Below are positions 1 through 36,657 of a DNA stretch of 36,657 nucleotides, piece by piece. Both the position numbers and the translations under genes were made by a program. Position 1 is the first letter of the stretch. Each line of letters opens with the position of its first letter. The notes beneath the pieces were generated by a model. That model worked only from the letters and a program-made list of their open reading frames with translations, made no database searches and was not told where the DNA came from. Source of the stretch: Candidatus Nomurabacteria bacterium RIFCSPHIGHO2_02_FULL_38_15 (lineage in GTDB: Bacteria; Patescibacteriota; Minisyncoccia; Phycocordibacterales; UBA9973); the NCBI GenBank assembly GCA_001785575.1, contig MFUC01000009.1:1-36657 (forward strand), given 5' to 3'.

Positions 1-87
1 GTCCAAGAGCCTGCTGCCATCAAAGAATCCAACGCCACCAAAGAAGTTCCTGAAGATGTTTTGAAAAGAATTTTAAATCAGGATTAA
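1..87 (+). CDS. 3' end of an ORF that begins upstream of the window (..EDVLKRILNQD*)
   Basis: Frame 1 is open from the window edge to TAA at 85-87; too short to assign a family. Confidence 0.3.
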   Translation, partial: VQEPAAIKESNATKEVPEDVLKRILNQD

Positions 88-98
88 GGTAAATATTT

Positions 99-1562
99 AT
101 GAAAAATTGTTTAAGCCAGATAATCACAATAACTTTTCTAGCAATTAGTTTATTATCACCTGTAGGGCGGGCTTGGGCCGGAGTTATTTTTTCAGAGATT
201 GCTTGGATGGGCGGTTCAAACTCAAGCGCCGATGAATGGATTGAAATATATAATGATAGTGAAAGTGATGTTAATTTAGATGGTTATACTATTGTTATCG
301 AAGCTATAATTAACGAAACAGAAAGTAAAAAAACTTCAATTAAACTCTCTGGTATTATTGGATCTAAAAAATATTACCTAATTGAACGAACGGATGATAA
401 CTCTGTGCCAAATATTACTTCTGATTTACCACCAGCACCTTTTGGTTCAGGTCTGAATAACTCAGGCAATAATTTGTATTTAAAAAATGCCGAAGGCCAA
501 AATGCTGACTCACTTTTATTTTCAAGTGGTTGGCCGGCCGGTGATAATGCAACTAAACAAACCATGCAGTTTGTTGGTGGTCAGTGGCTAACGGCTGAAT
601 CAACGCCAAAAAGTGCGCCCCTAGATTCAAGTACGAGTGATCAAACAAATAATCTGCCAGTGAATAATCCACCTAATAATCCAGGCGCTAGTCAATCAAC
701 AGGTGGCAGTGTTTATGTACCACTCAAAAACCAATCTCGTTTTATTGTCAGTATTGCCGGTGACATGTTGGCGCAAATACCAACTCTAGTGGAATTAGAC
801 CACCGTGATGATCAGGGTATTAAAAATAATTATGGTATCTACCGAGTAAATTTTGGTGACGGTAACACTAAGGATTTTAAGCCTGATGAAAAAATTACCC
901 ATACGTATGAATATCCTGGCTATTATAGAATCACACTCAAGTTTATGGATTCGGCTTGGTCAATCATTCCTAAAAAGCAAACATTCATAAATGTCCAAAT
1001 AGATGAGCCATTAATCTATATTGATACCAGTCGTGCGCCAATTTTAATTATTAAGAATAAAAGCTCTAAAGATATTGATTTGGGTGGTTTTACATTTACC
1101 GATGGAGTGAAGACGTTCAGTCCACCCGAGGGCTCGATCGTTTTTGCTAACAAAGAAGTTTGGCTGGCTCCATCTGTGACTGGTTTTTCACAAAATGAAA
1201 TTCTAGGTTTGAACCTACTATCTAAGGCGGGCCAAGCCATTGCTTTGCAAACAAATTCACAGCCCAATACCTTAAATACTAAAACGGCAAGTACGCTAAA
1301 ACCAAAAATTTTAAGCCAAAATAAAATGCCAGCCCAGTTATTAGGTGCGATTGAACCAACATGGTCACTAGAATCGCGCGATAGTATCCAAAGTCAAAGC
1401 GCTAATATAAGTGAAGCCCAGCCAGTTCAAAATCAAAATAAAAAGAATCTGTTTATTTGGTTTTTATTTGGAGCTTTAATTTTAGGCGGTTCGTTGGTTT
1501 TTATTAAATTACGCAAAATAGAAAATAAAGAGGCCAACGAATTTAGTCTACTTGAGGAATAG
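99..1562 (+). CDS. Secreted, C-terminally membrane-anchored surface protein with lamin-tail-like (LTD) blocks flanking a PKD-like domain
   Basis: Signal peptide (ITFLAISLLSPVGRAWA). LTD-like FSEIAWMG..ADEWIEIYN..VNLDGYTI..YYLIER..LNNSGNNLYLKN. PKD-like YRVNFGDGNTKDF..HTYEYPGYYRITLKF. Second LTD-like block LIIKNKSSKDIDLGGFTFTDG. C-terminal TM helix LFIWFLFGALILGGSLVFI. Confidence 0.8.
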   Translation: MKNCLSQIITITFLAISLLSPVGRAWAGVIFSEIAWMGGSNSSADEWIEIYNDSESDVNLDGYTIVIEAIINETESKKTSIKLSGIIGSKKYYLIERTDDNSVPNITSDLPPAPFGSGLNNSGNNLYLKNAEGQNADSLLFSSGWPAGDNATKQTMQFVGGQWLTAESTPKSAPLDSSTSDQTNNLPVNNPPNNPGASQSTGGSVYVPLKNQSRFIVSIAGDMLAQIPTLVELDHRDDQGIKNNYGIYRVNFGDGNTKDFKPDEKITHTYEYPGYYRITLKFMDSAWSIIPKKQTFINVQIDEPLIYIDTSRAPILIIKNKSSKDIDLGGFTFTDGVKTFSPPEGSIVFANKEVWLAPSVTGFSQNEILGLNLLSKAGQAIALQTNSQPNTLNTKTASTLKPKILSQNKMPAQLLGAIEPTWSLESRDSIQSQSANISEAQPVQNQNKKNLFIWFLFGALILGGSLVFIKLRKIENKEANEFSLLEE

Positions 1563-1564
1563 TC

Positions 1565-2350
1565 TTATTCTTTGTTATCGCTTAGCCTGTCTTCGCCAGT
1601 TCCAGCTGGAATATCGGTAGTCTCTAGGCCGGTTTCAATTTGGGATACATCATAATCAAGTTGATCAGTTTCAGATTTTTTTGGCAAGGCAATGTCTTTG
1701 ATGGCATCAGTAATAGAGTCTTTATTCTTTGTTATAGCTTCAGTCAATTCATTTCCAGTCGAGCCAGTTTCTTTATTTTTTTCATCAACTAAAGCTGTTA
1801 GGATTTTTACATCACTAGCAATATTGGCCTCAAGATCTTTAACTTCAATTAGGGCTTCTTTTTGGTCAGCTTCATTTGAGCCACTAGCAACTATTGTGGC
1901 ATTATCCTTGGCGTCTTTAATGTGGCTTTCTAATTCTTTTGAGGCGATAGCAATTTTCTCAGCAACTTTTTCGTCAGTACCGGTATCGTTTGCTAAAATA
2001 GTTTTCATTTCATTCAAGCGAGTTTCAGCGCGTAACTTGCTGTAAATAATTTTCTTTTTAGGAGTGTTTTTAGTGATACCTTTTATATTTTCAAGTTGAA
2101 GTTTAATTGGATAGGTTGAATCACCCGGTAGGGCATTTTGGGAAGCGAAGCTAACACCTGAACCTGAGACTAAAATTAAAAAGGCAAAAGCCATACTGTA
2201 CCTAACCCACGGCAGAGTCATAAAAGGTGACTTAACCGGGTTTTGATTTGATCGAACATGCCAAACTAGTGATGAGCGCATCACATTTTTTTCATTAGCT
2301 GTCATAACAACATCTTTGACTATTTGGTTGTATTGTTTATTCAGGTTCAT
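1565..2350 (-). CDS. Single-pass membrane protein, putative anti-sigma factor partner (DUF5667-like ectodomain)
   Basis: Start overlaps the stop of the upstream ECF sigma gene by 14 nt (2337-2350). It has one TM helix (YSMAFAFLILVSGSGVSFA). The ectodomain is helical and acidic with a YPIKLQLENI motif. No zinc-binding anti-sigma motif was seen. Confidence 0.55.
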   Translation of the reverse strand: MNLNKQYNQIVKDVVMTANEKNVMRSSLVWHVRSNQNPVKSPFMTLPWVRYSMAFAFLILVSGSGVSFASQNALPGDSTYPIKLQLENIKGITKNTPKKKIIYSKLRAETRLNEMKTILANDTGTDEKVAEKIAIASKELESHIKDAKDNATIVASGSNEADQKEALIEVKDLEANIASDVKILTALVDEKNKETGSTGNELTEAITKNKDSITDAIKDIALPKKSETDQLDYDVSQIETGLETTDIPAGTGEDRLSDNKE

Positions 2351-2840
2351 ATTTTTTAAAACTTTCTCTTAAGGCTTCTTTGGCTCGGTGTAATCTAACT
2401 GAGGCCAAGTTGTTTGATATCTCTAAGACCTCAGCAATTTCATTTGAATTTAAACCAGCTTCAATATGCAGTAATAACACTTCTTTGTATTTATCAGGCA
2501 GTGTGTTAGCTTCTTCAAACAATTTTTTTACATCATCTATAACTTCGTGATTAACTGCATGACTTTTTACATCAAAACCATTCTCGATCATTTCATCAAG
2601 CGAGTAGCTTTTGCTTTTGCGATAATGATCAATAATTTTATTGCGAGCAATATGATAAATCAAGGCCCGACTATTTTCGATTGGTTTATCTTGCAACAAA
2701 ACTTCCCAAAATTTAGTGAAGCTTTCCTGGGTCAAATCAAGCGCAATTTCGCGATTACTGACCCTAAATAATACAAAACGAAAAACTTCATCATTGTGAG
2801 ACTCGAAAATATCAAGGAATATTTGCTCTTTTTTGTTCAC
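2337..2840 (-). CDS. ECF-type RNA polymerase sigma-70 family factor
   Basis: Region 2 (ALIYHIARNKIIDHYRK) and region 4 HTH (SNEIAEVLEISNNLASVRLHRAKEAL). Size of 167 aa is typical of sigma-24/ECF. GTG start. Confidence 0.9.
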   Translation of the reverse strand: MNKKEQIFLDIFESHNDEVFRFVLFRVSNREIALDLTQESFTKFWEVLLQDKPIENSRALIYHIARNKIIDHYRKSKSYSLDEMIENGFDVKSHAVNHEVIDDVKKLFEEANTLPDKYKEVLLLHIEAGLNSNEIAEVLEISNNLASVRLHRAKEALRESFKKYEPE

Positions 2841-2960
2841 GTTAATTTATAGTAGCCTTCAAATATAATGACGTTTTAATCGACCCTTTATTACACTATA
2901 ATAGTACCATAAGTATCAAAGTAGAGCTAAAAAGCGTTTTTTCTGCTAGAATAAGAATAT

Positions 2961-4373
2961 ATGAGTATTAGCAAAAAGCATCTAGTAATTGTTGGCTCAG
3001 GTTTTGCTGGTGTTGAATTAGCCCGTCGAATGGTGCCTCTAATAAAAAAAGGTCTATATGAAGTTAGTTTAATTTCTAATCATGGCTACTTTGAATATTA
3101 TCCAGGTATTTATCGAATCATGATTGGTGAAACGCCCATTCAAGTTAAAATTCGTTTAGACCAAATTGTGCCTAGTTGCGTAAAAATTATTGAAGATACT
3201 ATTAGTAGAATTGATACTGTTAATAAAAAAATTTACAGTAATGATGACATTGAAAATGAGTATGAATATGACGAATTAGTTTTGGGTTTGGGTTCGGTAC
3301 CGAATTATTTTAGTATTCCAGGACTTGAAGACGGGGCCTTTGTTTTTCGAACAACTGGCAATGCTGTGGAATTACGCAATCATTTACACGAACTGTTAAT
3401 TAAAACTAGGGCTGAAGAGATAAATAATGAGCCAGTTTTAATGCATAACTTACATATTATTATTGGCGGCGGGGGACCCGTGGGTGTTGAACTAGCTGGC
3501 GCACTTTCAAGTTATATGCGCCAAATGGCTAAGGCTAATAAAATTCCACCAGATAAAGTCACGATTGATTTGATTGAAGCCGGCCCACGATTATTACCGA
3601 GAGTGCCCGAAAATGGCTCGGCTGAAATTGCCGAATTTTTAGGCAAACGCGGTGTGAATATTTTCGTAAACAGGCCGATAAAAAGCATAGCCAAAGAAAC
3701 TGTGATGTTAGAAGACGTTACGCTGAATGCTAAAACAATTGTCTGGACTGGGGGCATAATACCAAACCCATTGTATACACAGGTGTCTAATTTCACCTGC
3801 GATCGTGGTCGGGTATGTGTTGACGAATTTATGCAAGCCACTGGGTGTGTTGATATTTATATTGTCGGCGATGGGGCCAATACGAAAGGTGCGGGCCTGG
3901 CTCAAGGCGCCATCCATGACGGTAAGTACTTAGCTAAACTTTTTAAAGCTAAAGCCCTAAGTCGGGCTTGGCCTAAATACAAGCAAGCCAAAACTGGTTT
4001 TGTTATACCGATTGGCTCAAACTGGGCAATGATGGTTTTTGGTAATTTTGTTTGGGCTGGATTTATCCCTGGAGTTATACGCTACTTTATTGATGTTGAA
4101 TATTTCTTCAAGCGTCTATCTATAGCTAAATTCCTTGACCTTTACTGGGAGGGCTTTAAATACCGCCGACATAGATATATTGAATTGCCAATTGAAGAAT
4201 CACTTAAAAAACCTAAAAATTCTGGCTTGCCTGCGCAGTCAGGCCGGGCGCTTGTTTATATTATCGGCTTTTTGGCCATTATCTTTCTAGGTGTTGTTGG
4301 TTTAGGCTATATAAATAATAAAATTAGCGGGGGAGATAATTCAACCTTTACCGCAGGGTCTTTGTTTAAATAA
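2961..4373 (+). CDS. NDH-2-like FAD-dependent pyridine nucleotide-disulfide oxidoreductase with C-terminal membrane helix
   Basis: Two Rossmann GxGxxG motifs (VIVGSGFAGVE, IIGGGGPVGVE), IYIVGDGA motif, and a C-terminal hydrophobic helix (ALVYIIGFLAIIFLGVVGLGYI). Confidence 0.8.
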   Translation: MSISKKHLVIVGSGFAGVELARRMVPLIKKGLYEVSLISNHGYFEYYPGIYRIMIGETPIQVKIRLDQIVPSCVKIIEDTISRIDTVNKKIYSNDDIENEYEYDELVLGLGSVPNYFSIPGLEDGAFVFRTTGNAVELRNHLHELLIKTRAEEINNEPVLMHNLHIIIGGGGPVGVELAGALSSYMRQMAKANKIPPDKVTIDLIEAGPRLLPRVPENGSAEIAEFLGKRGVNIFVNRPIKSIAKETVMLEDVTLNAKTIVWTGGIIPNPLYTQVSNFTCDRGRVCVDEFMQATGCVDIYIVGDGANTKGAGLAQGAIHDGKYLAKLFKAKALSRAWPKYKQAKTGFVIPIGSNWAMMVFGNFVWAGFIPGVIRYFIDVEYFFKRLSIAKFLDLYWEGFKYRRHRYIELPIEESLKKPKNSGLPAQSGRALVYIIGFLAIIFLGVVGLGYINNKISGGDNSTFTAGSLFK

Positions 4374-4384
4374 GAGTTAGACCA

Positions 4385-4405
4385 CTTGGGAGTTGAGCTC
4401 CCAAG
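4385..4405 (+). repeat. Hairpin repeat family D (cttgggagNtNagctcccaag), terminator-like position
   Basis: 8-bp stem cttgggag/ctcccaag lying 12 nt after the stop of 2961..4373. A near-identical copy is at 20184-20204. Confidence 0.7.
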
Positions 4406-4412
4406 TAAGAAT

Positions 4413-4441
4413 TTGACTTTGGTAATTTCAAAGAGTAGACT
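4413..4441 (+). promoter_or_regulatory. Sigma-70-like promoter (TTGACT-17-TAGACT)
   Basis: ttgact at 4413-4418, 17-nt spacer, tagact at 4436-4441, upstream of the ATG at 4460. Confidence 0.45.
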
Positions 4442-4459
4442 GACAAAAAATCAGTTCGT

Positions 4460-5185
4460 ATGAAAAATCAGAAAAAATTATTTCTCGTGGCGCTTCATGT
4501 AGAAAGTACTAAACAATCTTTTGATGAAGCAAAAAAAATCTTTGCTGGCGGGGCCGATGGTGTGCTGTTGGTAAATAATGGTTTTATGGTGTTTGCAAAA
4601 GATTTGTTTTCCGTAGCTGAAGCTATCAAAAAACAATATGCAAATTGGATTGTTGGAATTAATCCGCTTGACATAGAAGCCGGTGATGCTGTCCGCATGT
4701 TTGGCGAACATGGTAAGAATTTAGACACTCTGTGGGTTGACGATGGAGGGATTATTGAGGGCAGTGACGTAATGATTTTAAATAGGTACGTTGATACATA
4801 CCTAAAGTTGCTAAATCAAAAGCAGCAATACTATGGCAGTATAGATTTTAAATACAAGCAACCTGCCAAGGATTTGGTTGCAGTTTCTAAACTCGCGGCT
4901 GAAAAGTTTGGCGTGGTAATTACCAGCGGTCCTGCTACTGGCAAGGAGCCCGACCTTCAAAAAATCATGACCATTAAGCAGGCGATTGGTGATACACCGT
5001 TAGGTATTGCTAGCGGTATGTCGACAGATAATATTGGTTTGTTTTTGCCTTACGCCGACATTTTTATTGTCGGAACATCATTGTTGGTAGACCATAGTGA
5101 TCAGTTTTTTTATGATCAAGAAAAGATTGAAAAGTTCAGAGCTCGGATTGATGACTACGAGGGCGAACTTATTGCTCAAGTCTAA
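4460..5185 (+). CDS. TIM-barrel protein, BtpA/SgcQ-like family (tentative)
   Basis: C-terminal block VVITSGPATGKEPDLQKIMTIKQAIGDTPLGIASGMSTDNI..ADIFIVGTSL resembles BtpA-family phosphate-binding strands. N-terminal GADGVLLVNN motif. Confidence 0.45.
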   Translation: MKNQKKLFLVALHVESTKQSFDEAKKIFAGGADGVLLVNNGFMVFAKDLFSVAEAIKKQYANWIVGINPLDIEAGDAVRMFGEHGKNLDTLWVDDGGIIEGSDVMILNRYVDTYLKLLNQKQQYYGSIDFKYKQPAKDLVAVSKLAAEKFGVVITSGPATGKEPDLQKIMTIKQAIGDTPLGIASGMSTDNIGLFLPYADIFIVGTSLLVDHSDQFFYDQEKIEKFRARIDDYEGELIAQV

Positions 5186-5192
5186 AAATAAC

Positions 5193-5215
5193 AAAGCCCT
5201 CATGTGAGGGCTTTT
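5193..5215 (+). terminator. Rho-independent terminator-like hairpin
   Basis: aaagccctc-atgt-gagggcttt followed by T, 8 nt after the stop at 5185. Confidence 0.6.
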
Positions 5216-5283
5216 GAATTTGCAAAAAGTGTAAGGTTGTGGTAATTTGGACAAGTTAGCTTAAGACAGCAAGCAGTCTTGAT

Positions 5284-5304
5284 CATAAGTCCGACTTATG
5301 GCTA
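5284..5304 (+). repeat. Hairpin repeat family E (cataagtccgacttatggcta)
   Basis: 21-nt identity with 20163-20183. Palindrome cataagtc/gacttatg. Lies in the untranslated region upstream of rplJ. Confidence 0.7.
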
Positions 5305-5407
5305 GAAGATAATGAGACTTGCCGAGGTTATTTTTTAAATACTCAAAAAAGCTAGCTGGTCGTTACAAAAAACTTAAGAATTAATTTTTTAAGAAAAAAT
5401 AATTATT

Positions 5408-5896
5408 ATGGCACTTACAAAATCAAAAAAACAAGAGGTGCTGGGCAGTTTGGCTGAAATTATTAAAGGGGCAAAAACTTTGGTTTTTGTAAAATTTGAT
5501 AAGCTTTCGGTTTTTAATTCAAATGCCTTGCGTCGCGAATTGCGCCAAAATGACTCGGGTTTACGTGTGGCCAAGAAGCGTTTATTGCTTCGCGCACTGG
5601 ACGAGGGTGGTTTTAAGGGCGAGGTTCCAACAATCGAGGGCGAGGTCATGTTGGCCTATAGCGCTGATGAACTGGCCCCAGCTCAAAAGGTTTACGACTT
5701 TCAAAAAACTCACAAAGACAATATTTCAATTGTTGGCGGAGTCTTTGATGGAAGTTATATGAACCAGGTTGAAATGATGAATATTGCAACGATTCCTGGA
5801 ATGCAAGGTTTGCGAGGAATGTTTGTTAATGTTATTAATTCACCAATTCAAAGATTTGCTATTGCGCTTTCTGAAGTTGCAAAAAAGCAAGGCTAA
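5408..5896 (+). CDS. rplJ: 50S ribosomal protein L10
   Basis: MALTKSKKQEVL..TLVFVKFDKLSV..LRRELR..RVAKKRLL is a typical L10 N-terminus, and the gene lies directly upstream of L7/L12. Confidence 0.93.
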   Translation: MALTKSKKQEVLGSLAEIIKGAKTLVFVKFDKLSVFNSNALRRELRQNDSGLRVAKKRLLLRALDEGGFKGEVPTIEGEVMLAYSADELAPAQKVYDFQKTHKDNISIVGGVFDGSYMNQVEMMNIATIPGMQGLRGMFVNVINSPIQRFAIALSEVAKKQG

Positions 5897-5944
5897 ATAG
5901 AAAGCTAAAAATTTACTAAATTATAAAATTAATATAAAAATATT

Positions 5945-6331
5945 ATGGAAGAAAATACAGAATTTACAGTTCCCGCAAAATTTGCTGGAATTGTGGCAGA
6001 GGTTGAAAAGCTTTCAGTCGTTGAACTAAACGAACTGGTTAAAGTTTTCGAAGTTAAGTGGGGCGTGTCAGCAACGGCTGTGGCAGTTGCGGGTCCAGCC
6101 GCCGAGGCAGGTGAGGAAAAGAGCGAATTTACAGTTGTGTTGGCTGGTGCGGGTGAGAACAAAATTGCTGTAATGAAGGTTGTTAAGGAAGTATTAGGCC
6201 TAGGTTTGAAAGATGCGAAAGACCTAGTTGATGCCGCGCCTTCAAATTTGAAGGAGGGTATTAAAAAAGAAGAGGCCGAAGCTTTGAAAAAGCAACTCGA
6301 AGAAGCCGGCGCAAGTGTTGAATTGAAATAA
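5945..6331 (+). CDS. rplL: 50S ribosomal protein L7/L12
   Basis: Ala/Gly-rich hinge, then [54 protein letters not shown]. Confidence 0.95.
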
Positions 6332-6379
6332 GTTGAAATAATTGAGCTAAATTAAAAAATTTAAAACACATAAAATATA

Positions 6380-6408
6380 AAAAGCAATAGTTTACTATTG
6401 CTTTTTAT
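6380..6408 (+). terminator. Rho-independent terminator after rplL
   Basis: agcaatag-ttta-ctattgct followed by a T-run. Confidence 0.65.
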
Positions 6409-6426
6409 ATTTGGTATACTTGGGGT

Positions 6427-7026
6427 ATGCAAGAATCACTAGGAAAGATTTTCGGGAGTCCATACCGCGCACGTGTTATTAGGTTTTTTGTTTTAAATGA
6501 AGCCATTAGCCACAAAACAGCTAGCATTGCCAAAATGCTTAAAATTAAAAAAGCCTTGTTGCAACGAGAGCTAAATATTTTAAGCTCTATTGGTTTTGTA
6601 AATAAAAAATTATCAAAAGGGCGTACGTCTGGTTATCAAATAAATCTTGAATTTAAAAATCTAGAGCCTTTGAAGGATTTAGTTTTGCACCAAGACTTCA
6701 TTAAAAAAGAAGAGTATCCTAGAAAATTTCGCACGGCTGGTAAATTAAAACTTTTAATTATTTCAGGCACGTTGACCGACAATGACAAAAGTAGGGCTGA
6801 TTTATTAGTGGTGGCCGATCGGGTCAAGCGTACAGCTTTTGAATCGGCCTTGCGTTCTATTGAAGCCGAAATTGGCAAAGAATTAGTTTATGTATTGTTG
6901 GACACAAATGAATTTAAATATCGCATGGAAATGCGCGACAAATTACTGGCTGATATTCTTGACTTTGACCACGAGGAATTGTACAAATCCGCTGAGTTAT
7001 CCACAATGCGATTGCGCATTAATTAG
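6427..7026 (+). CDS. Hypothetical protein with N-terminal winged-helix-like domain
   Basis: RARVIRFFVLNEAISHKTASIAKMLKIKKALLQRELNILSSIGFVNKK resembles a wHTH. TGGTATACT box 6 nt upstream of the ATG. Confidence 0.5.
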   Translation: MQESLGKIFGSPYRARVIRFFVLNEAISHKTASIAKMLKIKKALLQRELNILSSIGFVNKKLSKGRTSGYQINLEFKNLEPLKDLVLHQDFIKKEEYPRKFRTAGKLKLLIISGTLTDNDKSRADLLVVADRVKRTAFESALRSIEAEIGKELVYVLLDTNEFKYRMEMRDKLLADILDFDHEELYKSAELSTMRLRIN

Positions 7027-7102
7027 TTTAAATAAAGGTATAATTAATAAAGATAAAGGATCGATCGACCTTTATTTTTTATTAGTAAGAGTATTCTAGA
7101 CT

Positions 7103-7783
7103 ATGCTCATAACTTCATGGGGGGAGATTTTCGCCGTAGCTCTCCAAAATCTTTGGTACGGTTTCGCTATGTTCGTGCCAAAATTGCTTTTAGCAGTAAT
7201 TTTATTCTTCATCGGTTGGTGGATTGCAACAATCATAGGCAAAGCTTTTGCCCAAGTGATTGGTGCACTTAAAATAGATCATCTATTTCGTTCAACTGGT
7301 ATTGATAAAGTTTTAGAGCGCGCAGGTACACATTTGTCAGTTGGTGGCTTTATTGGGGCAATTGTTAAATGGTTCATCATTATCGTATTTTTGATGACAT
7401 CATTACAAATCGTTGGCCTTACACAAGTTAACGACTTCCTTAAAGACATTGTAACTTCATTTGTACCACAAGTTCTAATTGCTGCGTTAGTATTGGTTGT
7501 TGGTTCAGTTTTGGCTGAAACAGCTCGCCGAATACTAACTGGTGGTGCCAAGGCCGCGAATGTTGGTTCAGCTAACATGATTGGTACAACTGCATTTTAT
7601 GCAATTTGGGTGTTTACACTTATAATTGCATTGTCACAACTAGGCATTGCGCCTGCATTTATGCAAATCTTGTTTACAGGTATTGTATTTATGTTGGCCC
7701 TTGCTGGTGGCTTGTCATTTGGTTTGGGTGGTAAAGAAACTGCATCTCGCACTCTTGACCGCGTTTCAAATAACATGCGCTAA
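7103..7783 (+). CDS. Polytopic membrane protein with conserved TM-helix repeats (MscS-associated TM_helix-like)
   Basis: Four to five predicted TM helices with repeated pattern (..IGWWIATIIGKAFAQVIG.., ..LVVGSVLAETARRIL..). Confidence 0.65.
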   Translation: MLITSWGEIFAVALQNLWYGFAMFVPKLLLAVILFFIGWWIATIIGKAFAQVIGALKIDHLFRSTGIDKVLERAGTHLSVGGFIGAIVKWFIIIVFLMTSLQIVGLTQVNDFLKDIVTSFVPQVLIAALVLVVGSVLAETARRILTGGAKAANVGSANMIGTTAFYAIWVFTLIIALSQLGIAPAFMQILFTGIVFMLALAGGLSFGLGGKETASRTLDRVSNNMR

Positions 7784-7820
7784 AAAGTTTTACTAAATTC
7801 GTAAAAACTTTTAAAAAACA

Positions 7821-7856
7821 AAAATCCCGCTTGTAAAATCAGCGGGATTTTTGTTT
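7821..7856 (+). terminator. Rho-independent terminator
   Basis: aaaatcccgct-tgtaaaatc-agcgggatttt followed by a T-run. Confidence 0.8.
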
Positions 7857-7866
7857 GGCTAAATTT

Positions 7867-7953
7867 ACCTCACCCCTGACCCCTCTCCTGGCAAAAGGAG
7901 AGGGGAATCGTGAAAGTCCATCGTCTAATCAGGAGAGGGATTTAGGGTGAGGT
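7867..7953. repeat. GC-rich nested-palindrome element, family A (copy 1)
   Basis: Outer arms acctcaccc / gggtgaggt. Inner hairpin cccctctcc-N8-ggagagggg. Homologous to 24578-24625 and 32404-32513. Confidence 0.8.
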
Positions 7954-7961
7954 TGCGCTTT

Positions 7962-8003
7962 TTCGGCTCCTCCCCCTTGATAAGGGGGAGGTTGGGAGGG
8001 GGG
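7962..8003. repeat. GC-rich hairpin repeat, family B (copy 1)
   Basis: ttcggcTcctcccccttGAtaagggggaggttgggagggg. 10-bp stem cctccccctt/aagggggagg. Second copy at 18960-19000. Confidence 0.8.
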
Positions 8004-8038
8004 CTTTGCGGGCACGGATTTTATGTATAAAAATTCAC

Positions 8039-8067
8039 TTGCATTGTCTATTTGTTTGTGATAGACT
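8039..8067 (+). promoter_or_regulatory. Candidate 23S-5S promoter (TTGCAT-17-TAGACT)
   Basis: ttgcat 8039-8044, 17-nt spacer, tagact 8062-8067, about 320 nt upstream of the 23S 5' end. Confidence 0.45.
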
Positions 8068-8951
8068 CCTACCTGTATTCCTTGAAAATTGCATCGCTAC
8101 TATGGAACCAAATCCAACGCCCATAAATGGGGTTGGATCGGGGTCTTAAAATACTAGAAAGTATATTCGCGCAGCCTGTGCGAATCTCCATAAGTAGTGC
8201 ACACACTATGCCAAGCGGTTGGCATTCCTAGCTTGTGAAAATATATTTATGAAATATATAAAGAAGGAGCACATTTTTCCTTGCAATTAAATTTGGGAGA
8301 TAATGTGAATTAGTGTGTGGAGAATCAGACAAAATGTAAGTAAGTATATACATTATGGAAAGTATGACCAATGGTTAATACATTTCCTAATGGGATAATA
8401 AGAGCATATGGCGGATGCCTAGACTCTCAATAGCGATGAAGGACGTGGGAGGCTGCGATAAGCTTCGGGGAGGTGTCTACAACCTTTGATCCGGAGATTT
8501 CCGAATGGGGAAACCCTACATAGCAAACCTATGTAATTAACACTCATAAGAAGTGTTGATGCGCACCCTGGGAAGTGAAACATCTCAGTACCAGGAGGAA
8601 CAGAAAACAAACCCTAACTATACGTTGGGGAATATTTCCTAAGTAGCGGCGAGCGAAAAGGAAAGAGCCCAAACCTGTCTAACATTGAGCACATATCAGT
8701 ATGAAGCTTTGTACTAAATATTGTGTGTTCAATGTTGGACGGGGGTTGTAGGGTAGCAACTTCGAATTAACGAGAAAAGTCAAAAAATTGCACAATAGAT
8801 TAAGTTGTTGGAAACCAACACCATAGACGGTGATAGTCCGGTAATCGAAATTCTGCAAACTTTTTTGTTGCTATACCTGAGTAGCTCAGGAAACGAAAAG
8901 CTTGAGCGAATCCAGCAGAACTAACTGCTAAGGCTAAATATATTGAGAGAT

Positions 8952-8994
<43 letters not shown>

Positions 8995-9325
8995 GAAAAG
9001 GGAGTGAAATAGATCCTGAAACCATATGCTTACAAGGAGTCGGAGCGGACGCGATTTATCGTGTTCCGTCACGGCGTGCCTATTGAAGAATGAGCCAACG
9101 AGTTTATTTGTGTTGCTGGCTAAGTGGAAACCCCACGGAGCCTCAGGGAAACCAAGTGTTAATAGCGCGAAAAAATTAAGTAGTACAAATAAGACCCGAA
9201 GCCAAGTGAGCTACCCATGAGCAGGTTGAAGTTTGTCGAAAGACAAATGGAGGACCGAACCGGTGAGCCGTACGACACTCTCGGATGACTTGTGGGTTGG
9301 AGTGAAAAGCTAATCGAACTTGGTA

Positions 9326-9363
<38 letters not shown>

Positions 9364-10440
9364 ACACCGTACCCTCTGGGGGTAGAGCACTGGAAGATTT
9401 TGATAGGGAGAAATCTCGCAAAATCTACCAAACTCCGAATACCAGAGACCAACTAGTGTGCAGTTAGACAGTGGGGGCTAAGCTCCACGCGTCAAAAGGG
9501 GAACAGCCCAGATCTCAGGTTAAGGTCCCTAAATCATAGTTAAGTGCATCTTAAGGAGGTAATATTTCTCTGACAATGAGGAGGTTGGCTTAGAAGCAGC
9601 CATCCTTTAAAGAAAGCGTAACAGCTCACTCATCAAGAGATTTTGCACCGAAAATAATCGGGGCTAAACTATGTACCGAAACTGAGGATTTGTCCCGCCT
9701 TTGGCGGGATGACTGGTAGGCGAGTATTCGATTCAGCTGTGAAGGTAAAGGGGTGACCCATACTGGAGCGTATCGAAGTAAGAATGTTGGCACAAGTAAC
9801 CGCAAGGAGGGTGAGACCCCCTCCCGCCGAAAGATCAAGGTTTCCTTGGCAATGTCAATCAGCCAAGGGTTAGTCGGGCCTAAGGGGATGGTGAAAACCG
9901 AACTCGATGGACACATGGTTAATATTCCATGACTTTCTATATATGTGATGAAGGGACGAAGGGTTGTACCAATCGCTTCTTATTGGATTGAAGTATATGG
10001 TATGAGGATGTTTGGTAGGCAAATCCGCCAGACACAAATCCGAGTACAGTTTAAATGCCAGGGTTCGCCTTGGTAAATGAATGGGAGCACGCTTCCGAGA
10101 AAATCTTCTAAACTTTGTATATAGAAAACCGTACCGCAAACCGACACAGGTGATCAGGTCGAGTAGACCAAGGCGAACGAGTGAGTGATCTTCAAGGAAC
10201 TCGGCAAAAAAGCAGCCGTAAGTTAGCAATAAGGCTTGCCCCTATTTATTTAGGGGCCGCAGCGAAAGTTTCTCTGGCAACTGTTTACCAAAAACACAGC
10301 TCCCTGCGAACACGTAAGTGGATGTATAGGGGGTGACGCCTGACCAATGCTAGAAGGTTAAATATCGACGTTGTCCCGATGTAAAGTCGGGTTGGTGATT
10401 GATACAAGCCCTAGTGAATGTCGGCCGTAACTATAACGGT

Positions 10441-11201
10441 TATTTTGCTACGCTTTATTGATTTTGTCAATAAAGAAACAAAATGGGCCGTTACAAAATT
10501 TGGCTATATGCTGGAACATACGCAAAACACAGTACCATACGTTGGTGAAAATCTGTGAATGATACGTACAATCAGCAGGAAAGATGTATTGAGTCATAAA
10601 ATAATATGACAAAAAATAAAAATTTATTTTGGTATGTGGCAGGTTTCATTGATGGTGAGGGAAGTTTTAATATTTCTTTTACTAAGCAAAAATATGCCCA
10701 TAATAACCAAGGTTTTAAATGGTTGATTCATGTTTGTTTCCAAACATATCAACACGAAGACCATCGAGATATTCTCGAATTGTTACAAAAACAAGTTTTT
10801 CACACAGGTAGAATTTATAGGAAATCAAGTCCGTATCATGTTTTTACGTATACGGTTGATAATCCTAGAAATTTGTGTGAAAAAATTATTCCATTCTTTA
10901 ATAAATATAAGTTAATTATTAAAGATAAAGACTTTCAACTTTTTAAAGAAGTTGTACAAATGCTTTTAGATAAAAAGCATCTAACAGAAAGTGGATTCAA
11001 AAAGATATTGGATATCGCATTTAAAATGAATGCAAACGGCAAACAAAGAAAGTATTCAAAAGAATATATTCTTGAAACCGTAAAAGAACAATTATCAAGA
11101 AAATAAACTCAATACAAATCCTCAGAGACTATACGCCAAACACGACACAATAATCGTGAAGATATAGTCCACAAGGTTTATAGAAATATAAAATTCTTAT
11201 G
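10441..11201 (+). mobile_element. Group-I-like intron in 23S helix 69 region (after U1923, E. coli numbering by my alignment)
   Basis: Exon sequence ..gccgtaactataacggt | 761 nt | cctaaggtagcgaa.. The 5' exon ends in U and the insert ends in G. It carries a LAGLIDADG ORF. Confidence 0.85.
10606..11106 (+). CDS. Single-motif LAGLIDADG homing endonuclease (intron-encoded)
   Basis: LFWYVAGFIDGEGSFNISF motif. 166 aa with one motif, so a homodimeric I-CeuI/I-CreI-type architecture. Located inside the 23S intron. Confidence 0.9.
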   Translation: MTKNKNLFWYVAGFIDGEGSFNISFTKQKYAHNNQGFKWLIHVCFQTYQHEDHRDILELLQKQVFHTGRIYRKSSPYHVFTYTVDNPRNLCEKIIPFFNKYKLIIKDKDFQLFKEVVQMLLDKKHLTESGFKKILDIAFKMNANGKQRKYSKEYILETVKEQLSRK

Positions 11202-11872
11202 CCTAAGGTAGCGAAGTACCTTGTCGGGTAAGTTCCGACGCGCACGAATGGCGTAATGACTGGAGAACTGTCTCGAAGATTAGCTCGGTGAAAATACAAT
11301 ACCGGTGAAGATGCCGGTTACCTGCAGATAGACGAAAAGACCCCGGAAGCTTTACTGCAACTTGATATTGAGCATATGTTAGTACTGCGTAGCATAGGTG
11401 GGAGAGGTTATGTGCATCCTTTTGGGGGTGTAATACTCGTCAGTGAAATACCACTCTGTATGTATGTATGTTCTAATTAAGACGGCAAAAACGTCTTGAG
11501 ACAGTATCTGGTGGGTAGTTTGACTGGGGCGGTCTCCTCCTAAAGAGTAACGGAGGAATTTATTAAGGTTAGTTAGGCGCGTATGGAAATCGTGCCGATA
11601 GTGCAAGGGCATAAACTAGCTTAACTGCAAGAGGTACATCTCGAGCAGATACGAAAGTAGAACCTAGTGAACCGACGGTTCGTGTTAGACGCGGCCGAAG
11701 ATTAATGGATAGAAGCTACTCCGGGGATAACAGGCTAGTTCCGCCTAAGCGTCCATAGCGACGGCGGAGTTCGGCACCTCGATGTCGGCTCACCTTAACC
11801 TGGGGGTGGAGAAGCTCCCAAGGGTATGGCTGTTCGCCATTTAAAAAGGTACGCGAGCTGGGTTCAAACCGT

Positions 11873-12431
11873 CCAGTACTTTAGGTTTTAGTTTCTAGTG
11901 ACTAGTTTCTAGTGAAATGCAAATTTTTCTAGAACCTAGCACCTAGTTACTAGCACCTTGAGTCTTGGACCCATTTGAATCCGAGGTAATTGCACTGTTG
12001 GAGAATTGCAATTAAAAAGACATCATCACGGCGGCTACATATAGTAATATATGTATGCACATTCAACTTATATCGGTAAAATCCTAATGCGTAAGCATGG
12101 ACAATACCGAGGGAAGATTATTTGTATTGAAAAGTGAAATCTGGAAATAACCTAAATATTTAATAGAGTGCTTCGACGCTTGTAGCCTCTGATGCAATGT
12201 TAGCCTGTACCATTAGAACACAGAGCACAAACATGGAATATCAATGGTCCAAAGAATCACTAGACAAAGGGAGGTTTAATAACAAGTGATTAAACCTCCA
12301 TACTTTGTCTTCACTTTTCAGTACAAATAATTACCCGTAGAGACTAAACGTTGAAGTCCCACTACGCTCTAATGAGCTACGCGGGATATGTTATAGTCCG
12401 ATCCCTTCAGTAATGAAGGTAAACGTAGATG
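11873..12431 (+). mobile_element. ORF-less group-I-like intervening sequence in 23S domain V (I-CreI-type site, ~2593)
   Basis: ..gggttcaaaccgt | ~559 nt | cgtgagacaggttggtc.. restores the conserved AACGUCGUGAGACAG motif. The boundary is ambiguous by 1 nt; the chosen one gives 5' exon U and terminal G. No ORF >=60 aa. Long-range pairings are present (gaaaagtgaa / ttcacttttc). Confidence 0.7.
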
Positions 12432-12831
12432 CGTGAGACAGGTTGGTCTCCTATCTACTGCAGGCGTTGACTCTTGAAAAGATTCGTCCCTAGTACGAGA
12501 GGACCGGGATGAACTGACCTCTGGTGTACCAGCTCTTTTGCCAAAAGGATCGCTGGGTAGCTAAGTCGGGAATGGATAACCTCTGAAAGCATCTAAGAGG
12601 GAAGCCAACTTTAAGATGAGGAGTCGGTATGAGGACCCTAGAAGATTACTAGGTTGATAGGCATTAGGTGTAAGCACCGCAAGGTGTTCAGCCAAGATGT
12701 ACTAATTGTCCCATTCCTATTAGGTAATGTGTAAATCATTATCATATTTTCATAATCGTATATATTTTTATAGTCTGATTCTAATGCAAGCTAGATAGAG
12801 CCTAAAGCTCTATCTACAAATAAATCGAATA

Positions 12832-12952
12832 CTTTGTGTTGGTGATTCATCGTAGGGGTCACACCTCTTCCCATTCCGAACAGAGTAGTTAAGCCTTATT
12901 GAGCCGATGATACTCGTTTTACGGGGAAAGTAGGTTGTCGCCAGCACAAAGT
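12832..12952 (+). rRNA. rrf: 5S rRNA
   Basis: tttgtgttggtg..cccattccgaacagagtagttaagcc..gggaaagtaggt..cgccagcacaaag. Helix I extends into a precursor stem (aatcgaatac / gtattcgatt). Confidence 0.9.
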
Positions 12953-12987
12953 ATTCGATTACCGTACGCATAAAAGCGTAGGGAATA

Positions 12988-13034
12988 CAATTCAAAAGCC
13001 CGTTGTTTTATTACTTCGGGCTTTTGAATTGGTA
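12988..13034 (+). terminator. Terminator hairpin after 5S; copy A of a 41-nt direct repeat
   Basis: caattcaaaagcccg-N13-cgggcttttgaattg. Positions 12994-13034 are repeated exactly at 14009-14049. Confidence 0.8.
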
Positions 13035-13055
13035 TAATAAAGGCTTTTTCACTCA

Positions 13056-13083
13056 TTGACAGATTATTTGCATATGATATACT
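13056..13083 (+). promoter_or_regulatory. Sigma-70-like promoter (TTGACA-16-TATACT)
   Basis: ttgaca 13056-13061, tatact 13078-13083, upstream of ORF 13106. Confidence 0.5.
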
Positions 13084-13105
13084 ATAGGGAGTATATAATA
13101 AAATT

Positions 13106-13336
13106 ATGAACGGACAAAGAACTTTATTAATGTTGTTACAAACTATTAAATCAAATGTGGGTAGTCTATCGGGCGCTGGGCGTGCTAATCAGGCCCATGA
13201 TCAGTTTATTGCGCGAGCTCAGGAAATTACTACCTCAAAAGAGGAAAAGAAGGAGGCGTTGGTATTTCTAAGAGAACAAAACGATCTTGAATATCCAGGT
13301 ATTGGTATTGATTCTCTTATATGCTTGCTTGAGTAA
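13106..13336 (+). CDS. Hypothetical small protein (76 aa)
   Basis: ORF with its own promoter and a downstream terminator (13355-13379). No recognisable family. Confidence 0.45.
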   Translation: MNGQRTLLMLLQTIKSNVGSLSGAGRANQAHDQFIARAQEITTSKEEKKEALVFLREQNDLEYPGIGIDSLICLLE

Positions 13337-13354
13337 GAAAATAGTTTTGTTTAG

Positions 13355-13379
13355 AAGCTGGTCATGCGCCAGCTTTTTT
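13355..13379 (+). terminator. Rho-independent terminator
   Basis: aagctgg-tcatgcg-ccagctt followed by a T-run. Confidence 0.65.
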
Positions 13380-13395
13380 AATAAAAATTTTTAGA

Positions 13396-13433
13396 TTTTA
13401 TGTTATAATTTAGTCATATGACATGGGCGGGGA
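13396..13433 (+). promoter_or_regulatory. Extended -10 promoter, copy A of a 38-nt direct repeat
   Basis: ttttatgttataatttagtcatatgacatgggcgggga is identical to 14132-14169 and contains TGTTATAAT. Confidence 0.7.
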
Positions 13434-13469
13434 TTGTTTCCACATGACTTTTATGATATATTTCTATAT

Positions 13470-13772
13470 ATGGATACTCCAATAAAGGGTAAATTTAGGC
13501 ACATTGTTTTTAAAGATGGCAACACTTGGTATGCTGTGGCTCTTGAGTTTAATATTGTTGAATCAAGTGATGATCCAAAGCTTGCATTTTTTAATTTAAT
13601 CCAAGCAGTTAGTGGCTATGTGCAATCGGCTAAAAAAATAAAAGGTTCTCGCTATCAATCTTTAAATCAAATATCTGATCCTGAATACGAAAAGTTGTGG
13701 TCGATTCTTCACTCAACCAAGCCCGTCAAGTCTCCATATGCTATAGACATGTACGGGTTCTCTAGAGTTTAA
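13470..13772 (+). CDS. hicB: HicB-like antitoxin (tentative); ATG at 13470 preferred over the TTG at 13434
   Basis: Small protein with the block WYAVALEFNIVESSDDPKLAFFNLIQAVSGYV, resembling the HicB N-terminal fold. Its stop overlaps the hicA start (TAATG). Confidence 0.5.
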   Translation: MDTPIKGKFRHIVFKDGNTWYAVALEFNIVESSDDPKLAFFNLIQAVSGYVQSAKKIKGSRYQSLNQISDPEYEKLWSILHSTKPVKSPYAIDMYGFSRV

Positions 13773-14005
13773 TGCCTAAAAGATTCTTCAATTGGGCGTT
13801 TAGAGATGTAGAATCCTTTTTGAAAAAGAAAGGTTTTAAATTAAATTATACAAATGCAAGTCACTTTTACTATATTGGTTTTTATAATAAATTAGTTCGT
13901 AATGTTTGCGTACCCTTTCATGGCAGTAAGATAATTAAACCCAGAACTTTAAAAGGTATTATTTTACAATCAGGCATAGACCAAAAAGAGTGGTTTGAAA
14001 AATAG
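13772..14005 (+). CDS. hicA: HicA-family mRNA interferase toxin
   Basis: FLKKKGFKLNYTNASHFYY..VPFHGSKIIKPRTLKGIILQSGI matches the HicA/YcfA pattern (G-x-x-x-x-x-x-SH .. P.H..K.I....L..IL.Q.G). Confidence 0.7.
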   Translation: MPKRFFNWAFRDVESFLKKKGFKLNYTNASHFYYIGFYNKLVRNVCVPFHGSKIIKPRTLKGIILQSGIDQKEWFEK

Positions 14006-14008
14006 CAG

Positions 14009-14049
14009 AAAAGCCCGTTGTTTTATTACTTCGGGCTTTTGAATTGGTA
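14009..14049 (+). terminator. Copy B of the 41-nt terminator repeat
   Basis: Exact repeat of 12994-13034. It lacks the outer 5 nt of the 5' arm that are present in copy A. Confidence 0.75.
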
Positions 14050-14059
14050 AATGTTTTTA

Positions 14060-14080
14060 TACGGAGGTCTTGCCTCCGTA
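14060..14080 (+). repeat. REP-like hairpin, family C (tacggaggtcttgcctccgta)
   Basis: Same motif as 24638-24656, 25354-25376 (inverted) and 25977-25997. Confidence 0.8.
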
Positions 14081-14131
14081 CTTCAAAAAATGCGTGACCT
14101 TTTAAACGCTACATATTACAGATGGCGGTTT

Positions 14132-14169
14132 TTTTATGTTATAATTTAGTCATATGACATGGGCGGGGA
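14132..14169 (+). promoter_or_regulatory. Extended -10 promoter, copy B of the 38-nt direct repeat
   Basis: Identical to 13396-13433. TGTTATAAT lies 8 nt upstream of the ATG at 14154. Confidence 0.7.
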
Positions 14170-14945
14170 GGAGGAAAATGATAATTGGTTTGTTGCTAAT
14201 TTTTTTAGTGGTTTTACCATTGGTATATTTTGCTTTTACAAAAATTAAGCCTATGCCTAATTGTTTTGACCGCCGTAAAAATGGTAACGAGGTGGGGATT
14301 GATTGTGGCGGGGCGTGTGTTTTGCAATGCCCATATACTAAAAAGGACGTGGTTGTAATTTTTGCCCGCGCCCAAAAGGTAGCCGACGGTTTGTACAATG
14401 CTATTGCCTTGGTTGAAAATAAAAATACCGATGCTTTTGCCCAAAGTGTTAGTTATACTTTTAAACTTTATGACGAACATAATATACCAGTGGCCATCAG
14501 GAACGGCCAAACATACATTAACCCCAACACCAGGCAAGTAATTTTTAAAGGGGGTATTAATGTGGGCAAGCATGAGGTGGGCCGAGTCGTGGTTGAATTT
14601 ACTAAACCCATTACCTGGTTTAGTACCAGCTTGGGTTCATATGTTTTGCCACTGGCTGTTAGCGAGTCAAATTACCGAGTTATTAATGACAAGCCAATGT
14701 TAAATTACACACTTGAAAATACAGGCTATGATACAATCCCGGCTGGCAATTCAGTGGTGGTTGTGTATGATAGTGAAAATAATGCCACCGCATTTTCAAG
14801 CACAATTATGGACAGTTTAAAACCATTTGAAAAACAAATTGTAGTATTTTCATGGCCAAGTATTTTTAAAAACGGCCCGTTTCGTTTTGAGCTGTATAAT
14901 CAGGTTAATTTGGCCGAATTCAAGAATAAGCAGTTTAAAAAATGA
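14154..14945 (+). CDS. N-terminally anchored hypothetical exported protein with Cys-rich motif
   Basis: MTWAGRRK + TM helix (positive-inside) and CFDRRKNGNEVGIDCGGACVLQC. The stop overlaps the next start (ATGA). Confidence 0.65.
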   Translation: MTWAGRRKMIIGLLLIFLVVLPLVYFAFTKIKPMPNCFDRRKNGNEVGIDCGGACVLQCPYTKKDVVVIFARAQKVADGLYNAIALVENKNTDAFAQSVSYTFKLYDEHNIPVAIRNGQTYINPNTRQVIFKGGINVGKHEVGRVVVEFTKPITWFSTSLGSYVLPLAVSESNYRVINDKPMLNYTLENTGYDTIPAGNSVVVVYDSENNATAFSSTIMDSLKPFEKQIVVFSWPSIFKNGPFRFELYNQVNLAEFKNKQFKK

Positions 14946-16072
14946 TCAAAAAGTTTTTCACAGATTTTTTTACTGACTGGGGTATTATTTTAGCCATATT
15001 ACCAATTTTTGGGGCCGGGCTTTTATCAATGCGTTCACTAACTGGTGAGAATAATTTTTTTGAAAAACAGGTTGTTTGGATCTTACTGTCACTGATTGTA
15101 TTTTTTATAGCCTCAAAAATAGATTTTCGTTTTTTTAAACACTCAAAGATTTTAGTTAAAATTTACTTGGCTGTTTGTGCCATTTTAGTTTTCTTATTTA
15201 TTGCTGGCTCAACTGTAAAGGGCTCGCAGAGTTGGTTTCAGTTAGCAGGGCTGTCGTTTCAACCAGCTGATTTTGTCAAAGTAGTCCTAATCTTAATGTT
15301 GGCCAAATATTTTTCGCGCCGGCATGTGGCCATTGGCGAGTGGCGACATGTTGTTATATCAGCCTTGTATATGTTCGTGCCACTTGTTTTAATACTACTA
15401 CAACCAGACTTTGGTTCAGCCATGGTTATATTTTTTATTTGGTTTGGGATGGTTTTGTTTTCGGGCTTGGGTCGCCGGCACATTTTAATTTTAACATCAA
15501 TCGGCCTGGCCATACTTTTAGTTTTTTGGCTTTTTGTTTTCAAGCCGTATCAAAAAGATCGGATTATTGATTTCGTAAATCCAGCCTCTGATATTCGGGG
15601 CTCTGGTTATAATGTTTTTCAATCAATTGTGGCAGTCGGCTCGGGCCAATTGTTTGGTAAGGGTATTGGTTATGGCACTCAAGCACGGTTGCAGTATTTG
15701 CCCGAGCACGAGACTGATTTTATTTTTGCCGCCTTTGCTGAAGAATGGGGATTGGTGGGGTCTTTGTTACTTTTAGGTTTATATGCATTTTTGTTCTATC
15801 GAATTATTTATATTGCTGAAATTGGCTCAAGCAATTTTGAGTCACTTTATGGTATCGGTGTGGCTGTGTATTTTATGAGCCACTTGATAGTTAATATTGG
15901 TATGAACATTGGTTTGATGCCAGTTACCGGCATACCCCTTCCGTTTATGAGTTATGGCGGTTCACATATTTTGGCCGAAATGTTTGCTTTAGGTTTATTA
16001 GTGTCAACTAAAAAATATGCGCGTGTCACGCACCGTGAAAGGTCGTATAATGAATTTATTGGCGACATGTAA
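14942..16072 (+). CDS. SEDS-family peptidoglycan glycosyltransferase (FtsW/RodA)
   Basis: About 10 TM helices. Motifs QPADFVKV, LQPDFGSA, GSGYNVFQS..AVGSGQLFGKG, PEHETDFIFA, GLMPVTGIPLPFMSYGGS. Confidence 0.9.
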   Translation: MIKKFFTDFFTDWGIILAILPIFGAGLLSMRSLTGENNFFEKQVVWILLSLIVFFIASKIDFRFFKHSKILVKIYLAVCAILVFLFIAGSTVKGSQSWFQLAGLSFQPADFVKVVLILMLAKYFSRRHVAIGEWRHVVISALYMFVPLVLILLQPDFGSAMVIFFIWFGMVLFSGLGRRHILILTSIGLAILLVFWLFVFKPYQKDRIIDFVNPASDIRGSGYNVFQSIVAVGSGQLFGKGIGYGTQARLQYLPEHETDFIFAAFAEEWGLVGSLLLLGLYAFLFYRIIYIAEIGSSNFESLYGIGVAVYFMSHLIVNIGMNIGLMPVTGIPLPFMSYGGSHILAEMFALGLLVSTKKYARVTHRERSYNEFIGDM

Positions 16073-16086
16073 GACCCCACTATATT

Positions 16087-16668
16087 ATGAACGAAAAAAT
16101 TTTCCACTATTTAAATAGTTTCTTGGGTCAGGCAAGCTTGTTTGATAAATTAGTTTTCTTTTTGTCAGATAATTTTGGTTACTTTTTAATTTTTTTCTCT
16201 TTCTTGTTTTTATTACTAAATAATAATTCAAAAAAATTTTATGCCACTCAAAACTTACGCACCAGACAAAAAATAAAAGAACTAGTTATTTTATTGGGTA
16301 GCACGGCAGTGGCCTGGCTATTTGTTCTAGTTGTTAAAAATATTTTTGTAAATCCAAGACCTTTTTTAGTTTATCCTGAAATTCAAACTTTATTTATTTA
16401 TGGTAGTGACGACTCATTTCCATCCGGTCACGCTACCTTTTATGGCGCACTGGCTGTTTCAATTTTTGCTTATCATCGTCGGGCTGGGATTGTTTTTGCC
16501 ATCGGGGCAGTTTTAATTGGCTTGGCACGCATTATTGCCGGAGTTCATTTTCCATTGGATGTATTGATGGGTTTTATTTTTGGTGGATCAGTCAGTGTTT
16601 TGGTTTATTACACCATTCGCAAGTTATCTGTAAAATACAAGAAGTATATTGATTTTTGGCTAAATTAA
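16087..16668 (+). CDS. PAP2-family phosphatase (undecaprenyl-diphosphatase-like)
   Basis: KNIFVNPRP, PSGH and RIIAGVHFPLD acid-phosphatase motifs in a polytopic membrane protein. Confidence 0.85.
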   Translation: MNEKIFHYLNSFLGQASLFDKLVFFLSDNFGYFLIFFSFLFLLLNNNSKKFYATQNLRTRQKIKELVILLGSTAVAWLFVLVVKNIFVNPRPFLVYPEIQTLFIYGSDDSFPSGHATFYGALAVSIFAYHRRAGIVFAIGAVLIGLARIIAGVHFPLDVLMGFIFGGSVSVLVYYTIRKLSVKYKKYIDFWLN

Positions 16669-16684
16669 GTGTAAAGTAGACTGT

Positions 16685-18037
16685 ATGAAATATCGAATTA
16701 TTGCAATTGTAATTTTACTTTTAGGGGGAACTTTAGGTTATTTTGTTTACCAATCCCAGGTTGACCACCAAGCTGGCGCCCAAAGCAGGTTTGCTAAATA
16801 CCCATTTAAATTAGGTTTAGACTTAAAAGGCGGCTCACACTTGGTTTATCGGGCTGATACAAAAAATTTAGTAAGTAATCAAATCGATCCAGCCATGTCG
16901 GCCTTACGTGAAGTTATTGAAAATCGCATTAATGCAATTGGTGTGGCCGAGCCGGCTATTACAACTCAAAAGGTTCGTATTGGCGAGAATGTTGAAAATC
17001 GTTTAATTGTTGACTTACCCGGCGTTACTGACGTTAAGCAAGCAATTGCTCAAATTGGTGAAACGCCAACCCTTGATTTTCGCGTAGAGGATCCAAATTA
17101 TGATCCAAATAATTTAGTAGGCACGGTTGTTGATGGCGAAGTTAAACTTGAAATGCCTGATCAATTTATTAAAACGCAATTGACTGGTGCATATTTAAAA
17201 TCAGCTAGGGCCGAGTTTGATCAACAAACTGGCGAGCCGTATGTTGCAATAACTTTTAACAAAGAGGGTGCCGATTTGTTTGAAAAGATAACTGGTGAAA
17301 ATGTAGGCAAAAGATTAGCTATTTATTTAGATGGTGTACCACTTTCAATCCCTACTGTTAATGAAAAAATCACTGGCGGGCAAGCTGTTATTAATGGTCA
17401 ATTTACGCCCAAGCAGGCCAAAGATTTAGCCGAGCGTTTAAACTTTGGGGCTTTGCCAGTTAACGTTGAATTAATTTCAACCCAAACTATTGGAGCATCA
17501 CTTGGCGAGGCTGCTGTTACTGATGGTGTTAAAGCCGCAATCATTGGCTTTTTGCTTGTAGCAATATTTTTAATATTTTGGTACAGGCTACCTGGCTTAA
17601 TTTCAATAATTTCGCTGTCTATTTATGCTCTGATAGTTATGAGTATATTTAAACTCATTCCGGTTACTTTAACTGCCGCTGGTATTGCCGGGTTCATTAT
17701 TTCGATTGGTACGGCCGTTGACGCTAATATTTTGATTTTTGAAAGAATGAAAGAGGAATTACGTGGCGGTAAGGAAATACCTGAAGCAATTCAGGCTGGC
17801 TTTGGTCGCGCCTGGACATCAATTCGCGATGCTAACATTGCCAGTATTTTAGTTGGTATTGTGCTTATGTCTACAGGTATACCAATTGTGCGAGGCTTTG
17901 CGGTAACACTAATTATCGGTATGTTAATTAGTCTATTTTCAGCTATGACGGTTTCAAGATTAATGATGTATGCGCTAAGGTTTAAAAAATCAGGCAGGAT
18001 CGTACGATTTATGTTTAATTCTGGATTTAGCAAATAA
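16685..18037 (+). CDS. secD: Protein translocase subunit SecD
   Basis: LGLDLKGGSHLVY, periplasmic-type domain, C-terminal 6-TM block with AGIAGFIISIGTAVDANILIFERMKEE. Confidence 0.93.
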   Translation: MKYRIIAIVILLLGGTLGYFVYQSQVDHQAGAQSRFAKYPFKLGLDLKGGSHLVYRADTKNLVSNQIDPAMSALREVIENRINAIGVAEPAITTQKVRIGENVENRLIVDLPGVTDVKQAIAQIGETPTLDFRVEDPNYDPNNLVGTVVDGEVKLEMPDQFIKTQLTGAYLKSARAEFDQQTGEPYVAITFNKEGADLFEKITGENVGKRLAIYLDGVPLSIPTVNEKITGGQAVINGQFTPKQAKDLAERLNFGALPVNVELISTQTIGASLGEAAVTDGVKAAIIGFLLVAIFLIFWYRLPGLISIISLSIYALIVMSIFKLIPVTLTAAGIAGFIISIGTAVDANILIFERMKEELRGGKEIPEAIQAGFGRAWTSIRDANIASILVGIVLMSTGIPIVRGFAVTLIIGMLISLFSAMTVSRLMMYALRFKKSGRIVRFMFNSGFSK

Positions 18038-18050
18038 AAATAAAAATACT

Positions 18051-18944
18051 ATGTTTATTATAAAATATAAAAAAATATTTCTTTCAGTCTCATTGGCTTT
18101 AGTTTTACTTTCTATTTCTTCATTATTTGTTTACAAATTGCCACTGGGTATTGATTTCAAGGGCGGGGCTTTGACTGAAATAACTTACACTGATGTTCGA
18201 CCAAATGTTGAAGTTATCAACCAGGCTTTATCTAACAATCAATCATTAGGCACAGTTTTGGTTCAACCCGAGGGTGATAAAAACATTATTGTGCGTACCA
18301 AAGACTTAAACGAATCCGAAAGGCAGGTTTTAATTAGTGCCCTAAACTCAACAGGGACTTTTACAATCAATAACTATACATCAATTGGGCCATCAGTAGG
18401 CAAGGAATTGAAAAATAAAATGATTTTGGCAATAATCTTTGTCTCTATAATTATTATATTATTTATTGCCTATGCTTTTCGTAATGTCTCACGCCCAGTT
18501 AAATCATGGAAGTATGGCGTTATTGCCGTTATTACATTGTTGCACGACATTATCATACCAGTTGGTGTGTTTGCTATATTGTCACGTATTTATCATGCCG
18601 AGGTAGACACTTTGTTTGTTGTAGCTTTGCTAACCGTTATTGGTTTATCAGTTTCTGATACAATAGTTGTGTTTGACCGTATTCGCGAGAACTTGAAAAA
18701 TAAAAGATATGTTACTTTTGCTGAAACAGTTGGTAATTCATTGGAACAAGTTTACACACGTTCAATTAATACCTCAATGACAGTTATCATTGTCCTGGTT
18801 GCGTTGTCAATTTTTGGCCCATCAACAACCAAGGTTTTTGCCTTGATGATGACCGCCGGTATGTTTTTTGGTACGTACTCATCAATCTTCCTAGCCAGCC
18901 CAATGTTGGTTTTAGCTGAAGAGTTGCAAAACCGCAAAAAATAA
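18051..18944 (+). CDS. secF: Protein translocase subunit SecF
   Basis: GIDFKGG, LLHDIIIPVG, IGLSVSDTIVVFDRIREN. Immediately follows secD. Confidence 0.93.
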   Translation: MFIIKYKKIFLSVSLALVLLSISSLFVYKLPLGIDFKGGALTEITYTDVRPNVEVINQALSNNQSLGTVLVQPEGDKNIIVRTKDLNESERQVLISALNSTGTFTINNYTSIGPSVGKELKNKMILAIIFVSIIIILFIAYAFRNVSRPVKSWKYGVIAVITLLHDIIIPVGVFAILSRIYHAEVDTLFVVALLTVIGLSVSDTIVVFDRIRENLKNKRYVTFAETVGNSLEQVYTRSINTSMTVIIVLVALSIFGPSTTKVFALMMTAGMFFGTYSSIFLASPMLVLAEELQNRKK

Positions 18945-18959
18945 AGACCCCCTCCGCCT

Positions 18960-19000
18960 TTCGGCACCTCCCCCTTACTAAGGGGGAGGTTGGGTAGGGG
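18960..19000. repeat. GC-rich hairpin repeat, family B (copy 2)
   Basis: ttcggcAcctcccccttACtaagggggaggttgggtagggg, between convergent secF and UDG genes. Confidence 0.8.
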
Positions 19001-19010
19001 TATTTTGTGG

Positions 19011-19604
19011 CTAATCTTTTATCTTTTCTAAAGCCAAAGGGATTTTTTGAAAGTCTTCAAGGAGTGTTTCGCGCAAGGCGCCATTGTACATAGCGGCGGC
19101 GGGGTGGTACAGGGCGAAAAAGTATTTAGTAGGGAAGTTAGGAATTTCTTTGATTAATAACTTACCATGCACTTCGCCAATTTTAGCTTCAGGGAAGAAG
19201 TTTGACATGGCGTGGCGCCCCAAGAAAATAATTAATTTAGGCTGTATAAAATTAAGCTCAGCCAATAGCCATTCCCGACAGGCGATTTTTTCATAATCAT
19301 CAGGGTCGCGATTCTCGGGTGGGCGGTATTTTACTGTATTAGTTACGTATACATCATCACGCGTCAGTTTTATACTTTCAAGCATGGTGTTTAAAAACTG
19401 TCCGGCTCGGCCAATAAATGGTATACCTTGCAAGTCCTCGTCTTTGCCGGGGGCCTCGCCAATAAAGACAATCTCAGCCTTTGGATTACCATGGCCAAAA
19501 ACTGGCTGGGTGGCTGTAGCCTTTAATTCACACCGGCAAGCCTCATGCTGGGCCTTTTGAAGCTCTAAAAGCTGTGCTTTATGATTCTTTAGCTCCTCGT
19601 TCAT
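19011..19604 (-). CDS. Uracil-DNA glycosylase, family 4
   Basis: GEAPGKDEDLQGIPFIGRAGQFL motif, N-terminal Cys residues (ACRCEL), HPAA near the C-terminus. Confidence 0.88.
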   Translation of the reverse strand: MNEELKNHKAQLLELQKAQHEACRCELKATATQPVFGHGNPKAEIVFIGEAPGKDEDLQGIPFIGRAGQFLNTMLESIKLTRDDVYVTNTVKYRPPENRDPDDYEKIACREWLLAELNFIQPKLIIFLGRHAMSNFFPEAKIGEVHGKLLIKEIPNFPTKYFFALYHPAAAMYNGALRETLLEDFQKIPLALEKIKD

Positions 19605-19641
19605 AGCCTAATTATATGCCCCAAATCAGGCTGTTTTGCTA

Positions 19642-19670
19642 TTGACTTTTATATCTAATAGTGCTATACT
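19642..19670 (+). promoter_or_regulatory. Sigma-70-like promoter (TTGACT-17-TGcTATACT)
   Basis: ttgact 19642-19647, tatact 19665-19670 preceded by tgc, 10 nt upstream of the ATG at 19681. Confidence 0.6.
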
Positions 19671-19680
19671 ACAAAAAGAT

Positions 19681-19890
19681 ATGAAACAAGTTCTAACTAT
19701 TATCATGCTTTTTGTAGCAACTAGCATGGTCGCTCAGAACAATACTCCTGAGCCAGTAAGTGTTTATTACCCGAAACAGCAAGCGTTGAGACCAATTGTA
19801 AACGTGAGTACACCTCAACCGTCTGTTTATTTTGTACAACATGAAAATGAGGCTTTACCGCAACCGATTTTCAACAATGCCAATCCATAA
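19681..19890 (+). CDS. Small exported Pro/Gln-rich protein (ATG at 19681); N-terminal part of a frame split by TAA
   Basis: MKQVLTIIMLFVATSMVAQ signal peptide. Ends at TAA 19888-19890, and the same frame continues open. Confidence 0.5.
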   Translation: MKQVLTIIMLFVATSMVAQNNTPEPVSVYYPKQQALRPIVNVSTPQPSVYFVQHENEALPQPIFNNANP

Positions 19891-20109
19891 TTGCCACCTG
19901 TGCAATCATTTCCAATTCCGGCCTATGAGAATAATGGCCTAACCTGGATTTCGTTGATTACATTTGCTCTGGTTACCGGTATTATCGGATGGCTATGGGG
20001 TTTCTTTTTTGGCAGGCGAAGTATTGGTAATAACTTTTTTGAAAACACCTCGTCATTACATTCTACCTCAAAGGTTATCCGGGATACAGCGAATGATGAT
20101 AAAAAATAA
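19891..20109 (+). CDS. In-frame continuation ORF with one TM helix (possible second half of a disrupted or read-through gene)
   Basis: Same frame as 19681..19890. Only TTG/GTG starts are available. TM helix LTWISLITFALVTGIIGWLWGFFF. Confidence 0.35.
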   Translation: MPPVQSFPIPAYENNGLTWISLITFALVTGIIGWLWGFFFGRRSIGNNFFENTSSLHSTSKVIRDTANDDKK

Positions 20110-20127
20110 GCTGGTCGCTTAACGACT

Positions 20128-20154
20128 ACCGCTCCAATTAGGGGCGGTTTTTTA
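20128..20154 (+). terminator. Rho-independent terminator
   Basis: accgctcc-aatta-ggggcggt followed by tttttt. Confidence 0.7.
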
Positions 20155-20160
20155 TATTTA

Positions 20161-20204
20161 GCCATAAGTCCGACTTATGGCTACTTGGGAGCTTAGCTCC
20201 CAAG
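20161..20204. repeat. Tandem hairpin repeats, family E (20161-20181) plus family D (20184-20204)
   Basis: gccataagtc-c-gacttatggc, then cttgggag-ctta-gctcccaag, between convergent genes. Copies at 5284-5304 and 4385-4405. Confidence 0.8.
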
Positions 20205-20209
20205 AGGTA

Positions 20210-21787
20210 TTATTTTATAGAATAAATATAACCGTCACGGGCGCCGAAGAATATTTGGCCGTTCCAGACGGCGGGTGTAGATTCAATACATGAGCCTGAA
20301 TCTATTTTGTGCTCCCAAACTTTTTCAAAAATGTCATTACTAATATTAAAATTTAAAATTTTACCCTCGCAGGTGCCAATAATTAAATTACTGTCTAAAT
20401 TATTGTCAATTAATGCAGGCGATGACCAAGCATTTGTACCAATATAAATTGAATTTAAAATTTTGCCGGTATTTGTATCTATCATTAATAAATCACCCGG
20501 GTTAGTAGGTACATACAATCTATTATTTTTTATGGCCGGGGTTGCCCAAATGCCACCGGTCATACCACGCTTTTTTGGTACTGAGATTCCCCAAACTATA
20601 ATGTCTGAATCAGTTGGTGCCTCGCCTTTTGAAATTTTCTCTAAATACTTTTTTGGGTCTAGTTTTAAAATCTGGCCGATTTTTTGACGTTCATTGTTAC
20701 GTTCGTATTCGCTGGCTGAATATACAAATCCATTTTTATCAGCTACTAATGTTGCGTCAGTATCATCACCAGTCCAAAAATCAAAAGTTATTGGTACAAC
20801 ACTAGAGTCTATATTTTTCTCTATAATTTTTGTGTCAAAACCCATAATTCGCCCGCCTGAATTTGCAATATATATTATGTTGTCAACTAATAGGGGCGAA
20901 CTTTCAATACTTAAATCATCATCGCCTAATTTATCAATGTAGCCATCGGCATAAGTTGGATATTTAAAAATCTCTGTTGGATTAACCGTAACTTTACCCA
21001 AATCATCATAACTTCTATTTAGTTTAATAGCATGAAACCAGCCATTTTCGCTGCCGGTGTATAAAATATCATTTAATATCAAGCCATTTGGGTCCCAGTC
21101 GTCGTTCCATACGCCATCAGATTTTTTAGCCTCGATACGCCACAATTCAGTTGGGACTTCGCGGTCAAGGGCGATAATACGATAAAAATTATCGCGTGAA
21201 CCAGAGTATAAAAGAGGGTAGCCATCAGGATCCATAGTTACTGTGCCCTTAATAATGTCGCCCGTATAAAAAGGCACCCTAGATTGTTCACCCGTTTGAG
21301 CATTAATAAAGTGTATGCCACGGTCATAAGTATTAGTAATTATTTCAGTTATACCATCTGATCTTTCCCACACAATTGGCTGGCCAGTCCAACCACTACC
21401 GCACCAAATTTTGTTGGCATTACCCACGTATGATTTTGCACATAAAGGTTTGTTGTTTAGGCTTGTTTCGTTTGGGTAGCGCCACAGCATTTCGGGCATG
21501 TTTGTATTAATTGGCCCAGTGCCATAAAAATCCCTGCTAGATGTGCCTCGAAACATCAATAAGCCCTTATTTTTAATTTGGCCTGCGTTTAAATTTTGCT
21601 GTAAATTACTTTCTGCTTCTATTTGAGCACTAAGAGCTTGATTGTTAATTTCAGCTACAGCCCTTTGCGAAGTTAAAAAGTTTTGCCAAAAAATATAATT
21701 TGCCAAAACTAAAAAGCTAATTAAAAAAAATTTAAGTTTTTTGTTGTGGTTATGACTATGTATTTTATTGTGCAATGACATAGTCAA
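20210..21787 (-). CDS. PQQ-like (BamB/YxaL-type) beta-propeller repeat protein with N-terminal membrane anchor
   Basis: N-terminal TM helix (FFLISFLVLANYIFW). Repeated strands such as GIHFINAQTGE, GWFHAIKLN, GRIMGFDTK, GDLLMIDTNTGK, GYIYSIK. Confidence 0.6.
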   Translation of the reverse strand: MTMSLHNKIHSHNHNKKLKFFLISFLVLANYIFWQNFLTSQRAVAEINNQALSAQIEAESNLQQNLNAGQIKNKGLLMFRGTSSRDFYGTGPINTNMPEMLWRYPNETSLNNKPLCAKSYVGNANKIWCGSGWTGQPIVWERSDGITEIITNTYDRGIHFINAQTGEQSRVPFYTGDIIKGTVTMDPDGYPLLYSGSRDNFYRIIALDREVPTELWRIEAKKSDGVWNDDWDPNGLILNDILYTGSENGWFHAIKLNRSYDDLGKVTVNPTEIFKYPTYADGYIDKLGDDDLSIESSPLLVDNIIYIANSGGRIMGFDTKIIEKNIDSSVVPITFDFWTGDDTDATLVADKNGFVYSASEYERNNERQKIGQILKLDPKKYLEKISKGEAPTDSDIIVWGISVPKKRGMTGGIWATPAIKNNRLYVPTNPGDLLMIDTNTGKILNSIYIGTNAWSSPALIDNNLDSNLIIGTCEGKILNFNISNDIFEKVWEHKIDSGSCIESTPAVWNGQIFFGARDGYIYSIK

Positions 21788-23720
21788 TAATTTTTTTAGT
21801 TAAGTCAGCATTAGTAACTTTGATTTTTAATTTTGTACCCAGAATAAAAACTTTTTTTGTGTTACGGCCAACGATTTGATTTTGTTTCTCATCAAAGCTG
21901 TAAAAGTCATTACCTAAATCTTTTAGCCTAATCATTCCCTCACATTTGGTGGCTTTGTCCTCAACGAAAATACCATTTCGACTAATACCGGTTACAACAC
22001 CATCAAAAGTCTCGCCAATATGGTAGGTCATATATTCAACTTGCTTGTATTTAATACTTGCCCGCTCAGCGTCAGATGCTTCTTTCTCGCGTTGTGAAGC
22101 ATAATCGCAAGTCTTGGCGTAACTGGCCCATTCGGCCTCGGGTACATCTTCATTATTTAAATAAGCTTGGGTAAAGCGATGCACCATAACATCAGGGTAT
22201 CGACGAATGGGTGATGTAAAATGCGTATAGTATTTAAATGCCAAACCGTAGTGTCCAATATTTTTAGTTGAATAAATTGCTTTGGCCATTGAACGAATTA
22301 CGGCTGTGTGTATCGTTTCCTTGAACTCGCTGTCCTCAAGCTTTTTCATCAAATTATTTAAATCACGCGATGGAATAATTCCATCTTTTAACTTCATGGG
22401 GTAACCCAACGTTTTTAAAAAGTGGGCAAGCTCGGTCATTTTATCAGGGTCAGGTAAATCATGTACACGATAGACGAAGACATTGGCCTTTTTCTCGGCC
22501 TTTTTGGCTACATATTCGGCCACCTTGCGGTTCGCCAGTAGCATAAATTCCTCAATCAATTTATTTGTATCACCACGTTCTTTGATATACACGCCAATTG
22601 GCACGCCATCAGGGTCCAATTTAAATTTAACCTCTTCTTGATCTAAGGCTATGGCGCCATCGCGCATTCGGCCCGCAGTTAGTTTTTTAGCAATGTTATT
22701 TAATATGGTTAGCTCTGCGAAAAAATCGCCACTTTGATTTGTAATATTTTCTTGCGCATTTTCATAAGTAAAACGTTTATCTGAATGAATAATCGTTTTG
22801 CCAAACCACTGACTGTGTACCTCGCCTTCCGAATCTATTTCAAAAATAGCCGACATGGTTAGTTTGTCTTCGTTTGGATTCAGTGAACATAAATCATTTG
22901 ATAGCACCTCTGGCAACATAGGTATTGTACGGTCAACTAGGTAAACAGAGGTTTGGCGTTTATAGGCTTCATGATCGATAAAGCTTCCAGGCGTAACATA
23001 ATGTGACACATCAGCAATATGAATACCGACTTCATAACTGCCACTGTCTAATTTTTTAAATGACAAGGCATCATCAAAGTCCTTGGCATCATCGGGGTCT
23101 ATGGTAAAAGTCAGTACATTGCGAATATCACGCCTATTGCGTAAATTATTTTCTAGCGAATCATTAGTGAGTGAGTGTTTTTTTATTTCCTCGGCTTCAT
23201 TCATTACATCAGCTGGATAATTTGAATCAAAGCCCTTCTCCATTGAAATGCCTAGCATCTCGGCATTATTTTCAAATGGTTTGCCCAGTATGTGGGTGAT
23301 GATACCTTTGGGGCACACCATTTGATTAGCCCAACTAGCAATTGTGACGAAAATTTTGTCGCCTTCTTTGGCGTCAATCTCGTTATCAATAATTTCGATG
23401 CAGACTTGCATTTTAGGATCTGATGGTTCCAAAATCATTTGGCCTTTAGCATCTAATTTTAGTGTGCCGGCATAACCAAATTTAGCTCGGCGCACGATTT
23501 CAATAATTTCGCCGGTTGGATTATTGTATTGATTAATACCAGTAACTTTAACTATGACTTTGTCACCATGTAGGCCGGTGCCTAAATTTTCAGTTTGGAC
23601 TTCAACGCTTTCGTCCAAATCTTTGGTACGAACGTAGCCAATATTTTTAGGTGACATGAAAAGCGTGCCCTCATACAGTTTTGCCCCCATAGCACTATTT
23701 GTGTTGTTTTCTATTTGCAT
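21765..23720 (-). CDS. rnr: Ribonuclease R / RNase II-family 3'-5' exoribonuclease
   Basis: RNB-domain motifs (FTIDPDDAKDFDDALS, VYLVDRTIPMLPE, FTSPIRRYPD) and C-terminal S1 domain (GETFDGVVTGISRNGIFVE). Confidence 0.92.
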   Translation of the reverse strand: MQIENNTNSAMGAKLYEGTLFMSPKNIGYVRTKDLDESVEVQTENLGTGLHGDKVIVKVTGINQYNNPTGEIIEIVRRAKFGYAGTLKLDAKGQMILEPSDPKMQVCIEIIDNEIDAKEGDKIFVTIASWANQMVCPKGIITHILGKPFENNAEMLGISMEKGFDSNYPADVMNEAEEIKKHSLTNDSLENNLRNRRDIRNVLTFTIDPDDAKDFDDALSFKKLDSGSYEVGIHIADVSHYVTPGSFIDHEAYKRQTSVYLVDRTIPMLPEVLSNDLCSLNPNEDKLTMSAIFEIDSEGEVHSQWFGKTIIHSDKRFTYENAQENITNQSGDFFAELTILNNIAKKLTAGRMRDGAIALDQEEVKFKLDPDGVPIGVYIKERGDTNKLIEEFMLLANRKVAEYVAKKAEKKANVFVYRVHDLPDPDKMTELAHFLKTLGYPMKLKDGIIPSRDLNNLMKKLEDSEFKETIHTAVIRSMAKAIYSTKNIGHYGLAFKYYTHFTSPIRRYPDVMVHRFTQAYLNNEDVPEAEWASYAKTCDYASQREKEASDAERASIKYKQVEYMTYHIGETFDGVVTGISRNGIFVEDKATKCEGMIRLKDLGNDFYSFDEKQNQIVGRNTKKVFILGTKLKIKVTNADLTKKIIDYVIAQ

Positions 23721-23799
23721 TGTGTTTAATATAGCATAAAAACCTGATTTGGCTATACGCCATTGACTTATTTAGAGCTTTTTGTTAATATGCTTATCT

Positions 23800-24099
23800 A
23801 TGTTAATGATTCGATTACAACGCACAGGCCGCAAAAACGATCCCAGTTATCGCTTTGTGGTCACTGATAAAAAGAACTCTGCCTCAGGTGGTAAGTTTTT
23901 AGAAATTCTAGGGGCCCATACACCTAAAACTGACGAAATTATTTTAAAGGCCGAACGTATTAAATATTGGCTTTCAGTTGGCGCACAAGCATCTGATACA
24001 GTACACAATCATTTGGTCAAAAATGGAATCATAGAAGGCAAAAAGAAAAACGTTTTACCTAAAAAATCTCCAACGACCAAGAAGAAGCAAAAGAAATAA
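23800..24099 (+). CDS. rpsP: 30S ribosomal protein S16 (ATG at 23800 preferred over the TTG at 23782)
   Basis: MLMIRLQRTGRKNDPSYRFVVTD.. aligns with the canonical MVKIRLxRxG..P.YRIVV start. Lys-rich C-terminal tail. Confidence 0.9.
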   Translation: MLMIRLQRTGRKNDPSYRFVVTDKKNSASGGKFLEILGAHTPKTDEIILKAERIKYWLSVGAQASDTVHNHLVKNGIIEGKKKNVLPKKSPTTKKKQKK

Positions 24100-24195
24100 A
24101 AACTAAAATAAAAAAGATAAATTAGCCTTAATAAATTTTTTTTGCTATAATAAAAAACAGCAGACATACTGCTTTTAACAGATATATTTGAAAAT

Positions 24196-24522
24196 ATGCA
24201 AGATAACGACAAAGCTTTCCTTGAATTTATTGTTGGCTCATTAGTTGATCACAAGGATGATATTAAAATTGACCGTGTGGTTGACGAAATGGGTGTCCTT
24301 TTAACCCTGACTGTTAATCGCGATGACATGGGCAAAGTCATTGGTCGCCAAGGCAATACTGCCAAGGCTATGCGCACACTCCTTCGTGTTATTGGCATGA
24401 AGAACAACGCTCGAGTGAATCTAAAAATTAACGAGCCCGCTGGTGGTGAACCTTTCTCGGGCGCATCAGCTTCAGTTGATGACGCAATCGCAGGTTTAAA
24501 AAATGATATGGAGGTAATATAA
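24196..24522 (+). CDS. khpA: KH-domain RNA-binding protein (KhpA/YlqC family)
   Basis: LLTLTVNRDDMGKVIGRQGNTAKAMRTLLRVIG (GxxG KH motif). Conserved position after rpsP. Confidence 0.85.
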   Translation: MQDNDKAFLEFIVGSLVDHKDDIKIDRVVDEMGVLLTLTVNRDDMGKVIGRQGNTAKAMRTLLRVIGMKNNARVNLKINEPAGGEPFSGASASVDDAIAGLKNDMEVI

Positions 24523-24534
24523 AAATATAAAAAA

Positions 24535-24566
24535 ATCCCAGTGCCCAAGGTGCTGGGATTTTTTTA
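24535..24566 (+). terminator. Rho-independent terminator after khpA
   Basis: atcccagtgcc-caa-ggtgctgggat (two G-U pairs on the + strand RNA) followed by a T-run. Confidence 0.75.
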
Positions 24567-24577
24567 TAAGCTAGCGC

Positions 24578-24625
24578 ACCTCACCCCCTGCCCCCTCTCC
24601 AGGCAAGCTAGAGAGGGGAACCGAA
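24578..24625. repeat. Family A element, truncated copy (5' outer arm + first inner hairpin only)
   Basis: acctcaccccctgccccctctcc-aggcaagcta-gagaggggaaccg. No matching 3' outer arm. Confidence 0.7.
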
Positions 24626-24637
24626 TTTTATGAACAT

Positions 24638-24656
24638 ACGGAGGCCTTGCCTCCGT
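24638..24656 (+). repeat. REP-like hairpin, family C (forward orientation)
   Basis: acggaggc-ctt-gcctccgt, 25 nt upstream of the Y1 transposase ATG. Confidence 0.8.
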
Positions 24657-24680
24657 CTATTTTTTTGATAAAATTAATAT

Positions 24681-25340
24681 ATGTCTATAAGAAAAGTCAC
24701 ATTTGCTTTTGATGAATATTACCATGTGTATAATCGTGGGAATAGTAAACAAAAAATATTTCATGATAAACAAGATTATGAACATTTTGTTTTGTTATTA
24801 TTGATTTTAAATAATGATAAAAATTTAGAGTTAAGAAATTTAAGTAAAGATTTTTTAGTAGATTTGAATAATGTTAATAGTTTAGTATCTATTGGCGCCT
24901 ATGTACTAATGCCTAATCATTTCCACATACTTCTTACTGAAAAGATCGACGGAGGCATTAGTAAGTTTATGCAAAAAGTTAGTACTGCTTATGTTATGTA
25001 TTACAATAAAAAATATACTAGAACAGGGTCACTTTTTGAAGGGAAGTTTAAATCACAACATTTGGATACTGATAATTATTTAAAATATATATTTTCATAT
25101 ATCCATCTTAACCCTATAAAGCTAATTGATAAAAACTGGAAAGAGGAGGGTATAAAAAACAAATCAACCACCTTGATATATCTGGAAGGATACCAGTATT
25201 CAAGTTATATGGATTACTTAGGTATAGAAAGGTTGCAAAATAAAATCTTAAATAAATTTGATTTTCCAGACTATTTTCCGTCAACCAAGCTTTTTTCAAA
25301 AGAGGTGTTTACGTGGTTAAGTTTTAAAGACAGCTATTAG
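24681..25340 (+). CDS. IS200/IS605-superfamily Y1 (HUH) transposase of the REP-associated (RAYT) type
   Basis: YHVYNRGN, HUH motif in LMPNHFHILL, GSLFEGKFKS, and catalytic-Tyr motif FSYIHLNPIK. No accompanying tnpB. Confidence 0.8.
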   Translation: MSIRKVTFAFDEYYHVYNRGNSKQKIFHDKQDYEHFVLLLLILNNDKNLELRNLSKDFLVDLNNVNSLVSIGAYVLMPNHFHILLTEKIDGGISKFMQKVSTAYVMYYNKKYTRTGSLFEGKFKSQHLDTDNYLKYIFSYIHLNPIKLIDKNWKEEGIKNKSTTLIYLEGYQYSSYMDYLGIERLQNKILNKFDFPDYFPSTKLFSKEVFTWLSFKDSY

Positions 25341-25353
25341 TATGTTTTTAGCA

Positions 25354-25376
25354 CTACGGAGGCAAGACCTCCGTAG
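25354..25376 (-). repeat. REP-like hairpin, family C (inverted orientation)
   Basis: ctacggaggcaagacctccgtag is the reverse complement of ctacggaggtcttgcctccgtag. Lies 14 nt after the transposase stop. Confidence 0.8.
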
Positions 25377-25432
25377 TTACATTTATAATATAATTTTTTA
25401 GTTTACCCTATAGAGATGATATAATTATGATT

Positions 25433-25963
25433 ATGAAGTTATATAGATTTAGTCCAATTAAAAACAATCAAGAATTACTAGACGCAATAAAGCACACGCA
25501 CTATATGTGTTTTACATTGTGTAAAGAGACTTTTGGTAAGTATCTGTCAGTTGCTGGTAATGTTGGTATATTTTGTCATTATGAAGATGAATATAAAACA
25601 CTTACACAAATACGTAAAGAATTAACGGAGCCCTCTAGCAACCCTAATCAAAAATATTTTTGTCTGCATGAGCCAATTATTATTTCCGCTAAAGATGACA
25701 TTCCTGAAACAATATATACACATCTTTATATTCGAAAACCTGATCAATATAGAGGACAAGTAGGGGATGTGGATTTTTTTATAAGTGATAACGAATACAT
25801 AGAACTTAAAAAATCACTAGAAGGTAGCGCAAAAATAAATGGAGCTAGAGTTTTTGACAGGCCCGATTTAGACATGATTGAATTATCTAATCCTGGCATA
25901 GACGCTTTGGCATATATTAGTACAAAATTAATGACCGAAAAGGTTAGGGTTAAAATAGTTTAA
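25433..25963 (+). CDS. Hypothetical protein (176 aa from ATG 25433; alternative ATG at 25427)
   Basis: ORF bracketed by family C hairpins. TGATATAAT box ends 7 nt before the ATG at 25433. No recognisable domain. Confidence 0.5.
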   Translation: MKLYRFSPIKNNQELLDAIKHTHYMCFTLCKETFGKYLSVAGNVGIFCHYEDEYKTLTQIRKELTEPSSNPNQKYFCLHEPIIISAKDDIPETIYTHLYIRKPDQYRGQVGDVDFFISDNEYIELKKSLEGSAKINGARVFDRPDLDMIELSNPGIDALAYISTKLMTEKVRVKIV

Positions 25964-25976
25964 TCGTGTATTTAAG

Positions 25977-25997
25977 TACGGAGGTCTTGCCTCCGTA
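25977..25997 (+). repeat. REP-like hairpin, family C (forward orientation)
   Basis: tacggaggtcttgcctccgta, identical to 14060-14080. Confidence 0.8.
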
Positions 25998-26056
25998 ATC
26001 TAGTAGAGGTAAGTATAAAAAGTGATGTAAGTATTATTTTATGCTATATTCCATTT

Positions 26057-26764
26057 ATGAACTTCCACGTAATTACACTATTCCCTGAAATGTTTGATTC
26101 GTATTTAGGCGAGTCGATTTTAGCGCGGGCGATTAAGGAAAAGAAGTTAAAAGTGAGTTTTATAAACCCGCGCAAATTTGTCACTGGTAAATATAAAAAA
26201 GTTTGGCCCGATGGCAACGTATCACAACAAATTGACGAACGGCCATATGGTGGCGGCCCGGGCATGGTTATGATGGCCGAGCCTGTAATTAGGGCAGTTG
26301 AAAGCGTTTTAAAAAAACTTGACCAAAAAAATAAAAAGCTAAAAGCTAAAAGCCAAAAGCTAAAACCTCTCATTATAAACTTTGTACCAAGTGCTAAAAA
26401 ATTTGATACAGCTTATGCAAAAAATTCAGTTAAAAAGTATACCGACATAATTTTAATTTGCGGGCGCTATGAAGGTATCGATACGCGCATAAATAAAATA
26501 TTAAAATGCGAACAAGTTTCGGTAGGGGATTTCGTTTTAACTGGTGGCGAATTACCGGCTATGATTTTGATTGATTGTATTGCACGTCAAATACCAGGTG
26601 TCTTGGGTAACTTTGATTCACGTGAGGAAGCTCGCATTTCCAGTAGCGAAATTTACACCCGCCCTGAAATACTTATTCATAAAAACAAAAAATACAAAGT
26701 CCCCAAGGTTTTACTATTAGGTAATCATAAAGATATAGAAAACTGGAAACAGGGCAAAAAATAA
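26057..26764 (+). CDS. trmD: tRNA (guanine37-N1)-methyltransferase
   Basis: ITLFPEMF, YGGGPGMVMMAEP, ICGRYEGIDTRI, VSVGDFVLTGGELPAMILIDCIARQIPGVLGN. Confidence 0.93.
   Translation: MNFHVITLFPEMFDSYLGESILARAIKEKKLKVSFINPRKFVTGKYKKVWPDGNVSQQIDERPYGGGPGMVMMAEPVIRAVESVLKKLDQKNKKLKAKSQKLKPLIINFVPSAKKFDTAYAKNSVKKYTDIILICGRYEGIDTRINKILKCEQVSVGDFVLTGGELPAMILIDCIARQIPGVLGNFDSREEARISSSEIYTRPEILIHKNKKYKVPKVLLLGNHKDIENWKQGKK
26334..26368 (+). repeat. Heptanucleotide tandem repeat (aaaagcy x4-5) inside trmD
   Basis: aaaagct aaaagct aaaagcc aaaagct aaaacct, encoding the Lys-rich loop KKLKAKSQKLKP. Confidence 0.8.
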
Positions 26765-26849
26765 AATCACACAAAACCCTTTAAAAACAACCCTATTTTG
26801 TAGGTATTTTGTGGAGATGTTGTGTGATATGAAATCCACTGGAATTTGC

Positions 26850-26877
26850 TTGACAAAGGGCTTCAAATGACTATAAT
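26850..26877 (+). promoter_or_regulatory. Consensus sigma-70 promoter for the 16S gene (TTGACA-16-TATAAT)
   Basis: ttgaca 26850-26855 and tataat 26872-26877. Confidence 0.75.
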
Positions 26878-26928
26878 GGCTGTTATCGTCTCTAAATTAG
26901 AGGGAGGCACGGGTTATTTGATAAAATA

Positions 26929-26956
26929 ATAATAATCATCTATTTGATGCAAGATC
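26929..26956 (+). promoter_or_regulatory. 5' strand of the pre-16S processing stem
   Basis: ataataatcatctatttgatgcaagatc pairs with 28873-28899 (one G-U pair, one bulged A). Confidence 0.8.
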
Positions 26957-27055
26957 AGTTATTTTTTGAAACTTTTAGTAAAAAGTTTAAGAATAAAATG
27001 AGACAAGTATGTTTCCTTTTGTTCCGCTTGAGGCGATATATCGTAATATATATCT

Positions 27056-28689
<1,634 letters not shown>

Positions 28690-28872
28690 TGAGTCGTTCT
28701 CTACTATTTTTTAATAAATAGTAACAGAATTTATTGAGTCGATATTGTACATCTCGATCGAGTGTATAATTGTCTATGAATGTCATGACACTAAACATTT
28801 TGGAGCCGGGGGAAGACACCTGGTCCAGGCGGGACAAAAGCAAGCAAGTATGTTTCATTTTTAATACAAAAA

Positions 28873-28899
28873 GATCTGCGTCAAATAGATGATTATTAT
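28873..28899 (+). promoter_or_regulatory. 3' strand of the pre-16S processing stem
   Basis: gatctgcgtcaaatagatgattattat is complementary to 26929-26956. Confidence 0.8.
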
Positions 28900-28943
28900 A
28901 AAGGTATGCCTATTTATTTAGTTATGCCCGAATAGTGATCATC

Positions 28944-28988
28944 ATGCAAAAACCCTTTTGATTTATCATCAGGGTTTTTGCATTTTTA
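28944..28988 (+). terminator. Rho-independent terminator after the 16S transcription unit
   Basis: atgcaaaaaccct-N14-agggtttttgcat followed by tttt. Confidence 0.75.
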
Positions 28989-28995
28989 GACCAAA

Positions 28996-29024
28996 TAAAA
29001 AAGCCCCTTCTTGCGAAGGGGCCT
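28996..29024 (-). terminator. Rho-independent terminator of the minus-strand gene 29061..30590
   Basis: On the minus strand: gccccttc-gcaa-gaaggggc followed by ttttttatttgg. Confidence 0.75.
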
Positions 29025-29060
29025 GAATTAAAGAGCTATAACTAAACCAATTAATGAAAC

Positions 29061-30590
29061 TTAGTGAAAAACTATTCGGCCAGTTTTGCTGGCACCGATT
29101 TTGTACAAGTACAAGCCGGCAGGTAAGACGGGTCTTACCACGTCACCACTATTAATTTCAGCGGTGAAAACAGTTTTTCCAGTAACATCAACCAGCTCAA
29201 TTTTTTGCTGTGGGCCGGTAAAGTTTACACTAAACCCATCACCAATAGTGGCGGGGTTAGGGAAGACTGAGACTTTTGAGGTTTCAGATTCTTCCAAACC
29301 AGCTGAATACAAAACATTAACCAAAAGATACGGCCTGATCCTGGACACGAATACACCACTTTTAGAGATGTAATAAAATGTCAGATACAGATTACCTGTT
29401 TGATTTAACCTGTTCATATACAGCCGATAGTCGCCATTGCTGGTAACTTTAACCGGGGCCTCACAAGGTTCAGCTATGCCAAACGTAGTGTCGAGTGATA
29501 CCATCGCATAAACGTCAATTGGCTCAGTGGTTGCTACCCGAAAGTCGGCATAGATTTTACCAGGGCCATCATAAATGGCAGCAATTGGTGTTACAACTAT
29601 AGTAGTTGCCACACCTTGTGTGTTGTCCACAGTCAGAGTATCGCTGTTAAACGTTCCCATACTGTTGCCTGAGCTAAAGCATACTTGCCACTTGCCAATT
29701 TTTGTTACAGGGATTCTTACGTTAGTTTTTTCAACCCCGTTGCCAGTAAAAGCATAGGGGCCAATTTTGCTAAACGCGACATCCTTTTCATGCTTATAGT
29801 AAACGTTGGTATTTCCACTAAGGGTATTACCAACAATACTTAGGCCAAGGCTCAAGTTATCCGCATAACCAATCAAGGAATCAAATTGACCCCAAGGTTT
29901 TGACGGAGGCACGTACTGCCCAACTTTTAAGGCATCAGTTTTCAAATTCGAAATTTCGTTTAAAATCTCATATCCCAACCAACTCTCTTGAGTTAGATTA
30001 GGGATAGTATCTGAAAACGTGTACTTGCCAGCTGTAAAGCTTAGCGCCTTGATTGCTCCAGAGCTAAACACTTTGGCCGAATCTTTAAAGTGAACATACT
30101 TTTTGATCTGAAAGTCCACATTTGAATTCAGCGACAACGAGGTCACTGCACCACTTGCTGTTGCATATGGTTTGGTAACGACGCTAATTGTCCCCGGTTT
30201 TGCCTTTACTTTTAATGTAACACTAAGTATGGAACTTAGTACTGGCGTCCATTTACCGGTATCAGGTGAAAGTGTTAAGCGTAGGTGAATAGTTGTTCCG
30301 GCTGCAGGGAAGTTGTAGTTTGAATCATCCAAACTATCCGTGACATTGTGCAGGCTATCAGTGTAAGAATATTTTTTTAAGAAGAACGTGCCACCCGTAA
30401 AACTGGGGTTTAATGCATACTCAACGGTTAAAAAAACAGATTCAAACGGATTGGCTGTTTGAAATCGGATATTCGCCCCCTGTTCCTTGTTAGCGGAAGC
30501 AGAGATAAAATTAACACTCTGTGCATTTACTGTTGCACAAAACAGGACAGAAGATACTGCCATCATCAATAGAATCAGTGTTTTTTTCAT
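29061..30590 (-). CDS. Secreted repeat protein with T9SS-type (Por_Secre_tail-like) C-terminal sorting domain
   Basis: Signal peptide MKKTLILLMMAVSSVLFCATVNAQ. C-terminal ~70 aa VSVFPNPATIGDGFSVNF..KIELVDVTGKTVFTAEI..LPAGLYLYKIGASKTGRIVFH fits the T9SS type A CTD pattern. Confidence 0.7.
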   Translation of the reverse strand: MKKTLILLMMAVSSVLFCATVNAQSVNFISASANKEQGANIRFQTANPFESVFLTVEYALNPSFTGGTFFLKKYSYTDSLHNVTDSLDDSNYNFPAAGTTIHLRLTLSPDTGKWTPVLSSILSVTLKVKAKPGTISVVTKPYATASGAVTSLSLNSNVDFQIKKYVHFKDSAKVFSSGAIKALSFTAGKYTFSDTIPNLTQESWLGYEILNEISNLKTDALKVGQYVPPSKPWGQFDSLIGYADNLSLGLSIVGNTLSGNTNVYYKHEKDVAFSKIGPYAFTGNGVEKTNVRIPVTKIGKWQVCFSSGNSMGTFNSDTLTVDNTQGVATTIVVTPIAAIYDGPGKIYADFRVATTEPIDVYAMVSLDTTFGIAEPCEAPVKVTSNGDYRLYMNRLNQTGNLYLTFYYISKSGVFVSRIRPYLLVNVLYSAGLEESETSKVSVFPNPATIGDGFSVNFTGPQQKIELVDVTGKTVFTAEINSGDVVRPVLPAGLYLYKIGASKTGRIVFH

Positions 30591-30647
30591 TTTTACTTAA
30601 ATTTAGGTGTTTTTTAGTTTATTTGTTTGTTTTAAATTTCCTTAGGT

Positions 30648-30675
30648 ATTATAGCAAATCTAATAGAAAAGTCAA
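30648..30675 (-). promoter_or_regulatory. Promoter for 29061..30590 (TTGACT-16-TGcTATAAT on the minus strand)
   Basis: Reverse complement reads cttgacttttctattagatttgctataatacc. Confidence 0.6.
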
Positions 30676-30704
30676 GTGTTTTGACCCGACTTTTTAAAAT
30701 GTCC

Positions 30705-30732
30705 TTGACAAAGCTATTCTATCTGATATAAT
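30705..30732 (+). promoter_or_regulatory. Promoter for 30763..32001 (TTGACA-16-TATAAT)
   Basis: ttgaca 30705-30710 and tataat 30727-30732. Confidence 0.65.
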
Positions 30733-30762
30733 AGGGGAGTTAGAAAATAACGTTTAAAAATT

Positions 30763-32001
30763 ATGAAAAATACATTATTTAAAACAACTTTATACTCTTT
30801 ATGCGCCCTAATAGCCGTTGTGGCTTTGGGCTTTTCAGCCAAAGCTTTTGCTTCTGAAATGGTGATTTTGTCAGTTTCAAACCCAACATCTACAACCGTA
30901 ACTGTTTCAGCCAAGGCTGTTAATATTGGTAACGACACAAATATTCGAGCTAGTTTCGAATATGCGACAAATCCAAGCTTTGTAAGTTCAAGTTATACCA
31001 ATGAAATTTCGCAAAGTACAGCTTCAACTAACTTTAGTCAAACTATTACCGGCCTAACACCAAGTACAACATATTATGTACGTGCCCTGGGTATCGGTAA
31101 TGTTGACGGTGTAGCCAAGCCAAGCTCAACTTTAGTTTTTAAAACTGACCCGGCCGTTGTTACATCTGGTCCAACAGCTAATATAACTTCAGCCAAGTCA
31201 GCTGGAACTACGACTATAAACGTTACAATGCATTACAACTTGGGCTCTGCTGCAGTTGGTAGTGTTTGGTTTGAATATGGCACAAATAGTGGTTCATATC
31301 CAAATAAAACTAATGCAGTTAGTGTAACTAATTATGCGGGTACCAATACTGAAACTATTTCAGGCTTAAACATTAACACTACATACTATGTACGTGCGGT
31401 TGTGCAAACTTCAGTTGCAACTGATTATTCAAGCACCGCGTTGATGGTTAAAACTGATAATACAGTTAATCCAAATCCAAATCCAAATCCGAACCCCAAC
31501 CCTAATCCGAACCCAAACCCTATTATTTATGTGTATGGTTGTATGATCAAGGGTGATCAAAACTACAACCCACAAGCTAACTTTCATGTAGCAACTGCGT
31601 GTCTTGGTAGTTATGACAACAATAATGACAATAATTGGTACGACAATTGGTTTAAGTGGGGTAATACTAAACCCTATGAAGTAGTTTACAAACCTATTGA
31701 TAATGTTTATGACTTTACTGACCCGAAGGATGCTGATAATAGCAAGAAAGATTCAGCTTCTACTAAAGTTGGTACAGCTGTTAAAAATACAAGTGACAAG
31801 GTAAATGGTAAAATTGCCGAGAAAGACTATGATGCTAACCAATATCTAGCCAGCGCCTTTTGGGGTGTAGGTAACGGATTCTTCCCGACAACACTTGTTG
31901 GTTGGTTACTGCTAATCTTCCTTATACTTATGCTAATTGTTTTGACTCGTCATTACTTTCATAAGAAAGAACTGATTAAAACCGAAGTCAAAAAGGCTTA
32001 A
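30763..32001 (+). CDS. Surface protein: signal peptide, two FN3-like repeats, (NP)9 linker, Cys-containing region, C-terminal TM anchor
   Basis: Repeats marked by FEYATNPSF..GLTPSTTYYVRA and WFEYGTNSGSY..GLNINTTYYVRA. NPNPNPNPNPNPNPNPNP linker. C-terminal LVGWLLLIFLILMLIVL. Confidence 0.7.
   Translation: MKNTLFKTTLYSLCALIAVVALGFSAKAFASEMVILSVSNPTSTTVTVSAKAVNIGNDTNIRASFEYATNPSFVSSSYTNEISQSTASTNFSQTITGLTPSTTYYVRALGIGNVDGVAKPSSTLVFKTDPAVVTSGPTANITSAKSAGTTTINVTMHYNLGSAAVGSVWFEYGTNSGSYPNKTNAVSVTNYAGTNTETISGLNINTTYYVRAVVQTSVATDYSSTALMVKTDNTVNPNPNPNPNPNPNPNPNPIIYVYGCMIKGDQNYNPQANFHVATACLGSYDNNNDNNWYDNWFKWGNTKPYEVVYKPIDNVYDFTDPKDADNSKKDSASTKVGTAVKNTSDKVNGKIAEKDYDANQYLASAFWGVGNGFFPTTLVGWLLLIFLILMLIVLTRHYFHKKELIKTEVKKA
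31468..31521 (+). repeat. Imperfect hexanucleotide repeat (AAYCCN)9 encoding (Asn-Pro)9
   Basis: aatccaaatccaaatccaaatccgaaccccaaccctaatccgaacccaaaccct, in frame with 30763..32001. Confidence 0.85.
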
Positions 32002-32011
32002 AAACCTAAAT

Positions 32012-32040
32012 AAAACCCCCTTTAAATTAAGGGGGGTTTT
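32012..32040. terminator. Bidirectional terminator hairpin between convergent genes
   Basis: aaaaccccc-tttaaattaa-gggggtttt, with A/T runs on both sides. Confidence 0.75.
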
Positions 32041-32065
32041 ATAGTTTGGTGATAAGAATTCCTTA

Positions 32066-32320
32066 TTATGGAAGTATCTCACCTATTTGTAAGAAATTTT
32101 TGTTTGTGCTGGCAGGGAAGGCTCTTACCTTACAACCTTGTGATATTTTTAAATTACCACTATTAAAGTCCTCCTCAACATTATTTGTTGTTGGAAATTC
32201 TCTTCCTGTTTCATCAACAAAAGATACATTAGTCCATTTGGTGCCGTTCTCCAGGGTTTTTTCTTCAAGTTTTACTGTATATTCTTTATCGTAAGCCTCA
32301 TTACTTTTTATTTCTTCCAT
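32066..32320 (-). CDS. Hypothetical small acidic protein (84 aa)
   Basis: The minus-strand ORF has a protein-like charged composition. The overlapping plus-strand ORF 32046..32294 is Leu/Ser/Phe-rich and judged spurious. Confidence 0.45.
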   Translation of the reverse strand: MEEIKSNEAYDKEYTVKLEEKTLENGTKWTNVSFVDETGREFPTTNNVEEDFNSGNLKISQGCKVRAFPASTNKNFLQIGEILP

Positions 32321-32403
32321 GGTTTATTTATTAAATTAATTACAATGTTTATAATACTATAAGTGTATACTAATTTGCGTTGACATGTCAATATTTTAGC
32401 GTT

Positions 32404-32513
32404 ACCTCACCCCCTAGCCCCTCTCCTGGCAAGGAGAGGGGGAATCGCGAAAGTAAGCGTCTGTAGCTTAAAGCCCCTCTGCCAGCTCTGCTGGAGAGGG
32501 GTAGGGGTGAGGT
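32404..32513. repeat. GC-rich nested-palindrome element, family A (most complete copy)
   Basis: Outer arms acctcaccccct / aggggtgaggt. Inner hairpins cccctctcc-tggcaa-ggagagggg and cccctct-N14-agagggg. Confidence 0.85.
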
Positions 32514-32536
32514 GGACTAATGCTATACTATACTCA

Positions 32537-32986
32537 ATGAAAAAAAGTGTTGCTATAGTCATAATTTTTTTGAGTATTGCTAGCTATTTAGCTTTTATAA
32601 ATATTCAAAAAAATGCTTGTTTTATAACTTTAGCTGGTCAGCGTTTTAATTTAGACTTGGCCCAAACTGATGCCAAGCGGGTGCAGGGACTTTCTGGCAC
32701 AAGTTTTTTACCCGCCAATACTGGCATGCTTTTTGTGTTTGACCAGCCTGATACGTACGGTTTTTGGATGAAGGATATGAACTATGCTTTAGATATAATT
32801 TGGCTAAATAATGATTTAAAAATCGTTGACTTAGAGATGGGTGTGACACCCGAAACTTACCCAAAAGTTTTTTATCCAAACGCTTTAGCTAGCTATGTGC
32901 TTGAAATTAATGCTGGTAATGCTCAAAAGCTTGATTTGGATTTTGATGACCAGGCGCAACTGATGTGTGGGAGTGTTTTAAAATAA
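32537..32986 (+). CDS. DUF192-family protein (ATG at 32537; the ORF-track start at 32507 lies inside the repeat)
   Basis: RVQGLSG..LPANTGMLFVFD..YGFWMKDMNYALDIIWL..VLEINAG matches the DUF192/COG1430 pattern. N-terminal TM or signal sequence. TGCTATACT lies 7 nt upstream. Confidence 0.8.
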   Translation: MKKSVAIVIIFLSIASYLAFINIQKNACFITLAGQRFNLDLAQTDAKRVQGLSGTSFLPANTGMLFVFDQPDTYGFWMKDMNYALDIIWLNNDLKIVDLEMGVTPETYPKVFYPNALASYVLEINAGNAQKLDLDFDDQAQLMCGSVLK

Positions 32987-33147
32987 GCCTGGATTTTTAA
33001 TTAGCTTTACATACTGAAACAAACAGTGACATTGTGGTTTTTTAGTAGCTAATCCACACCGGTTATTAATAAAAATTTAGTACAATTAACTATCTAAGAA
33101 CAAAATAATAAAATTAAAAAGGTTATCAGATAATTTAATAAAAGCGT

Positions 33148-35475
33148 ATGACAAAAAAGGTCGCTATCGGCAAACGTGAGCTATCAAAAATCCCCGAGAT
33201 AATGAATCGCCGGGGTGAAGTTATAGAGTTTGATATTCATCGCATTTCACATGCGGTGTATAAGGCATTTTTAGATACTAAAGAGGGCGGTGAGGACGAG
33301 GCCATCCAGGTTTCAGAGGCAGTTTTTAATGAGCTTTTAAAATTAAAAAATCTAGAGGACATTGCCGGTCAAAAGGGCACAAAATTTATACCGACTGTTG
33401 AAATGATCCAGGACACAGTTGAAAATGAGTTAATGAAACTGGACTTTTTAGAAACAGCCAAGGCTTATATTTTATATCGTCAGAAGCGCAATGAATTACG
33501 TGAAGATGGCGTGATTGTACCTGATGATTTGCGCAAGCTTGTAAATGATTCAAGTGAGTATTTTAGAAATCCTTTAGCTGAATTGGTTTACTATCGTTCG
33601 TATTCACGTTGGATAGAGGATGCTGGTCGGCGCGAAACTTGGATTGAAACCGTTGACCGCTATATGGATTTTATGCAAGAGAATTTGGGTAATAAGTTAA
33701 CTAAAAACGAATATACTGAAATTCGTGAAGCCATTTTAAAACAAGAGGCCATGCCCTCGATGCGGTTATTGCAATTTGCTGGTGGGCCGGCGCGCAAAAC
33801 TAATGTTTGTGCCTATAACTGTTCATTTGTTGCGCCTGAAAAATTTCAAGATTTTGGCGAAATAATTTATATTTCAATGTGTGGCACTGGGGTTGGCTTC
33901 TCAGCTGAAAGTCAAAACGTACAAAAATTACCGCAAATTAAAATGCAAACAAATAAAAAACTTACTAAGCACACAGTTGCTGATTCTAAAGAGGGCTGGG
34001 CTGATGCGTTTGTTTTGGGTATGAAAACCTGGTTTGATGGCAAGGACATTGAGTTTGATTTTAGCGAACTACGCCCTGCTGGTGCGCGCTTAAAAACTAT
34101 GGGTGGTAAATCATCAGGCCCGCAACCCTTGATTGGTTTATTGCAATTTGCCCGAGAACGAATTTTAAAAAAGCAGGGGCGTAGACTTAGTAATTTAGAC
34201 GTACACGATATTGTTTGTAAAATTGGTGAATGTGTTGTTTCAGGTGGAGTGCGTCGTAGTGCCTTGATTTCACTTTCTGATTTAGATGATGAGCAAATCA
34301 GGGATGCTAAAAATGGAGCCTTTTGGAACACTGACCCGCAACGGATGTTAGCAAATAATTCGGCCGTGTACAATACCAAACCAAGCGTTGAGGAATTTAT
34401 GGGCGAGTGGTTAGCCTTGATTAAAAGTGGTTCGGGTGAGCGGGGGATTTTTAACAAAGGTTGCCTGCCCAAGCAATTACCAAAACGCCGGGTCGATGTT
34501 TTAACCAAGGACAAATATATTGATGATTTGGGCCGAGTTGTGGGCTCAATAGGGGTAAACCCCTGTGGCGAGATAATCTTACGCTCAAAGCAATTCTGTA
34601 ACCTTTCAGAGGTTGTGGCGCGGGCCGAGGACACGGAAGCCAGCCTGATGAAAAAGGTCCGTATTGCTACAATTTTGGGTACGTATCAATCATCGCTAAC
34701 AAACTTTCAATACCTTTCAAAAGAGTGGAAGCAAAATTGCGAACGTGAGAGGTTATTGGGCGTTTCAATCACGGGTCAATGGGATTCGAAAGTTGCTCGG
34801 GCGCCAAAAATTTTGCAAAAGTTACGGGCCGAGACTATTCGCATTAACAAACTTTACGCTAAGCGTTTTAGTATTTCAGAGTCTACAGCAATTACATGTG
34901 TTAAACCATCAGGCAATTTGTCACAAACCGTTGATTCGGCCTCGGGTATGCATCCACGCCACAGCCAATACTATATTCGTCGAGTGCGTATTTCAGCCAA
35001 CGACTCACTCTTTAAAATGCTAAAAGATCAAGGCGTACCACATTACCCTGAAGTTGGCCAAAGTTATGACACGGCGCATACGTTTGTTTTAGAATTTCCA
35101 ATTGCCGCGCCCAAGGGGGCAATATTTAAAGACGATGTTTCGGCACTTGATCAGCTAGAGCATTGGAAAAATGTAAAGGTAAATTATACCGAGCATAATC
35201 CATCAGTGACTGTTTCAGTTGGTGATACCGAGTGGTTGGCAGTGGCAAGTTGGTTGTATCAAAATTGGGACATGATTGGGGGCTTGTCGTTTTTGCCACG
35301 TTCAGATCATGTCTACCAGCTGGCGCCGTACGAAACTATAGACGAGAAGAAGTATAAAGAACTAACTAAAACTGTAGCCAACATCGACTTTTCAAAACTA
35401 ATTACCTACGAACGCCATGACGAAACCGAAGTCCAAAAAGAGTTGGCATGCGTGGCAGGGAATTGTGAAGTATAA
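33148..35475 (+). CDS. nrdJ: Adenosylcobalamin-dependent (class II) ribonucleotide reductase, monomeric RTPR-like, with N-terminal ATP-cone
   Basis: ATP-cone (VIEFDIHRISHAV..EMIQDTVENELM..AKAYILYRQKR). RTPR-like blocks YRSYSRW..RETW, LRPAGARLKTMGGKSSGPQPL, VVSGGVRRSA, NPCGEI..CNLSEV, VKPSGNLS..SGMHP. C-terminal Cys pair (CVAGNC). Confidence 0.88.
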   Translation: MTKKVAIGKRELSKIPEIMNRRGEVIEFDIHRISHAVYKAFLDTKEGGEDEAIQVSEAVFNELLKLKNLEDIAGQKGTKFIPTVEMIQDTVENELMKLDFLETAKAYILYRQKRNELREDGVIVPDDLRKLVNDSSEYFRNPLAELVYYRSYSRWIEDAGRRETWIETVDRYMDFMQENLGNKLTKNEYTEIREAILKQEAMPSMRLLQFAGGPARKTNVCAYNCSFVAPEKFQDFGEIIYISMCGTGVGFSAESQNVQKLPQIKMQTNKKLTKHTVADSKEGWADAFVLGMKTWFDGKDIEFDFSELRPAGARLKTMGGKSSGPQPLIGLLQFARERILKKQGRRLSNLDVHDIVCKIGECVVSGGVRRSALISLSDLDDEQIRDAKNGAFWNTDPQRMLANNSAVYNTKPSVEEFMGEWLALIKSGSGERGIFNKGCLPKQLPKRRVDVLTKDKYIDDLGRVVGSIGVNPCGEIILRSKQFCNLSEVVARAEDTEASLMKKVRIATILGTYQSSLTNFQYLSKEWKQNCERERLLGVSITGQWDSKVARAPKILQKLRAETIRINKLYAKRFSISESTAITCVKPSGNLSQTVDSASGMHPRHSQYYIRRVRISANDSLFKMLKDQGVPHYPEVGQSYDTAHTFVLEFPIAAPKGAIFKDDVSALDQLEHWKNVKVNYTEHNPSVTVSVGDTEWLAVASWLYQNWDMIGGLSFLPRSDHVYQLAPYETIDEKKYKELTKTVANIDFSKLITYERHDETEVQKELACVAGNCEV

Positions 35476-35498
35476 AAATTTGCTAAATTAAAATTATC

Positions 35499-35507
35499 TG
35501 CTATAAT
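35499..35507 (+). promoter_or_regulatory. Extended -10 box (TGCTATAAT) for rnpB
   Basis: tgctataat ends 6 nt before the predicted RNase P RNA 5' end. Confidence 0.55.
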
Positions 35508-35513
35508 ACGAAA

Positions 35514-35858
35514 GGTTTTGTATCGAATGGTTACGCCCTGATATTTACGAAAGTAATTGATGGGTGAGGAAAGTCCGAACACACAGTTATTTAATTAGCA
35601 AAAGTAGCGGGTAACGCCCGTCGTCCGCAAGGGCAGAGGTGCGAGCAGAGACGCCTGAAGCGAAAGTAACAGGCACCCAAAAAGCAATTTTTGGGTGAGT
35701 CATTATGGTAACATAGTGGGTGAAACGGCTAAATCCTTACTCGTGTGCAAGATCGTATTCTTTGGCTTCGGTCAAAGTTTGAATCGCTACAGGTATATAG
35801 CAATATATATCGCAGATAAATACCATTAGAACAGAATTCGGCTTACGAATGCAAAACC
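35514..35858 (+). ncRNA. rnpB: RNase P RNA (bacterial type A-like)
   Basis: CR-I gaggaaagtccgaac. CR-V acagaattcggcttac. P1 pairing ggttttgtatcg / cgaatgcaaaacc. Internal ggtaacgcc..gtccgcaaggg modules. Confidence 0.9.
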
Positions 35859-35870
35859 AAAATACGAAAA

Positions 35871-35896
35871 ATACTCCGTTAATCGGGGTATTTTTC
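35871..35896 (+). terminator. Rho-independent terminator after rnpB
   Basis: atactccg-ttaat-cggggtat followed by ttttt. Confidence 0.7.
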
Positions 35897-35946
35897 TATT
35901 CAGAGGTCAAGGTGGCAAATTTATTCTAGTATGCTAAAATTAAAAT

Positions 35947-36183
35947 ATGAATATGTTTAAAAACTTTTTAATGAAAAAGATGCTTAAAAACCAGCTGAAA
36001 AAAGCTGGCCTACCTGAAGCTGAACAAGAACGCATTATTGCCATGGTACTAAAGAATCCCGACTTGTTTCAAAAAATTGGTAACGAAATCCAGGAAAAAA
36101 TCCGTGGTGGCATGAACCAACAAACCGCCACCATGCGCGTGATGGAAAAATACAAACCTGACCTCAAAGACATAATGGGGTAG
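35947..36183 (+). CDS. Hypothetical small helical protein (78 aa)
   Basis: Lys/Glu-rich amphipathic sequence. TGCTAAAAT box 6 nt upstream of the ATG. The antisense ORF 36049..36342 is judged spurious. Confidence 0.55.
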   Translation: MNMFKNFLMKKMLKNQLKKAGLPEAEQERIIAMVLKNPDLFQKIGNEIQEKIRGGMNQQTATMRVMEKYKPDLKDIMG

Positions 36184-36480
36184 ATAAATTAAAAAGGCTA
36201 TCTGCTGATTCAGATAACCTCCTTGTCTATACCTCTTTAAGTACAAACCTAGTCCTTGTTTAGAATAAAGATTTCCTAAAGCTGACCCTGACCAGTCGTA
36301 AAATAACATCCCGTTGCTATAGTTTTCCAATACAGGTGTCACTAGAATTGAATGTCTGCCCCAAAGTGATTAAGTTTTTCACAAAAATGTAAGATTGTGT
36401 TACTCATTAAAGCCCCATATGTACTTTACAGACCTGAAATAAAAACATTCCACTCTGATTTCTCTAAACACAAGACATGC

Positions 36481-36515
36481 ATTCTTAAAATGTGAATTCA
36501 GCACATTTAAAGAAT
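36481..36515. repeat. Inverted repeat / hairpin (13 of 14 bp)
   Basis: attcttaaaatgtg-aattcag-cacatttaaagaat in ORF-free terminal DNA. Confidence 0.7.
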
Positions 36516-36529
36516 CACCTGTATTTGCT

Positions 36530-36577
36530 TTGGGTGGGCTAGTTTAGGCAAATTCTTGCCCAAACTAGCCCACCCAA
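36530..36577. repeat. Long inverted repeat / hairpin (21 of 22 bp, 4-nt loop)
   Basis: ttgggtgggctagtttaggcaa-attc-ttgcccaaactagcccacccaa. Confidence 0.75.
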
Positions 36578-36657
36578 TAATCCAGTAATATTGTAGTCTA
36601 TTTTTTAAATTTTGCAATATGTGCAGTTTTCTAGCGCCCAAGATACTTTAAAAAGGG

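Follow-up and report, generated by a model that had tools for sequence, protein, structure and literature searches.

Few 'domesticated transposases' are as widespread as RAYT-like genes. A RAYT (REPtron) system typically comprises a single-copy, vertically inherited gene and a repeat dispersed through the genome in tens to hundreds of copies. IS200/IS605 elements occur in several near-identical copies per genome, often with a tnpB partner, and the TnpA of IS200 is a core-only protein of ~150 aa. In the E. coli REPtron, RayT (TnpA-REP) acts with REP/BIME sequences (Ton-Hoang, 2012, as cited in PMC3479197; Messing, 2012, PMC3479197). REPs are imperfect palindromes, present in hundreds of copies, with an unpaired 5′ GTAG guide and cleavage at CT dinucleotides outside the hairpin (PMC3479197). 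Another branch has been described under three equivalent names: TIRYT/TIRtron, in which GGGGWSAS-type terminal inverted repeats lie on either side of the gene (Di Nocera et al, 2013, PMC3733652); TnpA-Y1 subclass 2.1, for which no REP-like hairpins were reported nearby (Quentin et al, 2018, PMC6006769); and RAYT group 1, with flanking 16-mers in 12 occurrences (Bertels et al, 2017, PMC5581495). Proteins of subclass 2.1 are ~238 aa long and share NH[YF]H, an FQ-type W motif, Y[IV]HLNP and SS in the proximal tail; Y...NP is the class-2 tyrosine signature, whereas IS200-type TnpA (subclass 1.1) has Y...Q (Quentin et al, 2018, PMC6006769). Patescibacteria, Parcubacteria, Saccharibacteria and TM7 are not mentioned in the surveys PMC6006769 and PMC5581495, and our literature search found no paper tying RAYT or REPIN systems to Patescibacteria.

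The stretch of DNA analyzed here (the window) is one whole contig of 36.7 kb from a Candidatus Nomurabacteria Rifle MAG, and in-window counts refer to that contig. A preliminary description had proposed that it contains a minimal REPtron, that is, a RAYT-type Y1 gene bracketed by inverted copies of a dispersed hairpin.

The Y1 enzyme and its relatives

The gene at 24681–25340 (+ strand) encodes a protein of 219 aa from its ATG. Its assignment to the RAYT type had been based on two motifs, PNHFHILL, which contains the HUH residues H80 and H82, and the class-2 motif YIHLNP, which contains the catalytic tyrosine Y140. Both are borne out by an alignment of 50 homologues (34–71% identity), in which H80, H82 and Y140 are invariant and H142, N144 and P145 are at least 90% conserved. 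The suggested HMM search against PF01797 (Y1_Tnp) gave 31.8 bits against a cutoff of 23 for residues 69–142. The AF2 model has a pLDDT of 92 and a pTM of 0.89, and its top PDB match in Foldseek is the complex of TnpA-REP with a REP hairpin (4ER8, E = 1e-6), ahead of ISDra2, IS608 and IS200 TnpA (E = 2e-4 to 1e-3); 4er8 was also the top match when the PDB was searched with a sequence profile. As judged from sequence and predicted structure, the protein belongs to the RAYT-type class of Y1 HUH enzymes and has intact catalytic residues.

The enzyme shares the superfamily fold and the catalytic residues with the TnpA of IS200 (IS200/IS605, subclass 1.1). It differs in having Y...NP instead of Y...Q, an additional segment at the N-terminus and a C-terminal tail of 70 aa, and the NCBIfam IS200 model NF033573 gave zero matches to it at E ≤ 0.1. 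The preliminary description had set the protein apart from classical IS200 TnpA, and the motif and the IS200 model agree with that separation. With E. coli TnpA-REP the enzyme has in common the Y...NP motif and the closest fold (4ER8), but it is only 18–21% identical to E. coli RayT (hhalign E = 3e-5) and scores 41.1 bits, below the cutoff of 80, against the NCBIfam RayT equivalog NF047646 (REP_Tyr_transpos). TIRYT, subclass 2.1 and group 1 offer a better match: the enzyme has NHFH, YIHLNP, a conserved SS motif (YSSY) in its C-terminal tail and FE/FQ in place of the W motif (LFEG here, LFQG in many homologues), and its 219 aa compare with a length of ~220–240 aa. A profile of the family aligned with a TIR-flanked Iodobacter protein at 99.7% hhalign probability (E = 3e-25, 38% identity), in an alignment that takes in the N-terminal and SS regions. 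A Pfam domain search revealed no C-terminal HTH domain. Placed by its motifs and by two pairwise or profile comparisons rather than by a tree, the enzyme is by sequence far closer to the TIRYT/subclass 2.1/group 1 branch than to E. coli RayT. The label REPtron/RAYT applies as far as the Y...NP motif, the TnpA-REP fold and the bracketing by inverted hairpins are concerned; the RayT equivalog score, the greater closeness to TIRYT, the missing GT[AG]G foot and the low copy numbers (see below) call for its correction.

The proposal that such a system would be unusual in a small CPR-like genome is wrong. Homologues number in the thousands in Patescibacteria, and hundreds of them align along their entire length at 62–73% identity. 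Some already appear in PGAP and IMG annotation as RayT or REP-associated tyrosine transposase; because the family is this common there and some members already carry the name, it is not unusual in Patescibacteria. Plasmid and phage collections contained only distant relatives (28–36% identity over the core), and IMG/VR contained one 24%-identical relative that is likewise flanked by a palindrome, though a different one. PADLOC gave zero matches for the Y1 enzyme or for the adjacent ORF178.

Hairpin copies in the window and beyond

The exact motif ACGGAGG-N5-CCTCCGT occurs four times in the window (14061–14079, 24638–24656, 25356–25374 and 25978–25996), against 0.01 expected from shuffles, with the consensus ACGGAGG-YCTTG-CCTCCGT. 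The stems are perfect palindromes of 7–12 bp, and with them the copies extend over 14060–14080, 24638–24656, 25353–25377 and 25977–25997. Folded as single-stranded DNA, the four reach −8.3 to −10.9 kcal/mol (z = −4.6 to −7.5). The upstream hairpin, ACGGAGGC-ctt-GCCTCCGT (24638–24656, + strand), ends 24 nt 5′ of the ATG. The downstream hairpin (25353–25377, − strand), which reads ACTACGGAGG-caaga-CCTCCGTAGT on the + strand, starts 12–15 nt past the stop codon. A third copy, TACGGAGG-tcttg-CCTCCGTA (25977–25997, + strand), lies between ORF178 and trmD, and a solo copy (14060–14080, + strand) lies 10.6 kb from the gene, 10 nt past a terminator hairpin and with a hicA cassette upstream. All four were located by motif match and fold. 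The loops, in order of position, are TCTTG, CCTTG, CAAGA and TCTTG, so that the copy at 25356 is inverted relative to the other three. The inverted arrangement around the gene (CCTTG upstream, CAAGA downstream) and the two further forward copies, exact matches with the same TCTTG loop orientation, are therefore as first described.

The canonical GT[AG]G foot, an unpaired 5′ tetranucleotide, is absent both from the window hairpins, whose flanks TA/CTA...TAG/TA belong to the palindrome itself, and from the stems of other lineages (AGTACAAGG, GCGTTAGG, GACTAGG and similar). Whereas E. coli REPs have this guide, the hairpins here have perfect 7–12-bp stems, a conserved loop and tip, and low copy numbers; as the guide is missing, the E. 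coli mechanism is not simply transferable. They also differ from the ends of a TIRtron, since each end is a short perfect hairpin with an invariant tip and there are no GGGGWSAS TIRs. GGGGTGAG (GGGGWSAS) occurs once, 94 nt upstream of the gene and inside another repeat, and not downstream; the Iodobacter comparator does carry GGGGTCAG TIRs. We discarded GGGGWSAS as a repeat of this locus: the window has 9 occurrences against 3.1 expected, but these derive from the other repeat family and from rRNA genes and do not flank the gene.

Two further candidates were set aside. Plain terminators do not describe the hairpins, as a T-run follows the 24638 copy alone (one of four in the window). An extended similarity of 45 nt (78%) around the hairpin pair that flanks ORF178 was not counted because it is AT-rich, with ~58% match beyond the hairpin. 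It had also been suggested that the enzyme may explain the spread of the other GC-rich palindromes in the window. These have different loops and lack the AGG-YCTTG-CCT tip, and we therefore see no link between them and the enzyme.

We scanned the GTDB representative set and a JGI metagenome subset, both of which exclude the source contig, for the hairpin. The exact 19–20-mer was present at 33 GTDB loci, where 1–9 are expected by chance, and at 41 metagenome loci, so the motif does exist outside the window. Only three of the loci from the two scans contain the gene as a close homologue; at a fourth there is a Y1 relative with 29% identity. Some of the MAGs in GTDB have more than one copy, on separate contigs, and solo copies, tandem copies and inverted doublets are found away from the gene. 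Copy numbers look low: individual MAGs have 2–5 exact copies, the window has four in 36.7 kb with three clustered at the gene, and most RAYT loci lack a distal copy in the 10 kb to each side. The claim of a dispersed hairpin rather than a local terminator stands insofar as solo copies occur in the window and on many Patescibacteria contigs and a T-run follows one copy in four; given the low copy numbers, 'dispersed repeat' holds weakly. Near solo hairpins we also observed nested partial duplications, tandem ladders of 'arm plus part of the loop' whose variable breakpoints cluster inside the loop, with examples at L051, L068 and L077.

Homologous loci, putative promoter overlap and gene context

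For comparison, we fetched 11 homologous loci (53–68% protein identity; individual loci carry L numbers). In all 11, a perfect hairpin lies 21–41 nt 5′ of the start codon and a second one at the stop codon. AGG-YCTTG-CCT, which comprises three tip pairs and the pentaloop, is essentially invariant across these loci, and the outer 4–6 bp of the stem are lineage-specific, keep their pairing and agree between the two hairpins of any one gene. Among 27 hairpins, 93% of cells pair, compensatory changes occur at six of nine pairs and the three tip pairs are constant; covariation scores 0.71, compared with 0.15 for shuffles, none of 500 of which reached 0.71. Proteins resemble one another most where their loci have identical or similar stems (68–71% versus a background of 52–65%). 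This co-evolution of stem and protein is partial, as L061 and L062 have the ACGGAGG stem of the window yet are its most divergent relatives. The hairpin brackets the gene whatever adjoins it and can overlap the coding 3′ end at some loci. From sequence comparison, the association of gene and hairpin is no local accident.

An inverted arrangement had been taken as the hallmark of a REPtron. It is present in the window and in seven of ten loci with single flanking hairpins and is replaced by a direct one in the remaining three; the asymmetry from which orientation is called lies in a loop of 3–5 nt. The direct downstream orientation at these three loci is not predicted by an orientation-strict REPtron model. 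Inverted doublets occur at L009, at L070 and, on both sides of the gene, at L036, and the last resemble E. coli BIMEs.

The loop and 3′ arm of the upstream hairpin form a −35-like TTGCCT (24647–24652). Sequence inspection also revealed an extended −10-like box, TGaTAAAAT (24669–24674, + strand), and the layout TTGCCT-N16-18-TAnnnT-N6-ATG is found at 10 of 12 loci. The upstream hairpin may thus double as the −35 box of the Y1 gene. The −10-like box ends 6 nt 5′ of the ATG, which would imply a leaderless Y1 mRNA, and the gene could dampen its own expression when the enzyme binds or the hairpin extrudes. The invariance of the tip could partly reflect a −35 box rather than recognition by the protein, but the downstream and solo copies keep the tip too.

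The neighbors of the Y1 gene in the window are rpsP, a KH protein gene, ORF178 and trmD. None of them is tnpB-like, in agreement with the original observation, and the 36.7-kb window contains no second Y1 copy. ORF178 (25427–25963, + strand), a conserved hypothetical protein located between the second and third hairpins, belongs to a family that homology searches showed to be strikingly conserved in Patescibacteria and DPANN archaea. In the window and at three homologous loci, hairpins bracket the ORF adjoining the Y1 gene, and genomes that are otherwise syntenic differ in this ORF. We considered ORF178 as a hairpin-bounded mobile cassette and rejected this, because such hairpins are absent at the one archaeal homologue inspected and the bracketed neighbors at other loci are unrelated to one another; for the same reasons, ORF178 is probably a neighbor of the Y1 gene and not a component of the system. 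We did not find an empty site: an identical KH protein is encoded at nine places, all arranged as rpsP-KH-gene-ORF178-trmD. L038 and L097 have one insertion site in common and L036 and L096 another, as would be expected of a vertically inherited gene.

Interpretation and significance

We consider it probable that the locus is a REPtron/TIRtron-like system, in which an apparently single-copy chromosomal class-2 Y1 HUH enzyme recognizes a short perfect DNA hairpin. Its layout resembles that of the E. coli REPtron, in that the Y1 HUH gene, present once in the window, lies between inverted copies of a palindrome with further copies elsewhere. As in group 1, the gene is chromosomal, apparently of low copy number and flanked by a repeat of only moderate abundance, comparable with the 12 occurrences of the group 1 16-mers. 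By analogy with IS608 TnpA and E. coli TnpA-REP, the enzyme would bind the hairpin formed on single-stranded DNA and read its invariant tip. It would then cut through a 5′-phosphotyrosine intermediate at Y140 and rejoin the ends, and such events may seed or move hairpin copies at low frequency.

The same arrangement could belong to an autonomous minimal IS200-type insertion sequence, a ~740-bp hairpin-tnpA-hairpin unit (24638–25377) that transposes whole, with the hairpins as its left and right ends and the solo hairpins as remnants or mini-derivatives. The unit is extremely compact, with conserved boundaries; like IS200, it is ~0.7 kb long and has only tnpA between small hairpins, no tnpB and a hairpin directly 5′ of tnpA. 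Across lineages the gene is found in unrelated contexts and, within syntenic regions, in different slots (L081 versus L082, L036 versus L083); some copies are degraded (L055 has a frameshift, L061 an internal stop), and the equal orientation of both hairpins at three loci is as in IS200/IS608 ends. We nevertheless think this unlikely, because the enzyme has Y...NP and no NCBIfam IS200 match, because it is 219 aa long with a conserved C-terminal tail compared with ~150 aa for IS200 TnpA, and because the end hairpins are identical palindromes where IS200 has distinct left and right ends. Moreover, the window contains one copy of the gene, no near-identical paralogues are present among the fetched loci, the position of the gene is conserved within lineages, most hairpin copies are solo without gene remnants and plasmids and phages all but lack the family.

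If the hairpins were instead host regulatory elements under selection (terminators, insulators or promoter elements), they would recur because of that function; the Y1 gene would then encode a domesticated enzyme with an unrelated role that merely uses such a hairpin as promoter and terminator. The terminator-like score of the upstream copy fits this, as do the −35-like hexamer, suitably spaced at 10 of 12 loci, the intergenic position of the copies, often directly after other terminator hairpins, and a few genomes outside Patescibacteria that have the same 19-mer at an apparently single orthologous site. However, only one of the four window copies is followed by a T-run, and the bracketing of the gene regardless of its neighbor, in places overlapping its coding 3′ end, is not accounted for. 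Copies within a locus have the same stem while lineages differ in stem and keep the tip, as would fit a protein-specific cognate repeat and not generic terminators, and mobile repeats, not terminators, are what typically shows inverted doublets and nested partial duplications. A purely regulatory role of the hairpins is therefore improbable.

Rep and relaxase-type HUH enzymes nick at origin hairpins. More speculatively, and with little confidence, we suggest that the Y1 enzyme might act at the invariant tip, nicking in or beside the TCTTG loop and not by way of a foot guide, and that gene-adjacent hairpins might be junctions at which unrelated genes are exchanged. The locus would then represent a Patescibacteria-wide, self-regulated single-strand DNA editing system with a mechanism distinct from those of IS608 and E. 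coli TnpA-REP. Nicking in the loop would explain why the loop is conserved while the stems drift, why the loop occasionally flips, like flip/flop states of a hairpin, and why the partial-duplication ladders, often beside solo hairpins, break inside the loop.

The gene-plus-hairpin unit is real and only partly new, and it falls within a known kind of system. We know of no DNA substrate or function for the largest RAYT-like branch (group 1/subclass 2.1/TIRYT). The Patescibacteria clade of this branch offers a compact candidate substrate, the 11-nt tip AGG-YCTTG-CCT with covarying stems, and binding and cleavage are therefore directly testable with short oligonucleotides. To our knowledge, the mobile and repeated DNA of Patescibacteria has been little studied, and the locus provides a well-defined pair of repeat and enzyme in very small genomes. 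That hairpin and putative promoter overlap at most loci points to a simple circuit of autoregulation, and loop nicking, if true, would be a third mode of substrate recognition in the TnpA-Y1 family.

A Y1 enzyme between inverted hairpins

The 19-nt palindrome ACGGAGG-N5-CCTCCGT is present as four exact copies in the window, against 0.01 expected from shuffles. One copy is solitary (14061, loop TCTTG), one lies 5′ of the gene for a Y1 HUH protein (24638, loop CCTTG), one lies between this gene and the neighboring hypothetical ORF178 (25356, loop CAAGA), and the last is 3′ of ORF178 (25978, loop TCTTG). The loops show that the 25356 copy is inverted. The gene (ORF 24681–25340, 219 aa) is bracketed by the 24638 and 25356 copies, and ORF178 (25427–25963) by those at 25356 and 25978. 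Folded as single-stranded DNA with their extended stems, the four copies reach −8.3 to −10.9 kcal/mol (z −4.6 to −7.5). The block of gene and ORF178 is embedded in an rpsP/KH-protein/trmD cluster, and neither tnpB nor a second Y1 gene was found in the window. The preliminary description is correct in what it observed, and its core reading, an enzyme of the RAYT type flanked by its own hairpin in inverted copies, is supported.

The protein scores above threshold with Pfam Y1_Tnp (31.8 bits; threshold 23) and below the cutoff of the NCBIfam RayT equivalog (41 bits; cutoff 80), and no IS200 model matched it in the NCBIfam search. When 50 homologues (34–71% identity) were aligned, H80 and H82 of NHFH, Y140 of YIHLNP and several N-terminal positions were invariant, and an SS pair in the C-terminal tail was nearly so. 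The confident AlphaFold model (pLDDT 92, pTM 0.89) has as its top PDB structural match E. coli TnpA-REP with bound REP hairpin (4ER8, E 1e-6), ahead of the ISDra2, IS608 and IS200 transposases; 4er8 also came first when the family profile was compared with PDB sequences (E 0.009).

The motifs of the protein fit the second motif set of TnpA-Y1 subclass 2.1 (Quentin et al, 2018, PMC6006769), which equals Bertels' group 1 (PMC5581495) and is largely Di Nocera's TIRYT (PMC3733652). In direct hhalign comparisons, the family profile matched, at 99.7% probability (E 3e-25), a TIRYT-type 234-aa Iodobacter plasmid protein that lies between GGGGTCAG terminal inverted repeats, whereas E. coli RayT reached only 74% (E 3e-5). 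The subclass 2.1 motifs and these two comparisons therefore indicate, at the level of sequence, an enzyme of the RAYT-type class that belongs to the TIRYT/group 1 branch and is not a canonical RayT; this branch has been reported not to have REPs (PMC6006769). The earlier label of REPtron needs correction in that neither the branch nor the hairpins, which are not canonical REPs, are those of a canonical RayT, and the activity ascribed to the enzyme is best called putative.

ORF178 has no Pfam or NCBIfam match. It has > 1,000 homologues at E ≤ 0.001. Among the best 120, which are 64–76% identical, Patescibacteria stand beside records named Woesearchaeota or 'archaeon', an unusually high conservation across domains. 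Its AF2 model (pLDDT 87) shows weak fold matches to the glyoxalase/VOC superfamily (1k4n, TM 0.56), and an archaeal homologue (L094) is without flanking hairpins.

Other repeats in the window

A second, MITE-like repeat family has units of ~ 95–110 nt at 7866–7957 and 32404–32515, whose inverted ends ACCTCACCCC...GGGGTGAGGT enclose a hairpin CCCCTCTCC-ggca-GGAGAGGGG; a shortened left half (24578–24627) lies 10 nt 5′ of the upstream hairpin of the gene. The ends contain GGGGTGAG, which matches the TIRYT terminal-repeat consensus GGGGWSAS, but its polarity is reversed and it does not bracket the gene. Two GC-rich palindrome families are also present: CCTCCCCCTT-nnn-AAGGGGGAGG at 7961–8024 and 18959–19022, in a common 64-nt context (77% identity), and CTTGGGAG-nnn-CTCCCAAG at 4384–4406 and 20184–20204. 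It had been proposed that the hairpin enzyme might explain how such palindromes spread; nothing ties it to them, as neither family carries the TCTTG loop. A CACTTGGGTGC-type hairpin directly adjoins the ACGGAGG hairpin in L002 and L030, two other MAGs of Patescibacteria.

Two further segments are duplicated with 100% identity, a 41-nt terminator hairpin (12994–13034 and 14009–14049) and a 38-nt promoter-like segment (13396–13433 and 14132–14169). Amid both duplications lies a two-gene cassette (13434–14005) of ORF112 and a HicA toxin (PF07927, E 7e-11). By its layout, this looks like a cassette that was inserted together with its regulatory ends or through their duplication, and the solo hairpin (14060) separates the second copy of the terminator from that of the promoter. 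The rRNA genes are split and insert-bearing: 23S (8386–12726) spans 4,341 nt versus a 2,925-nt model, with ORFs inside, and is followed by 5S (12838–12946), and 16S (27056–28689) is unlinked from both. CTAG-rich inserted repeats in 23S and 16S are 82% alike (11925–11958 versus 28273–28306), and the 16S insert forms an inverted repeat with 59-nt arms.

Hairpins at homologous and solo loci

We compared 11 further loci with homologues at 53–68% identity, nine found by protein look-up and two met among hairpin matches. A perfect hairpin precedes the start codon in all 11, at a distance of 21–28 nt in ten; in L082 it is 41 nt, and a partial 3′-arm copy occupies the usual interval there. A second hairpin accompanies the stop codon in all 11, overlapping it or at most a few nt away. 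The stems are lineage-specific (ACGGAGG, GCGGAGG, TCTAGG, GTACAAGG, GCGTTAGG, GTGCTAGG and GACTAGG) and identical at both ends of any one locus, and the tip AGG-[T/C]CTTG-CCT is constant throughout except in one lineage with TCCGG. Across 27 hairpins, pairing is kept in 93% of cells, with compensatory changes at six of nine pairs and no variation in the three tip pairs; the covariation score is 0.71 versus 0.15 for shuffles (0/500 reach 0.71) and ≤ 0.18 for slid controls. Same or similar stems go with the most alike proteins (68–71% identity versus a 52–65% background), although the fit is imperfect. Even a relative that is only 24% identical, encoded on an IMG/VR contig, has its own flanking palindrome. 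The order TCTTG upstream and CAAGA downstream holds in the window and in seven of the ten loci with single flanking hairpins, the other three being direct. At L036, an inverted doublet lies on each side of the gene (9904–9973 and 10661–10739), much like BIMEs/REPINs. In L061 (824–842) and L062 (1801–1820, minus-strand gene), whose proteins end ...NTEALPP... or ...HTEARPP, the downstream hairpin falls within the coding 3′ end and so supplies the last codons. Some gene copies are decaying, as indicated by an in-frame stop (L061) and a frameshift (L055).

The exact 19-mer was found at 33 loci in GTDB representative genomes versus ~ 1–9 by chance; ~ 20 of these are in Patescibacteria MAGs, with several copies on different contigs of single MAGs, and the gene lies at none of the loci. 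A 20-mer recovered 41 loci in a metagenome subset, three with a close gene homologue and a fourth with a 29%-identical Y1 relative. Some solo copies are REPIN/BIME-like inverted doublets (L009 2625–2666, 4-nt spacer; L070 6417–6525, 71-nt spacer) or tandem (L077). The 10 kb on each side of the gene usually lacks a distal copy in homologous loci, and a recurring third copy adjoins the neighboring ORF, bracketing it in the window, L081, L083 and L096. Together with the copy at 14061, these loci bear out that the hairpin also occurs alone; copies per genome look few and dispersal modest.

Many solo ACGGAGG hairpins in metagenome contigs come with ladders of nested tandem partial copies (L044, L051/L069, L055, L060, L065, L067, L068, L077 and others), and smaller ladders adjoin the gene in L036, L061 and L082; the window has none. 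In each partial copy, one arm is joined by a few bases of flank and by 0–5 nt of the loop. The unit recurs up to four times, and of its two breakpoints the variable one clusters inside the loop and the other at the stem foot. Since identical ladders occur in independent samples, they are probably genuine sequence, and may reflect either the enzyme acting at the loop or replication errors induced by the hairpin.

Inheritance, putative promoter and proposed mechanism

Rather than being unusual in a CPR-like genome, as had been suggested, the family is very large and common in Patescibacteria: of 8,000 candidates that were scored, 7,898 pass E 1e-5, the best 120 all being 62–100% identical along their full length, and named matches are Nomurabacteria, Minisyncoccia or 'Patescibacteria group'. 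Some members are already annotated RayT or REP-associated tyrosine transposase. In a 50%-identity library 300 clusters score < 1e-30, and plasmid and phage collections yielded distant relatives only. Related genomes have insertion sites in common, L038 with L097 (rpoD-x-gene-dsbA) and L036 with L096 (PG_binding-x-gene); in other lineages the gene is at different places, even inside otherwise syntenic regions. The ORF directly 5′ of the gene differs within both syntenic pairs (62 aa versus Zeta-toxin/AAA kinase-like in L038 and L097; unrelated 176-aa and 191-aa ORFs in L036 and L096), which hints that the slot adjoining the upstream hairpin is a variable site.

An IS200-like mini-IS is favored by the compact unit, its varied genomic contexts, the occurrence of pseudogenes and the three loci with direct orientation. 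Against it stand the Y...NP motif, the size of the protein, its single copy in the window, the conservation of insertion sites and the abundance of solo hairpins. An active insertion sequence fits the pattern less well than a single-copy gene that is mostly inherited vertically and occasionally relocated. A reading of the hairpins as generic terminators or regulators is also disfavored, given that a T-run follows only one of the four window copies and that stems are locus-specific while the tip is universal.

A consensus scan located a −35-like TTGCCT where the upstream hairpin passes from its loop into its 3′ arm, together with a TG-extended −10 box that ends 6 nt 5′ of the ATG. The arrangement TTGCCT-N16–18-TAnnnT-N6–10-ATG recurs in 10 of 12 loci, with a last spacer of exactly 6 nt in eight of these. 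This layout and spacing suggest a leaderless mRNA whose promoter is part of the upstream hairpin, from which the nearly invariable TCTTG orientation of the upstream copy would follow.

The analysis shows an intact Y1 HUH active site, a fold like that of TnpA-REP and a cognate hairpin whose tip is constrained and whose stem is free to vary but stays paired. By analogy with the solved complexes of IS608, ISDra2 and TnpA-REP (PMC3479197), the enzyme would bind the hairpin on single-stranded DNA and cleave it via a phosphotyrosine intermediate, and rejoining could then generate new hairpin copies. The lack of a GT[AG]G guide and the conservation of the tip make it probable that recognition differs from that in E. 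coli. What is new here is the conserved-tip hairpin, its covariation and its overlap with a putative promoter, a possible route to autoregulation of the gene, as well as the association of hairpins with a branch thought to lack them.
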